The position numbers and the translations under genes are program-made. The notes under the pieces were generated by a model. The model was given only the letters and a program-made list of their open reading frames with translations. It was not told the DNA's origin and searched no databases. From Gemmatimonadales bacterium (GTDB lineage Bacteria > Gemmatimonadota > Gemmatimonadetes > Gemmatimonadales > GWC2-71-9), in assembly GCA_041613315.1 (NCBI GenBank), contig JBFJHJ010000008.1, forward strand, positions 20,544-84,543: 64,000 nucleotides of DNA. Direction: 5' to 3'. Position 1 is the stretch's first letter; the number at the start of each line of letters is the position of its first letter. This document shows, one piece after another, positions 1-64,000 of the stretch.

Positions 1-2
1 CC

Positions 3-467
3 GCGAACATCCTGGTGCTGGGCTCACCCATCTGGCTGGGGGAGAAGTCCTCCGAATGCACCAAGGTCGTCGAGCGGCTCTATGCGATGTCCAGCCAGCT
101 GAACGACGCCGGGCAGTACGCCTACTACGGCCGCGTGGCGGGGTGTCTCATCACGGGGAACGAGGACGGGGTCAAGCACTGCTCGATGAGCATCCTCTAC
201 GCGCTCCAGCATATCGGCTACACGATCCCACCGCAGGCGGATGCCGGGTGGATCGGCGAGGCCGGCCCCGGCCCGTCCTACCTCGACGAGGGCTCCGGCG
301 GGCCCGAGAACGACTTCACCAACCGCAACACCACGTTCATGACGTGGAACCTGCTCCACCTGGCGCGCCTGCTCACGGACGTGGGCGGGATCCCGGCGCA
401 CGGCAACCAGCGCTCGCTGTGGGACGCGGGCTGCCGGTTCGACTTCGAGAATCCGGAGCATCGATAA
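3..467 (+). CDS. Flavodoxin-family / NADPH-dependent FMN reductase-like protein (5'-truncated by window edge)
   Basis: Open frame from window start (ANILVLGSPIWLGEKSS...GNEDG...GGPENDFTNRNTTFMTWN); motifs typical of WrbA/flavodoxin-like family. Confidence 0.8.
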   Translation, partial: ANILVLGSPIWLGEKSSECTKVVERLYAMSSQLNDAGQYAYYGRVAGCLITGNEDGVKHCSMSILYALQHIGYTIPPQADAGWIGEAGPGPSYLDEGSGGPENDFTNRNTTFMTWNLLHLARLLTDVGGIPAHGNQRSLWDAGCRFDFENPEHR

Positions 468-474
468 CCGGAGC

Positions 475-503
475 CGGCGCACCAGAACGGGACCGGTGCG
501 CCG
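475..503 (+). terminator. GC hairpin after the flavodoxin gene
   Basis: cggcgcacc (475-483) / ggtgcgccg (495-503) perfect 9-bp stem; no U-tract. Confidence 0.4.
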
Positions 504-561
504 AAGGAATCCGCCGGAGCTCATGCAAGACGCACCGCGCTTTCACACGGGCGGGGCGGCC

Positions 562-665
562 GTGACGCTCGAGGACCGTTACAACTTCGGGGTGTCCGAC
601 CTGGACAAAGACCCGATCGTCAGCGCAAGGGCCGAGTGATCGCGATCTTGGGCGGTATATCGTTT
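562..665 (+). pseudogene. Frameshifted C-terminal remnant of an outer-membrane beta-barrel (PorT-like) gene
   Basis: VTLEDRYNFGVSDLDKDP.. then, in another frame, RVIAILGGISF; resembles the last two strands of PorT/OMP barrels. Confidence 0.35.
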
Positions 666-782
666 CAGCCTGCCGACACAGAGGTAGGACGGGAACGCGA
701 TTCCCACCGGGCGCGCCGCGATCGCGCGCTCGCCGGTCCGCGACCCCGCCCCCGACGCCGGGAAGTGGCGTGGTCGCTCGGC

Positions 783-998
783 TTACAGCGACGCGCCAGG
801 CGGTCGGTTGTGGGGTCCTGGGACGATGCCGATGAGGTCGGGGTCTTCCCCCGGGTCAACGGGCCGCGCCGCGTTCTGCGCCTGCTGCTCCTTCTGCTCC
901 TTGCGCAGGGCACGGCGTTCGGCCTTGGCCTGGCGTTTCTCCTGCTTGGCGCGTTCGCGCCGGCGTTTCGCTTGGGTCGCAGGTCCGGGTCTGGCCAT
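783..998 (-). CDS. Small basic hypothetical protein (71 aa)
   Basis: ATG at 998 with GGAGG SD; MARPGPATQAKRRRERAKQEKRQAKAERR...EDPDLIGIVPGP; typical GC3-rich codons. Confidence 0.7.
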   Translation of the reverse strand: MARPGPATQAKRRRERAKQEKRQAKAERRALRKEQKEQQAQNAARPVDPGEDPDLIGIVPGPHNRPPGASL

Positions 999-1090
999 GG
1001 GTCGCCCTCCGTATCGTTGGCACGAGATAGGAAAGATAGCACCGAAGCGGAGATTTCGGTTGAAACTCGCGCTTCTGGCACGTCGGCGCC

Positions 1091-1334
1091 CGATCCCGCC
1101 GCACGCGGACGCCGGGTAGATCGGCGAGGCCCGGCCCCGGCCCGTCCTATCTCGACGCGGGCTCCGGCGGGCCCCGCGAACGATTTCACCAACCGCGACA
1201 CCACGTTCATGACGCGGAACCTGCTCCACCTGGCGTGTGGTGAAGGACGCCGGCGGGGCCCCGGCGCACGGCAACCAGCGCTCGCTGTGGGATGCGGGTG
1301 CCGGTTCGACTTCGAGAACCCGGAGCATCGGTAG
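1091..1334 (+). pseudogene. Degenerate duplicate of the 3' half of the flavodoxin-family gene (223-467)
   Basis: Aligns base by base with 223-467; TGG->TAG nonsense at 1117-1119 and several indels. Confidence 0.9.
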
Positions 1335-1538
1335 GGCGGTCGGGGCTCTCCCGCGCGCGGCCCGTAGCCGGCTTCGCCGTCTGACTGGCCGAAGAGCGCG
1401 ACCCGACAATATCTTGACTCAGCAGCATGAGAGGGCTTCGTCACCGCGAAGCCGTCGTGCGCGAAGCCGATCGGTCGCGTCCACGACAGCCGACCATGCG
1501 CACGAGGGCTGTCAGGTCCGCCCCGGGGAGGTGGCATC

Positions 1539-2441
1539 GTGCAGCAGCTCACGAGGGGCCTGGTCCCCGTTTCTTGGGCGTTCCTTGCCATCAGCTCGTG
1601 CAGCGCCGACGGGGTCCCCGGGCCGGCGCAGCCGTGGGAAGTGGCCGGTGGCCCCATCGCGTTCACCTCGGGGCGGAACGGGAATTACGACATCTACATC
1701 ATGGAGGCCAACGGCAGCGCTCCCAGGCGCCTGACCAGCGACACCGCCGTCGACCAGAGCGCCGACTGGTCCCCCGATGGCTTTCGCATCGCGTTCATGT
1801 CGACGCGGGACGGGGACTACGAGATCTTCGTCATGCTCGTGAACGGCCGCGGCCTACAGCAGCTGACCCATAATGGCGCGGCCGACGGGTTCCCCCGATG
1901 GTCCCCCGACGGCTCGCAGATCCTGTTCACGTCGAACCGGGACGGGAATTTCGAGCTGTACGTCATGCGGGTGGACGGCACCAACCCGACCCGCCTGACC
2001 TGGAACCCCGGGGACGACCTCGGCGGCGCCTGGTCGCCCGACGGGTCGCGGATCGCGTTCGCGTCGGGACGCGACGGCAACCGCGAGCTCTACGTCATGC
2101 AAGCGGACGGGACGGACGTCGTCCGGCTGACGCACAATGCCGCCTCCGAAGGGAACCGGGTGGCGTGGTCGCCGGACGGCACCTGGATCGCGTTCCATGC
2201 TTATCGCGACGGCAATGCCGACATCTACGTCGTGAATGCCGACGGGACCAACGAGATCCAGCTCACGCACGATCCCGCGCGGGATCGGTTTCCGATGTGG
2301 TCGCCGGACGGGCAGCGCCTGGGGTTCACCAGCGATCGCCACGGCGATGATGAGATCTACGTGATGGCCGCGGACGGGAGTGGTCCCGTGCGCCTCACGA
2401 GCCGCGCCGGCCTGGACGTGCTCGACGCCTGGCGGCGCTGA
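1539..2441 (+). CDS. TolB-like beta-propeller (PD40 repeat) protein, probable lipoprotein
   Basis: Repeated WSPDG..IAF.S.RDGN.EIYVM units; GTG start with GGAGG SD; ISSC lipobox-like motif. Confidence 0.88.
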   Translation: MQQLTRGLVPVSWAFLAISSCSADGVPGPAQPWEVAGGPIAFTSGRNGNYDIYIMEANGSAPRRLTSDTAVDQSADWSPDGFRIAFMSTRDGDYEIFVMLVNGRGLQQLTHNGAADGFPRWSPDGSQILFTSNRDGNFELYVMRVDGTNPTRLTWNPGDDLGGAWSPDGSRIAFASGRDGNRELYVMQADGTDVVRLTHNAASEGNRVAWSPDGTWIAFHAYRDGNADIYVVNADGTNEIQLTHDPARDRFPMWSPDGQRLGFTSDRHGDDEIYVMAADGSGPVRLTSRAGLDVLDAWRR

Positions 2442-2881
2442 GCGCCTGGGCGGGGCGGCGCCCCACCGAACGGCTCTCGGGGCGATGACCGGCGTGGCGC
2501 CGGGGGGGTGACGCCGAGCCCCCGTGTCGGCTGGCCGGCGGCGCCCCCAGGTTGACCGTTTCCTTCCCGCAATTGATGCCGTATTACCAGAACAACGGCA
2601 TCACCCGGGCTCAGCGGGACAGCCACTTCGACCAGCGGATCCCCTGACTGGCCGGCCCCATCGCGATCGCCGCGGCGCGACTCCGTCGGTGCTGACCCGT
2701 GCGATCCGTCGCGGTCACCGCGCGAAACCGCGCCACAAGGCGACGGTGATCGCATTCTTCACCTCAACCCTGGATAGAAGGGACGCGTCTGCTGAAGCCC
2801 GGCGCGCCTCGAGCGTCGGCGCAACTCGCCCTGGAGCCCGCCGCCGAAGACGGGAAGTTGCCGGCGACTTCAACGGGCGAG

Positions 2882-2928
2882 CGAAAGCCCGACCATCGAG
2901 GCTCCTGCACTCGACGATCGGGCTTTCG
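2882..2928 (-). terminator. Long hairpin downstream of the PKD lipoprotein gene
   Basis: cgaaagcccga / tcgggctttcg 11-bp stem plus inner tcgag/ctcga. Confidence 0.5.
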
Positions 2929-2999
2929 TGAACACTCATCCTCAAACACGGACGAGGACTGCCTTGCCGGCGCCCGTCCGGTCGCGGTGTCGTCAAGCC

Positions 3000-5237
3000 T
3001 TACGCCCGGGGCGGACCCAGGGTGTTAATACGGTGAAGGATGCGCGTCTGCTCCTTGATCTGGGCCGTGGTGGCACCGGCATCCCTGCGAACCGTTTCGG
3101 CAGCGGTGACCAAATCGACGAACGACGCATCGACGACGCCATCGCGGTCGATGTCGAGCATCTCCGTATAGCCAAAGACGCCGTTGGCCCAGTTCAGCCA
3201 CACGACCAGCAACTCCCGATCGAGCTGCTCCCTTTCGGAGCCACGGTTCTGCTTCAGGAACATGACGTCGTGTGCCTGCTCGATCGTGGAGGCGTCACGC
3301 ACCTCATTGAAGACCGGGCTCATGTGGCCGACGATGGCGAGTAGGCATTCCAGGGCCGCATCATCGAAATCGGTCTTGCCATTACGGCGTAGCTGGTGTT
3401 GCCAGTACCCTTCCTGGCGCGCTGCGTTGCTGCCTGCGACGGGCGTGTTGACGACCGTCACCTGATCCTCGCCGAACGCTCCGTCGTCATCCACGGCGTT
3501 GAAGGTTGTCTCGCGCAGGCAGGCGTCGCCGAACGTGTGGGCCTGCATGTCCACGATCTGGTTGGGTCCGACGGGGGCACCCAGCGGATAGTCCGTGGAA
3601 ACACCGCCGCCGTCGCCGAAGTCCCAACTCGCGGTGAGGTCGTCGCGGCCCGGGTCGAAAGAGCTCCCCGTGAACATGTGGGGTATGCCGGACTCGACCA
3701 GGAACGTGGGGACGCCGTTGACCAGCGTGGTTGACGAGAGGTCGATCTCCGCGGTCGGCGCGACGTTGTCAATCGTGACGGCGGTGCCGACCGTGGTCGG
3801 GCTGCTGCCGGCGTGGAGCCCCACGGCCAGATCCGGCACGATGGAACTCAAATTGAAACTGGTGATGGGGATCCCAAAGCGCCACGTTTCCTCGCCGAAG
3901 ATCCCCGCGTCCACTTCCAGTTGCACAAACAGACCCAGGGCGATCCGGAACTGGGTGAAGACATACTCGAAGTCATCCAGCCTGAGATTGGCAGATCCGG
4001 GCCCATCGATGGCGAGCACCGAGCCAAGGTTCCTCGAAACGCCCGAGGTTGAATAGACCACGGCACCGCTGCCGGACGCCTCGCCGGCAGCCAGCCAGTC
4101 GGCGGTGAACCGGTCCGAGCCCGCCTGCGGCGTCGCGTCGAACCCGATCGAGAAACTGGCCGGGCCGGCGCTCCGGCTAAAGATCGGGAGGTCGATCGTT
4201 GGGAGGTTGAAGACCTGGCCGGGTCCCAGGGGTGTGGTAAAGCTACTCGATTCGTCGATGTCTACGTCGGGACCGAGCGAGAAGACGGTGAACCCGAGGA
4301 CCTCCACATTGATACCGAGGAAGAATTCGAATTCCATGAGGAACTCGTTGCCCTCGCCGGGGAGGATGCCCGCGTTCGTGAAGTCGGCGGCCGTCCAGTC
4401 GAGACCGCGAGCGATGCTCGTTGGGACGAAGCTCGAGCCCTCGAGCACGGAATTGGGCCCGGTCACGCTGACCGCCATAGGAAGCCGGACGCCGAACGCC
4501 CAATCCATCGCGAAACCGAATCGGATGGAGGCCACATCCACCGACGCGATCTCCAGGGTCTCGTCGAGCGTATAATCGAGCCCCGGCCCCGGGATGCTGA
4601 ACCCATTGACGACCTCTCCGGTCGCGCTCACCGCAGCTACCCCCTGGAGCGCCCCGGAAGCGTTGTCCTCGACATGGGTAAACGTGATGGTCTCGGTGTA
4701 CGTGTAGGTTCTCGGTTCCTGGCCGAACGTGTGCGTCTGCCAGAATCCGGGCGCTTCCCGCTCGACGGCGTCCTTCACGGCCTGCGTATAGTCCCCTTCT
4801 TGGATGGAGCCCTCCACGCCGGGAGGCACGGTGCCTTCGATCACGAAGGCCGGCCACTCGCTCTGCCGCGCTTGTTGGGGGTTGTCGTAGCGTATGACGG
4901 TCGTCGCGACGATGGTGACTTCCTGGCCCGGCTCGAGTCCTTGTGCTTGCAGGGTGGCAAGCGGGACCCCCGCATCAGACTCGTACTGGAAAGACAACGA
5001 CGGCGCCGGGAGCCCCGCGGCTCGGCGCTCCGCTAGCGCGTTCTCGATGGCGAGCTGGAAGTCCGTTCGCGCGTCACCGCTCTGACTACTGATGACGCCA
5101 GGGTCTTGAGGTGGGGGCGCAGCCAGCGGCGGGGGCGCAAGCGGCTGCGTTGGCATGGTCGGCGTGTCGTCGCTGCAGGCTGACGCTAGCAACACGGCAA
5201 CTGCCACGACCGGCATTCCTATCCTAACGGGGCGCAT
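3000..5237 (-). CDS. Large secreted lipoprotein with PKD-like domain (745 aa)
   Basis: ATG 5237 with AAGGAG SD; lipobox LASAC; NVAPTA...DPGRDDLTASWDFGDG PKD motif; Ca-loop-like DIDRDGVVD near the C-terminus. Confidence 0.8.
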   Translation of the reverse strand: MRPVRIGMPVVAVAVLLASACSDDTPTMPTQPLAPPPLAAPPPQDPGVISSQSGDARTDFQLAIENALAERRAAGLPAPSLSFQYESDAGVPLATLQAQGLEPGQEVTIVATTVIRYDNPQQARQSEWPAFVIEGTVPPGVEGSIQEGDYTQAVKDAVEREAPGFWQTHTFGQEPRTYTYTETITFTHVEDNASGALQGVAAVSATGEVVNGFSIPGPGLDYTLDETLEIASVDVASIRFGFAMDWAFGVRLPMAVSVTGPNSVLEGSSFVPTSIARGLDWTAADFTNAGILPGEGNEFLMEFEFFLGINVEVLGFTVFSLGPDVDIDESSSFTTPLGPGQVFNLPTIDLPIFSRSAGPASFSIGFDATPQAGSDRFTADWLAAGEASGSGAVVYSTSGVSRNLGSVLAIDGPGSANLRLDDFEYVFTQFRIALGLFVQLEVDAGIFGEETWRFGIPITSFNLSSIVPDLAVGLHAGSSPTTVGTAVTIDNVAPTAEIDLSSTTLVNGVPTFLVESGIPHMFTGSSFDPGRDDLTASWDFGDGGGVSTDYPLGAPVGPNQIVDMQAHTFGDACLRETTFNAVDDDGAFGEDQVTVVNTPVAGSNAARQEGYWQHQLRRNGKTDFDDAALECLLAIVGHMSPVFNEVRDASTIEQAHDVMFLKQNRGSEREQLDRELLVVWLNWANGVFGYTEMLDIDRDGVVDASFVDLVTAAETVRRDAGATTAQIKEQTRILHRINTLGPPRA

Positions 5238-5520
5238 GACGGATCTCCTTAGGTAAGAATGAAGTGGGTTAGCGGTACGAAAGAGCAGGTATGGAATGGA
5301 ACTCGCAGTCGCCCCCGTGCTGGGCTCGGGCGATGGATCGCCGTCGAGGGTCTTCGTGCAGGCTCCATCGTGGTTCTCCGATGTGATTCGAGCATGGGTC
5401 GTAACACATTCGTCGCAGGCAATCAAGGGGACGCTCTTGGGGAACGTGAAGAACACGATAACAACACGACGGCGGTCATCGCCTCGACCCACGCGCCACA
5501 CTCCCTCGCCGAGACGACGA

Positions 5521-5554
5521 AGCCCCGGCACCCAACCAACTGGCTGCCGGGGCT
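5521..5554 (-). terminator. Hairpin downstream of tRNA-Ile
   Basis: agccccggca / tgccggggct perfect 10-bp stem just 3' of the tRNA. Confidence 0.6.
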
Positions 5555-5568
5555 GTTGTTCGCCCTCA

Positions 5569-5642
<74 letters not shown>

Positions 5643-5749
5643 CATCCCGCCCAGAGACGAGGATCTGCAATCTAGGTCATCGCCGCCCGCCCCTCCACCC
5701 CACTCCCTCACGGGCAGAGGGCAGCGCCGGGGCGGTGCGCCTCGATTGC

Positions 5750-5787
5750 CTGCCCAGGCTGCCCCCCTCTGCCCCGCCTGCCACCGC
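5750..5787. repeat. Four 9-10-bp tandem units (ctgcccc-like)
   Basis: ctgcccagg ctgcccccct ctgccccgc ctgccaccgc. Confidence 0.5.
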
Positions 5788-5793
5788 CTTCAC

Positions 5794-6021
5794 TCAATCC
5801 CAATCCGACTTCCGTTTCCCACCCCGACGCGGCTCGTCCTCCTCCTCCTCCTCTTCGAACTCTTCCTCGTACTCCTCGTAGTCGTCGTCGTCTTCATCGT
5901 CGTCGTCGTCCAACTCCTCGTCCTCCTCGAAGTCGTCGTACGCGCCGTCGGAGTCGTCCTCGTCGTCGTCGCCGAACGCCAGCACCACCACAGGCGCGAC
6001 CGACGTGTGCCAGGGCCACAT
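5794..6021 (-). CDS. Small, extremely acidic protein (75 aa)
   Basis: ATG with GGAGG SD right after typA; long D/E tract using normal GAC/GAG codons. Confidence 0.7.
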   Translation of the reverse strand: MWPWHTSVAPVVVLAFGDDDEDDSDGAYDDFEEDEELDDDDDEDDDDYEEYEEEFEEEEEEDEPRRGGKRKSDWD

Positions 6022-6057
6022 CGCTTCCTCCCGCTCTCCCGAGCTTACGGTTGAGTC

Positions 6058-7965
6058 CTACGACTCGTTCGCCGCGCGCCGAGCACGCGCAGCCTTCTTG
6101 CGCGCAATGGCCTCGAGCGCGCGCTTCCGGAGCCGAATGGCCTCCGGGGTGACCTCGATCAGCTCGTCGTCCTCGATGTACTCCAGCGCGAACTCGAGCG
6201 TGATCCGGCGCGGTGGCTCGAGCTGAATGTTCTCGTCGGACGCCGTCGTCCGCATGTTCGTCAGCTTCTTTTCTTTCGTGACGTTCACGTCCAACTCGCC
6301 CGGCCGGACATGCTCCCCCACGATCATCCCCTCGTACACCGGCTCCCCGGGCGCCACGAACATCGTCGCGCGCTCCTGCAGGTTGAACAGCGCGTACCCC
6401 ACGGCCGCCCCCTCGCGATCCGCCACGAGCACGCCTCGGCTCCGCCCCGCCAGCGGGCCGGCCCACGGCCCGTACTCGAAGAAGCGATGATGCAAGATCC
6501 CCTCGCCGCGCGTGTCCGTGAGGAACTCGGACCGGTACCCGAACAGCCCGCGCGCGGGCACCCGGAAGCGCATCCGCACCCGCCCGAACCCGGTGTTCTT
6601 CATGTCGAGCATGTCGGCGCGCCGGGGACCCAGCGACTCGATCACCGTCCCCAGCATCCCCTCCGGTACGTCAACCACCAACTCCTCGTACGGTTCCAGC
6701 CGCTCGCCGTCCGGCCCCTCCCGCGTGATCACGCGCGGCCGACTCACCTGAAACTCATAGCTCTCGCGCCGCATCGTCTCCATCAGGATCGCCAGGTGGA
6801 GCTCCCCGCGGCCCGACACCGTGAGCACGTCCGGCTGGGCGGTGTCCTCCACGCGCAGCGCCACGTTGCGCTCCAGCTCCCGATAGAGCCGGTCGCGCAC
6901 CTGCCGCGTGGTCACGAACTTCCCGGCGCGCCCCGCGAAGGGCGAGTTGTTCACCATGAAGTCCACGGAGATCGTGGGCGCCTCCACCGCGATCCCGCGG
7001 AGCCGCTCGCGCCGCGCCGGATCGGTCAAGGTCTTGCCGATCTCCACTCCCTCGAGCCCGGCGATCGCCACGATGTCACCGGCCACGGCCGCCTCCACCT
7101 CGACCCGCTCCAGCCCCTCGAAGGCATACAATCTGAGCACTCGCGCCGGTTGCTCTTCGTCCTCGGCGACGGGGCCCGGCTCGCCCAACGGCAGGAGCGC
7201 CACCGACTGGCCGACCCGTAGCCGGCCGCGCTCGATCCGCCCGATCGCCAAGCGCCCGATGTAGGGCGAGAAGTCGAGGGTCGAGACCAACATCTGGAAT
7301 GGGGCGTCCGGCGTGCCGCGGGGCTCCGGGATATGGGACACGATCGCTTCGAACAACGGCGTCAGATCCCCGCCGCCCCACCCCGCCTCGGCGGTCGGAC
7401 GGTCGGATGGTCGGGCGGTCGCATCGCCGCCCCACCCCTCCCCGACCTCATTAAACGCCACCCCATCCCGCGCCGATGCATACACGAACGGCGCATCGAG
7501 CTGCCGCTCGTCGGCCTCGAGATCCATCAGCAGCTCCAAGACGTCGTCATGCACCTCCTTGGGACGCGCATCCGGCCGATCGATCTTGTTGATCACCACC
7601 ACGGGCAGGAGCCCCAGCGCCAGCGCCTTCCGGGTGACGAACCGGGTCTGGGGCATCGGCCCCTCCGCGGCATCCACCAGGAGCAGCACGCCGTCCACCA
7701 TGCGCAACACGCGCTCCACCTCACCACCGAAATCAGCGTGGCCCGGCGTGTCCACCAGGTTGATCTTCACGGCGCCCCAGCGCACCGAGGCGTTCTTCGA
7801 CAGGATCGTAATGCCGCGCTCCCGCTCCAACGGGTTCGAGTCCATGACCCGGTCCTCGACCTGCTGGTTTGAGCGAAAGACGCCGGCCTGGCGCAGCATC
7901 TTGTCCACGAGCGTAGTCTTGCCGTGGTCGACGTGCGCGACGATCGCGATGTTGCGGATGGGCAA
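6058..7965 (-). CDS. typA: Translational GTPase TypA/BipA
   Basis: [51 protein letters not shown] motifs; TTG start. Confidence 0.97.
7371..7438. repeat. In-frame octamer-repeat insertion in typA, flanked by a 14-bp direct repeat
   Basis: cgccgccccacccc at 7371-7384 and 7425-7438; ggcggtcg gacggtcg gatggtcg ggcggtcg at 7390-7421. Confidence 0.85.
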
Positions 7966-7968
7966 CTT

Positions 7969-7995
7969 CTAAGCCCTTTATTTACAATGTGTTAG
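7969..7995. promoter_or_regulatory. AT-rich imperfect dyad (TAA-N19-TTA) upstream of typA
   Basis: ctaagccctttatttacaatgtgttag; similar element at 20424-20450. Confidence 0.4.
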
Positions 7996-8167
7996 TATTC
8001 GCGCGCCTGGGTGCGACATGCTCAAGTGGGCCAGTATAGACGGGGGCGGTACGGAACGCAAGCGGCGGCCGTCACACACGGCTCCGTGCGTCCGAGATGG
8101 GGAGCCCGTCTGCCGGGGACGGCGTCGGTCGAGGGGAGCGTTCCCCTCCAACGGCGGGGCAACGCGG

Positions 8168-9121
8168 CTACGGATCGGTCCGGTCGGCCGCGCGGTCCTC
8201 GCCGTCCGGGCATCCCTCCCCAGCCCGCTCGATCTGCATCGTCACGTGGTGGATGCCCAGGTCGGCCATGCGGTGCTGCACGGCACCCAGCACCCGCTGG
8301 TTCTGCCCCGGGTCGCCCACCACGGCGTGCCCGCTCATCGCCACGACGCCGCTGGTCACGGTCCACACATGGAGGTCGTGCACGTCGGCGACGCCGGGGA
8401 TGGACGCGATGTGCCGCTCGACGTCGCCCAGCGCGATGTGTTGCGGCGTCGCCTCGAGCAACACGTCCACGCTCTCCCGGAGGAGCCGCCACGCGCCCAC
8501 GAGGATGAGGAGCGCGATCGCGACCGAGATCAACGGATCGGCCAGCGTCCAGCCGGTGAGGAGGATGATCGCACCGGCCGTCATGGCGCCCACCGAGCCC
8601 AGCAGGTCGCTCAGGATGTGGAGGTACGCCCCCCGCACGTTGAGCGACTGCCGGTGCCCGCCGTGCAGCAGGCGCATGCCGACGAGATTGACCACGAGGC
8701 CGGCGCTCGCGACCCCGAAGAGGATGCGCGGCTCCACCGCGGGCGGCGCGGCCAGGCGGCCCACGGCGTCCCACACGATGAGGCCCGCGAGCACGAACAG
8801 CGCCGCCCCGTTGACCAGCGCCGCGAGGATCTCGAGGCGGAGGTACCCGTAGGTCTTCTCGGGTGTCGCCGGCCGCTGGGCGATCCACCCGGCGAAGAGC
8901 GCCAGCGCGAGCGCGGCGACGTCGGTGAGCATGTGGCCGGCGTCGGCAAGGAGGGCCAGGGAGTTGGCGATCACGCCGCCGGCGAACTCCACGACCATGA
9001 ACGTGGCGGTGAGGATGAGCACGAATCGCAGGGGGCGCCCGTGGCCCGCCAGCGCGGGCGTGCGGTGGGCGCACTCCAACGAGCGCTCGGGAGCGGCGGC
9101 GGGCGGCGCGCGTTCAGGCAC
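8168..9121 (-). CDS. Cation diffusion facilitator (CzcD/ZitB-like)
   Basis: SLALLADAGHMLTD, TYGYLRLEILAALVN, GAYLHILSDLLGS, VHDLHVW motifs. Confidence 0.93.
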   Translation of the reverse strand: MPERAPPAAAPERSLECAHRTPALAGHGRPLRFVLILTATFMVVEFAGGVIANSLALLADAGHMLTDVAALALALFAGWIAQRPATPEKTYGYLRLEILAALVNGAALFVLAGLIVWDAVGRLAAPPAVEPRILFGVASAGLVVNLVGMRLLHGGHRQSLNVRGAYLHILSDLLGSVGAMTAGAIILLTGWTLADPLISVAIALLILVGAWRLLRESVDVLLEATPQHIALGDVERHIASIPGVADVHDLHVWTVTSGVVAMSGHAVVGDPGQNQRVLGAVQHRMADLGIHHVTMQIERAGEGCPDGEDRAADRTDP

Positions 9122-9189
9122 GCGCCGGTCCGGCCCGGCCGTGTTTGGCGGCGGCCATCCAAGCGTTTAGCTTACCCGGTGACTTCCCT

Positions 9190-10521
9190 ATGGAAGACAT
9201 TTCCCTCCAATCGGTGCTCCTGCGGGCGGTCGCGGCCCTCGGTCTTGTAGCCGCGAACGCTTTCTTCGTCGCCGCCGAGTTCAGCCTCGTGGCGGCGCGC
9301 CGCACCCGTATCGACGCCATGGTGCGCAGGGGCGACAGAAAAGCTAAACTCGCGCAGAAGGCCATTCAATCGCTCGACCGCTACATCTCGGGCACGCAGC
9401 TCGGCATCACGGTCGCGAGCATCGGGCTGGGGTGGATCGGCGAGCCGACCATCGCCCGCGTCATCGAGGGCCTGTTCCGCGGCCTGCCGGAGCCGCTCAA
9501 CGTGGTCGCGACGCACGTCGTGGCCTCCACGATCGCGTTCATGATCATCACGTTCCTCCACGTGGTGCTGGGCGAGCTCGCGCCCAAGGCGGTGGCGCTG
9601 CTGCACCCGGAGGCCACGAGCCGCTGGGTCGCCGCCCCCCTCATCGCCTTCACCGAGGCGACCAACCCGTTCATCTGGGTGCTGAACGGCTCGGCCAACG
9701 CGCTCCTCCGGCTTTTCGGCATGCGCCCGGCCAGCGAGGCCGAGCGGGTGCACCAGCCGGAGGAGCTCGTGATGCTCGCCCGGCAGACGCAGCGCGCGGG
9801 CCAGCTCGCGACCCAGGACGTGCGCATGATCGAGGGGGTGTTCGAGTTCACCGAGAAGAACGCCCGAGACGTCATGACGCCGCGCACCGACGTGGCCGCC
9901 TTACCCGCGACGCTGACGGTGGGCGAGGTCGTCTCTCGGGTCGCCGAGGCCGGCCGGTCGCGCTACCCGGTCTACGGCGAGTCGCTGGACGACGTCGTGG
10001 GCATCGTGCACGTGAAGCAGATCCTGACCGCCCTGGCGGCGACGCCGGACGCGCCCCTCAGCACGATCATGCGCGCGCCCTTGTTCGTGCCGGGGACGCG
10101 CGAGGTGGAGGACGTGCTCACCGACATGAAACGCCTCAAGTTGCAGATGGCGGTCGTCCTGGACGAGTACGGCGGGACCGCCGGGATCGTCACGATGGAA
10201 GATCTTCTCGAGGAGATCGTGGGCGAAATCTACGACGAGTACGATGCGACGGCGCCGGCACCCGAGGTGAGCGCGGACGGGGTGATGTTGCCCGGCGACA
10301 CCGACATCGAGGACGTGAACAAGCGCTATAGCTTGAAGATCAGCGACGAGGCCTACCAGACGATCGGCGGCTACGTCTTCGGACAGCTGGGGCGGCTCCC
10401 CCGACGCGGCGACCGCGTGCACGTCAAGGGCGCCACGTTCGTCGTGACGGAGATGGACGGGCGGCGCGTCGGGAAGGTCAAGATGACCGCGACGCCGCCC
10501 GCGAAAGTGGCGGGACGGTAG
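9190..10521 (+). CDS. HlyC/CorC-family (CNNM-CBS-CorC) transporter
   Basis: NAFFVAAEFSLV, QLGIT..SIGLGWIGEP, GELAPK, CBS pair VLDEYGGTAGIVTMEDLLEEIVGEI; start chosen at ATG 9190. Confidence 0.92.
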   Translation: MEDISLQSVLLRAVAALGLVAANAFFVAAEFSLVAARRTRIDAMVRRGDRKAKLAQKAIQSLDRYISGTQLGITVASIGLGWIGEPTIARVIEGLFRGLPEPLNVVATHVVASTIAFMIITFLHVVLGELAPKAVALLHPEATSRWVAAPLIAFTEATNPFIWVLNGSANALLRLFGMRPASEAERVHQPEELVMLARQTQRAGQLATQDVRMIEGVFEFTEKNARDVMTPRTDVAALPATLTVGEVVSRVAEAGRSRYPVYGESLDDVVGIVHVKQILTALAATPDAPLSTIMRAPLFVPGTREVEDVLTDMKRLKLQMAVVLDEYGGTAGIVTMEDLLEEIVGEIYDEYDATAPAPEVSADGVMLPGDTDIEDVNKRYSLKISDEAYQTIGGYVFGQLGRLPRRGDRVHVKGATFVVTEMDGRRVGKVKMTATPPAKVAGR

Positions 10522-10545
10522 ATCACGGCGGTCCGCGGCACGAGC

Positions 10546-10577
10546 CGTCCGCCTGTCCGTCCTACCGTCTGTCCGCC
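10546..10577. repeat. Four-unit octamer repeat containing the pdxA stop codon
   Basis: cgtccgcc tgtccgtc ctaccgtc tgtccgcc. Confidence 0.8.
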
Positions 10578-11527
10578 GTTCCCGCCCTCTTTCCCGCCAG
10601 CCTCACCGCCAACGCCACCGCCTCGCGCATCGAGCCGGGATCGGCGACCCCTTTCCCGGCGATGTCGAACGCGGTGCCGTGATCCGGCGCCGTCCGGACG
10701 AACGGCAACCCCAGCGTCACGTTCACACCCTTGCCGAAACCGGCCACCTTGACGGCGGTCATGCCCACGTCGTGGTAGGGGGCGAGCACCGCGTCGAACT
10801 CGCCGCGAAGCGCGCGTACGAACACCGTATCCGCCGGCAGCGGCCCGGCCGCGCCCAGCGCCCGGGCCGCCGGCGCCAGGACGCGCTCGTCCTCGTCGCC
10901 GAACAGCCCGCCCTCCCCGGCGTGGGGGTTCATGGCACAGACGGCCAGCGTGGGCTCCGCGAGGCCCCACCACTGCTCGAGCGCCCGCCGGGCGATCCGC
11001 CCGACCGCGACCACCCGCTCGAGCGTCACGGCGGCTGGCACCTCGCGGAGCGGGAGGTGCGTGGTGACGAGCACGACCCGCAGGCGGCCGGCCGTGAGCA
11101 TCATCGCGACCTCGACCCCGCCCGAGAGCTCCGCGAGCCACTCGGTAAGCCCGGGGTGGCGATACCCCGCGAGGTGCAGGGCCCGCTTCTCCACCGGGGC
11201 GGTCACGACGGCGTCGACCTCGCCTCGAAGCGCCAGCTGGACGGCGGTCTTGACCGACTCCGCCGCGAGGCGGCCTCCTTCGGCGGGCGAGAGACAGGTG
11301 AACTGTGAAAAGTGCAACGCCCCTGCCGCGTGGCCGCTGTTCACCTTTCCCTTCTCACCTTTCACATCGAGCGGAATCCGCTCCGCCGCCGGCATCTCGT
11401 CGACGAGTCCGGCGGGTCCCACGACGACGAACTCGGCCTCCGCCGGCGGGTCCGCGAGCGTCTTCGCCACCACTTCGGGACCGATGCCGCGGGGATCACC
11501 CAGGGTGACGGCCACGCGCGGGGGCAT
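10562..11527 (-). CDS. pdxA: 4-hydroxythreonine-4-phosphate dehydrogenase
   Basis: TLGDPRGIGPEV, TAPVEK, NPHAGEGGLFGDE, GPLPADT, YHDVG, RTAPDHGTAFDIAGKG. Confidence 0.95.
   Translation of the reverse strand: MPPRVAVTLGDPRGIGPEVVAKTLADPPAEAEFVVVGPAGLVDEMPAAERIPLDVKGEKGKVNSGHAAGALHFSQFTCLSPAEGGRLAAESVKTAVQLALRGEVDAVVTAPVEKRALHLAGYRHPGLTEWLAELSGGVEVAMMLTAGRLRVVLVTTHLPLREVPAAVTLERVVAVGRIARRALEQWWGLAEPTLAVCAMNPHAGEGGLFGDEDERVLAPAARALGAAGPLPADTVFVRALRGEFDAVLAPYHDVGMTAVKVAGFGKGVNVTLGLPFVRTAPDHGTAFDIAGKGVADPGSMREAVALAVRLAGKRAGTADRR
11291..11365. repeat. 75-bp palindromic heptamer element inserted in frame in pdxA
   Basis: Arm 1 gagacag gtgaact gtgaaaa gtgcaac; arm 2 tgttcac ctttccc ttctcac ctttcac; 19-bp spacer. 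Confidence 0.85.
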
Positions 11528-11530
11528 GGG

Positions 11531-12874
11531 TCAGAGACGGATGTCGACGTACGTGGATCGGCGCAGCTGCTCGAGATACCGCTCCATCGCATTGCGGTCG
11601 GTGAGCACGCGGCGGATGTTGTCGCGCAGGTCCTCGTAGGTGAGATCGCCGGGCGGGCGCTCCCCGATCAACAGGATGGCCGCGTAGCGCGGCGGCTGGC
11701 CCGGCTGCGAGGCCAGCTCGACCGGCGCCACCGCGTCCCCGGTCTGCGCTCCGGCCAGCGCCTCGCGGTACGTGACCGGCAGGCTGTCGCGCGGGACGTC
11801 TTCGAGCAGCGACGCTTCCCGCTGATCGTGCACGTTCCGGACCAGGGAGTCGAAGCGGGTGCCGGTCCGCAGGATCTCGGCCACCTCTTCCGCGCGCGCC
11901 CTGGCTCGCGCCAGGTCGTCCGGCGTGAGCTCGGGAATGAACAGGATGTGCCGCACCAGCACCTCCGCCGGCTGCGCGCGATCCACCTTGATCACGTGGA
12001 AGCCGAACGGCGACCGGATCGGCGGCGACACGACGCCCGGACGCATGCGGAAGGCCACGGCCTCGAACTCCGGCACCAGCTGGCCTCGCCGCACCCAGCC
12101 GATCAGCCCGCCCTGTTCGCGCGATCCGGGATCTCCGGAGAAACGGCGCGCCGCGGCGGCGAAGTCGCCTCCTCGGCGCAGCGCCTGGGTTACACTGTCG
12201 GCGAGCCGGAAACTGGTCATCAGCGCCGCGCTGTCCGGTTCCGGCCGGATGGTGATCTGGCGCAAGGTCACGGTGGCCGGGCGCCGCGGCTGGCGGCCCT
12301 TATTAGCCTCGTAGAACGCCCGCATCTCCGACTCCGTGGGCGGAAGCGGCGTGATCTTTCCCGTCTGGCGGAGACGCTGGAGCAGACTCTCGCGAAGCAA
12401 CTCGCGGCGTTTCTGATCTGTCAGCCAGCGGCGGTATTCCTCCGCCGTGCCGAACCCCGCTTGGCGCAGCTCGCGCTGGTAGTCGCTCTCGGAGGCGAAC
12501 TGGCGCCGCACCTGCTGGATCGCCTGGTCCACCTCGATCTGGATGTCCTGCTCCGTGACCTTGACGTTGGTGTCCCGAGTCGCCGCCTGAACGATCAGCT
12601 CGTCATCGATGATCTGGTCGAGGAGGTCGCGACGCAGCTGCGCGAGCGCTGCGGAGTCGGTCGGGAAGTCGCCACCCCGCTGGGCGCGCAGGACATTCAA
12701 CTCCTCGTCCACGCGCGACCGCGCAATCGGCGTACTCCCCACGACCGCCACGATCCGGTCGACCAGAACGAAGCCGGAATCGCGGGCCGCGGGAGGGCCG
12801 ATGCTGTCCTGCGCCGCCGCGGGGGTGGCGGTCAGGGCGATGACGCCCGCGAGCAGCGTGGCGCTACGGACCAC
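11531..12874 (-). CDS. surA: SurA-like periplasmic chaperone / peptidyl-prolyl isomerase
   Basis: Signal peptide, VDRIVAVVG SurA N-domain, parvulin motifs (FSGDPGS..GG..G; FGFHVIKV), lies upstream of pdxA. Confidence 0.8.
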   Translation of the reverse strand: MVRSATLLAGVIALTATPAAAQDSIGPPAARDSGFVLVDRIVAVVGSTPIARSRVDEELNVLRAQRGGDFPTDSAALAQLRRDLLDQIIDDELIVQAATRDTNVKVTEQDIQIEVDQAIQQVRRQFASESDYQRELRQAGFGTAEEYRRWLTDQKRRELLRESLLQRLRQTGKITPLPPTESEMRAFYEANKGRQPRRPATVTLRQITIRPEPDSAALMTSFRLADSVTQALRRGGDFAAAARRFSGDPGSREQGGLIGWVRRGQLVPEFEAVAFRMRPGVVSPPIRSPFGFHVIKVDRAQPAEVLVRHILFIPELTPDDLARARARAEEVAEILRTGTRFDSLVRNVHDQREASLLEDVPRDSLPVTYREALAGAQTGDAVAPVELASQPGQPPRYAAILLIGERPPGDLTYEDLRDNIRRVLTDRNAMERYLEQLRRSTYVDIRL

Positions 12875-14264
12875 CGGGACCTCCCGGTACCGCGGGCGCG
12901 GCGCCCTGCGTCGCGCGGAGCGAACGGGCGCGCTCCCGCGCCTGTTCGAGGCCGGCGAACGACACCGACCAGCGCCCGTCGTCTTTGAGTCGCGCGGCGA
13001 GCGACGGCTCGACCACCTTCGCGTCCTGCAGGTTCGTCGCGAGCCGCGCCATGTAGCGATCCGCCGCGTCCGTGGCGGCCGCGAGTCGCTGAGCGGGATC
13101 GGTGACGCCGGCCAGCACCGAGTCGAGCCCCAGGGTCTGCCGCAGCTGTCCGACGACCTCGGCGAGCTGCGTCTTCAGCGCCGCGTACGTGGAGTCGTGG
13201 AGCCGGATCCCCCCCGCGCGGGCCTCGCGGAGCAGCACCTCGTTGCGGATCAGGGAGCGCAGGAAGTCATCGAGCTGTTCGTCGTCCGCGACCTGGACGA
13301 GCTGCTGGTCCCGCGGGGGCCGCGTCTGCAGCCAGCGGACGAAGTCGGCGACCGTGAAGGACCCGCCGCGATAGGTCCCGAGGGTCTTGCTCGAGCCGGC
13401 GGCGAGGTCGGGCACGAGGGCCGCCTCGCGCATCGCGGGCGGGGCCCCACCCTTCACCCGGATCCGCCAGTCGGTCTCGAGCTGCGCCAGGTACGTCGAG
13501 TCCACCTGCTGGATCAGCGTGCGCTCGACCGCCTGCGCGAAGTCGTCGCGCACGCTCTCCAGAAACGGCCGTTGAATGACGTGAAAGCCGAACTGCGTCT
13601 GCGTCACTTGGGAGATCTCACCGGGGCGGAGCGCGAAGGCGACGGACTCGAACTCGGGCACGGTCTGTCCGCGGCGGATGACGCCGAGGCTGCCGCCCCG
13701 CTGCCGGGCGCCGGGATCTTCGTTGCGCTCGTTCTCCCTGACCCACGGGCCGCCGTTCACGAGCCGGCCCCAAATGGCCTCCGCCGAGCGCTGCGCTGCG
13801 AGCCGCTGGGCCGGCGTCATCTCGGGCTGGGTGCGGATCAGGATGTGGCGGATCACGCGAAGCTCACCGGCGACGTATGCGCTGTCGACCGCGCGCGCCA
13901 GGTCGAGGCGCTCATCCAACAGCCGGTCGTGCAGCTCCCCCACCAGCGCGCGATAGACGCCGGGCCACATGACATCGATGACGGTGGCCGAGTCGAGCAA
14001 CGAGTCGCCCCGGGCGACCCGCTGAGCGAAGAGCGAGTACTCGACCCAGCGGTGCGTCCATCGCGTGAGGACCGGGCGGTCCGTCGGGATCGCCCGCCCC
14101 GCGGCGACCGTTTCCGCCAGCCGCTCGACGGTGAGGTGGTGGTCGTCGGCCCGAGCGACGACCGTCACGGTGCCGCTCAACGCGTCGCGCAGGTTGCACC
14201 CCGCGAGCGTGACAACCGCGAGCACCGTCAGCACGAGGCGTGCGTCGTTCCGTGTGCGTGTCAT
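12864..14264 (-). CDS. PpiC/parvulin-type PPIase lipoprotein
   Basis: LAGC lipobox; RHILI, GGSLG, VPEFESVAFAL, TQFGFHVI. Confidence 0.85.
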   Translation of the reverse strand: MTRTRNDARLVLTVLAVVTLAGCNLRDALSGTVTVVARADDHHLTVERLAETVAAGRAIPTDRPVLTRWTHRWVEYSLFAQRVARGDSLLDSATVIDVMWPGVYRALVGELHDRLLDERLDLARAVDSAYVAGELRVIRHILIRTQPEMTPAQRLAAQRSAEAIWGRLVNGGPWVRENERNEDPGARQRGGSLGVIRRGQTVPEFESVAFALRPGEISQVTQTQFGFHVIQRPFLESVRDDFAQAVERTLIQQVDSTYLAQLETDWRIRVKGGAPPAMREAALVPDLAAGSSKTLGTYRGGSFTVADFVRWLQTRPPRDQQLVQVADDEQLDDFLRSLIRNEVLLREARAGGIRLHDSTYAALKTQLAEVVGQLRQTLGLDSVLAGVTDPAQRLAAATDAADRYMARLATNLQDAKVVEPSLAARLKDDGRWSVSFAGLEQARERARSLRATQGAAPAVPGGPGGP

Positions 14265-17200
14265 GACTCCTCGTCACCCAGGGCGGTTCGCAACGCCCGC
14301 ACCAGTCCCGGACCGATGGCCACGCCTCCCAGCCGCCGCAACCGCAGCGCGAGCGGCACCGTCTGCCGCACCTCAGCCGCGAACTGTACTTCATCCAGCG
14401 CGGCGGTGAGCCGCATCAGCCGGGGGACCGCGTCCCCCCGAAACTTGAGCCGCGCGTCGTCCTCCCGGATCAGCACCGTTTCCAGGCCGAGCCGGACGCC
14501 GAGCGCGCGGAGCTCCGACAGCACGAGGAGACGTTCCGCCTCGGGCGGCAACGGGCCGAAGCGGTCGCGCAGCTCCTCGCGCACCGTGGCAATGTCGCAC
14601 AGTCCCGAGGCCTGCGCCAGCCGCCGATAGACGTGCAGCTTCGCGTCCTCGTCGGGCACGAACCGGTCGGGGAGATGCGCGGGACCGTCCAGGATCACCT
14701 CCGGCGGCGGCCGCTCGGCGGTGGCGCCGTCGCCCTGGAGCGCCCGCACCGTCTCGCTCAGCCAGCGCATGTACAGATCGTAGCCCACCGCGTGAGCGTG
14801 CCCCGACTGCTCCGCCCCCAGCAGGTTGCCCGCCCCCCGGATCTCGAGATCCCGCAGCGCGATGCGATACCCGGCGCCCAACTCGGTATGATGCTCGAGC
14901 ACCTCCAGCCGTTGCTCCGCGTCCGATTCCACCACGTCGGGCACGAGCAGATAGCAGTACGCCCGCCGGTGGCCGCGCCCCACCCGCCCGCGCAGCTGGT
15001 ACAGCTGCGCGAGGCCGAACTGCTGGGCGTCGTGCACGATCATCGTGTTGGCGTTCGGCACGTCGAGTCCGGATTCCACGATCATCGTGGAGACGAGGAC
15101 GTTCACGTGTCCTTCCACGAAGCCCCGCATCACGTCGTCGAGCTGCCGCTCGCGCATCCGGCCATGCGCGACCGCCACCGCGGCGCGCGGCGCGAGCCGC
15201 CGCACCCGCTCGGCGACGGTCTCGATCGTCTCGATCCGGTTGTGGACGAAGAACACCTGCCCGCCGCGGTCCAGCTCCCGGGCCATCGCCTCCTCCAGGA
15301 GCTCGTCATCCCAGGGCTCGACGAACGTGAGCACCGGAGAGCGGTCGCGCGGCGGCGTCTCCATGATCGTGAGGTCGCGCAGTCCCGCGAGGGCGAAGTG
15401 CAGCGTGCGGGGGATCGGCGTCGCGGTGAGCGTGAGCACGTCCACGGACAGCCTGAGCGCCTTGAGCCGCTCCTTGTGACGGACCCCGAAGCGATGCTCC
15501 TCGTCCACGACCAGGAGCCCCAGGTCACGAAACGTCACGTCCCGAGAGAGCAAGCGGTGGGTGCCGATCACGATGTCCAGCGCGCCCGACCGGAGCCGCC
15601 CGAGGACCTGCCCCTGCTCGTGTGATGTGCGGAACCGCGACAGCACCTCCACCGTGACCGGATAATCCGCCAGGCGATCGCGGAACGTGCGCCCGTGTTG
15701 CTCGGCCAGGATCGTCGTGGGCACGAGCACCCCCGCCTGCTTCCCGGCCTGGACCGCCTTGAACGCCGCGCGCAGGGCCACCTCCGTCTTGCCGTACCCG
15801 ACGTCGCCCACGATGAGGCGGTCCATGGGGCGGGCACGCTCCATGTCGCGCTTCGTCTCCTCGGTCGCGATCCGCTGGTCCGGCGTGTCCTCGTAGAGGA
15901 ACGACGACTCGAGCTCCCGCTGCCAACGGGTGTCGGGCGGATACGCGTAACCGGGCGCGACCGACCGGCGCGCGTACAGCTCGAGGAGCTCGGCCGCCAT
16001 CTTCCGAATCGCCGCCTCGGTTTTCTGCCGCTGGCGCCGCCACCGCGTGCCGCCCAACCGGTCCAGCTTGGGCGGCGGCGCCCCGTCGCCGCCCGTGACC
16101 GTGCGGTACGGCTCGATCTGCTCGATCCGATAGAGCGGCACGTTCAGCCGGTCGCCGCCCTCGTACTCGAGCACCGCCACCTCGAGCGTCGTGCCGTCCT
16201 CGCCCACGCGGATCGTCTCGATCCCGCGGTAGATCCCGATGCCGTGCTCCAGGTGCACCACGTAGCTGCCCACCGTGAGCGATCCCGCCGTCTCGCCAGC
16301 GAGCGCCTGCCGGTAGCGCCGCGGCCGGCGGATCCGCCGCGCGCGCCGGAAGATCTCGTGGTCGGTGAGCACGACCAGCTCGGGCGTCGCAAACCCGCCA
16401 CCCAAGGCGCCGAGCGCCAGGGTCACGTTCGGCGGAAGGCGGCCGCCCGGGTCGAGCAGCTCCTCGAGGCGCTCGAGCTGACCCGTGTTGTCGCACAGCA
16501 CGAGGGTGGGCCGCGCCGCCGCGATCCGAACGAGCTGCGCCACCTTCCGCTCCACCGGCGGCGGCGGTGTGAGACGGAAGTCGTGCTCCGCGCCGTCCAC
16601 CCCGATCCGGACGCGGGCCAAGCGCCGCCACTGCGCCTGCCATCCCTCCGGATCGAGAAAGACCGCCTCCCGGCCGGGAACGTCCTCCCCGCGCCGCCGC
16701 GCCACGTCGAGGTGGTGCGCCGCCTCCTGCCACACGCGCCCCACCTCGTCCTCGCTCGCCCCGGCGTCCACCAGCAGCAGCGCGTCCACGGGCACGAGGT
16801 CGAGCAGCGACTGTCGGTGCGGTTCCCCCTCCCCCGTGCCCCCGTCCGCCCCGGCGGACAGCCTGACCGCCGGTGGCGCCGCGGGGCGGATGGGCAACAC
16901 CGTTACCTCGGCGATCTCCCCGTGCGACCGCTGTGTGTCCAGATCGAACGTCCGGATCGAGATGATCTCGTCTCCCGACCACTCGACCCGAGCGGGCGCG
17001 GCCATGCCGAAGCCGTACACGTCTACGATCCCGCCGCGCACGGCGAACTGCGCCACGTCCAGCACCGTGGGGCGTCGCTCGTAGCCAATCGCCGCGAGCC
17101 GGTCCACCAGCGCCCCGAGCGTCGGTTCCGCTCCCCGCCGGACGGTGAGCCGGCCGGCGGCGAGGGCACGCGGCATACGGGTCAGCTCCTGGGTCGCCCG

Positions 17201-17566
17201 CAGCGTTGTCACGAGCACGCGCACGCGCCCCGCCAGCATCGCCTCGAGCGTCTCCACCCGCTCGCCCGCGATCTCGTAGTGCGGCTCCTCCTCACCCAGC
17301 GCCTCGCGCTGCGGATAGAGCCGCGCGACATCGCCGAGCAGCACGTCGAGATCGGAGAGCCATTGCTCCGCCGCGGCCGGCGAGGCCGTCGCCACCACGA
17401 TCACGCGCTGTGGCAGATCCTCCGCCAGGGCCGCCGCCAGCACCGCCGGGCTCGAGCCGGGAAGCCCACCCACCGCCTGCACGGCACCCTGCCCCGGCGC
17501 GGCGGCCCGAAAGGCGCGGTACGCCGGGAGGCTCCTCACCGCCTCGACCACGAGCCGCAGCGTCAC
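14261..17566 (-). CDS. mfd: Transcription-repair coupling factor Mfd
   Basis: VRGGIVDVY, CarD-like VVHLEHGIG, MDRLIVGDVGYGKTEVA, DEEHRFGV, TATPIPRTL, QLRGRVGR; GTG start overlaps upstream TGA. Confidence 0.96.
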   Translation of the reverse strand: MTLRLVVEAVRSLPAYRAFRAAAPGQGAVQAVGGLPGSSPAVLAAALAEDLPQRVIVVATASPAAAEQWLSDLDVLLGDVARLYPQREALGEEEPHYEIAGERVETLEAMLAGRVRVLVTTLRATQELTRMPRALAAGRLTVRRGAEPTLGALVDRLAAIGYERRPTVLDVAQFAVRGGIVDVYGFGMAAPARVEWSGDEIISIRTFDLDTQRSHGEIAEVTVLPIRPAAPPAVRLSAGADGGTGEGEPHRQSLLDLVPVDALLLVDAGASEDEVGRVWQEAAHHLDVARRRGEDVPGREAVFLDPEGWQAQWRRLARVRIGVDGAEHDFRLTPPPPVERKVAQLVRIAAARPTLVLCDNTGQLERLEELLDPGGRLPPNVTLALGALGGGFATPELVVLTDHEIFRRARRIRRPRRYRQALAGETAGSLTVGSYVVHLEHGIGIYRGIETIRVGEDGTTLEVAVLEYEGGDRLNVPLYRIEQIEPYRTVTGGDGAPPPKLDRLGGTRWRRQRQKTEAAIRKMAAELLELYARRSVAPGYAYPPDTRWQRELESSFLYEDTPDQRIATEETKRDMERARPMDRLIVGDVGYGKTEVALRAAFKAVQAGKQAGVLVPTTILAEQHGRTFRDRLADYPVTVEVLSRFRTSHEQGQVLGRLRSGALDIVIGTHRLLSRDVTFRDLGLLVVDEEHRFGVRHKERLKALRLSVDVLTLTATPIPRTLHFALAGLRDLTIMETPPRDRSPVLTFVEPWDDELLEEAMARELDRGGQVFFVHNRIETIETVAERVRRLAPRAAVAVAHGRMRERQLDDVMRGFVEGHVNVLVSTMIVESGLDVPNANTMIVHDAQQFGLAQLYQLRGRVGRGHRRAYCYLLVPDVVESDAEQRLEVLEHHTELGAGYRIALRDLEIRGAGNLLGAEQSGHAHAVGYDLYMRWLSETVRALQGDGATAERPPPEVILDGPAHLPDRFVPDEDAKLHVYRRLAQASGLCDIATVREELRDRFGPLPPEAERLLVLSELRALGVRLGLETVLIREDDARLKFRGDAVPRLMRLTAALDEVQFAAEVRQTVPLALRLRRLGGVAIGPGLVRALRTALGDEES

Positions 17567-19365
17567 GGCTCGCCAGCCTTCAGCCGGCGTCCGGCGGTCG
17601 CGAGCACCAACTCGATGAGCGCGGCCACGAGCGCTGCCGCGATCAGGAGCCCCGTCAGGTCCGCGCGCCTGGCGCCCGTGAAGAGTTCGCGATCCATCGC
17701 CCGATCGGTCAGCAGCAGCGAGTGCGGTCCGAACGCGGCGCGCACGGCGCGGGCGTCGGCCGGTGCGAGGCGGGACTCCCGCCGATCGTGGTTCACCGCG
17801 ACCGCGCCCACCGTGTCCCCGCGCGCGCCGGTCAGGAAGTAGACCCCGGGGGCGAGGGGCGCCACGAGCCGGCGATCTCCCGCGAGGCCTATGGGCCCGC
17901 CGGGGAGGAGCAGCGCCTCCGCACCAGCCGGCGGGACGACCACCTCGCCCGGCCGGGCGCTCACGACCCAGGCCTCGCCGGCGGTGATGCGGTTGATCAT
18001 CAGGTCCAAGAACGGGATGAACGCGGCCGACACCGGGAGGTCGGTCCATTCGTCTTCCATGCGGCTCGCCACGATCACGTGTTCGCCCCCGCGCACCATC
18101 CACGGCTCCCCGCCGGCGGTGGCCAGCACCGGGCCACTGCCCACGAGGCGGTAGCGCCGCACGATCGTCGCCCCACGCGCCGCACCCACCGCGCCGTCGA
18201 GTTGCCACTCACCCTCGACGAGCTCGCCCAGCCGCCAGCCGAGACCGGCGTCGGCCAGCGCGCGGTTCACGGCCCCCGCGAGCGACGGATCCGCCGGGGG
18301 AAACAGCACCATCGCCCCCGACGTCAGGCGGTCCGCCAGCACCACGTCGGGGCCCTCGCGCACGCGGCCACCGGCGCGCAGCACCCCCACCCCCTCGCGC
18401 ACGAAACGCCCGGCCCCGGGAGCCACCGTGACCGGCGTGGGCTCGCGCACCAGCGCCGTGAACCACCAGCGGTCATCGGCGCTCAACTCGTCGGGGTCGA
18501 GCTCCACAAGGCCAGCCAGCCAGCCCCGCCGCACGGCGGAAGCCGGAAGCGCCACCTGGTCCCCGGGGGCCGCGACGGCGCGAGCGACGACGCGTCCGTC
18601 CAGCGTCAGGCGCACGGCAGCCTGGCCCCCGGTGCCGCCGCCGACGGCGACCACGACCGTGCCGTCCGGTGACCACACGGCGGGCTCGGCGGCCGCTGAA
18701 TCCACACTTCGGTTGGGGGGTGGTGGCGCGGGCTCCCAGACGAGCACCCGCACCGACGGTTCCGCGCCGGGCGAGAGCGCCGTCGCCTGAAGGTCACTCA
18801 CCACGACCACCTCCCGGCCGGCGAGCGCCTCGCTGGCCACGGCCGCCGCCGCCGCGCGCACGGCTCCTCCGAGGTCGAGTCGCACCGGCCAGGAACCCAA
18901 CGAGTCGAGCAGCGCCCTCGCCTCCGCGGGCGACAAGCGGCGCGGGATCCCGTCCGCGAGCACGAGCCAAAGCTGGTCGCCGGTCGCGGTCCGCTCCAGT
19001 ACCCGCCGGGCGCGCTCGACCAGCAGGTCGAGCACCCGGCGCCCGCCCACCACGGCGCCGGCCGAGAGGGAGTTGTCGAGGACGAGCCCCACCGCGGTGG
19101 GCGGGTGCCCACTCCCCACGGGCCCGCGCGCGACCGGCCGCGCGGCGGCGAGCACGATACAGACGATGATCGCGGTGCGCAGGAACAAGAGCAGCAGGTT
19201 GCGCAGCTTGAGCCGCCGGCTCTGCTCCCGCTCCGTGGTGGTCAGATAGCGCACGGCCGGGAACACGACGGTGGGCGGGAGCCGCCGACCGAGGAGGTGC
19301 AGCAGCGGCGGGATCGCGGCGGCGGCGAGCCCCAGGAGCACCAGCGGCTGGAGAAACCCGATCAC
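17563..19365 (-). CDS. BatA N-terminal domain / VWA-containing membrane protein
   Basis: GFLQPLVLLGLAAAAIPPLLHLL...LLLFLR..LAAARP (BatA), DNSLS MIDAS-like motif, VVVSDLQ; GTG overlaps DUF58 stop. Confidence 0.85.
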   Translation of the reverse strand: MIGFLQPLVLLGLAAAAIPPLLHLLGRRLPPTVVFPAVRYLTTTEREQSRRLKLRNLLLLFLRTAIIVCIVLAAARPVARGPVGSGHPPTAVGLVLDNSLSAGAVVGGRRVLDLLVERARRVLERTATGDQLWLVLADGIPRRLSPAEARALLDSLGSWPVRLDLGGAVRAAAAAVASEALAGREVVVVSDLQATALSPGAEPSVRVLVWEPAPPPPNRSVDSAAAEPAVWSPDGTVVVAVGGGTGGQAAVRLTLDGRVVARAVAAPGDQVALPASAVRRGWLAGLVELDPDELSADDRWWFTALVREPTPVTVAPGAGRFVREGVGVLRAGGRVREGPDVVLADRLTSGAMVLFPPADPSLAGAVNRALADAGLGWRLGELVEGEWQLDGAVGAARGATIVRRYRLVGSGPVLATAGGEPWMVRGGEHVIVASRMEDEWTDLPVSAAFIPFLDLMINRITAGEAWVVSARPGEVVVPPAGAEALLLPGGPIGLAGDRRLVAPLAPGVYFLTGARGDTVGAVAVNHDRRESRLAPADARAVRAAFGPHSLLLTDRAMDRELFTGARRADLTGLLIAAALVAALIELVLATAGRRLKAGEP

Positions 19366-20264
19366 CCGAGCCGCGACCGTCGCGCCGTCGCCCGCCGCAG
19401 CACGTAGCCGAACGGCGTATCGGTCAACACGTGCTGGTAGTCGATGCCGCCACCACGGCAGGCGGCCCGCCAGGCGACGATCGTCGCCCGCACGGTTTCC
19501 TCGTAGGCCGCCCGGAGCTCGCGCGGGCGCGCGACGACGCTCGCGCCGGTCTCGGGATCCTCGAATCGTGCTTCGGGCGGCCCCCCCAAGACCAGCTCGG
19601 ACGGATCCATGATGTGGAACACCATGACTTGATGACCGCGGTGCCGGAGATACTGGAGCATGAGGAGGGCGAGGTCGCGGTCGAGCAGCAGGTCCGAGAC
19701 GAAGATCACGAGGCCCCGCCGCCGCAACAGCCCCGTGACGCGCCGCAACGCGGGCTCGGCGGCGGTGCCGCTCCCGGCGTCGAGCGCCGCCACCGCGGCG
19801 GCCAGCGTCCACCAATGCTGCGAACGCGCGCGAGCCCTGACCACGGTCCGCACCCGATCGTCGAAGCCGATCAGGCCCGTGGCGTCGCGCTGTCGAAGGA
19901 GGATGAGCGACAGCGCCGCGACCAGCCGCTTGGCATACTCCAGCTTCGTCAACCGGCGCTCGTCGCCCCGCCAGTCCATCGAGCGGCTCACGTCGAGGAC
20001 GATCATCGAGCGGAGGTTCGTCTCCTCCTCGTACTGCTTCACGAACAGCCGATCGGCCCGAGCGAGAATCGTCCAGTCCAGGTAGCGCAGCTCGTCACCC
20101 GGCTGGTACGGGCGATGCTCCGCGAACTCCACGGAGAACCCGCGGAACGGCGAGCGGTGCAGCCCCGCCAGGTATCCCTCCACGACGCCGCGGGCGACCA
20201 TCTCGATCCCGCCCAGCTGGGCGACGTCGTACGGATCGAGAAGGTCAATGCGGCGCTGCGTCAT
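19362..20264 (-). CDS. DUF58 domain protein
   Basis: GLHRSPFRGFSVEFAEHRPYQPGDELRYLDW...VKQYEEETN, DVSRSM. Confidence 0.93.
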   Translation of the reverse strand: MTQRRIDLLDPYDVAQLGGIEMVARGVVEGYLAGLHRSPFRGFSVEFAEHRPYQPGDELRYLDWTILARADRLFVKQYEEETNLRSMIVLDVSRSMDWRGDERRLTKLEYAKRLVAALSLILLRQRDATGLIGFDDRVRTVVRARARSQHWWTLAAAVAALDAGSGTAAEPALRRVTGLLRRRGLVIFVSDLLLDRDLALLMLQYLRHRGHQVMVFHIMDPSELVLGGPPEARFEDPETGASVVARPRELRAAYEETVRATIVAWRAACRGGGIDYQHVLTDTPFGYVLRRATARRSRLG

Positions 20265-20423
20265 CGGCTGAGGCACTCGGCATGTTGGGCGTCGGACCAT
20301 CGGGGCACCGCGGCGGCACCCGGTGCTCTGCATCGTACCCAGGCGACAGGGGGCCGGTCAAACGGGCGACGCTGTCCCCAAAACAGGACGAAACCGGCAC
20401 CGCGCTGGCGCACCTATCGTAGC

Positions 20424-20450
20424 GTAAATAGCTAAGCGACAAATGGTTAC
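20424..20450. promoter_or_regulatory. AT-rich imperfect dyad (TAA-N19-TTA) in a divergent promoter region
   Basis: gtaaatagctaagcgacaaatggttac. Confidence 0.4.
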
Positions 20451-20465
20451 AGCCACCCGTAGGCG

Positions 20466-20481
20466 TGGCACGCCCCCTGCT
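20466..20481 (+). promoter_or_regulatory. Putative sigma-54 (-24/-12) promoter
   Basis: TGGCACGCCCCCTGCT vs consensus TGGCACG-N4-TTGCW, 57 bp before the ATG at 20539. Confidence 0.6.
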
Positions 20482-20538
20482 CTTCTTCGCCGTGGCCTCG
20501 GCACCCGTCCGGGGCCGATCGGAGGCGAGGAGGCGACG

Positions 20539-21903
20539 ATGATTGCGACAATCCTAGCAGCGCTTGTGCTCACCCCGGTGGTCGCCGAGGGCAGCGCCGC
20601 ACCGGCGGCGGTTCTGCGGCGTGCCCTGGCGGAGCACAATGTGTCCATCGTCGTGTGGACCGATCAGTCGGACATCTACCGCCGCGGCGAGCGGGTGAGG
20701 GTCTACTTCAAGGCGGAGACGGATGCCTACGTCACGATCCTCCGCGTGGACACCGACGGTCGCGTGCGGGTGCTGTTCCCCGGGCGTCCCTGGGACGACA
20801 ATTACGTCCGGGGCGGCCGCCGCTACGAGGTGCGGAGTCCCTACGGCGACCGCGGCCGGTACGCCTTCACGGCAGACGACTACCCCGGGCAAGGGTACCT
20901 GTTCGCGGTCGCGAGCATCGAGCCGTTCGCGTACCACGCGTTCGTCTCGAACGGCCGGTGGGACTACTACCAGGTCGGACACCGCGGTCGGATCACCGGC
21001 GATCCGTACGTGGCGCTGACCGATCTGATCGACCGGCTCGTGCCGCTGGGCTACGACGACTACGGCTATGACATCTACCCGTACGACGTGGAACACCGCT
21101 ACGAGTATCCCCGGTTCCTGTGCTACGACTGTCACGGGTACCGCGCCTACCCGGCGTGGGATCCCTACCGGCACTGGTGCGCAACGTTCCGGATCGTGAT
21201 CTACGACGATCCCTATCCCATCTATCCGTACACCGGCCGGGTGTACGGTCCGACGCGGGTCGTCTATCGGCGCCCCGTGCGACTCGAGCCACGGTTTGTG
21301 TTCGAGCCGCGCACGACCGGGACCCCGTATGTCACGCGGGCGCACCGGCCGGCCGATGGACGGACGGGCGGTCAGGGTGAGACTCGGGGCAGCGGCCGCG
21401 TGCGGACTCCGGCCGCAGAGCACCCCACACCCGTGCGGGAGCGCGAGCCGGCGGGCCGCGTGCCGGCGCCTCGCGTGCAACCGCCCTCCAGCCGTTCGGG
21501 GGCGGAGCCCGCGGCACCGGAGCCTCGCCGGCGTGCGCCGGCGGAGACCACGCCGCGGCGCGAGACGTCAGACGACGAGAGCTGGTCGCGGCCGCAGCTC
21601 GAGCGGCGTCAGCCCCGTGAGATCGACCGCGTGCCGGTACGCGACCCGAGCGTGCAGCCGGTCGAGCCGGCCCGGCGCGACGAGCGGCCGGAGGCGCGGC
21701 GACCCACACCGGACCGTGAGCCGGCGGCACGGGCCGATTCGACACGGTCCGCCGGGCCGGCCAACCCCGTGAGGGCGGTCCCCGGCCGCCGTCCGGCCCC
21801 GCAGGCGGGTAAGACGCCGGACCGACGGCCGGCGCCGGAGAAGAAGCCGGAGAAGGACGACAAGAAGAAGGAAAAAGAAAAGGAAAAGGACAAGAAGCCC
21901 TAG
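20539..21903 (+). CDS. Secreted DUF4384-domain protein with CYDCH motif and Pro/Arg-rich disordered tail
   Basis: AGGAGG SD; signal peptide; YRRGERVRVYF..DAYVTILRVDTDGRVRVLFP (DUF4384-like). Confidence 0.8.
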   Translation: MIATILAALVLTPVVAEGSAAPAAVLRRALAEHNVSIVVWTDQSDIYRRGERVRVYFKAETDAYVTILRVDTDGRVRVLFPGRPWDDNYVRGGRRYEVRSPYGDRGRYAFTADDYPGQGYLFAVASIEPFAYHAFVSNGRWDYYQVGHRGRITGDPYVALTDLIDRLVPLGYDDYGYDIYPYDVEHRYEYPRFLCYDCHGYRAYPAWDPYRHWCATFRIVIYDDPYPIYPYTGRVYGPTRVVYRRPVRLEPRFVFEPRTTGTPYVTRAHRPADGRTGGQGETRGSGRVRTPAAEHPTPVREREPAGRVPAPRVQPPSSRSGAEPAAPEPRRRAPAETTPRRETSDDESWSRPQLERRQPREIDRVPVRDPSVQPVEPARRDERPEARRPTPDREPAARADSTRSAGPANPVRAVPGRRPAPQAGKTPDRRPAPEKKPEKDDKKKEKEKEKDKKP

Positions 21904-22123
21904 CTGGGGTGCGGCGCTCCCCCTGCTGACCATGCGACGCCGTTGTTCCCGATGCCGTTCCGCCTCCTGTCTCCCGCGGCGGGTGGCATCACGGAATGAC
22001 GGCGTCGCGGCTGGTGGTCGTCGACCTCCCGCCCCGCACCCGTCCGGCGTTCCCGGGTACTATCTTTCGCGACTGCCACGCTGCTGGTGTTCGATTCGTT
22101 CCGTCGGCTAGAGGAGCTCGTCC

Positions 22124-23632
22124 ATGCGTCTGTCCCCGCTCGTGCTCGCCCTCGTGTTTCCCGCCGCGCTCGCCGCCCAAGATGGCGCCGCCCGCGCCGC
22201 AGCCTCCATCACGCCCGACGATCTGCTGCGGCGCCTCGGCGTGATCGCCGATGACTCGATGGGGGGCCGCGACACTCCGAGTCCCGGCCTCGAGGCAACG
22301 GCACAGTACATCGCTACGGAGTTCCGGCGGGTCGGCTTGAAGCCCGGGGGGGACGCCGGCGCGTACCTCCAGCGCTTTCCGCTCTATCGCATCAAGCTGG
22401 ATGTCGCGAGTTCGGGGGTCGCGGTGACCGGCGGCCCCACTTGGACGTTCGGTACGGACGCGGCGCGCTTCACCGGAAGCGGGAGCCGGGCCGGGCGGGC
22501 GGTGGTCGTCTGGGGCGCTCCGGCGACCGCCGACGAGATGGCGTCACTCCCCCTCAGGGGCGCGGTCGTGCTCATCGTCGCGCCGATGACGCCGCAGGGC
22601 AGGTTCCAGCCCGCCCTCCAGACCTTGTTCGAGGGGGCCGCCGCTCAGGAACCTCAGGCGATCGTGCTCATCACCCAGCGGAGCGCCGCGGGCTGGAACG
22701 TGCGGGCGAGCCGCGAGGAGCGGCCCCGGCTCGCCCGCGGCTGGGAGTCCGACGACGGCACACCGATCATCGAGGTGCGCGGCGACGCCGCGGCTCCCGT
22801 GCTCGCGCGGCACGGTGTGGACCTGTCCGAGCTCCGCGCCCGCGCCGACGCCCCGGTCGGGGCGCGCGCGTTGCCCGATCTCGAGGTGTCGCTACGCGTC
22901 GCCATGGACACCGTCGAACGTTTCTCGGCGCCGAACACGGTGGGGATCCTGGAGGGGAGTGATCCCGCCCTCAAGAACCAGTACGTGGTCTACAGCGCGC
23001 ACATGGATCACGTGGGCATCGGCCGGCCGGAGAACGGGGACAGCATCTACAATGGTGCCGACGACGACGCGTCGGGGACGGTGGCGGTGGCAGAACTGGC
23101 CGAAGCGTTCGCGATGCTGCGTCCGCGCCCCAAGCGGTCCATCATTTTTCTCACGGTGAGCGGCGAGGAGAAGGGGCTCTGGGGCAGCGACTATTTCACG
23201 AGCCGCCCGCCGGTGCCGATCGAACAACTCGTGGCGAACCTCAACATCGACATGATCGGCCGCAACTGGACCGACACCGTCGTGGCGATCGGCAAGGAGC
23301 ACTCGGACCTGGGAGCGACGCTCAACCGGGTGGCGGCGGCGCACCCCGAGCTGCGCATGACGCCGATCGACGACATCTGGCCGGGTGAGCGGTTCTACTT
23401 CCGCTCGGACCACTATAACTTCGCGCGCCGCGGGGTGCCGATCCTCTTCTTCTTCACCGGCACCCACGAGGACTACCACAAGCCCGGCGACGAAGTCGGC
23501 AAGATCGACGTCGAGAAGCAGTCACGGATCGTGAGGTTGCTGTTCTATCTCGGGCTGGAGGTCGCGGACGCGCGCGAGCGGCCGCGATGGGATCCTGCGA
23601 GCTACGCGGAGATCGTGACGGAAGGTCGGTAG
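22124..23632 (+). CDS. M28-family metallopeptidase
   Basis: Signal peptide; SAHMDHVG, NGADDDASG, GEEKGLWGS, NIDMIGR, RSDHYNF, DYHKPGD. Confidence 0.93.
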   Translation: MRLSPLVLALVFPAALAAQDGAARAAASITPDDLLRRLGVIADDSMGGRDTPSPGLEATAQYIATEFRRVGLKPGGDAGAYLQRFPLYRIKLDVASSGVAVTGGPTWTFGTDAARFTGSGSRAGRAVVVWGAPATADEMASLPLRGAVVLIVAPMTPQGRFQPALQTLFEGAAAQEPQAIVLITQRSAAGWNVRASREERPRLARGWESDDGTPIIEVRGDAAAPVLARHGVDLSELRARADAPVGARALPDLEVSLRVAMDTVERFSAPNTVGILEGSDPALKNQYVVYSAHMDHVGIGRPENGDSIYNGADDDASGTVAVAELAEAFAMLRPRPKRSIIFLTVSGEEKGLWGSDYFTSRPPVPIEQLVANLNIDMIGRNWTDTVVAIGKEHSDLGATLNRVAAAHPELRMTPIDDIWPGERFYFRSDHYNFARRGVPILFFFTGTHEDYHKPGDEVGKIDVEKQSRIVRLLFYLGLEVADARERPRWDPASYAEIVTEGR

Positions 23633-23633
23633 G

Positions 23634-23691
23634 GGCGTCGGAGTTCCGGGGTCCGGGGTCCGGCGTTCCCAGACCCCGGACCCGCACGCCA
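23634..23691. repeat. Inverted heptamer repeat (ggggtcc) hairpin between convergent genes; probable terminator
   Basis: ggcgtcg gagttcc ggggtcc ggggtcc ggcgttc ... agacccc ggacccg cacgcca. Confidence 0.65.
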
Positions 23692-23692
23692 C

Positions 23693-24367
23693 CTACCCCG
23701 TCGCCTCGTACGGATCTTCCTTGCGCAACCCGCCGGCCCGCGCGATCCGAAACGCGGTAAAGACGGCCAGCGCAAAGAACACGATGTCGAGCAGGCCGAA
23801 GGTTCCGACGAACCCGGCTCTCGACATCGCGTTGCGCAGCTCGGCGGCAGACGCCTGGATCTGCGCCTCGAGCCCGGCCCGAAACGCCAACTGGTCTTCC
23901 GCGCGCATCCGGTTCCAGCGCGCCAGCGCCTCCGCCCAGATGGCCGGCGGATAATCCGCCTCCTCGGCCGGCTGGAGCGAATCCGCGCCCGCAGGCCACA
24001 CTACGGCCCGGCCAGCGTCCCCATACTCGGCGACGACCTCGTCGGCGACATACGAGACGAGGAGCTCGGTGTCGTCGAGGCTCGCGACGGCATTCGACAC
24101 CAATTCCGTCTCGTTGGGCAGCATCAGCTGCACGGTCGCGTATTTCCCGACCACGACCGAGCCCGCCGCGAGCGCTGCCGCGAGGACGCCCGCCGGCAGG
24201 GACCCCTCCCCCTCATTGCCGACTGCGACACCCACACCCACCGCCAGCCCGACACCCCACGCGATCCAGCCGATTTCCATGTTGGCGAGATACGCGATCG
24301 CGGCCCACAGGGCGGCACCGGCCGCACCGGCGAGCGCGCCATACAGCATGGCATGCATGCGATACAT
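23693..24367 (-). CDS. Hypothetical membrane protein
   Basis: ATG 24367 with AAGGGGG SD; three Gly/Ala-rich N-terminal TM helices and one C-terminal TM helix. Confidence 0.75.
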   Translation of the reverse strand: MYRMHAMLYGALAGAAGAALWAAIAYLANMEIGWIAWGVGLAVGVGVAVGNEGEGSLPAGVLAAALAAGSVVVGKYATVQLMLPNETELVSNAVASLDDTELLVSYVADEVVAEYGDAGRAVVWPAGADSLQPAEEADYPPAIWAEALARWNRMRAEDQLAFRAGLEAQIQASAAELRNAMSRAGFVGTFGLLDIVFFALAVFTAFRIARAGGLRKEDPYEATG

Positions 24368-24481
24368 CGTCGCCCCCTTACGGTTCAGCGCCGTCGCCCG
24401 CTCGTGGGCGGCCCGACGGCACCGGCAGTGGGGCGCAAGGTAGGGCGACCGATGACCGGCGACCGTGCAGTGGATCACACA

Positions 24482-24513
24482 GGCGGTCGGACGGTAGGGC
24501 GGTCAGGCGGTCT
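24482..24513 (+). repeat. Four-unit octamer repeat
   Basis: ggcggtcg gacggtag ggcggtca ggcggtct. Confidence 0.85.
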
Positions 24514-24633
24514 TGCGCTCCGCAGCTGCCCATCCCGCCTGCGGCACACACGGTGGAACTCACGGTCGTTCGGCCTCGCCGGCTGGCCGTCCGACGCTCC
24601 TATCGCCTAACCCTGCTACCACCTTGCTCTACC

Positions 24634-24665
24634 TGCCCGTCTGCCCGCCCGTCCGTCTGTCCGCC
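24634..24665 (-). repeat. Four-unit octamer repeat, inverted relative to 24482-24513
   Basis: tgcccgtc tgcccgcc cgtccgtc tgtccgcc. Confidence 0.85.
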
Positions 24666-24711
24666 GGTCCGGCCCGAGAAGGGAAGGGTGGCCGGGTTAT
24701 ATTGATTGCCC

Positions 24712-26508
24712 ATGCGCCAGGACCGCATTCGCAATTTCTGCATTGTCGCGCACATCGATCATGGGAAGTCCACGCTCGCGGACCGCCTGATCGAGGCCAC
24801 GGGCACGCTCGAGAAACGCCAGATGCGCGACCAGGTCCTGGACACCATGGACCTCGAACGGGAGCGCGGCATCACCATCAAGCTCAACGCGGTACGCATG
24901 CACCATCGGGCGGCGGACGGCGAGCTCTACGAGTTGAACTTGATCGACACGCCCGGGCACGTGGACTTCACTTACGAGGTGTCCCGCTCGCTCAACGCCT
25001 GCGAGGGTGCGATCCTGGTGGTGGATGCCAGCCAGGGCATCGAGGCGCAGACGCTGAGCAACCTCTTCCTGGCGATGGACGCGAACCTCGAGATCCTCCC
25101 GGTGCTCAACAAGATCGATCTGCCGGCGGCCGAGCCGGAGCGCCGGGCGGCCGAGTTGGCCGAGTTGATCGGGGCGGGCGACGGCGAGATTCTCCACGTG
25201 TCGGCGAAGGAAGGGACGGGGATCCCGGCGCTCCTCGAGGCGATCGTGCAGCGCGTCCCGCCCCCGGCGGGCGACCCCGAGGCGCCGCTCCGGGCGCTGA
25301 TCTTCGATTCCTACTACGACCGTTATCGCGGCGCGATCCCCTCGATCCGCGTGGTGGACGGCCGGATCCGCAAGGGCACGGCGATCGCGTTCGGCACGCA
25401 CGCCGACGACCGCTACGAGGTGGCCGAGGTCGGGTACCTCCAGCTGGGCCAGCGACCGACCGGCGAGCTCGAGGCCGGCGAGGTCGGCTACGTCGTGGCG
25501 AACGTCCGCGGCGTGCAAGACACGCGCGTCGGCGATACCGTGCTCGACGCCGACCGCCCGGCCACCACGATGCTCCCGGGCTACCGCGAAGTGCACGCGA
25601 TGGTCTTCGCGGGGCTCTACCCGACCGACGCGGGTCAGTACGAGGAGCTGCGGGACGCCCTCGCGAAGCTGCAACTCAACGACGCCGCGTTGTTGTACGA
25701 GCCGGAGACGTCCGTGGCCCTGGGATTCGGCTTTCGGTGCGGCTTCCTCGGGCTGCTCCACCTGGACATCGTCCGCGAGCGCCTGGAGCGGGAGTTCAGC
25801 CTGGACCTCATCACGACCGTGCCCAACGTGGAGTACCACGTGTACCGCACGGACGGCACCATGGAGCTGATCGAGAACCCCACGCGCATGCCCACCGGCT
25901 CCGGGATCGACCGCGTGGAGGAGCCCTACGTCCGGGCGCGCGTCACGGCGCCAGCCGACTACATCGGGGTGATCATGAACCTGGGGCAGGAGCGGCGGGG
26001 GGAGTACCTGGGGATGCACTACCTGGACCCGTCGCGGGTCCAGTTCGAGTGGGAGTTCCCGCTGGCGGAGATCGTGCTCGACTTCTACGATCGCCTGAAG
26101 ACCGTGACCCGCGGCTACGCGGCGCTGGACTACGAGTTCGCCCGCTACCGGCCGAACAACCTCGTCAAGCTGGACATGCTGATCAACGGCGATTCGGTGG
26201 ACGCCTTCAGCGTGATCATTCACCGCGACAAGTCTTACGAGTGGGGCAAGAAGGTCGCGGAGAAGCTCCGCGAGCTGATCCCCCGCCAACTCTTCGAGGT
26301 GGTGATCCAGGCCGCCGTCGGCTCCAAGATCATCGCCCGGGAGACGATCCGGCCGCTGCGAAAGAACGTCACCGCCAAGTGCTACGGCGGCGACGTGACC
26401 CGGAAGCGCAAGCTCCTGGAAAAGCAGAAAGAAGGAAAGAAACGCATGAAGCAGGTGGGGTCCGTGGAGATCCCGCAGGAAGCGTTTCTGGCCGTGTTGC
26501 AGGTGTGA
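24712..26508 (+). CDS. lepA: Elongation factor 4 (LepA)
   Basis: [56 protein letters not shown]. Confidence 0.98.
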
Positions 26509-26585
26509 CACACTCGGCGCAGTCCGCCACGCGCGGGGCGCACCCCGGACGGCTGAGGACACCCGACGCCCCACGGCGTTGGGTC

Positions 26586-26613
26586 GGGCAACGGGCATCG
26601 GACAACTGAGATC
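26586..26613 (+). repeat. Four-unit heptamer repeat
   Basis: gggcaac gggcatc ggacaac tgagatc; partial inverted arm gacaccc gacgccc at 26558-26571. Confidence 0.55.
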
Positions 26614-26640
26614 ATGAACCCGCAAAGCGGCTCGACGAAC

Positions 26641-27621
26641 ATGAAGCTCATCGTGGGCGTCGACGTCGGCGGCACCAACGTCGTGGTGGGGACCGTGCCG
26701 GTCGACGGTAGCGCGGTCTACGGACTGCTGAGCGAGCCGACGCGCGCGACGGACGGCGCGGACGGCGTCGTCCGGCAGATCGGCGGCCTCGTCGCCCGAT
26801 CCTTGGACGCGACGCGGGAGGAAGCGACCGGAAAGCCGGACGTGATCGGCGTGGGCATCGGGGCGCCGGGCCCAATCGACACCTCGAGCGGCGTCGTGCA
26901 CCTCACCCCCAACCTGGGCTGGCGCGATTTCCCCCTGCGCGATCGGGTGAGCGCAGCCGTCGGGCTCCCCGCGTCCCTCGACAATGACGCGAACTGCGCC
27001 GTCCTCGGCGAGTGGTGGCGCGGCGCGGCGCAGGGGGGCTCCGTCGTCATCGGCTTCACGATCGGCACCGGCATCGGCGGCGGCATCGTCCTGGACGGGA
27101 AGATCTTCCACGGCGCGACCGACGTCGCCGGCGAGTTCGGCCACATGACGATTGACTCCACCGGCCGGCGCTGCAAGTGCGGGAACTACGGCTGTCTGGA
27201 GGCGTATGCCTCCGGCCCCGCGATCGCCGCCCGGGCGGTCGAGGGTGTGGAGAGCGGGGTCTCCACCCGGCTGGCCGACTATGTGCAGCAGGATCTCCGG
27301 GCCATCACCGCCCAGGTGGTCTACCAAGCGGCGCGCGACGGCGACGAATACGCCCGCGAGGTCATTCGGGACACCGCGCGCTTCCTGGGTGCCGGCGTCG
27401 CGAACCTGGTGAACATCTTCAATCCGGAGATCGTGGTCGTCATGGGCGGCGTCACGCTGGCCGGCGAGCGGCTGTTCGTCCCCCTCATCGAGGAAGTACG
27501 TCGCCGGGCGTTCCGGCCCGCCGTGGAGGCGTGCCGGATCGTGCCGGGCACGCTCACCGGGAGCGCCGGCGTCTATGGGGCCGTCGCTGCCTTCCAGGCG
27601 CAGCACGGGATGGGACCGTGA
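26641..27621 (+). CDS. ROK-family sugar kinase (glucokinase-like)
   Basis: GVDVGGT, DNDANCA, GTGIGGG, GEFGH, CKCGNYGCLE; alternative ATG at 26614. Confidence 0.93.
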   Translation: MKLIVGVDVGGTNVVVGTVPVDGSAVYGLLSEPTRATDGADGVVRQIGGLVARSLDATREEATGKPDVIGVGIGAPGPIDTSSGVVHLTPNLGWRDFPLRDRVSAAVGLPASLDNDANCAVLGEWWRGAAQGGSVVIGFTIGTGIGGGIVLDGKIFHGATDVAGEFGHMTIDSTGRRCKCGNYGCLEAYASGPAIAARAVEGVESGVSTRLADYVQQDLRAITAQVVYQAARDGDEYAREVIRDTARFLGAGVANLVNIFNPEIVVVMGGVTLAGERLFVPLIEEVRRRAFRPAVEACRIVPGTLTGSAGVYGAVAAFQAQHGMGP

Positions 27622-28568
27622 AACGGCTGGGCGTCGTCGGGACCATGGTGTGGGATACGATCCACCGGGGTGCCGCGGCGCCGACGGACGAATGGGGCGG
27701 GATCGCCTACTCGCTGGCGGCGCTGGAAGCGGGCCTGCCGCCGGAGTGGGCCATCGTGCCCCTCATCAAGGTGGGGCGTGACCTCGGCCCGCAGGCCAAC
27801 GCGTTCCTGCGCGGCCTCACCCGCCGCGCCGGTGCCGCGCGCTTCGTGGAGGTCCCCCAGCCCAACAACCGGGTGACGCTCCACTACTCCGGGCCCGTAC
27901 GCCGCTGCGAGCGGCTGACCGGCGGCGTGCCTCCCTGGTCGTGGACCGAGCTGGGCCCCATGGTCCGGGACCTCGACGCCCTGTACGTGAACTTCATCTC
28001 GGGCTTCGAGTTCGACGTGGAGACCGCCGCGCTGCTGCGCCGCGGCTTCCCCGGTCCGATCTACGCCGACCTGCACAGTCTCTTCCTGGGTGTCGCGCCG
28101 GACGGGATGCGCGTGCCACAGCCGCTCGACCGCGTGGCCGAGTGGTTCGCCTGCTTCGACGCCGTGCAGCTCAATGAAGACGAATTGGCGCTCATCGGCG
28201 GCGACCCGATGGCAGTGGCGGCCCGCGCGGTGGCGCAGGGCGTGCGGCTCATGATCGTCACCGTGGGCGAGCGGGGCGCGGTGTATTTCACGGTCCCCCC
28301 GTTTCGGTTTCTCGCAGGGCGGTCGGACGCCGCCGCCACCGGCGGGACGATCCGGACGGCGCGCATCCCGCCCACGACGGCGGCCGTGCCGGAGGACCCG
28401 ACGGGCTGCGGTGACGTGTTCGGGGGAACGCTGGTCGCGGAGCTCATCCGGGGGCACGACGTGGAAACCGCTATCCGCGCGGCCAACCACGCCGCGGGAC
28501 GCAACGTCACGTACCGCGGCGCCACGAACCTGCAGTACCACTTGCGGGGCGAGATCGTGCCGCGATGA
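27618..28568 (+). CDS. PfkB-family carbohydrate kinase
   Basis: WGGIAY N-terminal motif, QLNEDE, VTVGERG, DPTGCGDVFGG; GTG overlaps the ROK stop. Confidence 0.85.
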   Translation: MKRLGVVGTMVWDTIHRGAAAPTDEWGGIAYSLAALEAGLPPEWAIVPLIKVGRDLGPQANAFLRGLTRRAGAARFVEVPQPNNRVTLHYSGPVRRCERLTGGVPPWSWTELGPMVRDLDALYVNFISGFEFDVETAALLRRGFPGPIYADLHSLFLGVAPDGMRVPQPLDRVAEWFACFDAVQLNEDELALIGGDPMAVAARAVAQGVRLMIVTVGERGAVYFTVPPFRFLAGRSDAAATGGTIRTARIPPTTAAVPEDPTGCGDVFGGTLVAELIRGHDVETAIRAANHAAGRNVTYRGATNLQYHLRGEIVPR

Positions 28569-29455
28569 CGCGCATCGTGGAGGTCCCCGTCAGCTTCGAC
28601 GACCGGTCGTTCGACCAGTTCGCCAAGTCGATGGGCCAACCGGGGAACGGCCGCCTGCTGTTCGACGCGCATGCGAACAAGTGGGCGTCTCCCTACGGGC
28701 TCGTGAACCTGCTGGCCGCCGGGCAGGCGGCGGCCGAGCACGGAGAACGGCCGCTCCTCACGATCCCCGACGACCGGGATGTGGCGCACTACTGGGCGCG
28801 CGCGGGGTTCTTCGAGCTCGCGGGCCAGTGGTTCGAGGTGCATGGGCGCCCTCCGCGCGTCACCCTCACCCACTCGTCGGACGTGCTGCTCGAGATCACG
28901 CCGGTGCGAGGCACCGACGACGTGCACGGGGTGGTGAACCACATCCAGGACCGCGCGAGCGCCATCCTCTCGGGCGAGCTGGGCCTGCGAGCAACGGCCA
29001 CCCTCGGCTTCGCTATGGCGCTTTCGGAGGCGTGCCAAAATATTGTAGAGCATGCCGGTACCTCCGGCTGGGTGGCCGTGCAGTCGTACACCTGGCGACG
29101 GCGGCTGGGACGCCGCGTGGTGGTGATCGCGGTGGCGGATGCCGGCGTCGGTTTTCGACGATCCCTGGAGGGGACGCAGGCCAGCCGCTACGGCGACCGC
29201 TGGAGCGACGCCACCGCCCTCGAAGCGGCGCTGTTCCAGGGCGCGAGCCGCTACCGCGACCCGGGGCGGGGCCAGGGCCTCCAGGGCATCTCCCGGTATG
29301 TGAGCCGGTGGTCCGGCAAGCTCAGCGTGCGAAGCGGGGCGGCCCGCATTGCGGTTGTCCCGGCATGGGACGACGACGTGCCTCTGACCGACGGCCTGCC
29401 CCCGTTCCCGGGCAGCCAGGTGCTCATGATCATCCCGGCCCAGACCGCCGGATAA
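28565..29455 (+). CDS. STAS-like + GHKL (HATPase) ATP-binding protein, anti-sigma/Ser-kinase-like
   Basis: SEACQNIVEHA (N box), DAGVG (G1), GRGQGL (G2); no HisKA domain seen. Confidence 0.8.
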   Translation: MTRIVEVPVSFDDRSFDQFAKSMGQPGNGRLLFDAHANKWASPYGLVNLLAAGQAAAEHGERPLLTIPDDRDVAHYWARAGFFELAGQWFEVHGRPPRVTLTHSSDVLLEITPVRGTDDVHGVVNHIQDRASAILSGELGLRATATLGFAMALSEACQNIVEHAGTSGWVAVQSYTWRRRLGRRVVVIAVADAGVGFRRSLEGTQASRYGDRWSDATALEAALFQGASRYRDPGRGQGLQGISRYVSRWSGKLSVRSGAARIAVVPAWDDDVPLTDGLPPFPGSQVLMIIPAQTAG

Positions 29456-29459
29456 GGCG

Positions 29460-29993
29460 ATGCGACGGATCGATCTCAAAACCATCCTGCAGCACACTGT
29501 CTCGAGTCTCTACGGCGACCTGGTCACCCGTCCCACCGGCCAGAAAGTGCGGAACGGGGTCGAACGGGAGCTGGCCTCTCTGGACGGCGAACAGGTCGTG
29601 GTGATCGACTTCGGCACCGTGCGCTGCCTCGACATCTCGTGCGCCGACGAGATCGTGGGCCGCATACTGCTCGATCACGGCCACGCCCGCACCATCGTGC
29701 TCCAGGGCGTCGACACGTCCCACTGCGATGCGATCGAGCAAGTGCTCGAGCGCCACCAGATCGCGGTGGTGGCGCGCGACCGGACCGGTCGGATCCGCGT
29801 GCTGGGCCCGGTCCAGGAGACGGCGCGGCGCGCCTTCGGCGAATTGACCCGACGCGGCGCGGCGGCGCCGGAGGAGTTGGCCGCGCGCCTCGAGGTGTCG
29901 CCGGACGTGGCGCGGCGCGCCCTGGCAGAGCTGCTGGCGCGGCGCCTCGTCCGGGCGTGCCATGACGGTGCGGTCGCTGTCTCGGCGCCATGA
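29460..29993 (+). CDS. STAS-like (DUF4325-type) + winged-HTH protein
   Basis: VVVIDFGTVRCLDISCADE STAS-like motif; C-terminal EELAARLEVSPDVARRALAELLARRLV wHTH. Confidence 0.7.
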   Translation: MRRIDLKTILQHTVSSLYGDLVTRPTGQKVRNGVERELASLDGEQVVVIDFGTVRCLDISCADEIVGRILLDHGHARTIVLQGVDTSHCDAIEQVLERHQIAVVARDRTGRIRVLGPVQETARRAFGELTRRGAAAPEELAARLEVSPDVARRALAELLARRLVRACHDGAVAVSAP

Positions 29994-31153
29994 CGCAGCG
30001 TCCCTTCGGCCGCTCCACGACAGCGGTCCACGGGATCCCGCAGGCGGGGGCGGACCGCTCCCCGGTGGCCACGCCGATCTACCAGAGCACCACCTTCCGC
30101 AATCCGGTGGGCTCGACCGATGAGGTGCTCTACACCCGCTACGGCAACAACCCCAACCAGATTCGCCTAGGCGAGAAGGTGGCGCGCCTGGAGGGGGCGG
30201 AGCGGGCGATCTTCACGGCCAGCGGGATGGGCGCCACGGCGCTCGCGCATCTCGCCATCCTCCGGCCCGGCGACCACCTCTTGTCCAGCCAGTGGGTGTA
30301 CGGCGGGACGCGGCGGCTCTTCGGCGAGGAGTTCGGCAAACTCGGCATCGAGGTCACGTTCGTGGACCCGTCCGAGTCGCGCAACTGGCGGCGACACCTC
30401 ACGAAGAACACGCGCGCGATCTTCCTCGAGACGCCGACCAACCCGCTCGTGCGGGTGATCGATCTCGAGCCGCTGGCCTCCCTTTGCAGCGAGCAAGGCA
30501 TCGCGCTGATCGTGGATTCGACGTTTGCGTCGCCCATCAACTTCCGGCCGCTCGAGCACCGGGCCGACGTCGTGATCCACAGCGCCACCAAATACCTGAA
30601 CGGGCACTCGGATGTGATCGGCGGCGCGGTGGCCGGCTCCGAGGCGGTGATTGAGGAGGTGCGCCGCCTGATGCAGGTGTGGGGCCAGTCCGCCGACCCG
30701 CACGCCACGTGGCTCGTGGAACGGGGGCTCAAGACCCTGGCGGTGCGCATGGAGCGTCACAATGCCAACGGGATGGCGTTTGCCCGTTGGGCGTGCGACC
30801 ACCCCGCCGTGGCCGCGGTGCACTACCCCGGCCTCGAGACCCACCCCGACCACGAGCTGGCCGCCCGCGTGCTGGAGGGCTTCGGGGGGATGTTGGGGAT
30901 CACCCTCGCCGGGGGCGCGGCGGCGACCGAGCCCGTGCTCCGGCGGCTGCGGCTCGCCACCCACGCGCCGAGCCTCGGCGGCGTCGAGACGCTCGTGTCC
31001 GAACCACGGTTCACGTCGCACGCGGGACTCTCCACCGAGGCGCGCGTGGCGGCGGGCATCCCCGACGGCTTCCTGCGGGTCAGCCTCGGGATCGAGGACG
31101 TCGAGGACATCATCGCGGACTTCGACGCCGCGATGAGCGCGCACTCGCCGTGA
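29990..31153 (+). CDS. PLP-dependent trans-sulfuration enzyme (cystathionine gamma-synthase/lyase family)
   Basis: PIYQSTTF, YTRYGNNP, ASGMGA, ETPTNP, HSATKYLNGHSD, SLGGVETL. Confidence 0.92.
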   Translation: MTQRPFGRSTTAVHGIPQAGADRSPVATPIYQSTTFRNPVGSTDEVLYTRYGNNPNQIRLGEKVARLEGAERAIFTASGMGATALAHLAILRPGDHLLSSQWVYGGTRRLFGEEFGKLGIEVTFVDPSESRNWRRHLTKNTRAIFLETPTNPLVRVIDLEPLASLCSEQGIALIVDSTFASPINFRPLEHRADVVIHSATKYLNGHSDVIGGAVAGSEAVIEEVRRLMQVWGQSADPHATWLVERGLKTLAVRMERHNANGMAFARWACDHPAVAAVHYPGLETHPDHELAARVLEGFGGMLGITLAGGAAATEPVLRRLRLATHAPSLGGVETLVSEPRFTSHAGLSTEARVAAGIPDGFLRVSLGIEDVEDIIADFDAAMSAHSP

Positions 31154-31851
31154 TTCGCTTTGCCAAAGTCTTCAAGGCCTTCCCGAAGGGCTCGCTCGCG
31201 CTCAAGGACGTGACCTTTCACGTGGCGAAGGGCGAGTTCGCCTTCCTCACCGGCCATTCGGGTGCGGGCAAGTCCACCGTGCTCCGTCTCGTCTACGCCG
31301 ACGAGCTGCCCACGTCCGGCGACGTCCGCGTCTCGGGGTTCGTGACCAGCCAACTCAGCGGCCGCGAGATCCCCAGACTGCGGCGGCGGCTGGGGATCGT
31401 GTTTCAGGACTTTCGGCTGCTGGAGGACCGCACGGCCGAGGAGAACGTCGCCTTCGCGCTCGAGGTCACGGGGACGCGCCGCAGCATGATCGGCCCCAAA
31501 GTGATGCGGGTGCTGGCGCAGGTGGGCCTCGCGGCCAAGGCGCGAGCCTACCCGCGCGAGCTGTCCGGGGGCGAGCAGCAGCGCGTCGCCATCGCCCGGG
31601 CCCTGGTCAACGACCCCCTGGTCCTGCTGGCCGACGAGCCGACCGGCAATCTCGACGAGCGCGCCACGCGCGGCATCTTCCAGCTGCTGCGTGACATCAA
31701 CGCGACGGGCACCGCGGTGATCATGGCGACGCACGACCTGGACCTCGTACGCTCGGCGAGCTACCGCTCGATCGAGCTGCGCGACGGCGCCGTGGTCTAC
31801 GATTCCGCCGAGGAGATCGAGGAGAGCGACGAGGAGGTCGAAGCCCGATGA
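31150..31851 (+). CDS. ftsE: Cell division ATP-binding protein FtsE
   Basis: GHSGAGKST, GIVFQDFRLL, LSGGEQQRVAIARA, ADEPTGNLD; followed by ftsX. Confidence 0.93.
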   Translation: MIRFAKVFKAFPKGSLALKDVTFHVAKGEFAFLTGHSGAGKSTVLRLVYADELPTSGDVRVSGFVTSQLSGREIPRLRRRLGIVFQDFRLLEDRTAEENVAFALEVTGTRRSMIGPKVMRVLAQVGLAAKARAYPRELSGGEQQRVAIARALVNDPLVLLADEPTGNLDERATRGIFQLLRDINATGTAVIMATHDLDLVRSASYRSIELRDGAVVYDSAEEIEESDEEVEAR

Positions 31852-32705
31852 GGTTCGTGCTGCGGGAGGCGCTCGCCTCGTTTCGGCGCCAGCCGGTCCT
31901 GTCCACCCTCGCGATCACCACCATCGCATTCGCCTTGTTCGTGCTCGGGCTGTTCAGCCTCGTGGTCCTCAACCTCCAGGGAGCGCTGCGCACGGTCGAG
32001 GAACGGGTCGAGATCGTGATGTATCTGGTGCGCGGCACTCCGGTCGAAGCGGTCACGATGGCCATGGCGGACATCGAGGCGTTCCCCGAAGTGCTCGCGG
32101 TGAACTACGTGACCGAGGAGCAGGCCCTGGAGCGGGCACGGCTGGAGCTGGCGGAGTTCCAAGGCGTCTTCGACGACCTCACGACCAACCCCCTGCCGGC
32201 GTCGCTCGAGATCCGCCTCCGACCGGGCTTCCGGCAGAGCGATCAGGTGGACGCGGTGGCCCGCCGGCTGCGGGGCTTCCGTTTCGCCGAGGACATCCGC
32301 TTCGGGCGCGACTGGGTCGAGAAACTGGACCGCCTGCGGGATATCGCGGCGGTCGTGGGGCTCGTGCTGGGCGCGGGGTTCGGCGCGGCCGCCGTGATCA
32401 TCATCGGCACGACGATCCGCATGACCGTGCTCGCCCGCAGCAGGGAGATCCAGATCATGCGGCTGGTCGGCGCCACCGACGGGTTCATCCGCCGGCCGTT
32501 CATCCTCGAGGGCGCGCTCAAAGGAGCGGTCGGGGGCGTGAGCGCCGTCATTCTCTGTTACATCGCGTACCTCGCGGTCAACTCGGAGCTGTTCCTCGGC
32601 GCGTTCTTCAGCACCGAGCAAGCCGGGCTCGTCGTCGGCTTCGGCACGGCGCTCGGCTTCGTCGCGAGCTCCGTCAGCGTCGGCCGCCATTTGGGGCAGG
32701 TATGA
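31848..32705 (+). CDS. ftsX: Cell division permease FtsX
   Basis: NPLPAS, TIRMTVLARSREIQIMRLVGATDGFIRRPFILEG. Confidence 0.93.
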   Translation: MRFVLREALASFRRQPVLSTLAITTIAFALFVLGLFSLVVLNLQGALRTVEERVEIVMYLVRGTPVEAVTMAMADIEAFPEVLAVNYVTEEQALERARLELAEFQGVFDDLTTNPLPASLEIRLRPGFRQSDQVDAVARRLRGFRFAEDIRFGRDWVEKLDRLRDIAAVVGLVLGAGFGAAAVIIIGTTIRMTVLARSREIQIMRLVGATDGFIRRPFILEGALKGAVGGVSAVILCYIAYLAVNSELFLGAFFSTEQAGLVVGFGTALGFVASSVSVGRHLGQV

Positions 32706-33883
32706 TCCCCCGCGTCGCTCTCCTCGTCGGAGCCGCGCTCGTCCTGGCGCCCGCCGGCCTCGCCGCGCAGCAAAACGTCGAGCGACAGATCCGCGACAAC
32801 CAGGAACGCCTTCGGAATATCCGCGACGAGCGGGCGAGCCTCGAGCGCGAGTTGGAGCGGCTCCGCGGCCAGATGCACAACATCCGCAGCGAGCTCGACA
32901 ACCTGGAACGCCAGAAGACGATCACCACCCGACTGGTCAACGAGCTGGACCGGCAGATCGGCGGCCTCAACGCGCAGCTCGACTCCACCACGTTCGACCT
33001 CATCCTGACCGAAGACGCCCTCGCCGAGAAGCGCGCCGTTCTGCGCCAGCGGTTGGTGGCGATCTACAAGCGCGGACCGCTGTGGACGTTCCAGGTGTTG
33101 CTGGCCGCGGAGAGCTTCGGCGACCTACTCTCCCGCTACAAGTACTTGTACCTGGTGAGCCGCCAGGACCGCACCCTGGTAGACGAGGTGGAAGAGCTGC
33201 GCGACCGCATGGCACAGCGACGTGGCCAGCTCGTGGCGATCCACTCGGAGCTGGGGGCGCGCCGGGACGAGCGCGGCCGCGAGCTCGACCGCTACGTCAC
33301 CCTCGAGCGCGGCCGTCAGCGGGCGCTGCGGCAGACGCGGGCCTCCGAGCGCCGCGCCAATACCAGGCTCGATTCCCTCGCCCGCGACGAAGAGCGCCTG
33401 GCCGACATCGTCGCGCGCCTCGAAACCGAGCGGCGGCGCGCGGTCGCGGGCGGCGCGCCCCGGGCCGGGTCGATCACCACGGCGAGCCTCGGGGCTCTGG
33501 AGTGGCCCGCGGACGGCGACCTGTTGTACCGCTTCGGGCCGGCCCAGGGACCCGACAACACCGTGATCCGGCGCAATGGGATCGGCATCCGGCTCCCGGT
33601 GGGGACGACCGTCCGGGCCGTGGCCCCTGGGACCGTGGAGATCGCCGGACTGATGGGCACCTACGGTCCGAGCGTCCTCGTCGACCACGGGGGCGGGTTC
33701 TATACGCTGTACCTCTACCTGACGCGGTTCGACGTCCGCCCCGGCCAGGTCGTGGGCGAGGGACAGGCCATCGGCCAGTCCGGCGGCGCCACATCCGACG
33801 TCGGACCGCATCTCGAGTTTCAGATCCGTGGGGAAGGCGGCATCGCGCTCGATCCGTTGAGCTGGCTCAAGCCGAAGCGCTGA
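32702..33883 (+). CDS. envC: Murein hydrolase activator EnvC (coiled coil + M23)
   Basis: Signal peptide, long coiled coil, M23 domain (NGIGI, DHGGGFYTLY, HLEFQIR); follows ftsEX. Confidence 0.85.
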   Translation: MIPRVALLVGAALVLAPAGLAAQQNVERQIRDNQERLRNIRDERASLERELERLRGQMHNIRSELDNLERQKTITTRLVNELDRQIGGLNAQLDSTTFDLILTEDALAEKRAVLRQRLVAIYKRGPLWTFQVLLAAESFGDLLSRYKYLYLVSRQDRTLVDEVEELRDRMAQRRGQLVAIHSELGARRDERGRELDRYVTLERGRQRALRQTRASERRANTRLDSLARDEERLADIVARLETERRRAVAGGAPRAGSITTASLGALEWPADGDLLYRFGPAQGPDNTVIRRNGIGIRLPVGTTVRAVAPGTVEIAGLMGTYGPSVLVDHGGGFYTLYLYLTRFDVRPGQVVGEGQAIGQSGGATSDVGPHLEFQIRGEGGIALDPLSWLKPKR

Positions 33884-34010
33884 ACCGCCTCGCAGCGCGC
33901 CAGCGTGGTACCGCCCATCGTCGGCCTGCCGGCGTTGTTCGCCAACGTGGCCACACGCTGCTCGGCCACCATTGCCGCCCGACGCCCCACCGCGTGGTAC
34001 CTTGCATTCC

Positions 34011-34499
34011 ATGACCGGCCGGCCCCAAGAGCCCAATGCGATCCAACGGCTTGCCCGCAGCGCCGCGGGGATGACGACCCTGGCGCTGGCGATCGGCCTC
34101 TCGCTGGGGTTCGGCGCCTTCACGTTCATCTACGGCCGAGGCGCGTCGTACCTCACCAACAACCCGGCCGCCTGTGCGAACTGTCACGTCATGCAGGGGC
34201 ACTTCAACGGCTGGCTCCAGGCAAGTCACCGATCGGCGGCGACGTGCAATGACTGTCACACGCCGCCGGGACTGATCGGCAAGTACGTCACGAAGGCGAG
34301 CAACGGCTTCTGGCATTCGGTGGCTTTCACGAGCGGTACATTCCAGGAGCCGATCCGGATCAAGGCCGGCAATCTCGTCGCGACCGAACGGCGCTGTCGC
34401 ACGTGCCACGCCGAGGTCGCCTCGGTCGTGGACGGACCGGACGGAGCCGAAGCCAGGAGTTGCGTCCCGTGCCACCGATCCGTGGGTCACCGGCGCTGA
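34011..34499 (+). CDS. nrfH: Cytochrome c nitrite reductase small subunit (tetraheme)
   Basis: TM anchor; CANCH, CNDCH, CRTCH, CVPCH; adjacent to nrfA. Confidence 0.92.
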   Translation: MTGRPQEPNAIQRLARSAAGMTTLALAIGLSLGFGAFTFIYGRGASYLTNNPAACANCHVMQGHFNGWLQASHRSAATCNDCHTPPGLIGKYVTKASNGFWHSVAFTSGTFQEPIRIKAGNLVATERRCRTCHAEVASVVDGPDGAEARSCVPCHRSVGHRR

Positions 34500-34544
34500 G
34501 GCCGGTGGCGCCCGGCACATTTCGAGGAGCCCCGAGACAGAGCG

Positions 34545-35990
34545 ATGACCGCACCGAACGAGCCCGGCCCCACTCCCACCGACCGGCATTGGCCCTGGCG
34601 CCGCTTCGTGCTGCTGACCCTGGCGGCTGCCGCCGTGAGCGCCGGGGTGCTGGCGCTGCTGGTGACCATCTTCGAGCGCAAGCAAGAGGCGCGAACGCCG
34701 TTCTTCCGGGTCGTGGAGCTGAGCGATACGACCGAGGACCCCGAGGTGTGGGGCCGCAACTTCCCTCACCAACTCGATGCGTACCGCCGGACGGTGGATC
34801 AGGTGCGCACGCGCTTTGGCGGCAGCGAGGCCATTCCCCGCACACCGGACGACGTCGATCCACGATCGGTCGTCGCGCAATCCCGGCTGGAGGAGGACGC
34901 TCGGCTTCGGACGATGTGGGCGGGATACGCGTTCAGCCAGGACTTCCGCGAGGATCGCGGCCATGCGTACATGCTCGAGGATCAGACGTTCACGGAACGT
35001 CAGCGCGCCGCGCCCCAGCCGGGGACCTGCGCGCACTGCCACGCCTCGGTCTACGTACCCTATCTTCGGCTCGGAAACGGGGATCTCGTCGCGGGGTTTG
35101 CGAAGATGAACCCCATGCCGTACGCGGAGGCGCGACGCCATGTACAGTACCCCATCGCGTGCATCGACTGTCATGACCCCACCAGCATGCGGTTGCGGAT
35201 CACACGGCCCGCCTTCATCGAAGGCATACGGGCGTACAAGGTCACGCAGGGTGTCCCCAACTACGACGTCAACCTCCAGGCGTCCCGACAGGAGCTGCGG
35301 ACGTACGTCTGCGCCCAGTGCCACGTGGAGTACTACTTTCGGGGCGCCGAGAAGCGGCTCGTCTATCCGTGGGCCACGGGACTGAAGGTCGAGCAGATCT
35401 ACGGGTACTACGATTCGGTCGGCTTCCGCGATTGGATGCACGCTGAGACGGGTGCCCCGGTCCTCAAGGCGCAGCATCCAGAGTTCGAGCTGTGGAGCCA
35501 GGGCGTCCACGCGCGCTCGGGCGTGGCGTGCGCCGACTGTCACATGCCGTACCAACGGGTCGGCGCACTCAAGGTGACGGACCACCACGTGCGGAGCCCA
35601 CTGCTCAACATCAACAATGCCTGCCAGACCTGTCACCCGGTGCCCGAGCAGGAGCTGCGGAGCCGCGTGGAACTGATCCAGGAGAACACTCACTTGTTGC
35701 GAAACCGGGCGATGGACGCGCTGGTGGCGCTCATCGCAGATCTCCGCGATGCGCAGCGCGCCGGGCGCTCCGCCGCGTCGCTCGGCCCGGCACGGGAACT
35801 GCAGCGCCGGGCCCAGTTCTACATCGACTTCGTCGAGGCCGAGAACTCGACGGGCTTCCACGCGCCACAGGAGGCGGCACGGATCCTGGGAGAAGCCATG
35901 GACTTCGCGCGCCAGGGGCAGGTGGCCGTGCGCGACCCCGGCTTCCGACCGACGGTCCCGCGCTCCCGGTCCGCGACGAGCACCCCGTAA
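34545..35990 (+). CDS. nrfA: Ammonia-forming pentaheme cytochrome c nitrite reductase
   Basis: WAGYAFS..FREDRGHAY, five CXXCH motifs, CAQCHVEYYF, KAQHPEFE, ENSTGFHAP. Confidence 0.93.
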   Translation: MTAPNEPGPTPTDRHWPWRRFVLLTLAAAAVSAGVLALLVTIFERKQEARTPFFRVVELSDTTEDPEVWGRNFPHQLDAYRRTVDQVRTRFGGSEAIPRTPDDVDPRSVVAQSRLEEDARLRTMWAGYAFSQDFREDRGHAYMLEDQTFTERQRAAPQPGTCAHCHASVYVPYLRLGNGDLVAGFAKMNPMPYAEARRHVQYPIACIDCHDPTSMRLRITRPAFIEGIRAYKVTQGVPNYDVNLQASRQELRTYVCAQCHVEYYFRGAEKRLVYPWATGLKVEQIYGYYDSVGFRDWMHAETGAPVLKAQHPEFELWSQGVHARSGVACADCHMPYQRVGALKVTDHHVRSPLLNINNACQTCHPVPEQELRSRVELIQENTHLLRNRAMDALVALIADLRDAQRAGRSAASLGPARELQRRAQFYIDFVEAENSTGFHAPQEAARILGEAMDFARQGQVAVRDPGFRPTVPRSRSATSTP

Positions 35991-36166
35991 CGCTCGGGGA
36001 TCCGGCGAGTCGACGTCGCCCCTGACACCGGTCCGCCCCGGGCGCGCTGCGGCGCCGTCTGCCGGATCGAGTGCGCCGCGCACTCCACGACACACGTCCG
36101 CGATCTGTCTACCACTTCCGATGTCGTCCACCGACCCCTTGTGGAGCCGGTGCTGATGGAGTAGTA

Positions 36167-36182
36167 ATTCATACGTATGAAT
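36167..36182. promoter_or_regulatory. Perfect 16-bp palindrome, probable TetR operator
   Basis: attcatac|gtatgaat overlapping the TetR start codon. Confidence 0.7.
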
Positions 36183-36794
36183 GATGCCGCAACGGACACG
36201 CCTGCTCTGCTCCTCGAGGCCGGTACGACCCTCTTCGCCGAGCGGGGCTACGATGGCACGTCCATCCGCGACCTCACGCGACTCGCCGGCACAAACCTGG
36301 GCGCCGTTACGTACCACTTCGGCTCCAAGGAAGCGCTCTACGAGGCCGTCATGGCCGCGGTCGCCGAACCGCTTCGTGAGCGGCTGGCTGGTGCCGCAGC
36401 CGCACCCGGCGCGCCGCTCGACCGCATCGAGCAGGTCGTCCGCACTTTCTTCGACCACCTGAGCGACCACCCCGAGCTCCCCCGGCTCATCATCCAGCAG
36501 TTCGCGTCGGCGCGCCCGATGCCCCAGACGGCGCTCCGCGTCATGCAGGGCAATCACCAGACCCTGGCGACGCTCATCGCCGAGGGCCAGCGCAACGGCA
36601 CGATCCGCCCCGGCGACCCCCGCCTCATGGCGCTCTCCATCGGTGCGCAGCCGGTGTTCCTCACCCTCGTTCGCCGGGCCCTCCAGGAGGCCGTGGCGAT
36701 CGATCAGGCCGACCCCGACATGCGCGCACGACTCGTGGACAGCGTTGTGGCGTTCGTGCGCGCGGGCCTTGGGGCGGACGGGAGATCCAAGTAA
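36177..36794 (+). CDS. TetR/AcrR-family regulator (CecR-like)
   Basis: LFAERGYDGTSIRDLTRLAGTNLGAVTYHFGSKEALY HTH. Confidence 0.93.
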   Translation: MNDAATDTPALLLEAGTTLFAERGYDGTSIRDLTRLAGTNLGAVTYHFGSKEALYEAVMAAVAEPLRERLAGAAAAPGAPLDRIEQVVRTFFDHLSDHPELPRLIIQQFASARPMPQTALRVMQGNHQTLATLIAEGQRNGTIRPGDPRLMALSIGAQPVFLTLVRRALQEAVAIDQADPDMRARLVDSVVAFVRAGLGADGRSK

Positions 36795-38164
36795 TGACAT
36801 CATCGCGCCATCATATGGTCATCATAGCGGCACTTGCCATGCTTCCGGGCGCATTGCCAGCTCAGGCGCAGGGGCCCGACCGCGGCGGAGATCGTCAGGC
36901 GCCGCTCACGCTGCACGGGGCGGTCCAGCGGGCGCTCGAGACGCACCCGGCCCTCTCGGCGGCCCGCGCCGCTCACGACGCGGCCGGCCAGGCGGTCGGG
37001 ATCGCCACTGCCGAGCGCTTCCCACAGCTCACGGTCCAGGCGGGGCTCACGCGGTTCGAAGAGCCGATGATCGTGGCACCGCTGCATGGCTTCGATCCCG
37101 CGCGGCCTCCCGAGTTCTCCCGCACGCTGACGGGTGGCGCCCTCGGCTTCAGCTACGCGCTGTTCGACGGCGGCGCGCGGGGAGCGCGGGTCGCGGGCGC
37201 TCAGGCCGACGCGCGGGCGGCGGCGGCGGCGCTGGGCGCCGCGGAGTCCGAACTCATGGCCGTCGTCGCCCGCACGTACCTCGCAGCGCTCAGCGCCCGG
37301 GACGTGCTCGACGCACAGCGGCAGGGGGTTGCGGCGCTCGAGGCCGAGCGCGACCGCGTGCAGCAGCTCCTGGCTGCGGGAAGCGCCGCCCAGGTACAGC
37401 TCCTGCGCGTGCGCGCGGCGCTGGCCGAGGCGGAAGCAGCCCGCGTCTCGGCGGCCGCCGCGCTCGACCTCGCCGAGCGCGGTCTCGCCCGGCTGCTCGG
37501 GGTCGATGCAGCGACGACCCGGACCGACCGTCTCGCGGCCGTGACGCTCGCCGACACGATCCCGGGTGAGCGCGACGATCTGCTCGTCCGCGCCGGTGCA
37601 TCGAACGATCGGATCGAGCAGGCCCGGTGGCGGATGGACGCGGCACGGCGCGACCACCGCGCCGCCGTGGCCGCGTGGTTCCCGCGGCTCGATGTGGTGG
37701 GGGGGTATCAGGGGTTCGGCACGACGGCCGAAGTCACGGCGGAGTGGCAGGCGGGCGTGCGGCTCAGCTATGCGCTCTTTGCCGGCGGCGGCCGGGCGCG
37801 CCGTGTGGCCGCCGCCACTGCCCGGCAGCGAGCGGCGGAAGAGCGGCTCCGGCTCACCGAGCTGGAGACCGCCCAGGCGGTGGACGGGGCGCTCTCGGCG
37901 GTATGGGAGTCCCGAGCCCGCGTCGCGGCCCACGAGTCCGCCGTGCGACATCTCACCGAGGTCGCCCGTATCGAGCTGCTGACCCTCGAAGCTGGGGCCG
38001 GCACCGAGGCCGACTTCCTCCAGGCGGAGGCGGCGGCCCGCCGCGCACGGGCCGCGCTCGCAGACGTGCGCCACGCGGAGATCGGCGCTCGCGTCGAGCT
38101 CGCGCGCCTCACGGGCGAGCTCACCCCCGCCTGGCTCACGCGCGTGCTGGAGAACCGACCATGA
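36794..38164 (+). CDS. TolC-family outer-membrane efflux protein
   Basis: Signal peptide; LTLHGAVQRAL..HP, FPQL, LFDGG, FPRL OEP repeats. Confidence 0.88.
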   Translation: MTSSRHHMVIIAALAMLPGALPAQAQGPDRGGDRQAPLTLHGAVQRALETHPALSAARAAHDAAGQAVGIATAERFPQLTVQAGLTRFEEPMIVAPLHGFDPARPPEFSRTLTGGALGFSYALFDGGARGARVAGAQADARAAAAALGAAESELMAVVARTYLAALSARDVLDAQRQGVAALEAERDRVQQLLAAGSAAQVQLLRVRAALAEAEAARVSAAAALDLAERGLARLLGVDAATTRTDRLAAVTLADTIPGERDDLLVRAGASNDRIEQARWRMDAARRDHRAAVAAWFPRLDVVGGYQGFGTTAEVTAEWQAGVRLSYALFAGGGRARRVAAATARQRAAEERLRLTELETAQAVDGALSAVWESRARVAAHESAVRHLTEVARIELLTLEAGAGTEADFLQAEAAARRARAALADVRHAEIGARVELARLTGELTPAWLTRVLENRP

Positions 38165-39171
38165 CCAGAGCACGGCGGCTCGCCATCGCCGGCGGCCTGC
38201 TGGCGGCGATCGCGGGCGTGTTCATCGGCACCCGGATTCTCTCGGGCAACGCCGACCAGGTGATTCTCGCCTCCGGCACCGTCGAGGCGACCGAAGCGGA
38301 TCTGGGTTTCCAGACCCCGGGGCGGATCGACAGCATCGCCGTCCAGGAAGGCGCTGCCGTCACGCCGACTCAGGAGCTGGCCTGGCTGGACCGAGCGGAG
38401 CTCCGCGCCCGGCGGCAGGCCGCGGCCGCGCAGGCGGCAGCGGCCCGGGCGCGGCTGGCCGAGCTGGAGCATGGGTCCCGGCCTGAGGAGATCGCGCAGG
38501 GCCGGGCGGCGCTCCGGGCGGCTGAGCAGCGTCTCGAGGACGCCCGGCGCGACCTCGAGCGGATGCAGCGGCTGTACGACGGTGGCGCCGCCAGCCGGCA
38601 ACAACTCGACCACCAGCAGACCACGTACGAGCTGGCAATGTCACAGCACGACACCGCCAAGGAACAGCTCGCGCTCCTGGAGCAGGGTCCCAGGGCCGAA
38701 ACCATCGCCGCCCAGCAGGCAGCCCTCTCCCAGGCCGTCGCGGCGGTGGCCCAGGTCGATGCGGCGCTCGGGCAGGCGGTGATCCGGGCGCCGATGCCCG
38801 GGATCGTGACCCTGCGCCACCGGGAGCCCGGCGAAACCGTGCCCGCCGGCTTGCCGGTCGTCACGGTGATGAACCCGGACGATCGCTGGGTGCGGATCTA
38901 CGTGCGGCAGGATCAGGTTGGCCGCCTCGCGATCGGACAAGCGGCCTCGATCACGGCAGACGCGTACCCGGAGCGGCGCTACGGCGGCGAGGTCGTCTTC
39001 ATCGCTCGAGAAGCGGAGTTCACCCCGCGCAACGTGCAGACGGCGGCGGAACGGGTGAAGCTGGTCTACCGGGTGAAAGTGCGCGTGACGGACGATCCGG
39101 GATACGACCTCAAGCCGGGCCTTCCCGCCGACGTGCGGCTCGAGCCTGCCCTACCCAGAACCCCCAGGTGA
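38161..39171 (+). CDS. HlyD-family membrane fusion protein (YbhG-like)
   Basis: SGTVEA, GSRPEEI, IRAPMPG, AEFTPRNVQT, LKPGLPAD. Confidence 0.9.
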   Translation: MTRARRLAIAGGLLAAIAGVFIGTRILSGNADQVILASGTVEATEADLGFQTPGRIDSIAVQEGAAVTPTQELAWLDRAELRARRQAAAAQAAAARARLAELEHGSRPEEIAQGRAALRAAEQRLEDARRDLERMQRLYDGGAASRQQLDHQQTTYELAMSQHDTAKEQLALLEQGPRAETIAAQQAALSQAVAAVAQVDAALGQAVIRAPMPGIVTLRHREPGETVPAGLPVVTVMNPDDRWVRIYVRQDQVGRLAIGQAASITADAYPERRYGGEVVFIAREAEFTPRNVQTAAERVKLVYRVKVRVTDDPGYDLKPGLPADVRLEPALPRTPR

Positions 39172-40100
39172 CACCCGCCGTCGCCGTCTCCGACCTCACC
39201 CGCCACTTCGGCGCGATCCGCGCGGTCGAGCGGCTCACGTTTGACGTCGCCCCCGGTGAGCTGTTCGGGATCGTCGGCCCGGACGGCGCCGGCAAGACGA
39301 CGCTTCTCAGGATGCTTGCCGGCGTATTGCGCCCGTCCGCGGGCGACGCGGCCGTGCGGGGCGTGAGCGTTGCCCGGGATCCCGAGGGCGTGAAGCGCCA
39401 CATCGCATACATGGCGCAGCGCTTCGGGCTGTACGCGGACCTCACGGTGCGCGAGAACATCGAGTTCTATGCCGACCTCTATGGCGTTTCACACGCCGAC
39501 CGGCCCGGCCGGCGGCAGGAGCTATACGCCTTCTCAGGCCTGGGCCCGTTCGAAGACCGGCTGGCCGGGCGCCTCTCCGGCGGCATGAAGCAGAAGCTGT
39601 CGCTCTGCTGCGCGCTGATCCACCAACCGGACATCCTGATTCTGGATGAGCCGACGTTCGGCGTGGATCCGATCTCGCGACGGGAGCTCTGGCTGATCCT
39701 CCACGAGCGGGTCGCGGGCGGCATGACGGTCGTCGTGGCGACGGCGTATCTCGACGAGGCAGAGCGCTGCGATCGGGTGGCGCTCCTCCACCAGGGCACG
39801 CTCCTCGCGCTGGACCGCCCGCAGGAGTTGCAGAACCGGTTGCGGGAGCGGATTCACACCGTACGAGCCGACCGGCCCCGGGCCGCGCGCGACCTCCTGC
39901 GCCAGCAGCCTCACCAGTGGCACGCGGCACTCTTCGGCGACCACATCCATCTCACGCTCGAGGACGCGGCGCGCGATTGGCCTCGAGCCAAAGCGGTGCT
40001 CGACGCCGGCGGCATCACGATTCTCGAAGAGGGCGTTGCCGAGCCCTCGCTCGAGGACGTGTTCATCGGGCTGGTCCGGGAGGCCTCGACCAGTGGCTGA
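39168..40100 (+). CDS. ABC transporter ATP-binding protein (YbhF N-half-like)
   Basis: GPDGAGKTT, LSGGMKQKL, LDEPTFGVDP. Confidence 0.92.
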   Translation: MTPAVAVSDLTRHFGAIRAVERLTFDVAPGELFGIVGPDGAGKTTLLRMLAGVLRPSAGDAAVRGVSVARDPEGVKRHIAYMAQRFGLYADLTVRENIEFYADLYGVSHADRPGRRQELYAFSGLGPFEDRLAGRLSGGMKQKLSLCCALIHQPDILILDEPTFGVDPISRRELWLILHERVAGGMTVVVATAYLDEAERCDRVALLHQGTLLALDRPQELQNRLRERIHTVRADRPRAARDLLRQQPHQWHAALFGDHIHLTLEDAARDWPRAKAVLDAGGITILEEGVAEPSLEDVFIGLVREASTSG

Positions 40101-41031
40101 GGCGATCGCGGTGCGGGAGCTGACTCGCGCCTTCGGTGACTTCGTCGCCGTGGACCACGTGAGCTTCGCGGTGCCGAGCGGCGAGATCTTCGGTTTCCTG
40201 GGTCCCAACGGCGCGGGCAAGACCACGACCATCAAGATGCTGACCGGCCTCCTCCGCCCTACGGCCGGCACCGCGCTCGTGGCCGGCATTGATGTCGCGG
40301 CGCACCCGACGCGCGTCAAACACCAAATCGGCTACATGTCGCAACTCTTCTCCCTCTACGCGGACCTCACGGTCGGCGAGAACATCCAGCTGTTTGCCGG
40401 TTTGTACGGCGTCACGGGGGAACGGGCGCGCGACCGCACGGCCTGGGTGCTGGAGATGGCCGGCCTCACCGGCGAGGCGCGGCGGCTCACCGGCGAGCTG
40501 CCGCTCGGCTTCAAGCAGCGCCTCGCGCTGGGCTGTGCCGTGCTGCATCAGCCCTCGGTGCTGTGCCTGGACGAGCCGACGTCCGGTGTCGACCCGCTCT
40601 CGCGGCGCGCGTTCTGGGACCTCATCTACGAGTTGGCCGGGGGCGGGACCACCGTGCTCGTGAGCACGCATTACATGGAAGAGGCGGAGTACTGCCACCG
40701 CCTCGCCCTCATGAACCGCGGTCGCCTCATCGCCCTCGACCGGCCGGCCGCGCTGAAGCGCGCGCTGCACCAACCCATCCTCGAGATCCGCACCGCGGAC
40801 GCGCCGCGCACGGTCGAGGCGTTACACGGCGTCCCCGGTGTCAGGGACGCCGCGCTGTTCGGCCGCGCCGTCCACGCGGTGGTCGCGGACGAGGCGGCCG
40901 CCCTGCGCGACCTGCCCCCGCTCCTGGCGGCGACGGGGCTCCCCGCCGAACGGATCCAGTTGGTCGAGCCGTCGCTCGAGGACGTGTTCGTGGCACTGAT
41001 CCAGCGTGCCGGAGGAGCGGTCGCCGGATGA
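40093..41031 (+). CDS. ABC transporter ATP-binding protein (YbhF C-half-like)
   Basis: GPNGAGKTT, LPLGFKQRLAL, LDEPTSGVDP, STHYMEEAEYC. Confidence 0.92.
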   Translation: MAEAIAVRELTRAFGDFVAVDHVSFAVPSGEIFGFLGPNGAGKTTTIKMLTGLLRPTAGTALVAGIDVAAHPTRVKHQIGYMSQLFSLYADLTVGENIQLFAGLYGVTGERARDRTAWVLEMAGLTGEARRLTGELPLGFKQRLALGCAVLHQPSVLCLDEPTSGVDPLSRRAFWDLIYELAGGGTTVLVSTHYMEEAEYCHRLALMNRGRLIALDRPAALKRALHQPILEIRTADAPRTVEALHGVPGVRDAALFGRAVHAVVADEAAALRDLPPLLAATGLPAERIQLVEPSLEDVFVALIQRAGGAVAG

Positions 41032-42143
41032 CGGCGCACCGCCTCTGGGCCATGGCCCGCAAGGAGGCGATCCAGCTCCGACGCGACCCCCGGAGCCTGG
41101 CGCTCGCGTTTCTGCTCCCGCTCGCGCTCGTGCTCTTCTTTGGATACGCCATCTCGTTCGACGTGCGCAACATCAAGCTCGCCGTGCTGGACGAGAGTCG
41201 GACACCGGAGAGCCGCCAGCTCGTGGACGCGTTCGAGCGATCCGGCTACTTCGTCGTGGCCGAACGCCTCGCGCGCCGGAGCGAGGTCGACGGAGCCCTG
41301 GGGGCGGGCCGCGTGCGGCTCGCCCTCGTGATCCCACCTTCCTTTCGCCGCGACCTCGCGGCCGGCCGGCCGGCGTCGGTCCAGCTGCTCCTCGACGGCG
41401 GGGACGCCAATACCGCCACCATCGCGCAGAACTATGCCGAGGCGATCGTCGCGGGCTACGCCACCGATGTCGTACTCCAGGGCCGCCGCGTGCGGCTCCC
41501 CGTCGTCGGCGAGTCGCGCGTGTGGTACAACGAAACGCTTGAGAGCCGCAACATGATCGTGCCGGGCCTCGTGGCCGTCATCATGTCCATCATCGCGGCG
41601 ATGCTCACGGCCCTCACGATCGCGCGAGAATGGGAGCGGGGCACCATGGAGCAGCTCGCCGCCACGCCCGTCCGTCGCGTCGAGGTGGTCCTGGGAAAGC
41701 TCCTGCCGTATGTGGCGATCGGCCTGTTCGATGTGGCGGTGGCGGTGCTCGTCGGTGTGCTGGTGTTCCAAGTCCCCCTGCGCGGGAGCATCCTGCTGTT
41801 GGCCGGGCTCACCCTGCTGTTCCTGACCGGCGCCCTCGGTCTCGGGATGTTCATTTCGGCTGCCGTGAAATCCCAGGTCCTGGCGACGCAGTTCGCCATC
41901 ATGACGACCTACCTCCCCGCCCTGCTCCTCTCGGGATTCATCTTCTCGATCGCCGCCATGCCGCTCGCCCTGCGCGTCGTGACGTACGCGGTCCCGGCCC
42001 GTTACTACGTCACGGTCACCAAAGGGATCTTCCTCAAGGGCGTGGGGGCGGGTGTGCTCTGGGGTGACGCCCTCGCCATGGTGATCTTCGCGGCCACCGG
42101 CCTCGGCCTCGCCATGGCGGCGTTCCGCAAGGAGGTCGGGTGA
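41028..42143 (+). CDS. ABC-2 permease (YbhS-like)
   Basis: KEAIQLRRDP, IAREWERGTMEQL; multiple TM helices. Confidence 0.92.
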   Translation: MTAHRLWAMARKEAIQLRRDPRSLALAFLLPLALVLFFGYAISFDVRNIKLAVLDESRTPESRQLVDAFERSGYFVVAERLARRSEVDGALGAGRVRLALVIPPSFRRDLAAGRPASVQLLLDGGDANTATIAQNYAEAIVAGYATDVVLQGRRVRLPVVGESRVWYNETLESRNMIVPGLVAVIMSIIAAMLTALTIAREWERGTMEQLAATPVRRVEVVLGKLLPYVAIGLFDVAVAVLVGVLVFQVPLRGSILLLAGLTLLFLTGALGLGMFISAAVKSQVLATQFAIMTTYLPALLLSGFIFSIAAMPLALRVVTYAVPARYYVTVTKGIFLKGVGAGVLWGDALAMVIFAATGLGLAMAAFRKEVG

Positions 42144-43255
42144 CGGGCGGCGCGCTCCTGCGGATCCGTGAGATGGTGACCAAAGAGCTGCGCCAGCTCT
42201 TCCGGGATCCCCGCACCCGGGTCGTCATCTTCGTCGCCCCCATGATCCAACTGGTCATGTTCGGCTACGCGGTGAACACCGACATCCGGCACACCGCGAC
42301 GTGGGTCGTGGACTTGGACGCGACGCCCGAGTCGCGGCGGCTCGTCGACAGCTTCAGCGCCACCGGGTACTTCGAGATCACGGGACGGTCGACGCGTCCC
42401 CGCGACCTCGTCGAGGCGCTGGACAAGGGGGACGCCGTCGTGGGGATCGAGATCCCCGCCGGGTTCCGCCGGCGGCTCGCCAACGGCACGGCGACGGTGC
42501 AGATCCTGCTGGACGGCACCCACTCCAACACCGCGACCGTGGCGCAAGGGTACGCTCAGCGAATCGTGCAGCGCTTCGCCCTAGAGCGCGTATCGGGGCC
42601 TCCCCCCGGCGGCATCGACGTGCAGAGCCGCGCGTGGTACAACCCCAATCTGGAGAGTCGGGTCTACAACGTGCCGGGGGTGATCGGGGTGCTGATTCTC
42701 CTGATGAGCCTCCTCCTCACGGCGCTCGCCGTCGTCCGCGAGCGGGAGCTCGGCACCCTCGACCAGCTGATGGTGAGCCCGTTGCGACCCGAGGAGCTGA
42801 TGCTCGGCAAGACGCTCCCGGTCGCCCTGATCGGCCTGGTGGACCTGGTCCTCATCACGGGCATTGCCATCCTCTGGTTCGGCATCCCGATGCGCGGCTC
42901 GGCCCTGGCCCTGCTCGCCGCGGCCCTGCTGTTCATCTTGGCGGGTCTCTCGATCGGCCTCCTCATCTCGACGATCTCGCGGACGCAGCAGGAGGCCTTC
43001 ATGTCCATGTTCCTGTTCCTGCTCCCGGCCATCATCCTCTCGGGGTTCTTCTATCCCATCGAGAGCATGCCGCTGGGATTCCAGTGGCTCACGCTGCTGA
43101 ACCCGGTCCGCCACTTCCTCGAGATCGTCCGGGCGATCTTCCTGAAGGGGGAGGGTCCGCTCGGCCTGTGGCCCCAGTACCTGGCCCTCGGCGTCACGGC
43201 CCTGTCGGTGCTCCGCCTCGCCGTCCTCCGGTTCCCCAAGACGATCGGCATGTAG
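42140..43255 (+). CDS. ABC-2 permease (YbhR-like)
   Basis: KELRQLFRDP, VVRERELGTLDQLMVSP, LSGFFYPIESMP. Confidence 0.92.
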   Translation: MTGGALLRIREMVTKELRQLFRDPRTRVVIFVAPMIQLVMFGYAVNTDIRHTATWVVDLDATPESRRLVDSFSATGYFEITGRSTRPRDLVEALDKGDAVVGIEIPAGFRRRLANGTATVQILLDGTHSNTATVAQGYAQRIVQRFALERVSGPPPGGIDVQSRAWYNPNLESRVYNVPGVIGVLILLMSLLLTALAVVRERELGTLDQLMVSPLRPEELMLGKTLPVALIGLVDLVLITGIAILWFGIPMRGSALALLAAALLFILAGLSIGLLISTISRTQQEAFMSMFLFLLPAIILSGFFYPIESMPLGFQWLTLLNPVRHFLEIVRAIFLKGEGPLGLWPQYLALGVTALSVLRLAVLRFPKTIGM

Positions 43256-43299
43256 CGGCCCTCCTGCCCCTCCTCCCCGTTGTTGCTATCTTGCGATTC

Positions 43300-44052
43300 A
43301 TGCATCCTGACGCCGCTCCGCCGGAGGGCCCCCTCTACACCCTCCGCGACATCGCCCGCGAGCTCGGGCTGCCGGAGTCCACGGTGCGCTACTACCGCGA
43401 CGCCTTCGCCGGCCACCTGCCGGCCGTCGGCAGCGGACGCCGCCGCCGCTACCCGCCCGAGGCCGTGGACGTGCTCCGCACGGTGGCCGAAGGGTTTGCT
43501 GAAGGTCGCCGCCGCGAACAGATCGAGTATGCGCTGGGAGGCCCGGCCACGGCCGTGCAGGACGACGCCGTCGAGGAGACGGCCGTACGCCTCGTGGCGT
43601 CGCGACTCCCGGCGCCGGCATACGAGGATCTCCTCGCCACGATCCTGGACGGTGAGCGCGAGCGCCGCGAGGCGATGTGGCAGATGGCGCGCGAGATCGT
43701 GCGGCTGGGTGAGGCGATCGAGCGCCAGCACGGGCTCCTGAGCGACGTCGCCGGACAGCTCGTTCGGCAATCTCGCCCCGCCCTGCCCGCGCCGGAGGGC
43801 GAGGACGAGGCCGACGGGGAGACAGTCGGCGGCATCGATCCCAAAGCGCTCGAGCGGGAGCTGGACGCCCTCCGTGCCCAGCTCGAGCAGGAGCGAGAGC
43901 TGGTCGAGCGGCTGCGGCGCTCGCGGCTCGCGTTCGAGCGCCGCGCCACGGAGGCGGAGGAGCGCCTGGAGGAATCGGAGACGCGTCGCCGCGGCGGGAT
44001 CCTCGGACGGCTCAGATCCCAGGAACCGCCGGGACCGGCGGCCGGGACGTAG
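43300..44052 (+). CDS. MerR-type HTH + coiled-coil protein
   Basis: YTLRDIARELGLPESTVRYY...GRRRRY; C-terminal heptads; extended -10 TGcTATCTT 7 nt before the ATG. Confidence 0.82.
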   Translation: MHPDAAPPEGPLYTLRDIARELGLPESTVRYYRDAFAGHLPAVGSGRRRRYPPEAVDVLRTVAEGFAEGRRREQIEYALGGPATAVQDDAVEETAVRLVASRLPAPAYEDLLATILDGERERREAMWQMAREIVRLGEAIERQHGLLSDVAGQLVRQSRPALPAPEGEDEADGETVGGIDPKALERELDALRAQLEQERELVERLRRSRLAFERRATEAEERLEESETRRRGGILGRLRSQEPPGPAAGT

Positions 44053-44059
44053 CCACCCC

Positions 44060-44716
44060 GTGCGGCGCCGCCGGGATCCTCGCGTCCTGCGCATGGTGCG
44101 CCGCCACCTCGCCGCCCGGGGGATCACCGACCGGCGGGTCCTCGCCGCCTTGGCGTCGGTGCCGCGGGAGCGGTTCGTGCCGCCGGCGCTCGCCCTCCAG
44201 GCGTATGACGACGCGCCGCTGCCCATCGGTCACGACCAGACCATCTCGCAACCGTACATCGTGGCACTCATGACCCAAGAGGCGCGGCTTGGCCGGCGCT
44301 CGACCGTCTTGGAGGTCGGCACCGGTTCCGGGTACCACACGGCCGTGCTCGCCCGGATTGCCCGCCACGTGTGGAGCATCGAGCGCGTGGCGACGCTCTC
44401 CGAAGAGGCGCGGGGTCGCCTGCAGGCGCTGGAGATCACCAACGTCACACTCATCGTGGGCGACGGCGGGGGCGGGTATCCCGCCGCGGCGCCGTACGAC
44501 GCGATCGTGGTCGCGGCCGCCGCCCCGCGCCCGCCCGTGCCGCTCACGGCACAGCTCGCGATCGGGGGACGGCTGGTCGTTCCCATCGGCGATCGCGCGC
44601 TGCAGGACCTCACCGTCGTCCAGCGCACCGCCGCCGGCTTCCGCCAACACACCGCGGGCCCGTGCCGGTTCGTGCCGCTCGTCTCGCCCGAGGGGTTCGG
44701 GCCCGGCGAGGAGTGA
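44060..44716 (+). CDS. pcm: Protein-L-isoaspartate O-methyltransferase
   Basis: VPRERFV, QTISQPYIV, VLEVGTGSGY, APYDAIVV; start GTG 44060 or ATG 44093. Confidence 0.93.
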   Translation: MRRRRDPRVLRMVRRHLAARGITDRRVLAALASVPRERFVPPALALQAYDDAPLPIGHDQTISQPYIVALMTQEARLGRRSTVLEVGTGSGYHTAVLARIARHVWSIERVATLSEEARGRLQALEITNVTLIVGDGGGGYPAAAPYDAIVVAAAAPRPPVPLTAQLAIGGRLVVPIGDRALQDLTVVQRTAAGFRQHTAGPCRFVPLVSPEGFGPGEE

Positions 44717-45606
44717 CCGCTCGGCCCCTGTTGGGCGCCCACGTGTCGACGCAGGGCGGCGTGTCGACCGCTCCAGCCCGTGGCACGGCGATCGGCGCGA
44801 CCGCCATCCAAATCTTCACCAAGACCCCGAGCCAGTGGCGCGAGCCCGTCCTGCCCGCAGCGGAAATCGCCGCCTTCCAGTGCGCCCGCCGGCGGGCGCG
44901 CATGCGCGCGGTGGTGGCACACGACTCGTATCTCATCAACCTCGCGTCGCCCGATCCCCGACTCCGCCGTCGCTCCCTCACGTGCTTCGTGGGCGAGCTC
45001 ACACGGTGCCGCGACCTCGGCATCCCCTATCTGGTGACGCATCCCGGTAACTGCATGGACGACCGCGCCGCGGGGCTGCGACGCAACGCCGACGCGTACG
45101 CCGAGTGTCTCGCATGCGTCGACGGTCCCACCATCCTGATCGAGACGACGGCCGGATCCGGCACCGCGCTGGGAGCCCGGTTCGAGGAACTCGCCGCGCT
45201 GCGGGCGGGTATTCCCGGAGGCCTGCGGGCGCGCGTCGGCTTCTGCGCCGACACCTGCCATCTCTTCGCAGCCGGCTACGATCTCCGGGCGGCGTGGGAC
45301 GACGTGTGGCGGGAGTGGGACCGCGTGATCGGCCTGGAGTATCTGAGGTGCATGCACCTCAATGACTCGAAGACGCCATTCGGATCCCGGCGCGACCGCC
45401 ACGAGCTGATCGGCGAGGGGACGCTTGGTCCGGGGCCGTTTCGGCGTCTGATGCGGGACCGCCGGTTCCGGGGTATCATCAAGGTGATCGAGACCCCCAA
45501 AGGCGACGATCCCGTCCGTCAGGACCGGCGCATGCTTCGACGGTTGCGTGCCTACGGGCGAGGGAAGCGGGTCGGGAAGAAGCGGCGGCCGCGCGGGCAG
45601 CAATAG
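44713..45606 (+). CDS. nfo: Endonuclease IV
   Basis: LGAHVS..GG, QIFTK, HDSYLINLAS, HPG, ETTAG, DTCHLFAAGY, HLNDSK, DRHELIG. Confidence 0.95.
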   Translation: MTARPLLGAHVSTQGGVSTAPARGTAIGATAIQIFTKTPSQWREPVLPAAEIAAFQCARRRARMRAVVAHDSYLINLASPDPRLRRRSLTCFVGELTRCRDLGIPYLVTHPGNCMDDRAAGLRRNADAYAECLACVDGPTILIETTAGSGTALGARFEELAALRAGIPGGLRARVGFCADTCHLFAAGYDLRAAWDDVWREWDRVIGLEYLRCMHLNDSKTPFGSRRDRHELIGEGTLGPGPFRRLMRDRRFRGIIKVIETPKGDDPVRQDRRMLRRLRAYGRGKRVGKKRRPRGQQ

Positions 45607-45622
45607 GAGAAAGGTGAGCTCC

Positions 45623-46798
45623 ATGGATGGCATGCAACGACGCGGACGGGTGCTGGCGCTGGTGTGGACGGCGCTCGCGCTCCTCGCCGCCGCGGCCTCG
45701 CCGCTCGGGGCGCAGGGGCGCCAAGCGCCCACTCGGCTGATCCTGCTCATCGGTGACGGCGTCGGGGTCAGCTATTGGACCGCTGCACTGTTCGCCGCCG
45801 ACAAGCTCGCCGTGCAGGAGTTCCCCGTCGTGGGCCTCGTGGACACGCGCGCGTCCAACAGCAAGGTGACCGACAGCGCCGCCGCCGCCACGGCATACGC
45901 GTCCGGCGTCCGCACGTTCAACGGCGCGATCGGCCTGGCGTCGGACTCCACGCCGGTCGAGACCGTGTTGGAAGTGGCGACGGCCCGCGGCATGGCGACC
46001 GGGTTGGTAGCGACCTCCCGCATCACGCATGCGACACCCGCCGCGTTCGCCGCCCACGTACCGGACCGGAACATGGAATGGGAGATCGCGCGACAGATGG
46101 CCGATCACCGGGTCACGGTGCTCCTGGGTGGCGGGCGCGCGCTCTTCTCCAGCGCGTACCGGCCCGACTCCACCGACCTCCTGGGCCCGATCCGCCGGCG
46201 CGCCACGTATATCGAGACGCCCGAGGAGCTCCGGGCCCTCAACCTGGCCCGCGTGAAATCCCTGTTCGGGCTCTTCACCCTGAGTCACATGCCCGCCGCG
46301 ATCACGCGGCAGCCGGTGGCCGCGGATTCGGCTGCCGACTCCGCGTGGGTCCCAACGCGCACGCCCACGCTGCCCGAAATGACGCGCACCGCCCTCGGCG
46401 TGCTCGACCGCGACCCGCAGGGATTCTTCCTGATGGTGGAGGGTTCTCAGCCCGACTGGCGCGGCCATGCCAACGAGCCTCTGGAGACCATCGTCGCGGA
46501 GATGCTCGACTTCGATGGTGCCCTTCGCGAGGCCCTCGACTATCAGGCGCGCCGGCCCGAAACACTCATCGTGGTGGTGGCCGATCACGAGACCGGCGGG
46601 CTGGCCGTCCAATTCGACTCGACCGGCACCCTCGTCGCCGCGTACACGACCATTTCACATACGGCCCAACTCATCCCGCTCTTCGCGCGCGGGCCGGGCG
46701 CCGATCGGTTCGCCGGACTCAAGCCCATCGACGAGGTGGGCCGATTGTTGTTGGACGTCGTGCGCGCCGGCACCGGCCCGCGACGCGCCAGCCAGTGA
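45623..46798 (+). CDS. Alkaline phosphatase (PhoA family)
   Basis: Signal peptide; LIGDG, VTDSAAAATA, THATPAAF, FFLMVEG..DWRGH, ADHETGG. Confidence 0.92.
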   Translation: MDGMQRRGRVLALVWTALALLAAAASPLGAQGRQAPTRLILLIGDGVGVSYWTAALFAADKLAVQEFPVVGLVDTRASNSKVTDSAAAATAYASGVRTFNGAIGLASDSTPVETVLEVATARGMATGLVATSRITHATPAAFAAHVPDRNMEWEIARQMADHRVTVLLGGGRALFSSAYRPDSTDLLGPIRRRATYIETPEELRALNLARVKSLFGLFTLSHMPAAITRQPVAADSAADSAWVPTRTPTLPEMTRTALGVLDRDPQGFFLMVEGSQPDWRGHANEPLETIVAEMLDFDGALREALDYQARRPETLIVVVADHETGGLAVQFDSTGTLVAAYTTISHTAQLIPLFARGPGADRFAGLKPIDEVGRLLLDVVRAGTGPRRASQ

Positions 46799-46820
46799 CC
46801 GCGATCGCGAGTCAGAGCGG

Positions 46821-47156
46821 ATGAGCGCCACGGCCGCCATCAAGCGCCGCCGGGCGGCACTCGTCGCCGCCGTGCTGTATCTGGGCTCGGCCGGGGCCGC
46901 GCCGCTGGTGCACGCGGCCGTGGAGGCGTCGCGCGCCACACCGGCCGTGGAGCGCGCGCACAGCGACCTGTGTCCCCGCATCCACTGCGAGGCCGCGTGT
47001 CCCAGTGGGGCGACCCTGCTCCCCCCGCGCGCGCCGGCGCCGACCCATGAGTTCGTCGCCGCCGCAGCGACCGGATGCCGCCCCTCGAAGGGAGTCACCC
47101 CACCCCGCTCGTCCGGAACCCCGCCGCACGCCGTCCGCGCGCCACCTGCCCGGTAA
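46821..47156 (+). CDS. DUF2946/CruR-like leader protein with C-terminal RAPP motif (111 aa)
   Basis: Basic-hydrophobic N-terminus, HSDLCPRIHCEAAC, Pro-rich tail ending VRAPPAR; directly upstream of the metal-uptake genes. Confidence 0.72.
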   Translation: MSATAAIKRRRAALVAAVLYLGSAGAAPLVHAAVEASRATPAVERAHSDLCPRIHCEAACPSGATLLPPRAPAPTHEFVAAAATGCRPSKGVTPPRSSGTPPHAVRAPPAR

Positions 47157-47244
47157 CCCTCACGCCTCATGGTTCGGCGTCGGGCACGTTCCGGGCGCCG
47201 GCGACACCCGTGAAGTCCCCTTGGCTGCGAGGATAGCAGTGAAC

Positions 47245-48510
47245 ATGCGCATCGCATTACTGGTCTTGATCGCGCTCGGCACCGGAGCCGTCGCACCGGC
47301 CGTGGCGGCCGCCCAGGGCCTGGAGCAGCGGACCGATTCGCTCGAGCGCGAAATCCGGCTTCTGCGGGCCCGAATCGACTCGTTGGTACGCGTGCTCGAG
47401 CGCCTCACACGCGAAGACCGCGACACCACCCCGGCGCGCGACGAGTTGGCGGCGCTCCGGGCCGCCGCCAGGGCGGCCGCGGCCCGCCCCGATACGGCCC
47501 AGGCCCCGGAACCGCAGTTCGTCAACCGGGCTGACAACCTGAACCGCCTCAACCCCGAGATCAGCGTCACGGGGGACGTACGCTTCACGGCAACCAGGCC
47601 CGGGCCGCAGCAGGACAATGTGGACCTCCGCGAGTTCGAGTTCTCCTTCCAGTCCGCGCTCGATCCCTTCGCCCGCACCAAGATCTTCCTCGCGTTCGAA
47701 GAAGGGGAGATCGACCTGGAGGAGGCGTACGCGTACTGGACCGGCCTGCCCGGCGGGTTCCGAATCGATGCGGGCCGGCTCCGCCAGCAGGTGGGCGAGC
47801 TCAACCGCTGGCACTTGCACGCGCTTCCGGAATCGGAGTACCCGCTCGTGCTTCGGGAGTACTTCGGCGAGGAAGGGCTCATCGGCAACGGGCTGCGCGT
47901 ATACTGGCTCGCGCCGTTCAGCGGTGTCGGGACAGGTACCCATGAGCTGTGGGGCGAGGTGACCGTTGCGGACAACGACGTGCTGTTCGACGGCGGGAAC
48001 CGCCTCGCGGTTCTCGGTCACGTCAAGAACTTCTGGCAGGTGAGCCGCTCCGTCTTCGTCCAGCTGGGGGGCACGGCAATGTACGGCCGCAACCCCGACG
48101 CCGACCTCCGCACCCGGGTGTTGGGCGGTGACGTTCGGTTGTCGTGGCGCCCCCCGGCTGACGCGTTATACCGGTCGTTCACGCTGCGCGGGGAGGGTTA
48201 CGCGGTGCGGCGACTGGACGCCGGCGTTGGGGACACCCGCTACGGCGGCTACGTGAGCGCCGAGTATCAGCTTTCCCGTCGCCTGTTCCTCGGCGGCCGC
48301 TTGGACTACGTCGAGCCGCTCGGCACGGCGGATCCCGCCACGTGGGCCGTGGTGCCGAGACTCACGTGGTGGCAGAGCGAGTGGGTGTATCTCAAGGCCG
48401 AGTGGCAACGCGCCTCGACGCCCCTGGCCGGCGGCGGGCGCGACACGAGCGATCGGTTTGTCCTTCAGGCGGTCTGGGCCATCGGACCGCACAAACACGA
48501 GACGTACTGA
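47245..48510 (+). CDS. Outer-membrane beta-barrel (porin-like) associated with metal uptake
   Basis: Signal peptide, short coiled coil, LNPEISV, alternating beta strands, His-containing C-terminus IGPHKHETY. Confidence 0.75.
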   Translation: MRIALLVLIALGTGAVAPAVAAAQGLEQRTDSLEREIRLLRARIDSLVRVLERLTREDRDTTPARDELAALRAAARAAAARPDTAQAPEPQFVNRADNLNRLNPEISVTGDVRFTATRPGPQQDNVDLREFEFSFQSALDPFARTKIFLAFEEGEIDLEEAYAYWTGLPGGFRIDAGRLRQQVGELNRWHLHALPESEYPLVLREYFGEEGLIGNGLRVYWLAPFSGVGTGTHELWGEVTVADNDVLFDGGNRLAVLGHVKNFWQVSRSVFVQLGGTAMYGRNPDADLRTRVLGGDVRLSWRPPADALYRSFTLRGEGYAVRRLDAGVGDTRYGGYVSAEYQLSRRLFLGGRLDYVEPLGTADPATWAVVPRLTWWQSEWVYLKAEWQRASTPLAGGGRDTSDRFVLQAVWAIGPHKHETY

Positions 48511-48520
48511 GCACACGATC

Positions 48521-49579
48521 ATGCCTCGATTCCTGCGTATCGCGTACGCCCTGACCGCCCTGGCCGTCTCGTTGAGCGGTGCCGCCGCAGCGCAAGGCGA
48601 GCCCATCCGCGTGGTGACGTCCCTGAGCACCTACGCGGCGATCGCCCGTGAGATTGCGGGCGATCGCGCCGAGGTCGCGTCCATCGCCGAGGGCGACGAG
48701 AACCCACACTTCGTCCAGCCGAAACCCAGCTTCGTGCTCCTGCTCCGGCGCGCGGATTTGTTCGTCACGACAGGACTCGACCTCGAGCTGTGGGTGCCCG
48801 CCCTGGTGGACAAGGCCAGCAACCCGCGGATTCGCAGCGGGCAGCCCGGCTTCGTCACGGCCTACCCGGGGATCCGGCTGCTGAACGTGCCGGCCGCCGT
48901 GAGCCGCTCCGAGGGCGATATCCACCTCTTCGGGAATCCCCACATCTGGACCGACCCCGCCAACGCCATCATCATCGGCGGCAACATCCTCACCGGGCTC
49001 AAACGGGTGTCCCCGGCGAACACCGACCTGTTCGAGCGGCGGTTCCAGGCGTGGAAGGTCCGCGTGCTTCGCGCCTACGTCGGCGATTCCCTCGTCCAGC
49101 TCTTGAGCGCGGACGTCGTGTTCGACCTCGCCCGGGAAGGCACGTTGCGCAGTTTCCTCCGGTCGCAGTCGTATCAGGGGCGACCGCTGGCCGACCGGGT
49201 CGGCGGGTGGCTCGCGCAGAGCGCGGCCTTCGACGGACGGGAGATGGTCTGCTACCACAAGGAGTGGGACTACTTCAGCCGCGCGTTCGGCGTCCCGTGT
49301 GTCGACTACGTCGAACCCAAACCCGGCATCCCACCCACGCCCCGCCACGTGGCGGAAATCATCTCGCTGATGCGCGAGCGGCGCATCCCGGTGCTGTTCT
49401 CGACGAACTACTACGACCGCAACCAGGTCCAGTCCGTGGCGCAGCGGACGGGCGCCACCGCGGTCATCGTTCCATCCAACACCGGTGGGGCGCCCGGCAC
49501 CGACACCTACATCGCCCTCGTCTCCCAGTGGATCCGGGAGCTGGCCAAAGGGTTCGGCGGCGCGGCCGCAGCGCCCTGA
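48521..49579 (+). CDS. Zn/Mn ABC substrate-binding protein (ZnuA/TroA family)
   Basis: ENPHFVQP, GLDLE.W, DIHLFGNPHIWTDP, YHKEWDYF, EPKPGIPP. Confidence 0.9.
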   Translation: MPRFLRIAYALTALAVSLSGAAAAQGEPIRVVTSLSTYAAIAREIAGDRAEVASIAEGDENPHFVQPKPSFVLLLRRADLFVTTGLDLELWVPALVDKASNPRIRSGQPGFVTAYPGIRLLNVPAAVSRSEGDIHLFGNPHIWTDPANAIIIGGNILTGLKRVSPANTDLFERRFQAWKVRVLRAYVGDSLVQLLSADVVFDLAREGTLRSFLRSQSYQGRPLADRVGGWLAQSAAFDGREMVCYHKEWDYFSRAFGVPCVDYVEPKPGIPPTPRHVAEIISLMRERRIPVLFSTNYYDRNQVQSVAQRTGATAVIVPSNTGGAPGTDTYIALVSQWIRELAKGFGGAAAAP

Positions 49580-49603
49580 GCGTACTCACCAAAGGCACGC
49601 CGC

Positions 49604-50434
49604 ATGTCCGATCTGCTGCAGTTGATGGTCGCTCCGTTCGCCGCATGCATGGTACTGGTCGCCATGCTCGCCTACCTCGGCGTGCACGTCATCGCGCGCG
49701 AGGTGATCTTTGTCGATCTGTCGTTGGCGCAGATGGCGGCGCTTGGAAGCACCCTGGCCTTACTCTTCGGCGTCGCGCCGGATTCGGCGTTGGGCTATGG
49801 CTTCGCACTCGCCGCGACGACCCTGGGCGCCTTCATCTTCGCGATGACGCGCACCGTCAGGGCCCGTCAGCGCGTCCCACACGAGGCGATCATCGGCATC
49901 GTGTTCGTCGTCGCCTCGGCGGCCGCCATCCTCGTCGCGGATCGCGCACCCCGAGGAGGCGAGGCCATCAAGGAGGTGCTGGTGGGCAGCATCCTCTGGG
50001 TCACCTGGTCCGACATCCTGCAGATGGCGCTCGTGTATGTCGCTATCGGGCTGTTTCACTGGGTGTTCCGGCATCGGTTCCTCACGATTTCCCTCCACGA
50101 GGACACCGCGCTGTCACAAGGGTGGAATATCCGCGCCTGGGATTTCCTGTTCTACGTGTCGTTTGGGATCGCCATCACGCTCGCCGTCCCCATTGCGGGC
50201 GTGCTGCTCGTCTTCACCTTCCTCGTGGTCCCGGCCGTCGTCGCCTTCCTGTTCGCACGTCAGACAGCAGCGCTGATCGCGATCAGCTGGGTAGCGTCGG
50301 CGGTGGCATCGGCCGCGGGGCTCGTCATCTCCTTTCAGTTCGACCTGCCTACGGGTCCGCTGATCGTGTGCGTGTTCGGGGTCGTGCTGCTGGCGGCCGG
50401 GGCGGTCCGGCACCTCGCGCCATCCGCCGCGTGA
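49604..50434 (+). CDS. Metal ABC permease (ZnuB/ABC-3 family)
   Basis: YLGVHVIAREVIFVDLSLAQ, EAIIGI, GVLLVFTFLVVPA, DLPTGP. Confidence 0.9.
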   Translation: MSDLLQLMVAPFAACMVLVAMLAYLGVHVIAREVIFVDLSLAQMAALGSTLALLFGVAPDSALGYGFALAATTLGAFIFAMTRTVRARQRVPHEAIIGIVFVVASAAAILVADRAPRGGEAIKEVLVGSILWVTWSDILQMALVYVAIGLFHWVFRHRFLTISLHEDTALSQGWNIRAWDFLFYVSFGIAITLAVPIAGVLLVFTFLVVPAVVAFLFARQTAALIAISWVASAVASAAGLVISFQFDLPTGPLIVCVFGVVLLAAGAVRHLAPSAA

Positions 50435-50506
50435 CGCCGCGCTCTTCCGTCGCTCCGGGCGCTGCGGCACCTTAGGGAACCTTTGACACGCGAGCACTGC
50501 TGAGGC

Positions 50507-52771
50507 ATGCCCCTTCGCCCACAGGACGCCCTCGATTATCACGCCCAGGGCCGACCCGGCAAGATCCAGGTCACGTCCACCAAGCCGTTCAAAGATCAGC
50601 GGGATCTCTCCCTCGCCTATACGCCGGGCGTGGCCGAGCCCTGCCGCGCGATCCGCGACAACCCACTCGACGCCTATCGCTACACCGCGAAGGGAAACCT
50701 GGTGGCGGTCGTCTCGAACGGGACGGCCGTCCTGGGACTCGGCAACATCGGCGCCCTCGCCGGCAAGCCGGTGATGGAGGGCAAGGGGATGCTGTTCAAG
50801 CATTTCGCCGACATCGATGTGTTCGACCTCGAAGTGGGGTCCGAAGAGCCGGACGATGTGATCCGCTTCTGTCAGTTGCTCGAACCGACCGTGGGCGGCA
50901 TCAACCTCGAGGACATCCGGGCGCCCGATTGCTTCGTGGTCGAAGAGCGGCTGCGAGAGACGCTGTCCATTCCCGTGTTCCACGACGATCAGCACGGCAC
51001 CGCGATCATCACGGGGGCGGCGTTGCTCAACGCGCTCCGGATCGTGGAGAAGGAGATCGCGGATGTGAAGATCGTCTTCGCCGGCGCCGGGGCAGCGGCG
51101 GTGGCCTCGGCGGAGCACTATGTCCGCCTCGGCGTACCGCGAGAGCACATCTTCATGTTCGACAAGGACGGTGTGCTGCACGCCGACCGCACGGATCTCG
51201 ACCGCTACCGCCGACGCTTTGCGCAGGACACCCCGGCGCGGGACCTGACCGGTCTGATCGAGGGCGCCGACGTCTTCGTCGGACTGTCGGTGGGCAACCT
51301 CGTAACGCCAGCGATGCTTCGCGCGATGGCGGCCCGGCCGATCGTGTTCGCGTTGGCCAACCCCGTCCCGGAAATCACCCCGGAGGAGGTGGCCGCGGTC
51401 CGCGACGACGCGATCGTCGCCACGGGCCGGTCCGATTACCCGAACCAGGTCAACAACGTCCTCGGGTTTCCGTTCATCTTCCGAGGCGCGCTCGACGTCG
51501 AAGCGCAGGCCATCAACGAGGACATGAAAATGGCGGCCACGCGCGCCCTGGCGGCGTTGGCCCGGGAGGACGTGCCCGACGCCGTGATGCGGGCCTATGG
51601 GGTCGACCAGCTCCGCTTCGGGCCCGACTACATCATCCCCAAACCGTTCGATCCCCGGGTCTTGTTGTGGGTGGCGCCTGCCGTGGCCGAAGCGGCGATG
51701 ATCTCGGGGGTCGCCCGCGTGGAGGTCGATTTCGAGCAGTACCGGGCGACGCTGGAGGGGCGCCTGGGACGGGCGCGCGCGGTCATGCGCGGCCTCATGG
51801 GCCGGGCGATCGCCGCCACCCAACGGATCGTGTTTCCGGAGGGCGAGCTGCCGCGGATCATCCGCGCGGCGCGCATCCTCGTGGACGAGTGCATCGCCCA
51901 CCCCATGCTCTTGGGAAGCCGCCGGCGGATCGAGCAGGAAGCGGGTGAGTTGGGGCTGGAACTGGACGGGGTCGAGATCCTCGATCCCGACGAGTCGCCC
52001 CGGCGTGAGACGTATGCCCGCGCCTTCTGGGACCGCCGCCGGCGCAAGGGGATCACTCTCGCGGAAGCCCGGACGCGCTTGCGCCAGCCGATCTACTACG
52101 GGTGCATGATGCTCGACGCGGGCGACGCCGAGGCGCTGGTCGCCGGCGATGACATGTACTACCCGGAGACGATCCGGCCGGCGCTCGAGACCATCGGCAT
52201 GGCGGGCGACCAGGGCGCGATCTGCAGCATTTACATGATGATCCTCCCGCAAGAGACGTACTTCTTCGCCGATTGCACGGTGAACATCGAGCCCGATGCC
52301 GAGCGCCTGGCGCGGATCGCGTCCGCGACGGCCCACTTCGTATGGCATCTCGGGATCGAGCCCCGGGTCGCCATGCTCTCCTTCTCGAACTTCGGCTCCG
52401 CCCGGCATGCGCACTCGGAGCGCGTCGCCGAGGCGGTGCGCCTGTTACACGAGCGGGAGCCCCAGCTCATGGTGGACGGCGAGATGCAGGCGGACGCCGC
52501 GGTGAGCGACGCGATCCTGAAGGAGCGTTATCCCTTCGCCAAGCTGCGGACGGCCGCCAATGTGTTAATTTTCCCTGACCTGAACGCCGCCAACATCGCG
52601 TACAAGCTGCTCATGCGCTTGGGCGGCGCTCAGGCCATCGGCCCCATTCTGGTGGGCATGGCGAAGCCGGTCCATGTGCTCCAGCGGGGCTCGGACGTCA
52701 GCGACATCGTGAATATGTCGGTGATTGCGGCAGTGGATGCGCAGGAGCGTGCGCGCCACGGCCATGCCTAG
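50507..52771 (+). CDS. maeB: NADP-dependent malic enzyme with PTA domain
   Basis: [39 protein letters not shown]-terminal PTA domain (DGEMQAD, NIAYKL). Confidence 0.96.
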
Positions 52772-52797
52772 CGCCGCCGGCGAAAGCGACGGGACTC

Positions 52798-54411
52798 ATG
52801 GCAACACCCTCCTATACGAGACCCTCGAAACGCCCGACCCACACGATCGCCGCGGGCCTGGACGCGCCGGGCACGGTGCGCTGGAACCTCCCGCCCTCGG
52901 CGCTCGTGGAGGCCGCGGTGCGCGGTGGCGAGGGACAGCTGGCCAACGAGGGCCCGTTCATCGCTCTCACCGTTCCGCACACGGGACGTTCCCCGAACGA
53001 CAAGTTCGTCGTTCGGGAACCCAACACCGAACGCGATATCTGGTGGGGAAAGGTGAATCAGCCCCTGGCGCCGGCGCACTGGACGCAACTGCACAACGAC
53101 GTGCGCACCTACCTCGGCCGCCGCGAGGAGCTCTTTGTCCGGGACCTGTTCGCGGGGGCCGATCCTGCCCACCGGGTGCCCGTGCGGTTCGTGAGCACGC
53201 ACGCGTGGCACACGTTGTTCGTGTCGAACATGTTCCTGCACCCCGACACCGATGAGCTCGCCGCGTTTGAGCCGGACTATACGGTGTTGCACGCCCCGGA
53301 ACTGCAGGCGGACCCCGCCCGACACGGCACCCGCACCGGTACCTTCATCGTGCTGCACTTCGCCGCACGCACGGTGCTCATCGGCGGGACCAGGTATGCG
53401 GGCGAAATGAAGAAATCCATGTTTTCGGTGCTCAACTATCTGTACCCCCTGCGCAACGTGCTCGCCATGCACTGCTCGGCGAACGTGGGGGCCGACGGCA
53501 CGGTAGCGCTGTTCTTCGGGCTGTCCGGAACGGGGAAGACCACCCTCTCCGCCGACGCCTCGCGGGGCCTCATCGGCGACGACGAGCACGGGTGGAGCGA
53601 CGACGGCGTGTTCAACTTCGAAGGCGGGTGTTATGCCAAGGTGATCCGGCTCTCGGCGGAGGGCGAACCGGAGATCTACGCCGCGACGCGTCGCTTCGGC
53701 ACGATCCTCGAGAACGTGGTCCTCGACCCGGCGACCCGGACGATCGATCTCGACGACGACCGCATCACCGAGAACACCAGGGCCTCGTATCCGATCCACT
53801 TCATTCCCAACTACGTCCCTGCCGGCCGCGCCGGTCATCCCAAGGACATCGTGTTCCTGACGGCCGACGCGTTCGGCGTCCTACCGCCGGTCGCGCGTCT
53901 CACGCCGGAGCAGGCGATGTACCACTTCCTCTCGGGATACACGGCCAAGGTGGCGGGCACAGAGCGCGACGTCACCGAGCCGCAGGCCACGTTCAGTGCG
54001 TGCTTCGGCGCTCCGTTCCTGCCGCTCCCGCCCAGGCGCTACGCCGCGATGCTCGGCGAGCGAATCGCCGCGCATCGCGTGCGCTGCTGGCTCGTCAACA
54101 CCGGCTGGACCGGTGGGCCCTACGGCGAGGGGACGCGGATGAAGCTCGCATACACGCGGGCGATGGTGCGCGCGACGTTGGACGGACGTCTCGACGCCGT
54201 GGCGACCCGTCGCGACCCGGTCTTCGGACTCGAGGTGCCCACGGCCGTGCCCGACATCCCGGCGGCGATCCTCGACCCGCGCGGCACCTGGAAGGACCCG
54301 TCCCGTTACGACGCGCAGGCCGCCAAGCTGGCCCGCATGTTCCGCGACAACTTCGTGCAGTTCGCGGACGGAGTGTCCGACGCCGTCAGGGCGGCCGGTC
54401 CCCGAGCCTGA
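52798..54411 (+). CDS. pckA: Phosphoenolpyruvate carboxykinase (ATP)
   Basis: [50 protein letters not shown]. Confidence 0.97.
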
Positions 54412-54421
54412 TCCGGCCGCC

Positions 54422-55717
54422 GTAGCGGCCGGCGGCGACTTCGAGGTCATCCGCGACCCGCTCTGGAACAACATCCGGGTGGACGCCGAGGCGCTGGACG
54501 TCCTCGACAGCGAGCCGTTCCAGCGGCTCCGCTACGTCCGACAACTGGGCCACGCGTTCCTGGTCTACCCCGGCGCAACCCACTCGCGCTTCGAGCACGC
54601 GCTCGGCACCTACCATCTGGCGCGCCGCGCCCTCGCGCTCCTCGCCGAGCGCGGTGAGCTGCGTGGCCTTCCCGACACGGACATCACCCTCGTCCGGCTG
54701 GCCGCGCTCCTGCACGACGTCGGCCATTACCCCTTCTCGCATGCGCTCGAAGAGATCGGCCTCCCATCGCACGAGACGCTCGCCCGGGAACGGTTTCGTC
54801 ACGCCGAGCTGGCCGCCGCCCTGCGGCGGACCGGCATCCCCGACGTGGAGTCGCAGCTCGCGACGCTGATCCGCGGCGCCAGCCCGAGCCCGCTCCAGGG
54901 GCTGATCTCGGGTTCCCTCGACCTCGACAAGATCGAGTACCTCACGCGGGACGCCCGCATGTGCGGTGTGCCGTACGGCACGGTGGATGTGGATCGCCTG
55001 CTCCACTCGATCACGCTGGTGGAGGGCGAGGGCGGCACGCGGGAGGTGGGCGTGCACGAGAAGGGCGTCGCGGCCCTCGAGTCCCTCCTCTTCGCCAAGT
55101 ACCAGATGTTCCGCAACGTCTACTGGCACCACGCGGTTCGAAGCGCCACCGCGATGTTCAAGCGGCTCGTGCGCGGGGCCGTCGCCGGAGGCGCCCTGGA
55201 CGCCGGCTGGATCCCCCACAGCAGCGACGAAGCGCTCATGGAGGCGCTGCGCCAGCTCGAGGACTCCGCGCTGGCGGTACGGCTCCTCCGGCGGCGGCTC
55301 TACAAGCGGGCGGTGGACCTTCCGGCGTCGGAGATCCCCCCGGGGGCGGGCAGCTGGATTGCCGCGAACCCCGACCTCACCGCGCAAGTGGAGGACCGAC
55401 TCGCGGGGGAGCTCGGGCTCTCGGCCGGCGAGCTGTTGCTCGACTTCCCGTCGAAGCCGGCGATGCTGGACGTCGATCTCCCGCTGCGCACGCGGAGCGG
55501 CCGCATCGAGTGGCTGGGGACGGAGCACGGCGCCGGGCGCATCGGGCTCCCCCGCATCGCGGAGGAACTCCATACCAACGCCCGCCGCCTGCGGCTCTAC
55601 GTGGCGACGCCGGTCACGATTGACGTGCGGACGGTGTTGGGGCTGGCCGAGCGGAGCGCGGAGGATCTGGAGGCGGAGATCGAGGCGGGTCGGGAGCTGC
55701 TGGCGTCATCGCGCTAG
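54422..55717 (+). CDS. HD-domain phosphohydrolase (SAMHD1/dNTPase-like); start codon uncertain
   Basis: IRDPLWNNI, FQRLRYVRQLG, HSRFEHALG, LLHDVGHYPFSH, DLDKIEYL, VYWH. Confidence 0.85.
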   Translation, partial: VAAGGDFEVIRDPLWNNIRVDAEALDVLDSEPFQRLRYVRQLGHAFLVYPGATHSRFEHALGTYHLARRALALLAERGELRGLPDTDITLVRLAALLHDVGHYPFSHALEEIGLPSHETLARERFRHAELAAALRRTGIPDVESQLATLIRGASPSPLQGLISGSLDLDKIEYLTRDARMCGVPYGTVDVDRLLHSITLVEGEGGTREVGVHEKGVAALESLLFAKYQMFRNVYWHHAVRSATAMFKRLVRGAVAGGALDAGWIPHSSDEALMEALRQLEDSALAVRLLRRRLYKRAVDLPASEIPPGAGSWIAANPDLTAQVEDRLAGELGLSAGELLLDFPSKPAMLDVDLPLRTRSGRIEWLGTEHGAGRIGLPRIAEELHTNARRLRLYVATPVTIDVRTVLGLAERSAEDLEAEIEAGRELLASSR

Positions 55718-55933
55718 CGGCGCAGTCGGATCAGCCGGCGCTACGCCCTGCCGCTCGGTCGAGCTCCCGCCGGCTTCCGCCAGTCGCCGCGCCAGCGCCC
55801 GGTAGTATTGCGCCTCGTCCGCGCGGCCGGCGTCGGCCATCGCCACCGCACACACCTCCAGCGCGTACATCAGGGGCCCCAGGTGCTCCGCCGCCACCGC
55901 CCCCACGGCCGCGACGTTGGGGCCGCGGCTCAC
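55706..55933 (-). CDS. Small hypothetical helical protein (75 aa)
   Basis: GTG overlaps the PP2C stop; GC3-rich codons. Confidence 0.55.
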   Translation of the reverse strand: MSRGPNVAAVGAVAAEHLGPLMYALEVCAVAMADAGRADEAQYYRALARRLAEAGGSSTERQGVAPADPTAPLAR

Positions 55934-56718
55934 GCCTGCTCGACGGCCAGCGTGGGCCGGCCGTCGCTGGCCGCATCGACGCTGTCGATCCGGATGACGA
56001 TCACCGTGATGTTATCCAGCCCACCCCGCTGATTGGCCTCGGTAATCAGGACATCCACCAGATCGCCCGGCGGGCTGCCACTGCTCAGGATGGACTGCAG
56101 TTCCTGATCCTCTAGCATCCCCGTGAGGCCGTCGGACGCGAGGAGATAAACGTCCTCGGGCCGCACGGTCCCGAGATAGATGTCGGGGACCACGTCGCTG
56201 TTCGCCCCGACGCACCGCGTGATCACGTTACTGTACGGGTGGGTGCGCGCCTGCTCCGGCGTGAGGTAGCCGGCGTCCACCTGCTCCTGCACGTACGAAT
56301 GGTCCTTGGTGATCTGAAACAGGCGCCGTTCCCGCAGCACGTACGCGCGGCTGTCGCCGACCTGCCCGATGAGGTACCGGGGACCGTTGATCACCATGGC
56401 CGTGGCGGTGGTGCCCATCCCGCGCTTGTCTTGCTCGGTGAGCGTGCGTTCGTAAATCAGCCCGTTCGCCGTATGGATCGCTTGGCGAATCAGGTTGGCC
56501 GCTTCCCGGTCGTCCATCCCCACGACACCTTCCAGGGATTCGGCGATGAGTTGCACCGCCATCTCGCTCGCCACCTCACCCGCGGCGTGGCCCCCCATTC
56601 CGTCGGCGACGATGAAGACGCCCCGCTCCGGAAGCATGAGGAAGTTGTCCTCGTTGCCGGACCGAATGACGCCGACGTCCGTACGGCCCGCGCACGTGAA
56701 GCTCACGATGCGTGACAC
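55930..56718 (-). CDS. PP2C-type Ser/Thr protein phosphatase (Stp1/PrpC family)
   Basis: TDVGVIRSGNED, VADGMGGH, GMGTT, VGDSRAY, DHS, SDGL, GGLDNIT. Confidence 0.93.
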   Translation of the reverse strand: MSRIVSFTCAGRTDVGVIRSGNEDNFLMLPERGVFIVADGMGGHAAGEVASEMAVQLIAESLEGVVGMDDREAANLIRQAIHTANGLIYERTLTEQDKRGMGTTATAMVINGPRYLIGQVGDSRAYVLRERRLFQITKDHSYVQEQVDAGYLTPEQARTHPYSNVITRCVGANSDVVPDIYLGTVRPEDVYLLASDGLTGMLEDQELQSILSSGSPPGDLVDVLITEANQRGGLDNITVIVIRIDSVDAASDGRPTLAVEQA

Positions 56719-56719
56719 G

Positions 56720-58162
56720 TCAAGCGCCGAGCAGGAAGTAGGCGGCCGCGGCGGCGGCCAGCGCGAGGAGCAGCAGGAAGAGCCGCCAGCCCCGTCCACC
56801 CGACCGCTTGGCGCGCGCCGTCCGCGGCCGCCGCGGCGCGGTGCGCCGCTTGCCGCGGGGTTTCGTGGCGGGCGCCGGCGCAGCGTCCGGCGGCGCGGCC
56901 GGTGCCGGCACCTCGGCGAACTGCGCCGCGTCGACCACGCGCGTGGCCGCCCCCTGGCGCACGCCCACGGCGTCGTCGATCGGCTCGAACATCACCTGTA
57001 CGTCGCCGAATCGCACCATCGCCCCGGGGGCCAGCGGAACCTCGCCCGTCACGCGATCGCCGTCCACCAGCGTGCCGTTGGTCGACTCGAGATCCACCAG
57101 CATCCAGATGCCCTCGCGCCGCTGCAGCTTCGCGTGCGTGGTCGAGACGCTCGCGTCGGGCAGCACGACGTCGTTATACTCGGCGCGACCGACGTTCACC
57201 ACCGGCACCTTGATGGGGAAGCGGCGGCCCTTGAGCGGCCCTGCCCGGCCCACGAGGTAGGCCAGCACGCTGGCGCCGCTCGGCCGCAACCCGGCACGCC
57301 TGGCCGGCTCCGTCTTCGCGGGATCGGGCGTCCGTCGCACCGCCGGTACGCCGTGCAGCGTATTGCTCAGCCGTTGCTCGGCTCCGGGAGGCGCCGACGG
57401 CGCAGCGGCGGTCGCCTCCCCCGCCCGCGCCTTCGCCGCCCGCTTCGGGCGAACCGGGGCGGCCGGGGCCGCGCTCGCCGTCTCGGCGGGACGCGGCGCC
57501 TCCGCCGCGAGATCGGCGTAGAACCGAAACTCGTACTCGCCGCACGCAATCACGTCACCCCGCGACAGGAGCTGCTCTCCCGTCACCTTGTCGCCGTTCA
57601 CGATCGTGCCGTTGGTGCTCGAATCGACCAACACGTAGCCCTTGGGCGTCGCGACGATCTCCGCGTGTCGGCGCGAAACGTTCTTGCTCGTGATGACCAC
57701 GTCGCACGCGGCGTCGCGGCCGATCACCAGCGACGCGCCCAGGATCGCATACTCGCGCCCGTCCGTCAGCGACACGAGCCGGCCGCCGGACGCGGCCGTC
57801 GCCTGCCGCGCGCCCGTCCGTTTCGGCGCCTGCGCGGACGAGGGGTCGTACGCCTGCACGTACTGCGTGCTCCCGCTCCGCCGTTCATCCACGAACAGCA
57901 GTTCGTGACCGCCGATGGCCACCTTGTCGCCGTGGAGGAGCGGGGTCGGCTGGGGCCCCATGTGGACCCCGTTGATGAGCACCTCGAGGTCGTCGGCCGC
58001 TTTGCGAATCACGACTTGGCCGTCCGGGAGACCCCGCACGATCGCGTGCTTCGGCGCCACGCCTGCGGCGGCGAGCGCGATTCCCGTGGACTCGCCACTC
58101 CCAATGATCAATTCACCCGTGGGAACCGGGTGGCGCTGACCACCGATTTCGAGAAAGGCCAT
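56720..58162 (-). CDS. Triple-FHA-domain protein with C-terminal TM anchor
   Basis: IGS..VAPKHA; IGR..VSRRHA..STNGT; VGR..VSTTHA..STNGT; C-terminal hydrophobic helix. Confidence 0.9.
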   Translation of the reverse strand: MAFLEIGGQRHPVPTGELIIGSGESTGIALAAAGVAPKHAIVRGLPDGQVVIRKAADDLEVLINGVHMGPQPTPLLHGDKVAIGGHELLFVDERRSGSTQYVQAYDPSSAQAPKRTGARQATAASGGRLVSLTDGREYAILGASLVIGRDAACDVVITSKNVSRRHAEIVATPKGYVLVDSSTNGTIVNGDKVTGEQLLSRGDVIACGEYEFRFYADLAAEAPRPAETASAAPAAPVRPKRAAKARAGEATAAAPSAPPGAEQRLSNTLHGVPAVRRTPDPAKTEPARRAGLRPSGASVLAYLVGRAGPLKGRRFPIKVPVVNVGRAEYNDVVLPDASVSTTHAKLQRREGIWMLVDLESTNGTLVDGDRVTGEVPLAPGAMVRFGDVQVMFEPIDDAVGVRQGAATRVVDAAQFAEVPAPAAPPDAAPAPATKPRGKRRTAPRRPRTARAKRSGGRGWRLFLLLLALAAAAAAYFLLGA

Positions 58163-58204
58163 GGCGTGTCCTAGAACGGGGGCGGGTGCGCCCCCAACCG
58201 AAAA

Positions 58205-58233
58205 AAGGTAGTCCTCGCATGCATGGCGTGCAA
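58205..58233 (-). promoter_or_regulatory. Sigma-70-type promoter for the FHA/PP2C operon
   Basis: TTGCAC-N17-TACCTT on the minus strand. Confidence 0.55.
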
Positions 58234-58280
58234 CGTGAGCGGCCGCCGAAGGTTAGGATGCCCCCACGCTTGGCGGGCGG

Positions 58281-59396
58281 TCATTCGGACAGCTCGAGCG
58301 ACGTACCTCCGTCGGCGCCCGCCGCGTCGGCACCCAGCCGTTCCTCGGCCCGGCCCTCCGCCAGCTTGAGCCACCGCCAGAACACGAAGGACCCCACCCC
58401 CACGGTGAGATAGCCCACCAGGATCCGCCACAGCAATACGTAGGTTGGGGTCAGCTCCCGCGGCACGTAGATCGACATCACCGCCGCCGAGAGGATTTCG
58501 GCGAGCCCCGACCCGCCGGGGGTCGGCGCGAAGTACAGCAAGAAGATGAGGAGTGTCTGCAGCAGCAGGACATCCACGAAGGGGGCGTGAATGCCGAGCG
58601 CGCGCAGCACCACGTAGCCCGCAAGCAGTTTGTTGGAGTAGGCCGCGCCGGTCAGCACCATGGCGAGCGCGAGCGAGATCCACCCGCGCCCACGAAAGAA
58701 CGCGACCATCGAATCGTGCGTTCGATCGATGCCGTCGCGAATCGCTTCGACCCGATGCGCGAGGCGCTCACCGCGGTGCGCCTCGAGCCAGCTCACCACG
58801 CGCCGGGCGATCCGCCGCCCGATGCCCGGAAAGAGAATGACCAACAACATGCCGATACCGACGGTGACGAACCCGCCGAGACTGAGCCGGAAAAGATCGT
58901 GGAGCGTCACCACGCGCCCGAGCACCCCGTGCTCCTCCAGCGACCGGCCCGCCCCCAAGAACACCGCCAAGGGCCCCGCCACCGCGAAAAAGAGGATCGT
59001 CGCGACGAAGCTCATGAACGTGGAGATCATGCCCTCGGGTAGCGGCGTGCCGTACCGCTTGAGCACGTAGATTCCCACGGGACCGCCGCCGGCCTGCGAC
59101 GGCGTGAGGAGCGTGGCCCACGCGTTCAGGCCCGCCGAGAAGATCGAACCCTTGAGCGTCGTCTGGGGGTGGACGTGCCGTGCAAGCACCCATAAGCGGA
59201 GTCCGCCCCCCACCCAGTCCATCGAGGCGAGCCCGACTCCCAATGCCACCCACCCCCAACGCAGCGACAGCGTCGCCTGTACGAACAGGTCGAAGTTGTT
59301 GCCGTAGAGGAGGATTCCCCCGAAAACGACCACCGAGATGATCGCGAAGATCTCGAGGCCGCGTCGAAGGAGGCGGGGCGCGATGCTGGTCGCCAT
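58281..59396 (-). CDS. Lysylphosphatidylglycerol synthase TM-domain (flippase-like) membrane protein
   Basis: LTPSQAGG.P, PTPGGSGLAE, LLWR; many TM helices. Confidence 0.85.
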   Translation of the reverse strand: MATSIAPRLLRRGLEIFAIISVVVFGGILLYGNNFDLFVQATLSLRWGWVALGVGLASMDWVGGGLRLWVLARHVHPQTTLKGSIFSAGLNAWATLLTPSQAGGGPVGIYVLKRYGTPLPEGMISTFMSFVATILFFAVAGPLAVFLGAGRSLEEHGVLGRVVTLHDLFRLSLGGFVTVGIGMLLVILFPGIGRRIARRVVSWLEAHRGERLAHRVEAIRDGIDRTHDSMVAFFRGRGWISLALAMVLTGAAYSNKLLAGYVVLRALGIHAPFVDVLLLQTLLIFLLYFAPTPGGSGLAEILSAAVMSIYVPRELTPTYVLLWRILVGYLTVGVGSFVFWRWLKLAEGRAEERLGADAAGADGGTSLELSE

Positions 59397-59485
59397 GGGG
59401 CAGACCAACGTACGCCGCGCCGCCGCCCGCCGTCAACGCGGCGGGCCTGTTGGCCCATGCGCGGCCTGGCTATGCTTCACGCACC

Positions 59486-62311
<2,826 letters not shown>

Positions 62312-62354
62312 CGCAACGTTGACCGGCGGTGCGTCGGAGACAATCTTAGCGCCC

Positions 62355-63002
62355 ATGCGATACCGACGATTCCTCCTCGCCGCCGCCCTCTATCTCCCCC
62401 TCTCCCTCACCGCGCAGGAAGGCCCAACCGTCATCACCCAGGCCGGCGCATCCTATTCGCTGCGGCCGGGCGACATTATTCGCATCACGGTGTGGGGTCG
62501 CGCGGAGTACTCAGGCCAGTATCAGGTCGACGAAACGGGGAAGATCCACTACCCGATCCTGGGGGAGATCGACACCGAGGGGATGACGGTGGCGACGCTC
62601 CGCGAGACCCTGCGGAGCGGCCTGGCCACGCTGTTCACCAACCCCTTCGTCACGATCACCCCCCTGTTCCGCATCGGAGTCCTGGGCCAGGTGCGCAACC
62701 CCGGCCTGTACACGGTGGACCCCACGTTGAGCGTGCTGGATATCGTGGCGCTGGCCGGCGGTGCCACCGACGTCGGCAACATGAACAACATCCGCTTGTT
62801 CCGCTCGGGGAGCGAGATGCGCATCAACTTCGAGCAGGAGAGCGTCCGGGCGCGGACGCTCGGGGAGATCGGGTTGCGGTCCGGCGACCAAGTCCTCGTG
62901 CCGCGCAAGTTCTTCACGCGTCAAGACTTCGGACTCCTCCTCCAACTCGCGCAGATCGCCCTGTCGATCGCCATTTTCGTCAACACGGTCAACAGTCCCT
63001 GA
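62355..63002 (+). CDS. Polysaccharide export (Wza/Poly_export + SLBB) protein
   Basis: Signal peptide; YSLRPGDIIRITVW, VLGQVRNPG.Y, ALAGG, LRSGD.V.VP. Confidence 0.85.
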   Translation: MRYRRFLLAAALYLPLSLTAQEGPTVITQAGASYSLRPGDIIRITVWGRAEYSGQYQVDETGKIHYPILGEIDTEGMTVATLRETLRSGLATLFTNPFVTITPLFRIGVLGQVRNPGLYTVDPTLSVLDIVALAGGATDVGNMNNIRLFRSGSEMRINFEQESVRARTLGEIGLRSGDQVLVPRKFFTRQDFGLLLQLAQIALSIAIFVNTVNSP

Positions 63003-63011
63003 TCCGGTCGG

Positions 63012-63040
63012 TTGCATCGGCCGGTGGGCGCCGTTAGACT
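63012..63040 (+). promoter_or_regulatory. Sigma-70 promoter of tRNA-Asn
   Basis: TTGCAT-N17-TAGACT. Confidence 0.65.
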
Positions 63041-63053
63041 GCCCTGCGCCGCG

Positions 63054-63085
63054 GGACCACCCGACCGCCTCACCACCCGACCGTC
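63054..63085 (-). repeat. Four-unit octamer repeat in the tRNA-Asn leader
   Basis: ggaccacc cgaccgcc tcaccacc cgaccgtc. Confidence 0.7.
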
Positions 63086-63127
63086 CGGCACCGCCAGGGG
63101 GAGATGGACCGGGTCCCCCCGCGACGT

Positions 63128-63200
63128 TCCGGAGTAGCTCAGCTGGTAGAGCAGACGGCTGTTAACCGTCGGGTCGGGGGTTCGAGTCCCTCCTCCGGAG
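63128..63200 (+). tRNA. tRNA-Asn (GTT)
   Basis: TCCGGAGTAGCTCAGCTGGTAGAGCAGACGGCTGTTAACCGTCGGGTCGGGGGTTCGAGTCCCTCCTCCGGAG; CCA not encoded. Confidence 0.97.
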
Positions 63201-63281
63201 TTTCGCAGAGAACGCTCGGTCGGCTGGCCGGGCGTCGTGTGTCTTGGGAACGTCAAGGGACGTACCGCGGCGGTGGACACG

Positions 63282-63623
63282 ATGCTCCTCTGCAGGAAGT
63301 GTCACTGCGGCAGTGGTTGTACCAACGCCAAGTGGTGCGAGATGAAGTTCACCTTCGGCCCTGTTTCATATGGGCGGTGTGACATCTGCCATAACAGGGA
63401 TTTCAAGGGGGCGAACGCTGATCAACGTCAGGAGTGCGTGACGTGTACGTCTGGCGATTACTCCGAGCCACCCGACACGCCAGAAGTATTGAGCCCATGG
63501 GGCGGCATGACGGCCTGTCGTCCTCCGTCTCACGAGACCGCGACGGCTCCCATTGTTCGGGATTGCGGTCCGCGTCAGCGTCGCGTTGCAGCTGCCGTGA
63601 GTTGCGGCGGTGAACACCCCTGA
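63282..63623 (+). CDS. Cys-rich hypothetical protein (possible Zn finger)
   Basis: CRKCHC, CDICH, CVTC motifs; atypical codon usage; 3' part overlaps an antisense ORF. Confidence 0.4.
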   Translation: MLLCRKCHCGSGCTNAKWCEMKFTFGPVSYGRCDICHNRDFKGANADQRQECVTCTSGDYSEPPDTPEVLSPWGGMTACRPPSHETATAPIVRDCGPRQRRVAAAVSCGGEHP

Positions 63624-63797
63624 CGCGTGCCCGCCCACGGGCGTGCCCTGACGCAAATCCACGCGCCCACACCGCGTCTTCACGTACGCGTAGTATCCGC
63701 AGACGCAGGATTCCGTTGCCCGGCCATCGCGGTCGGTGCCGAACTGCAAACGCAGGTCGCATCCCCGACAGCGTGGTGCACCGCCGTCCGACACCAT
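63366..63797 (-). CDS. Possible small Zn-ribbon protein
   Basis: CRGC-(17 aa)-CVCG near the N-terminus; long tail overlapping the opposite ORF is doubtful. Confidence 0.3.
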   Translation of the reverse strand: MVSDGGAPRCRGCDLRLQFGTDRDGRATESCVCGYYAYVKTRCGRVDLRQGTPVGGHASGVFTAATHGSCNATLTRTAIPNNGSRRGLVRRRTTGRHAAPWAQYFWRVGWLGVIARRTRHALLTLISVRPLEIPVMADVTPPI

Positions 63798-64000
63798 CCC
63801 GGCGCGATCCAGTTTCAGCCGCGAGCGGTTCAATTGTGCCGGTGGGCGATGCGCCCGCAGCGGTTCACTCTGTTCATGGTGCTCTCTCCGTGGTGCGAAA
63901 ATGAAGGGGGTCCCTGAGGTTCTGTAACGCGCGGTAATAGTAGAGCGGCGTCGGCCGCCTGCCCTGGAACTTCAGCCTCTTCAGAAAGTCGATTTCCTCC

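Follow-up and report, generated by a model that had tools for sequence, protein, structure and literature searches.

An octamer array in a variable loop of TypA from a Gemmatimonadales bacterium and the repeat family to which it belongs

The typA gene of a Gemmatimonadales bacterium carries an in-frame insert holding four tandem octamers that is a member of a dispersed GRCGGWCR octamer family of the same genome, and the post-G5 loop that it lengthens is a recurrent sink in Gemmatimonadales for differing 7- and 8-base repeats. A 14-bp sequence duplicated on either side of the array goes beyond chance and is peculiar to this insert, being neither a trait of the family nor a general mini-transposon footprint. 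The insert is a real example of a known, still unexplained class of arrays.

The insert and its host gene

The insert lies in the window, a stretch of 64,000 nucleotides from a 2.63-Mb assembly with 70% G+C that is 83% complete (G000); feature coordinates are given in Table 1. Named homologues come mostly from Gemmatimonadota and Gemmatimonadales. Its post-G5 loop comprises 34 residues, versus 14 in 30 of 47 parsed relatives and likewise 14 in the equivalent loop of Escherichia coli BipA (structure alignment, 5a9v). The original prediction had 18 residues added in frame to a G-domain loop, and this proved correct: the frame is open across the insert, with 18 extra codons and no stop. On the BipA structure the loop that holds the insert directly follows a SAR motif that aligns to residues 166–168 (SAL) of the E. 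coli protein, which are described as part of a base-binding pocket (PMC4543647). The accompanying expectation that removal of the insert would restore a loop of about the usual length did not hold, as 16 residues would be left where 14 are usual and no loop of 15–17 residues was seen. In an AlphaFold2 model from a 61-sequence alignment the pLDDT is below 50 at residues 180–185 and 188–197 and above 90 on either side; the site is a tolerant surface loop of the G domain, modelled with low confidence. Loop lengths range from 14 to 66 residues, and neither length nor sequence is kept even between near sisters, the loop units being unlike in L144 and L159 and, as judged by peptide, in P0006 and P0098. 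Matches to typA fall in pieces in G001:C266, G032:C9 and G020:C4, where there may be frameshifts or a broken second copy.

The 14-mer CGCCGCCCCACCCC occurs twice at a spacing of 54 bp around four octamers, just as had been noticed at the outset. The octamers are, in order, GGCGGTCG GACGGTCG GATGGTCG GGCGGTCG, and an alternative register (7393–7424, 32 bp) gives the four units GGTCGGAC GGTCGGAT GGTCGGGC GGTCGCAT. The duplication lengthens to 16 of 17 and then to 19 of 22 identical positions; since the match extends to 22 bases, the 54-bp period is 22 + 32 or else 14 + 40, with a unique part of 32 or 40 bp that is a whole number of 8-bp units, a coincidence with a chance of one in eight by itself. 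Random 32-bp brackets gave a repeat of at least 14 bp in 2 of 5000 trials, and Trp-containing 4-mers recur 10–34 residues downstream in 10 of 40151 cases. The copy at the 5' end of the loop in the coding sense occupies the position of the G-rich arm in relatives with inverted pairs; the typA array itself is a solitary arm and not an inverted pair. No second copy of the 54-bp unit was found in G000, where only the periodic core recurs, over at most 31 bp. The best matches to the array within the genome are the arrays in ffh (26 of 28 positions) and ftsK (25 of 27), and all three encode the peptide RPSDRPTA. The 18 inserted residues are probably a neutral, disordered passenger.

Contigs from three runs (X1, X3 and X4) cross the insert free of gaps with 0, 0 and 1 differing letters, these runs belonging to one study that may represent the source DNA itself. 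Among the gaps listed for the run contigs, in which rare variants are lost, none is of 54 bp, and among the pieces listed for a run from another study (X5) none crosses the insert; no RNA run was listed as containing the sequence. A contig joint listed at 7420–10549 (31-letter side), which links two arrays, was taken as a repeat match and set aside.

Table 1. Coordinates of the typA insert, its host gene and other repeat arrays (positions lacking a prefix are those of the window).
Feature	Position	Strand	Details
typA/bipA, translational GTPase, 635 aa, intact host gene	6058..7965	-	ORF; TIGR01394 878 bits (above cut-off of 757 bits); E. coli BipA structures, E 4e-197
Variable post-G5 loop, residues 167-200, 34 aa	7366..7467	-	Codon map, loop lengths, alignment to 5a9v, pLDDT
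Duplicated 14-mer CGCCGCCCCACCCC, loop 3' end in coding sense	7371..7384	+	Encodes GWGG; extends to 7392, 19/22 identity
Duplicated 14-mer CGCCGCCCCACCCC, loop 5' end in coding sense	7425..7438	+	Encodes GWGG; extends to 7446
Four-unit octamer array, GGCGGTCG family	7390..7421	+	Encodes RPSDRPTA; C-rich arm on coding strand
Sister array at gene end	10546..10577	-	Longest flanking bracket 4 bp, no duplication
Intergenic inverted arrays, same family	24482-24509, 24634-24665	+, -	No flanking duplication
ffh, in-frame inverted octamer pair, NG-domain region (L191)	G000:C14:21075-21149		
ftsK, in-frame octamer array	G000:C19:55230-55257		
DASS symporter, in-frame octamer array	G000:C3:55825-55856		
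dnaE2 and gene beside it, in-frame octamer arrays	G000:C18:43600-43631, 48102-48164		
lhr (two) and one unassigned protein, in-frame octamer arrays	G000:C45:9116-9150, 10306-10333, 12227-12246		
cysS, short in-frame octamer array	G000:C1:136922-136941		
Contig-edge ORF, in-frame octamer array	G000:C51:1276-1343		
Heptamer family sites	G000:C19:56928-57023, C2:69117-69239, C14:58263-58322, C26:38325-38401		
Spacer arrays after tRNA-Met in relatives	L284, L288, L289, L291-L293, L295, L300, L302-L304		

The octamer family and the loops that receive arrays

That the octamers are dispersed and also intergenic, as had been claimed, is borne out by 27 arrays of at least six GRCG/GWCR-type tetramers in G000, versus 0, 1 and 0 in three shuffled genomes. 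By the gene calls made here (92% coding), 10 are intergenic, 7 lie at gene edges and 10 are internal to genes. The octamer pattern was counted 12 times in G000 and not at all in the control, and is present in 21 of 61 genomes with up to 208 matches each. Inverted pairs make up 7 of 25 elements in G000, the other 18 being solitary arms, and 9 of 21 in a relative (G003); the G-rich arm comes first in every pair detected by script. The family has the features of the dispersed hepta/octamer class, namely many arrays above chance, frequent inverted pairs, and mostly intergenic or gene-edge locations with some copies within genes. Internal arrays in ftsK, dnaE2, lhr and a DASS symporter are in frame, as are an inverted pair in ffh and a shorter array in cysS; homologues that are shorter at the array site are shown for typA, ffh and cysS only.

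Several other repeats were observed in these genomes. A separate heptamer family in G000 (GTGAAAA, CGGAAAA and their kin) includes some inverted pairs at gene junctions, and an intergenic tandem at G000:C28:1031-1140 has several copies of a 23-bp unit. A higher-order tandem of about 42 bp (L297; G142:C5 near 37190-37260) has a unit composed of a CCCCACCCC tract and an octamer arm. Judged by eye, octamer arms in L283 (G027) and L310 (G003) seem to occupy matching positions close to the 3' end of an orthologous gene. Octamer arrays, mostly inverted pairs, are found in 11 of 200 relatives in the spacer that follows tRNA-Met within a conserved Ala-Gly-Met-Val tRNA cluster, and an octamer pair follows a similar tRNA end at G000:C11:38012-38081.

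Strong period-7/8 arrays (score of at least 0.8) are present in 20 of 52 distinct TypA loops of at least 20 residues, the window included, and in none of 83 loops of 14 residues, 9 loops of 18–19 residues or 466 control windows; the sample, whose members were gathered through resemblance to the query or through a pattern match and in which identical loops were counted once, is biased to long loops. The other 32 long loops lack strong 7/8 periodicity, so that the loop is hypervariable whether or not it holds an array. The original prediction had been staked on relatives not carrying equally long loops devoid of octamer periodicity; such loops do exist, side by side with the 20 in which periodicity is evident. 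In-frame inverted octamer pairs with the G-rich arm first occupy the loop at L142, L143, L144, L148, L159, L169, L170, L176 and L186. The array family in the loop follows that of the host genome: G038, G044 and G046 have GGTGTNR heptamers in the TypA loop, and this pattern matches their genomes 6, 16 and 33 times with no octamer match, the reverse of G000 with its 12 octamer matches and no GGTGTNR. Repeat load by itself does not predict invasion of the loop, as four octamer-rich genomes (G003, 208 matches; G019, 33; G020, 24; G022, 103) nevertheless have a 14-residue TypA loop. The loop of ffh is used in a similar way, with 7/8-mer arrays in 5 of 16 parsed relatives at a score of 0.8 and in 9 of 16 at 0.7.

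In a tree built without the loop from 41 chosen rows (P0006 being unlabelled for want of DNA), it takes 8 changes to account for the 12 octamer-type loops, each of them imposed by well supported branches, and a single change was obtained in 0% of bootstrap trees. The clustering of octamer labels is near that of shuffled labels (29 of 500 as low), and gains are thus indistinguishable from losses. The branch leading to G000 itself is long and unresolved, and the searches yielded no congeneric genome. A metagenome scan of 80 loci, 30 of which were unparsed, added only one long loop. Unparsed TypA rows numbered 3 of 50 in the relative set, 3 of 120 in the protein set and 10 of 60 in a further set (7 of these not typA-like). 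Parsing likewise failed for 5 of 21 ffh loci and, among cysS relatives, for 3 of 5.

Origin of the insert and of the flanking duplication

The account towards which these results lean, if by a modest degree, is that a one-off repair or slippage event copied one four-unit arm into the tolerant loop. The arm would have been copied from a different array while repair or fork restart was under way at the G-tract GGGGTGGGG; re-annealing of the strand 14–22 nt back may then have duplicated the Gly-Trp-Gly-Gly codons on either side of a whole number of units. The duplication would then be a by-product of a single event, with no target length set by an enzyme, and the product would have been retained because the 54 bp divide by three, no stop arises when the arm is read in this frame, and the protein can do without the loop.

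An empty site with one 14-bp copy, which the original prediction had expected in relatives, was not found: no loop of 15–17 residues is present among 144 distinct DNA loops or in 117 parsed proteins, and an empty-loop pattern, whose fixed parts fit 18 of 23 comparable loops and for which there was no positive control, had no match in 401 genomes of the order. The insertion event is therefore reconstructed and not seen. At other arrays the longest exact flanking repeat is 8 bp (the 26 others in G000), 6 bp (21 near-perfect elements in G003) or 7 bp (19 further TypA loops with arrays), lengths that are all inside the random range. Exact repeats of at least 14 bp at 30–100 bp number 27 in G000, mostly free of arrays, versus 5–18 in codon-shuffled genomes, so that short local duplication is a background process. 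The heptamer CCACCCC is present in the 5' flank of 3 of 16 arms in G000 and 3 of 46 arms elsewhere, where about 0.35% is expected per 20 bp. Matches to the CCCACCCC motif across 201 genomes number 34, of which 11 correspond to the tRNA-Met 3' end and one more is an overlap; its role as an element end or preferred target was not upheld, the remaining 22 comparing with 12 for a reverse-complement control (p = 0.12). A second motif of the CCCACCCC type follows 7 of 13 solitary arms versus 19 of 261 in the background, a post hoc count that includes one locus twice and is confounded by Gly-Trp/Gly-Val codons and low complexity.

A possible history, though not a likely one, is that an older inverted pair was inherited in the loop and the array is its remaining C-rich arm, the G-rich arm having later been overwritten with sequence copied from the G-rich 3' flank. 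In that event there was never a 16-residue empty site and the array predates the duplication, which is consistent with the failure to find loops of 15–17 residues. Many relatives have inverted octamer pairs in the loop with the G-rich arm leading, the script-detected pairs (9 in G003, 7 in G000) share one polarity, and the typA array is the second arm, with the 5' GWGG copy at the position of the first. The peptide DATARP.DRP.A is common to G110 and RPSDRPTA to P0006; however, a common peptide follows from a unit read in one frame, these two are not sisters of G000, and G110 groups with array-free loops of 18 residues. The two best TypA matches (G008 and G025, 81%) also have 18-residue loops without arrays, and the prevalence of solitary arms elsewhere in G000 further argues against the loss of a partner arm.

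It is improbable that the insert is a mobile micro-element with an enzyme-made 14-bp target duplication, the arrays being non-autonomous arms of a cassette such as a four-helix-bundle unit. In favour of this are the perfect 14-bp repeat and the whole number of units that it encloses; moreover, removal of the unit places a Trp at loop position 12, five from the end, both of which are seen by eye in relatives. Genes of the four-helix-bundle family PF05635 are present in 49 of 61 genomes, and those of relatives have 7/8-mer arrays within 200 bp on one side in 18 of 20 cases and on both sides in 10 of 20, as opposed to 0.6% of random windows. The octamer family of the window brackets such a gene in G003, G020 and G022, which are 3 of 20 genes fetched from octamer-rich genomes; both arms were recognized by the tetramer rule in G003 and G020, and in G022 there are period-8 arrays on both sides. 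Against this, searches of G000, which is 83% complete and in which GxxExxY, RAYT and DUF559 genes were sought besides four-helix-bundle genes, found none of six candidate partner families (PF05635, TIGR02436, PF13366, TIGR04256, PF01797 (RAYT, Y1_Tnp, the gene expected with REP/REPIN elements) and PF04480). The 54-bp unit has no second copy, the other arrays in G000, in G003 and in TypA loops lack a comparable duplication, and local repeats of this length arise mostly away from arrays. Of the mobile element first proposed, the membership of a repeat family and the reality of the duplication stand, whereas a defined 54-bp unit marked by a target duplication is not supported. A MITE or other transposon forming target-site duplications was rejected on the same grounds (duplication at 1 of 27 arrays in G000, 0 of 21 in G003 and 0 of 19 other TypA loops), as well as for the lack of fixed ends with terminal inverted repeats or of full-length copies, the periodic core of at most 31 bp being all that recurs, and for the solitary arm.

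Inverted 7/8-mer arrays of many different units flank PF05635 genes of relatives at L243-L262, L263, L280 and L282, and a single genome can have several units (for example G007, L267-L274). It is conceivable, if doubtful, that the 7/8-mer arrays of Gemmatimonadales are the arms of an undescribed selfish cassette, a four-helix-bundle gene enclosed by inverted arrays, from which gene-less arms are copied into coding loops, the typA insert with its four units at the GGGGTGGGG tract and its 14–22-bp duplication being a rare undecayed footprint. Were this true, the TypA loop behind G5 would act as a natural trap, preserving for each lineage a record of the repeat family that was active.

Selection for the extension, either as a Trp-anchored flexible arm or as an mRNA hairpin or G-quadruplex that tunes TypA, is very unlikely. 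Trp recurs near both ends of long-group loops by eye, and each flank is a cluster of three G4 runs, the genome having 40 such clusters in all, but a canonical short-loop G4 motif is absent from typA, the RNA fold has a z of −1.46 with 15 of 200 shuffles equally good, Rfam gives no family on the insert (one sub-threshold snoRNA match lies outside it), and loop sequence and length vary even between near sisters. An assembly artefact or a chance likeness in DNA of 70% G+C, where codon-shuffled genomes do yield exact repeats of this kind, is scarcely credible given three separately assembled runs that cross the insert without gaps, an intact frame, and an array and a duplication that are both far above controls.

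Related arrays in other bacteria and significance

The closest published case is that of the paired hepta- and octamer arrays of Geobacter metallireducens, in so far as the portion of that report drawn on here describes them (Aklujkar et al., 2009; PMC2700814). Four-unit heptamer elements are found there at 49 intergenic and intragenic places, together with four-unit octamer sites in opposite-strand pairs at variable distance, and the arrays were interpreted as binding sites for regulators or as RNAs. The present arrays similarly have four tandem units of 7 or 8 nt and in some cases are paired on opposite strands or lie in genes; they differ in unit sequence, and that portion of the report mentions neither a flanking duplication nor repeated use of one protein loop. 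The GGGNATC heptamers of Xanthomonas and Nostoc (mode of four units, frequent convergent inverted pairs, 7–11% intragenic; Rehm et al., 2015; PMC4692102) and the TAACTGA repeats of Beggiatoaceae, whose copies within ORFs are mainly at protein ends (MacGregor, 2015; PMC4679880), are likewise dispersed short arrays. Peptides encoded by the Beggiatoaceae repeats, such as LSVISYQ, resemble loops in TypA homologues (P0034). Unlike in these two families, the unit in G000 is an octamer, and genes enclose 10 of the 27 arrays, several of these being in essential proteins.

Rickettsia palindromic elements, to which the insert had been likened, are about 150 bp long and encode a conserved peptide in frame within unrelated housekeeping proteins (reviewed in PMC10969869). 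The likeness holds for the outcome, in that repeat DNA is translated in frame in unrelated genes (here typA, ffh, ftsK, cysS, dnaE2, lhr and DASS), but not for the structure, which is a periodic arm of 32–40 bp in 54 bp with variable unit order, no palindrome and no fixed ends. The peptides encoded by the octamer arrays vary with frame and family, in place of the one conserved peptide of the Rickettsia elements.

The cyanobacterial small dispersed repeats and STRR of Elhai et al. (2008) are reportedly very short, tandem and possibly mobile. They share these properties with the arrays in G000; their units are longer, at about 20 bp (as cited in PMC2884548). No papers on 7/8-mer arrays in Gemmatimonadota or in TypA were found in the open-access literature searched.

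The spread of bacterial 7/8-mer arrays is an open question, to which the present case adds the repeatedly colonized post-G5 loop of TypA and a test of target duplication that gave a negative result. Since the typA site is probably neutral and the duplication is not general, the lesson from this single locus is limited. The loops of TypA and Ffh are nonetheless orthologous sites at which arrays of different families turn over faster than the protein diverges, so that the arrival of arrays can be studied through filled versus empty alleles. In both loops, repeat DNA supplies new disordered sequence to essential proteins of translation and secretion.

Follow-up and report, generated by a model that had tools for sequence, protein, structure and literature searches.

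A conserved RAPP-ending leader peptide ahead of a porin-ZnuA-ZnuB operon in Gemmatimonadota is a candidate nascent-chain zinc sensor

The window, by which we mean the whole 64,000-nucleotide stretch of Gemmatimonadales DNA analysed here, carries on its + strand a 111-aa open reading frame (46821..47156) followed by genes for a 16-strand porin (47239..48510), a ZnuA-family binding protein (48521..49579) and a ZnuB-type (ABC-3) permease (49604..50434). ORF translation and comparison with homologues mark the small frame, which we call the leader, as a candidate DUF2946/CruR-like RAPP arrest peptide. It starts 22 nt past the stop codon of an alkaline phosphatase gene. This gene occupies positions 44650-46798, just 5' of the leader, together with a gene whose motifs suggest an endonuclease IV-like protein. 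Endonuclease IV and alkaline phosphatase are zinc enzymes, and many homologous loci likewise have the endonuclease gene on their upstream side. A predicted protein with a MerR-like helix-turn-helix and a coiled coil, recognized by eye, is encoded at 43255-44052, flanked by a cluster of ABC-2 transporter genes and a gene for a methyltransferase. The gene after the permease, at 50507, encodes a malic enzyme.

The first 32 residues of the leader (46821..46916) comprise KRRR, a hydrophobic stretch and a possible VHA-A cleavage site and would act as an export signal or membrane anchor, by appearance of the Sec type. By inspection and hydropathy only, such a hydrophobic stretch was present in 82 of 84 leaders; Tat export was rejected, the S/TRRxFL motif occurring in 0 of 83. 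Glu44, His47, Cys51, His55 and Cys60 (46950..47000), all conserved alignment columns, form a putative metal site whose His47-Cys60 cluster reads HSDLCPRIHCEAAC. Next come a spacer with 10 Pro within 45 residues, the candidate arrest motif RAPP (47136..47147) and, two residues past it, a TAA stop. The window copy has only the first Cys of a CXXC (Cys60-Pro-Ser-Gly), with Gly at the second-Cys site; a CxxxC is present (Cys56-Cys60), Cys56 being unconserved in the family. In the structure model a single helix spans residues 3-36 and the rest is mostly unstructured, at low confidence (pTM 0.39). The leader protein had no Pfam or NCBIfam match, and none to DUF2946 (PF11162) at E up to 1.

At the RNA level, a C-rich stretch ahead of the motif (47061..47135; 37 C vs 21 G), partly a by-product of the Pro codons, is a candidate Rho loading site. 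The leader tail, the stop codon and the ccctcac behind it (47148..47163) make up a candidate anti-Shine-Dalgarno strand, a pairing zone family-wide that is weak at the window locus. According to sequence and folding, the porin ribosome-binding site (47225..47241) has its GAGGA (47229-47233) in local hairpins and includes an in-frame GTG at 47239, which is 6 nt from GAGG, better spaced than the ATG at 47245, and may be the true porin start. From the leader end the gap is 82 nt to this GTG and 88 nt to the ATG. The 171-nt leader-end region was no more structured than its shuffles (z 0.87). The sequence-only reading from which we started had described the 111-aa frame with its KRRR and hydrophobic N-terminus, His/Cys cluster and Pro-rich spacer, all confirmed by translation. 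It had also placed RAPP two residues ahead of the stop, with 88 nt to the porin ATG, the Shine-Dalgarno (SD) sequence within ctgc-gaggata-gcag and a ccctcac past the stop; each was found as described, the last two at 47225-47239 and 47157-47163.

The porin had no Pfam or NCBIfam match and was identified by its structure model (pLDDT 87.8), a barrel of 16 strands that has a coiled coil at its N-terminus, by the Foldseek matches of this model, which are porins, and by its ESM Atlas cluster name (score 0.99). We corrected the database label 'zinc-regulated TonB-dependent receptor' accordingly: such a receptor is expected to have 22 strands and a plug, whereas this protein has 16 strands, no plug, porin folds and no TonB Pfam. 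Named homologues came from Gemmatimonadota; a further search, made to learn how databases name the homologues, returned mostly hypothetical proteins, and no match to the window porin was found on plasmids. Within the family, His190 and His192 are invariant. We also observed a conserved His-rich C-terminal tail (GPHKHExY, or GAHxAHxF in other clades) and an inner loop with an invariant N-R-x-H-x-H, for which searching by sequence gave no solved relative. Judged by these residues, the protein is a candidate zinc-selective porin.

The binding protein (PF01297, E 4e-46) has a His-rich site of the zinc type, in which His63, His135, His141, His246, His276 and Glu265 were kept in 91 of 91 sequences. 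Compared with PsaA it has His at PsaA Glu205 and Asn at PsaA position 280. His-only sites in such binding proteins prefer zinc. The permease matched PF00950 (E 1e-35), and no ATPase gene adjoins the ZnuA/ZnuB genes within the window. An extra 0.6-1 kb between these genes at the homologous loci L061, L063, L065-L068, L093 and L094 may hold one. The two Pfam matches and the porin model uphold the earlier statement that the leader, which proved conserved, heads a porin plus a ZnuA/ZnuB-type system; it is a first gene, but of a porin-ZnuA-ZnuB rather than a copper-homeostasis operon.

We wondered whether the leader accompanies homologous porins. Porin homologues were located in 32 of 61 relatives and in 103 of 251 genomes of the phylum, and 96 loci were read, of which six with less than 600 nt of upstream DNA were dropped, leaving 90 including the window locus. 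Just 5' of the porin and on its strand, R[AG]PP no more than 12 residues from a stop was found at 78 of these 90 Gemmatimonadota loci, as opposed to 1/90 on the opposite strand, 3/90 for A[AG]PP and 6/90 for PP[AG]R; as background, R[AG]PP near a stop occurs in 4.3% of the long ORFs in the genome from which the window comes (77 of 1778). Two of the 78 matches are improper leaders, a short junk frame (L073) and a leader with an apparent frameshift between its His/Cys part and RAPP (L081, G150:C95). The 12 misses comprised four RSPP, one TGPP and seven loci without a leader in the region read. A second locus set, whose genomes were partly shared with the first, had the leader at 63 of 68 loci. 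With a distant porin query in metagenomes it was present at 34 of 35 loci, a set from which 6 of 41 had been dropped, with many near-duplicates and a G+C content of 38-56% where measured. Even a Sulfurovum locus has a HAPP-ending leader, then porin, ZnuA and permease.

Seventy-four leaders could be aligned, with a median pairwise identity of 21% (51 groups at 40%). Against this divergence the conserved columns were Glu44 (58), His47 (66), Cys51 (40), His55 (47), Cys60 (73), Arg106 (73) and the Pro-Pro pair (74 of 74). The conservation of RAPP leaders ahead of homologous porins and that of Cys and His residues, which the sequence-only reading had left to be checked, were thus both found. The site of the second CxxC cysteine is Cys in 38 of the 74; in a separate count, CxxC occurred in 45 of 82 leaders, 42-45 residues ahead of the motif in 44 cases. 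A non-CXXC ligand set had been proposed, which stands for the window copy and some members and fails for the family as a whole. The key Cys precedes the motif Arg by 46-50 residues in 80 of 83 leaders and by 46 in the window copy, the search zone of 35-60 residues having built in some of this narrowing. The motif codons vary synonymously, with five Arg, four Ala and four Pro codons in use, and selection therefore acts on the peptide. With an E-value limit of 0.001, a profile of the leader matched 2651 cluster representatives, and within the phylum the leader profile had matches in 101 of 121 genomes; an R[AGS]PP ending was present in 140 of the best 149 of the 2651 matches, query excluded. DUF2946 matched weakly in 16 of the 74 aligned leaders at E up to 1 (best 5.5e-4) and is annotated on 11% of the members of one ESM Atlas neighbour cluster. 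The leader is real and conserved, and it is probably regulatory. Since the layout of CruR, a DUF2946 protein, is kept (export signal, His47, Cys60 and spacing), the leader looks to be a divergent CruR/CutF-type leader. The window protein is left out of DUF2946 itself because it has neither CXXC nor a Pfam match, and from the alignment we read its non-CXXC set as the condition of one sub-clade in a DUF2946-like family that has additional His ligands.

CruR and CutF had been named as the systems for comparison, and the export signal, the His/Cys ligands and the conserved RAPP leader bear out this choice. In CruR (Bp2923) of Bordetella pertussis, Cys90 and Arg139 are the corresponding landmarks and shifting the spacing by five impairs function (PMC9426467); CruR arrests at RAPP in vitro (PMC12992588). 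The leaders described here resemble it as first genes of a metal-uptake operon, in the export signal, in the Cys-to-RAPP spacing (49 in CruR, 46-50 in the family), in the long intergenic region before an outer-membrane transporter gene and in the predicted direction, with metal turning uptake off. They differ in that CruR senses copper via CXXC, precedes a TonB-dependent receptor, acts through Rho and can dispense with its signal peptide, whereas the family in Gemmatimonadota has a His-rich set in which one Cys is near-invariant, heads a porin-ZnuA-ZnuB operon and shows predicted SD pairing in most members. CutF of Rhodobacter capsulatus is likewise described as an exported nascent sensor, with a stalled ribosome opening a stem over the downstream SD (bioRxiv 10.1101/2022.11.11.516240, 10.1101/2025.02.05.636593). 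Its motif is given as CXXXC and not, as had been stated, CXXC (bioRxiv 10.1101/2025.02.05.636593), an arrangement that the Cys56-Cys60 pair of the window leader shares. CutF differs by stalling at PPP, by its dependence on EF-P and by a copper-induced stall that turns a detoxifying oxidase on, so that an importer leader needs the opposite direction. ApdA/ApdP and SecM share the RAPP core near the C-terminus, a localisation signal and an SD-opening output, but they monitor Sec/YidC activity, precede sec genes and have no metal cluster (PMC12992588).

On balance we lean towards the leader being a cis-acting nascent-chain zinc sensor, in which arrest without zinc opens the porin SD and zinc binding releases the ribosome. 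The leader would be translated while its signal sequence brings the chain to the Sec translocon, and from the motif we infer that the ribosome stalls with RAP in the P-site. We take the first Pro codon of RAPP (47142) to be the expected P-site codon. This assignment is adopted from ApdA/ApdP/CruR (PMC12992588). At the stall the His/Cys cluster, 46 residues back, would be clear of the tunnel and probably of the translocon, so that zinc would be met on the periplasmic side. Without zinc the stalled ribosome would cover the leader's last codons, the porin SD would be freed and the operon made. Zinc binding would fold the cluster, pull the chain and release the arrest, whereupon the leader tail would re-pair with the SD and uptake would be off. 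What does not sit easily with a zinc switch of this kind is that RAPP alone is reported to be insufficient for arrest (PMC12992588), that seven of the 90 loci have no leader in the region read and that CruR works without its signal peptide (PMC9426467).

The family also extends to paralogous leaders. Forty further leader loci were fetched, and 39 downstream frames were scanned (L257 was left out). The frame of L263 was junk and L258 was cut, leaving 37 of 39 loci classed: 29 downstream genes, among L259-L294, are TonB-receptor-like and eight (L255, L256, L260, L272, L277, L278, L280 and L290) TolC-like. A CusB/HlyD domain came next at 6 of 6 TolC loci checked. These leaders, which occur across Gemmatimonadota with up to three in a genome, have the ligand pattern and spacing of the porin leaders. 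Paralogues of uptake and of efflux operons would need opposite outputs.

Because the ligands are common to uptake and efflux paralogues, they name neither the metal nor the direction, and the zinc reading accordingly rests on the operon. The porin has a homologue in Vibrio campbellii (probability 99.7%) within the same three-gene order, with no leader and with two Zur-like palindromes, judged against the Zur site quoted for V. parahaemolyticus (PMC9817125). The omr-znuA2-znuB2 genes of the latter species are reported to be 1034-, 543- and 283-fold up under zinc limitation and to lie within the predicted Zur regulon (PMC9817125); porin homology was established with the V. campbellii protein, the V. 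parahaemolyticus operon being likened by name and gene order. The Gemmatimonadota operon differs from this Vibrio system in having the leader and no such box: a Zur-like box with at most three mismatches to the Vibrio type was found in 2 of 81 leader upstream regions, compared with 19 of 405 shuffles, where a Gemmatimonadota box could differ. The V. campbellii locus L224 lies on a 2.06-Mb record listed as a plasmid (NZ_CP050465.1) that, by its size, looks like chromosome II. An earlier assignment to Zn/Mn uptake therefore keeps its zinc half, through the His-only site and the Vibrio operon, while manganese is less well supported; by this analogy zinc is the most likely ligand metal.

The same arrest switch might nevertheless answer to another signal, be it copper, nickel, cobalt, manganese or the disulfide or export state of the envelope, and we regard this as unlikely while giving it real weight. 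Both characterised relatives, CruR and CutF, sense copper, and leaders of similar ligand set among the paralogues precede CusCB-like operons and genes for TonB receptors. CutF has been modelled on disulfide formation (bioRxiv 10.1101/2025.02.05.636593) and Ni or Co binding has been proposed for His-rich CutF-like proteins (bioRxiv 10.1101/2022.11.11.516240), while every downstream gene class that we found is an outer-membrane barrel, as a signal of envelope state would suit. Against such signals speaks the homologous Vibrio operon, with its Zur-like boxes and induction by zinc starvation. Manganese is further disfavoured by a binding protein without the Glu/Asp ligands of manganese types, and CxxC is absent from about half of the leaders.

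How arrest at RAPP could control the porin was explored at 75 loci with a leader-porin gap of 30-170 nt, where the leader was treated as blocked to 15 nt past the P-site codon. Blocking lowered the opening cost of the porin ribosome-binding site (RBS), the mean drop being 4.9 kcal/mol. Occlusion of the RBS was stronger with the native leader end than with a swapped end at 59 of the 75 loci, and stronger than with a shuffled end at 57, and the native tail-RBS duplex had a median rank of 16/75 compared with 37 for two control pairings. At 44 of the 75 loci the predicted SD partner lies within the leader's last codons; counted from the Arg codon, partner positions peak at +6 to +24 and drop to near zero beyond +25. 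Some of the pairings are long tail-SD stems of unrelated sequence (L017, L033, L054, L080 and L092). Related genomes are non-independent samples and Pro codons are C-rich, which favours pairing with any SD, so the pairing effect is overstated to some degree. These data indicate predicted pairing between leader tail and RBS in most homologues, and a CutF-type SD stem, predicted at the 44 loci above the swap and shuffle controls, is not predicted for the window copy. Here, blocking the leader gave no drop in opening cost (-0.8 kcal/mol), whichever footprint edge and start codon were assumed, and the tail-RBS duplex ranked 29/75, which counts against a zinc switch through SD pairing at this locus. 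The window SD is predicted to be held in local hairpins or to pair with the ccctcac just past the footprint of the stalled ribosome. The suggestion that ccctcac is an anti-SD is thus borne out by one predicted fold, but the element lies just beyond the footprint and blocking the leader does not make this RBS cheaper to open.

A zinc-sensing arrest could also act mainly through Rho-dependent termination, with ribosome release exposing the C-rich site and transcription ending before the porin. This output, which we rate as a somewhat fainter prospect than another signal, may hold for the window copy in particular, where no footprint-sensitive SD stem was found. C exceeds G in the 75 nt ahead of the motif at 99% of the 75 loci, with a mean C skew of 0.25 vs 0.003 in the porin gene, the genome has two Rho-domain genes, and CruR sets a precedent in an uptake operon (PMC9426467). 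Pro codons, however, account for part of the C skew, and long locus-specific tail-SD stems, at L034 and L040 as well as at the loci named above, favour translational control. Rho termination and SD control are not mutually exclusive.

It is improbable, in our estimate, that the peptide has no regulatory role and either serves the importer as a small, secreted metal chaperone or stalls constitutively and so holds the mRNA at the translocon. The export signal and the metal ligands would fit a chaperone and the leader model (pTM 0.39) offers no fold as a test, but a chaperone has no need of a fixed first position in the operon, of a fixed Cys-to-RAPP spacing, of RAPP near the stop or of complementarity between tail and RBS, and RAPP is reported to be strongly avoided in ordinary proteins (PMC12992588). 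A chance ORF in GC-rich DNA, as might be feared at a locus of 70% G+C with RAPP common in shadow frames (77/1778), is refuted by the 2651 profile matches and by the conservation of the leader, whose codons change synonymously over loci that range in G+C content from 38 to 70%, and we give it next to no credence.

The characterised metal-sensing arrest leaders, CruR and CutF, are copper-responsive, and the zinc-sensor reading would extend the switch to zinc uptake. Fujiwara et al. 2025 list RAPP uORFs before metal-homeostasis genes, and the pairing of RAPP leader and porin is among the raw supplement rows listed (PMC12992588, Fig. 4B source data); in the parts of that paper available to us the lists come with no experiment on porin loci and no account of ZnuA/ZnuB, and the word 'zinc' is absent from the main text. 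The context had been called uncharacterised, which remains true of the papers found, apart from these raw table rows. DUF2796 appears in the top-30 RAPP uORF table of the same study (PMC12992588) and is ZrgA, a zinc-uptake protein (PMC9817125). In Caulobacter, the first gene of the czr operon, which Zur activates, belongs to DUF2946 (PMC4176598), and riboswitches for Cu or Zn had not been described according to Roy et al. (PMC9426467). The accessible text of the CutF survey has no occurrence of zinc or porin (bioRxiv 10.1101/2022.11.11.516240), and no publication about an arrest leader linked to zinc turned up in our literature searches, where the supplements of PMC12992588 and bioRxiv may mention the operon type. 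If the leaders respond to zinc, zinc uptake would be controllable after transcription and from outside the cell, and regulation would be accounted for in lineages without a Zur box at the porin-ZnuA-ZnuB operon. As near-identical leaders head importers and exporters, the family provides a natural setting in which to ask how a bound ligand relieves or reinforces arrest at RAPP, a question raised in PMC12992588. More tentatively, we can envisage a nascent-peptide sensor that reads periplasmic zinc through Sec and replaces Zur repression at porin-ZnuAB across phyla, in Gemmatimonadota and other lineages, the His/Cys-spacer-RAPP module having been duplicated within genomes and given opposite outputs, with uptake turned off and efflux on. 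If true, none of the papers found would have described a zinc-responsive arrest peptide before.

Transcription of the leaders was considered as well. A -10-like hexamer 3-14 nt ahead of the start codon was present at 30 of 81 leaders (for example L006, L031, L033, L035 and L090) vs 1 of 90 porin starts, which suggests leaderless transcripts from an unrepressed promoter at those leaders. The window leader has no such hexamer ahead of its start codon, and no sigma-70 promoter was found on the + strand in 45400-50700; its transcription may instead continue from that of the phosphatase gene. The window genome (83% complete) encodes one Fur-family and one DtxR-family protein, either of which could act on an upstream promoter. 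Finally, L021 and L022, which are without the leader, have in common a short conserved stretch (CACATGGAG.TAGC.TGGA) that follows a -10-like element about 100 nt before the porin and may be another kind of control element, one that replaced the leader.
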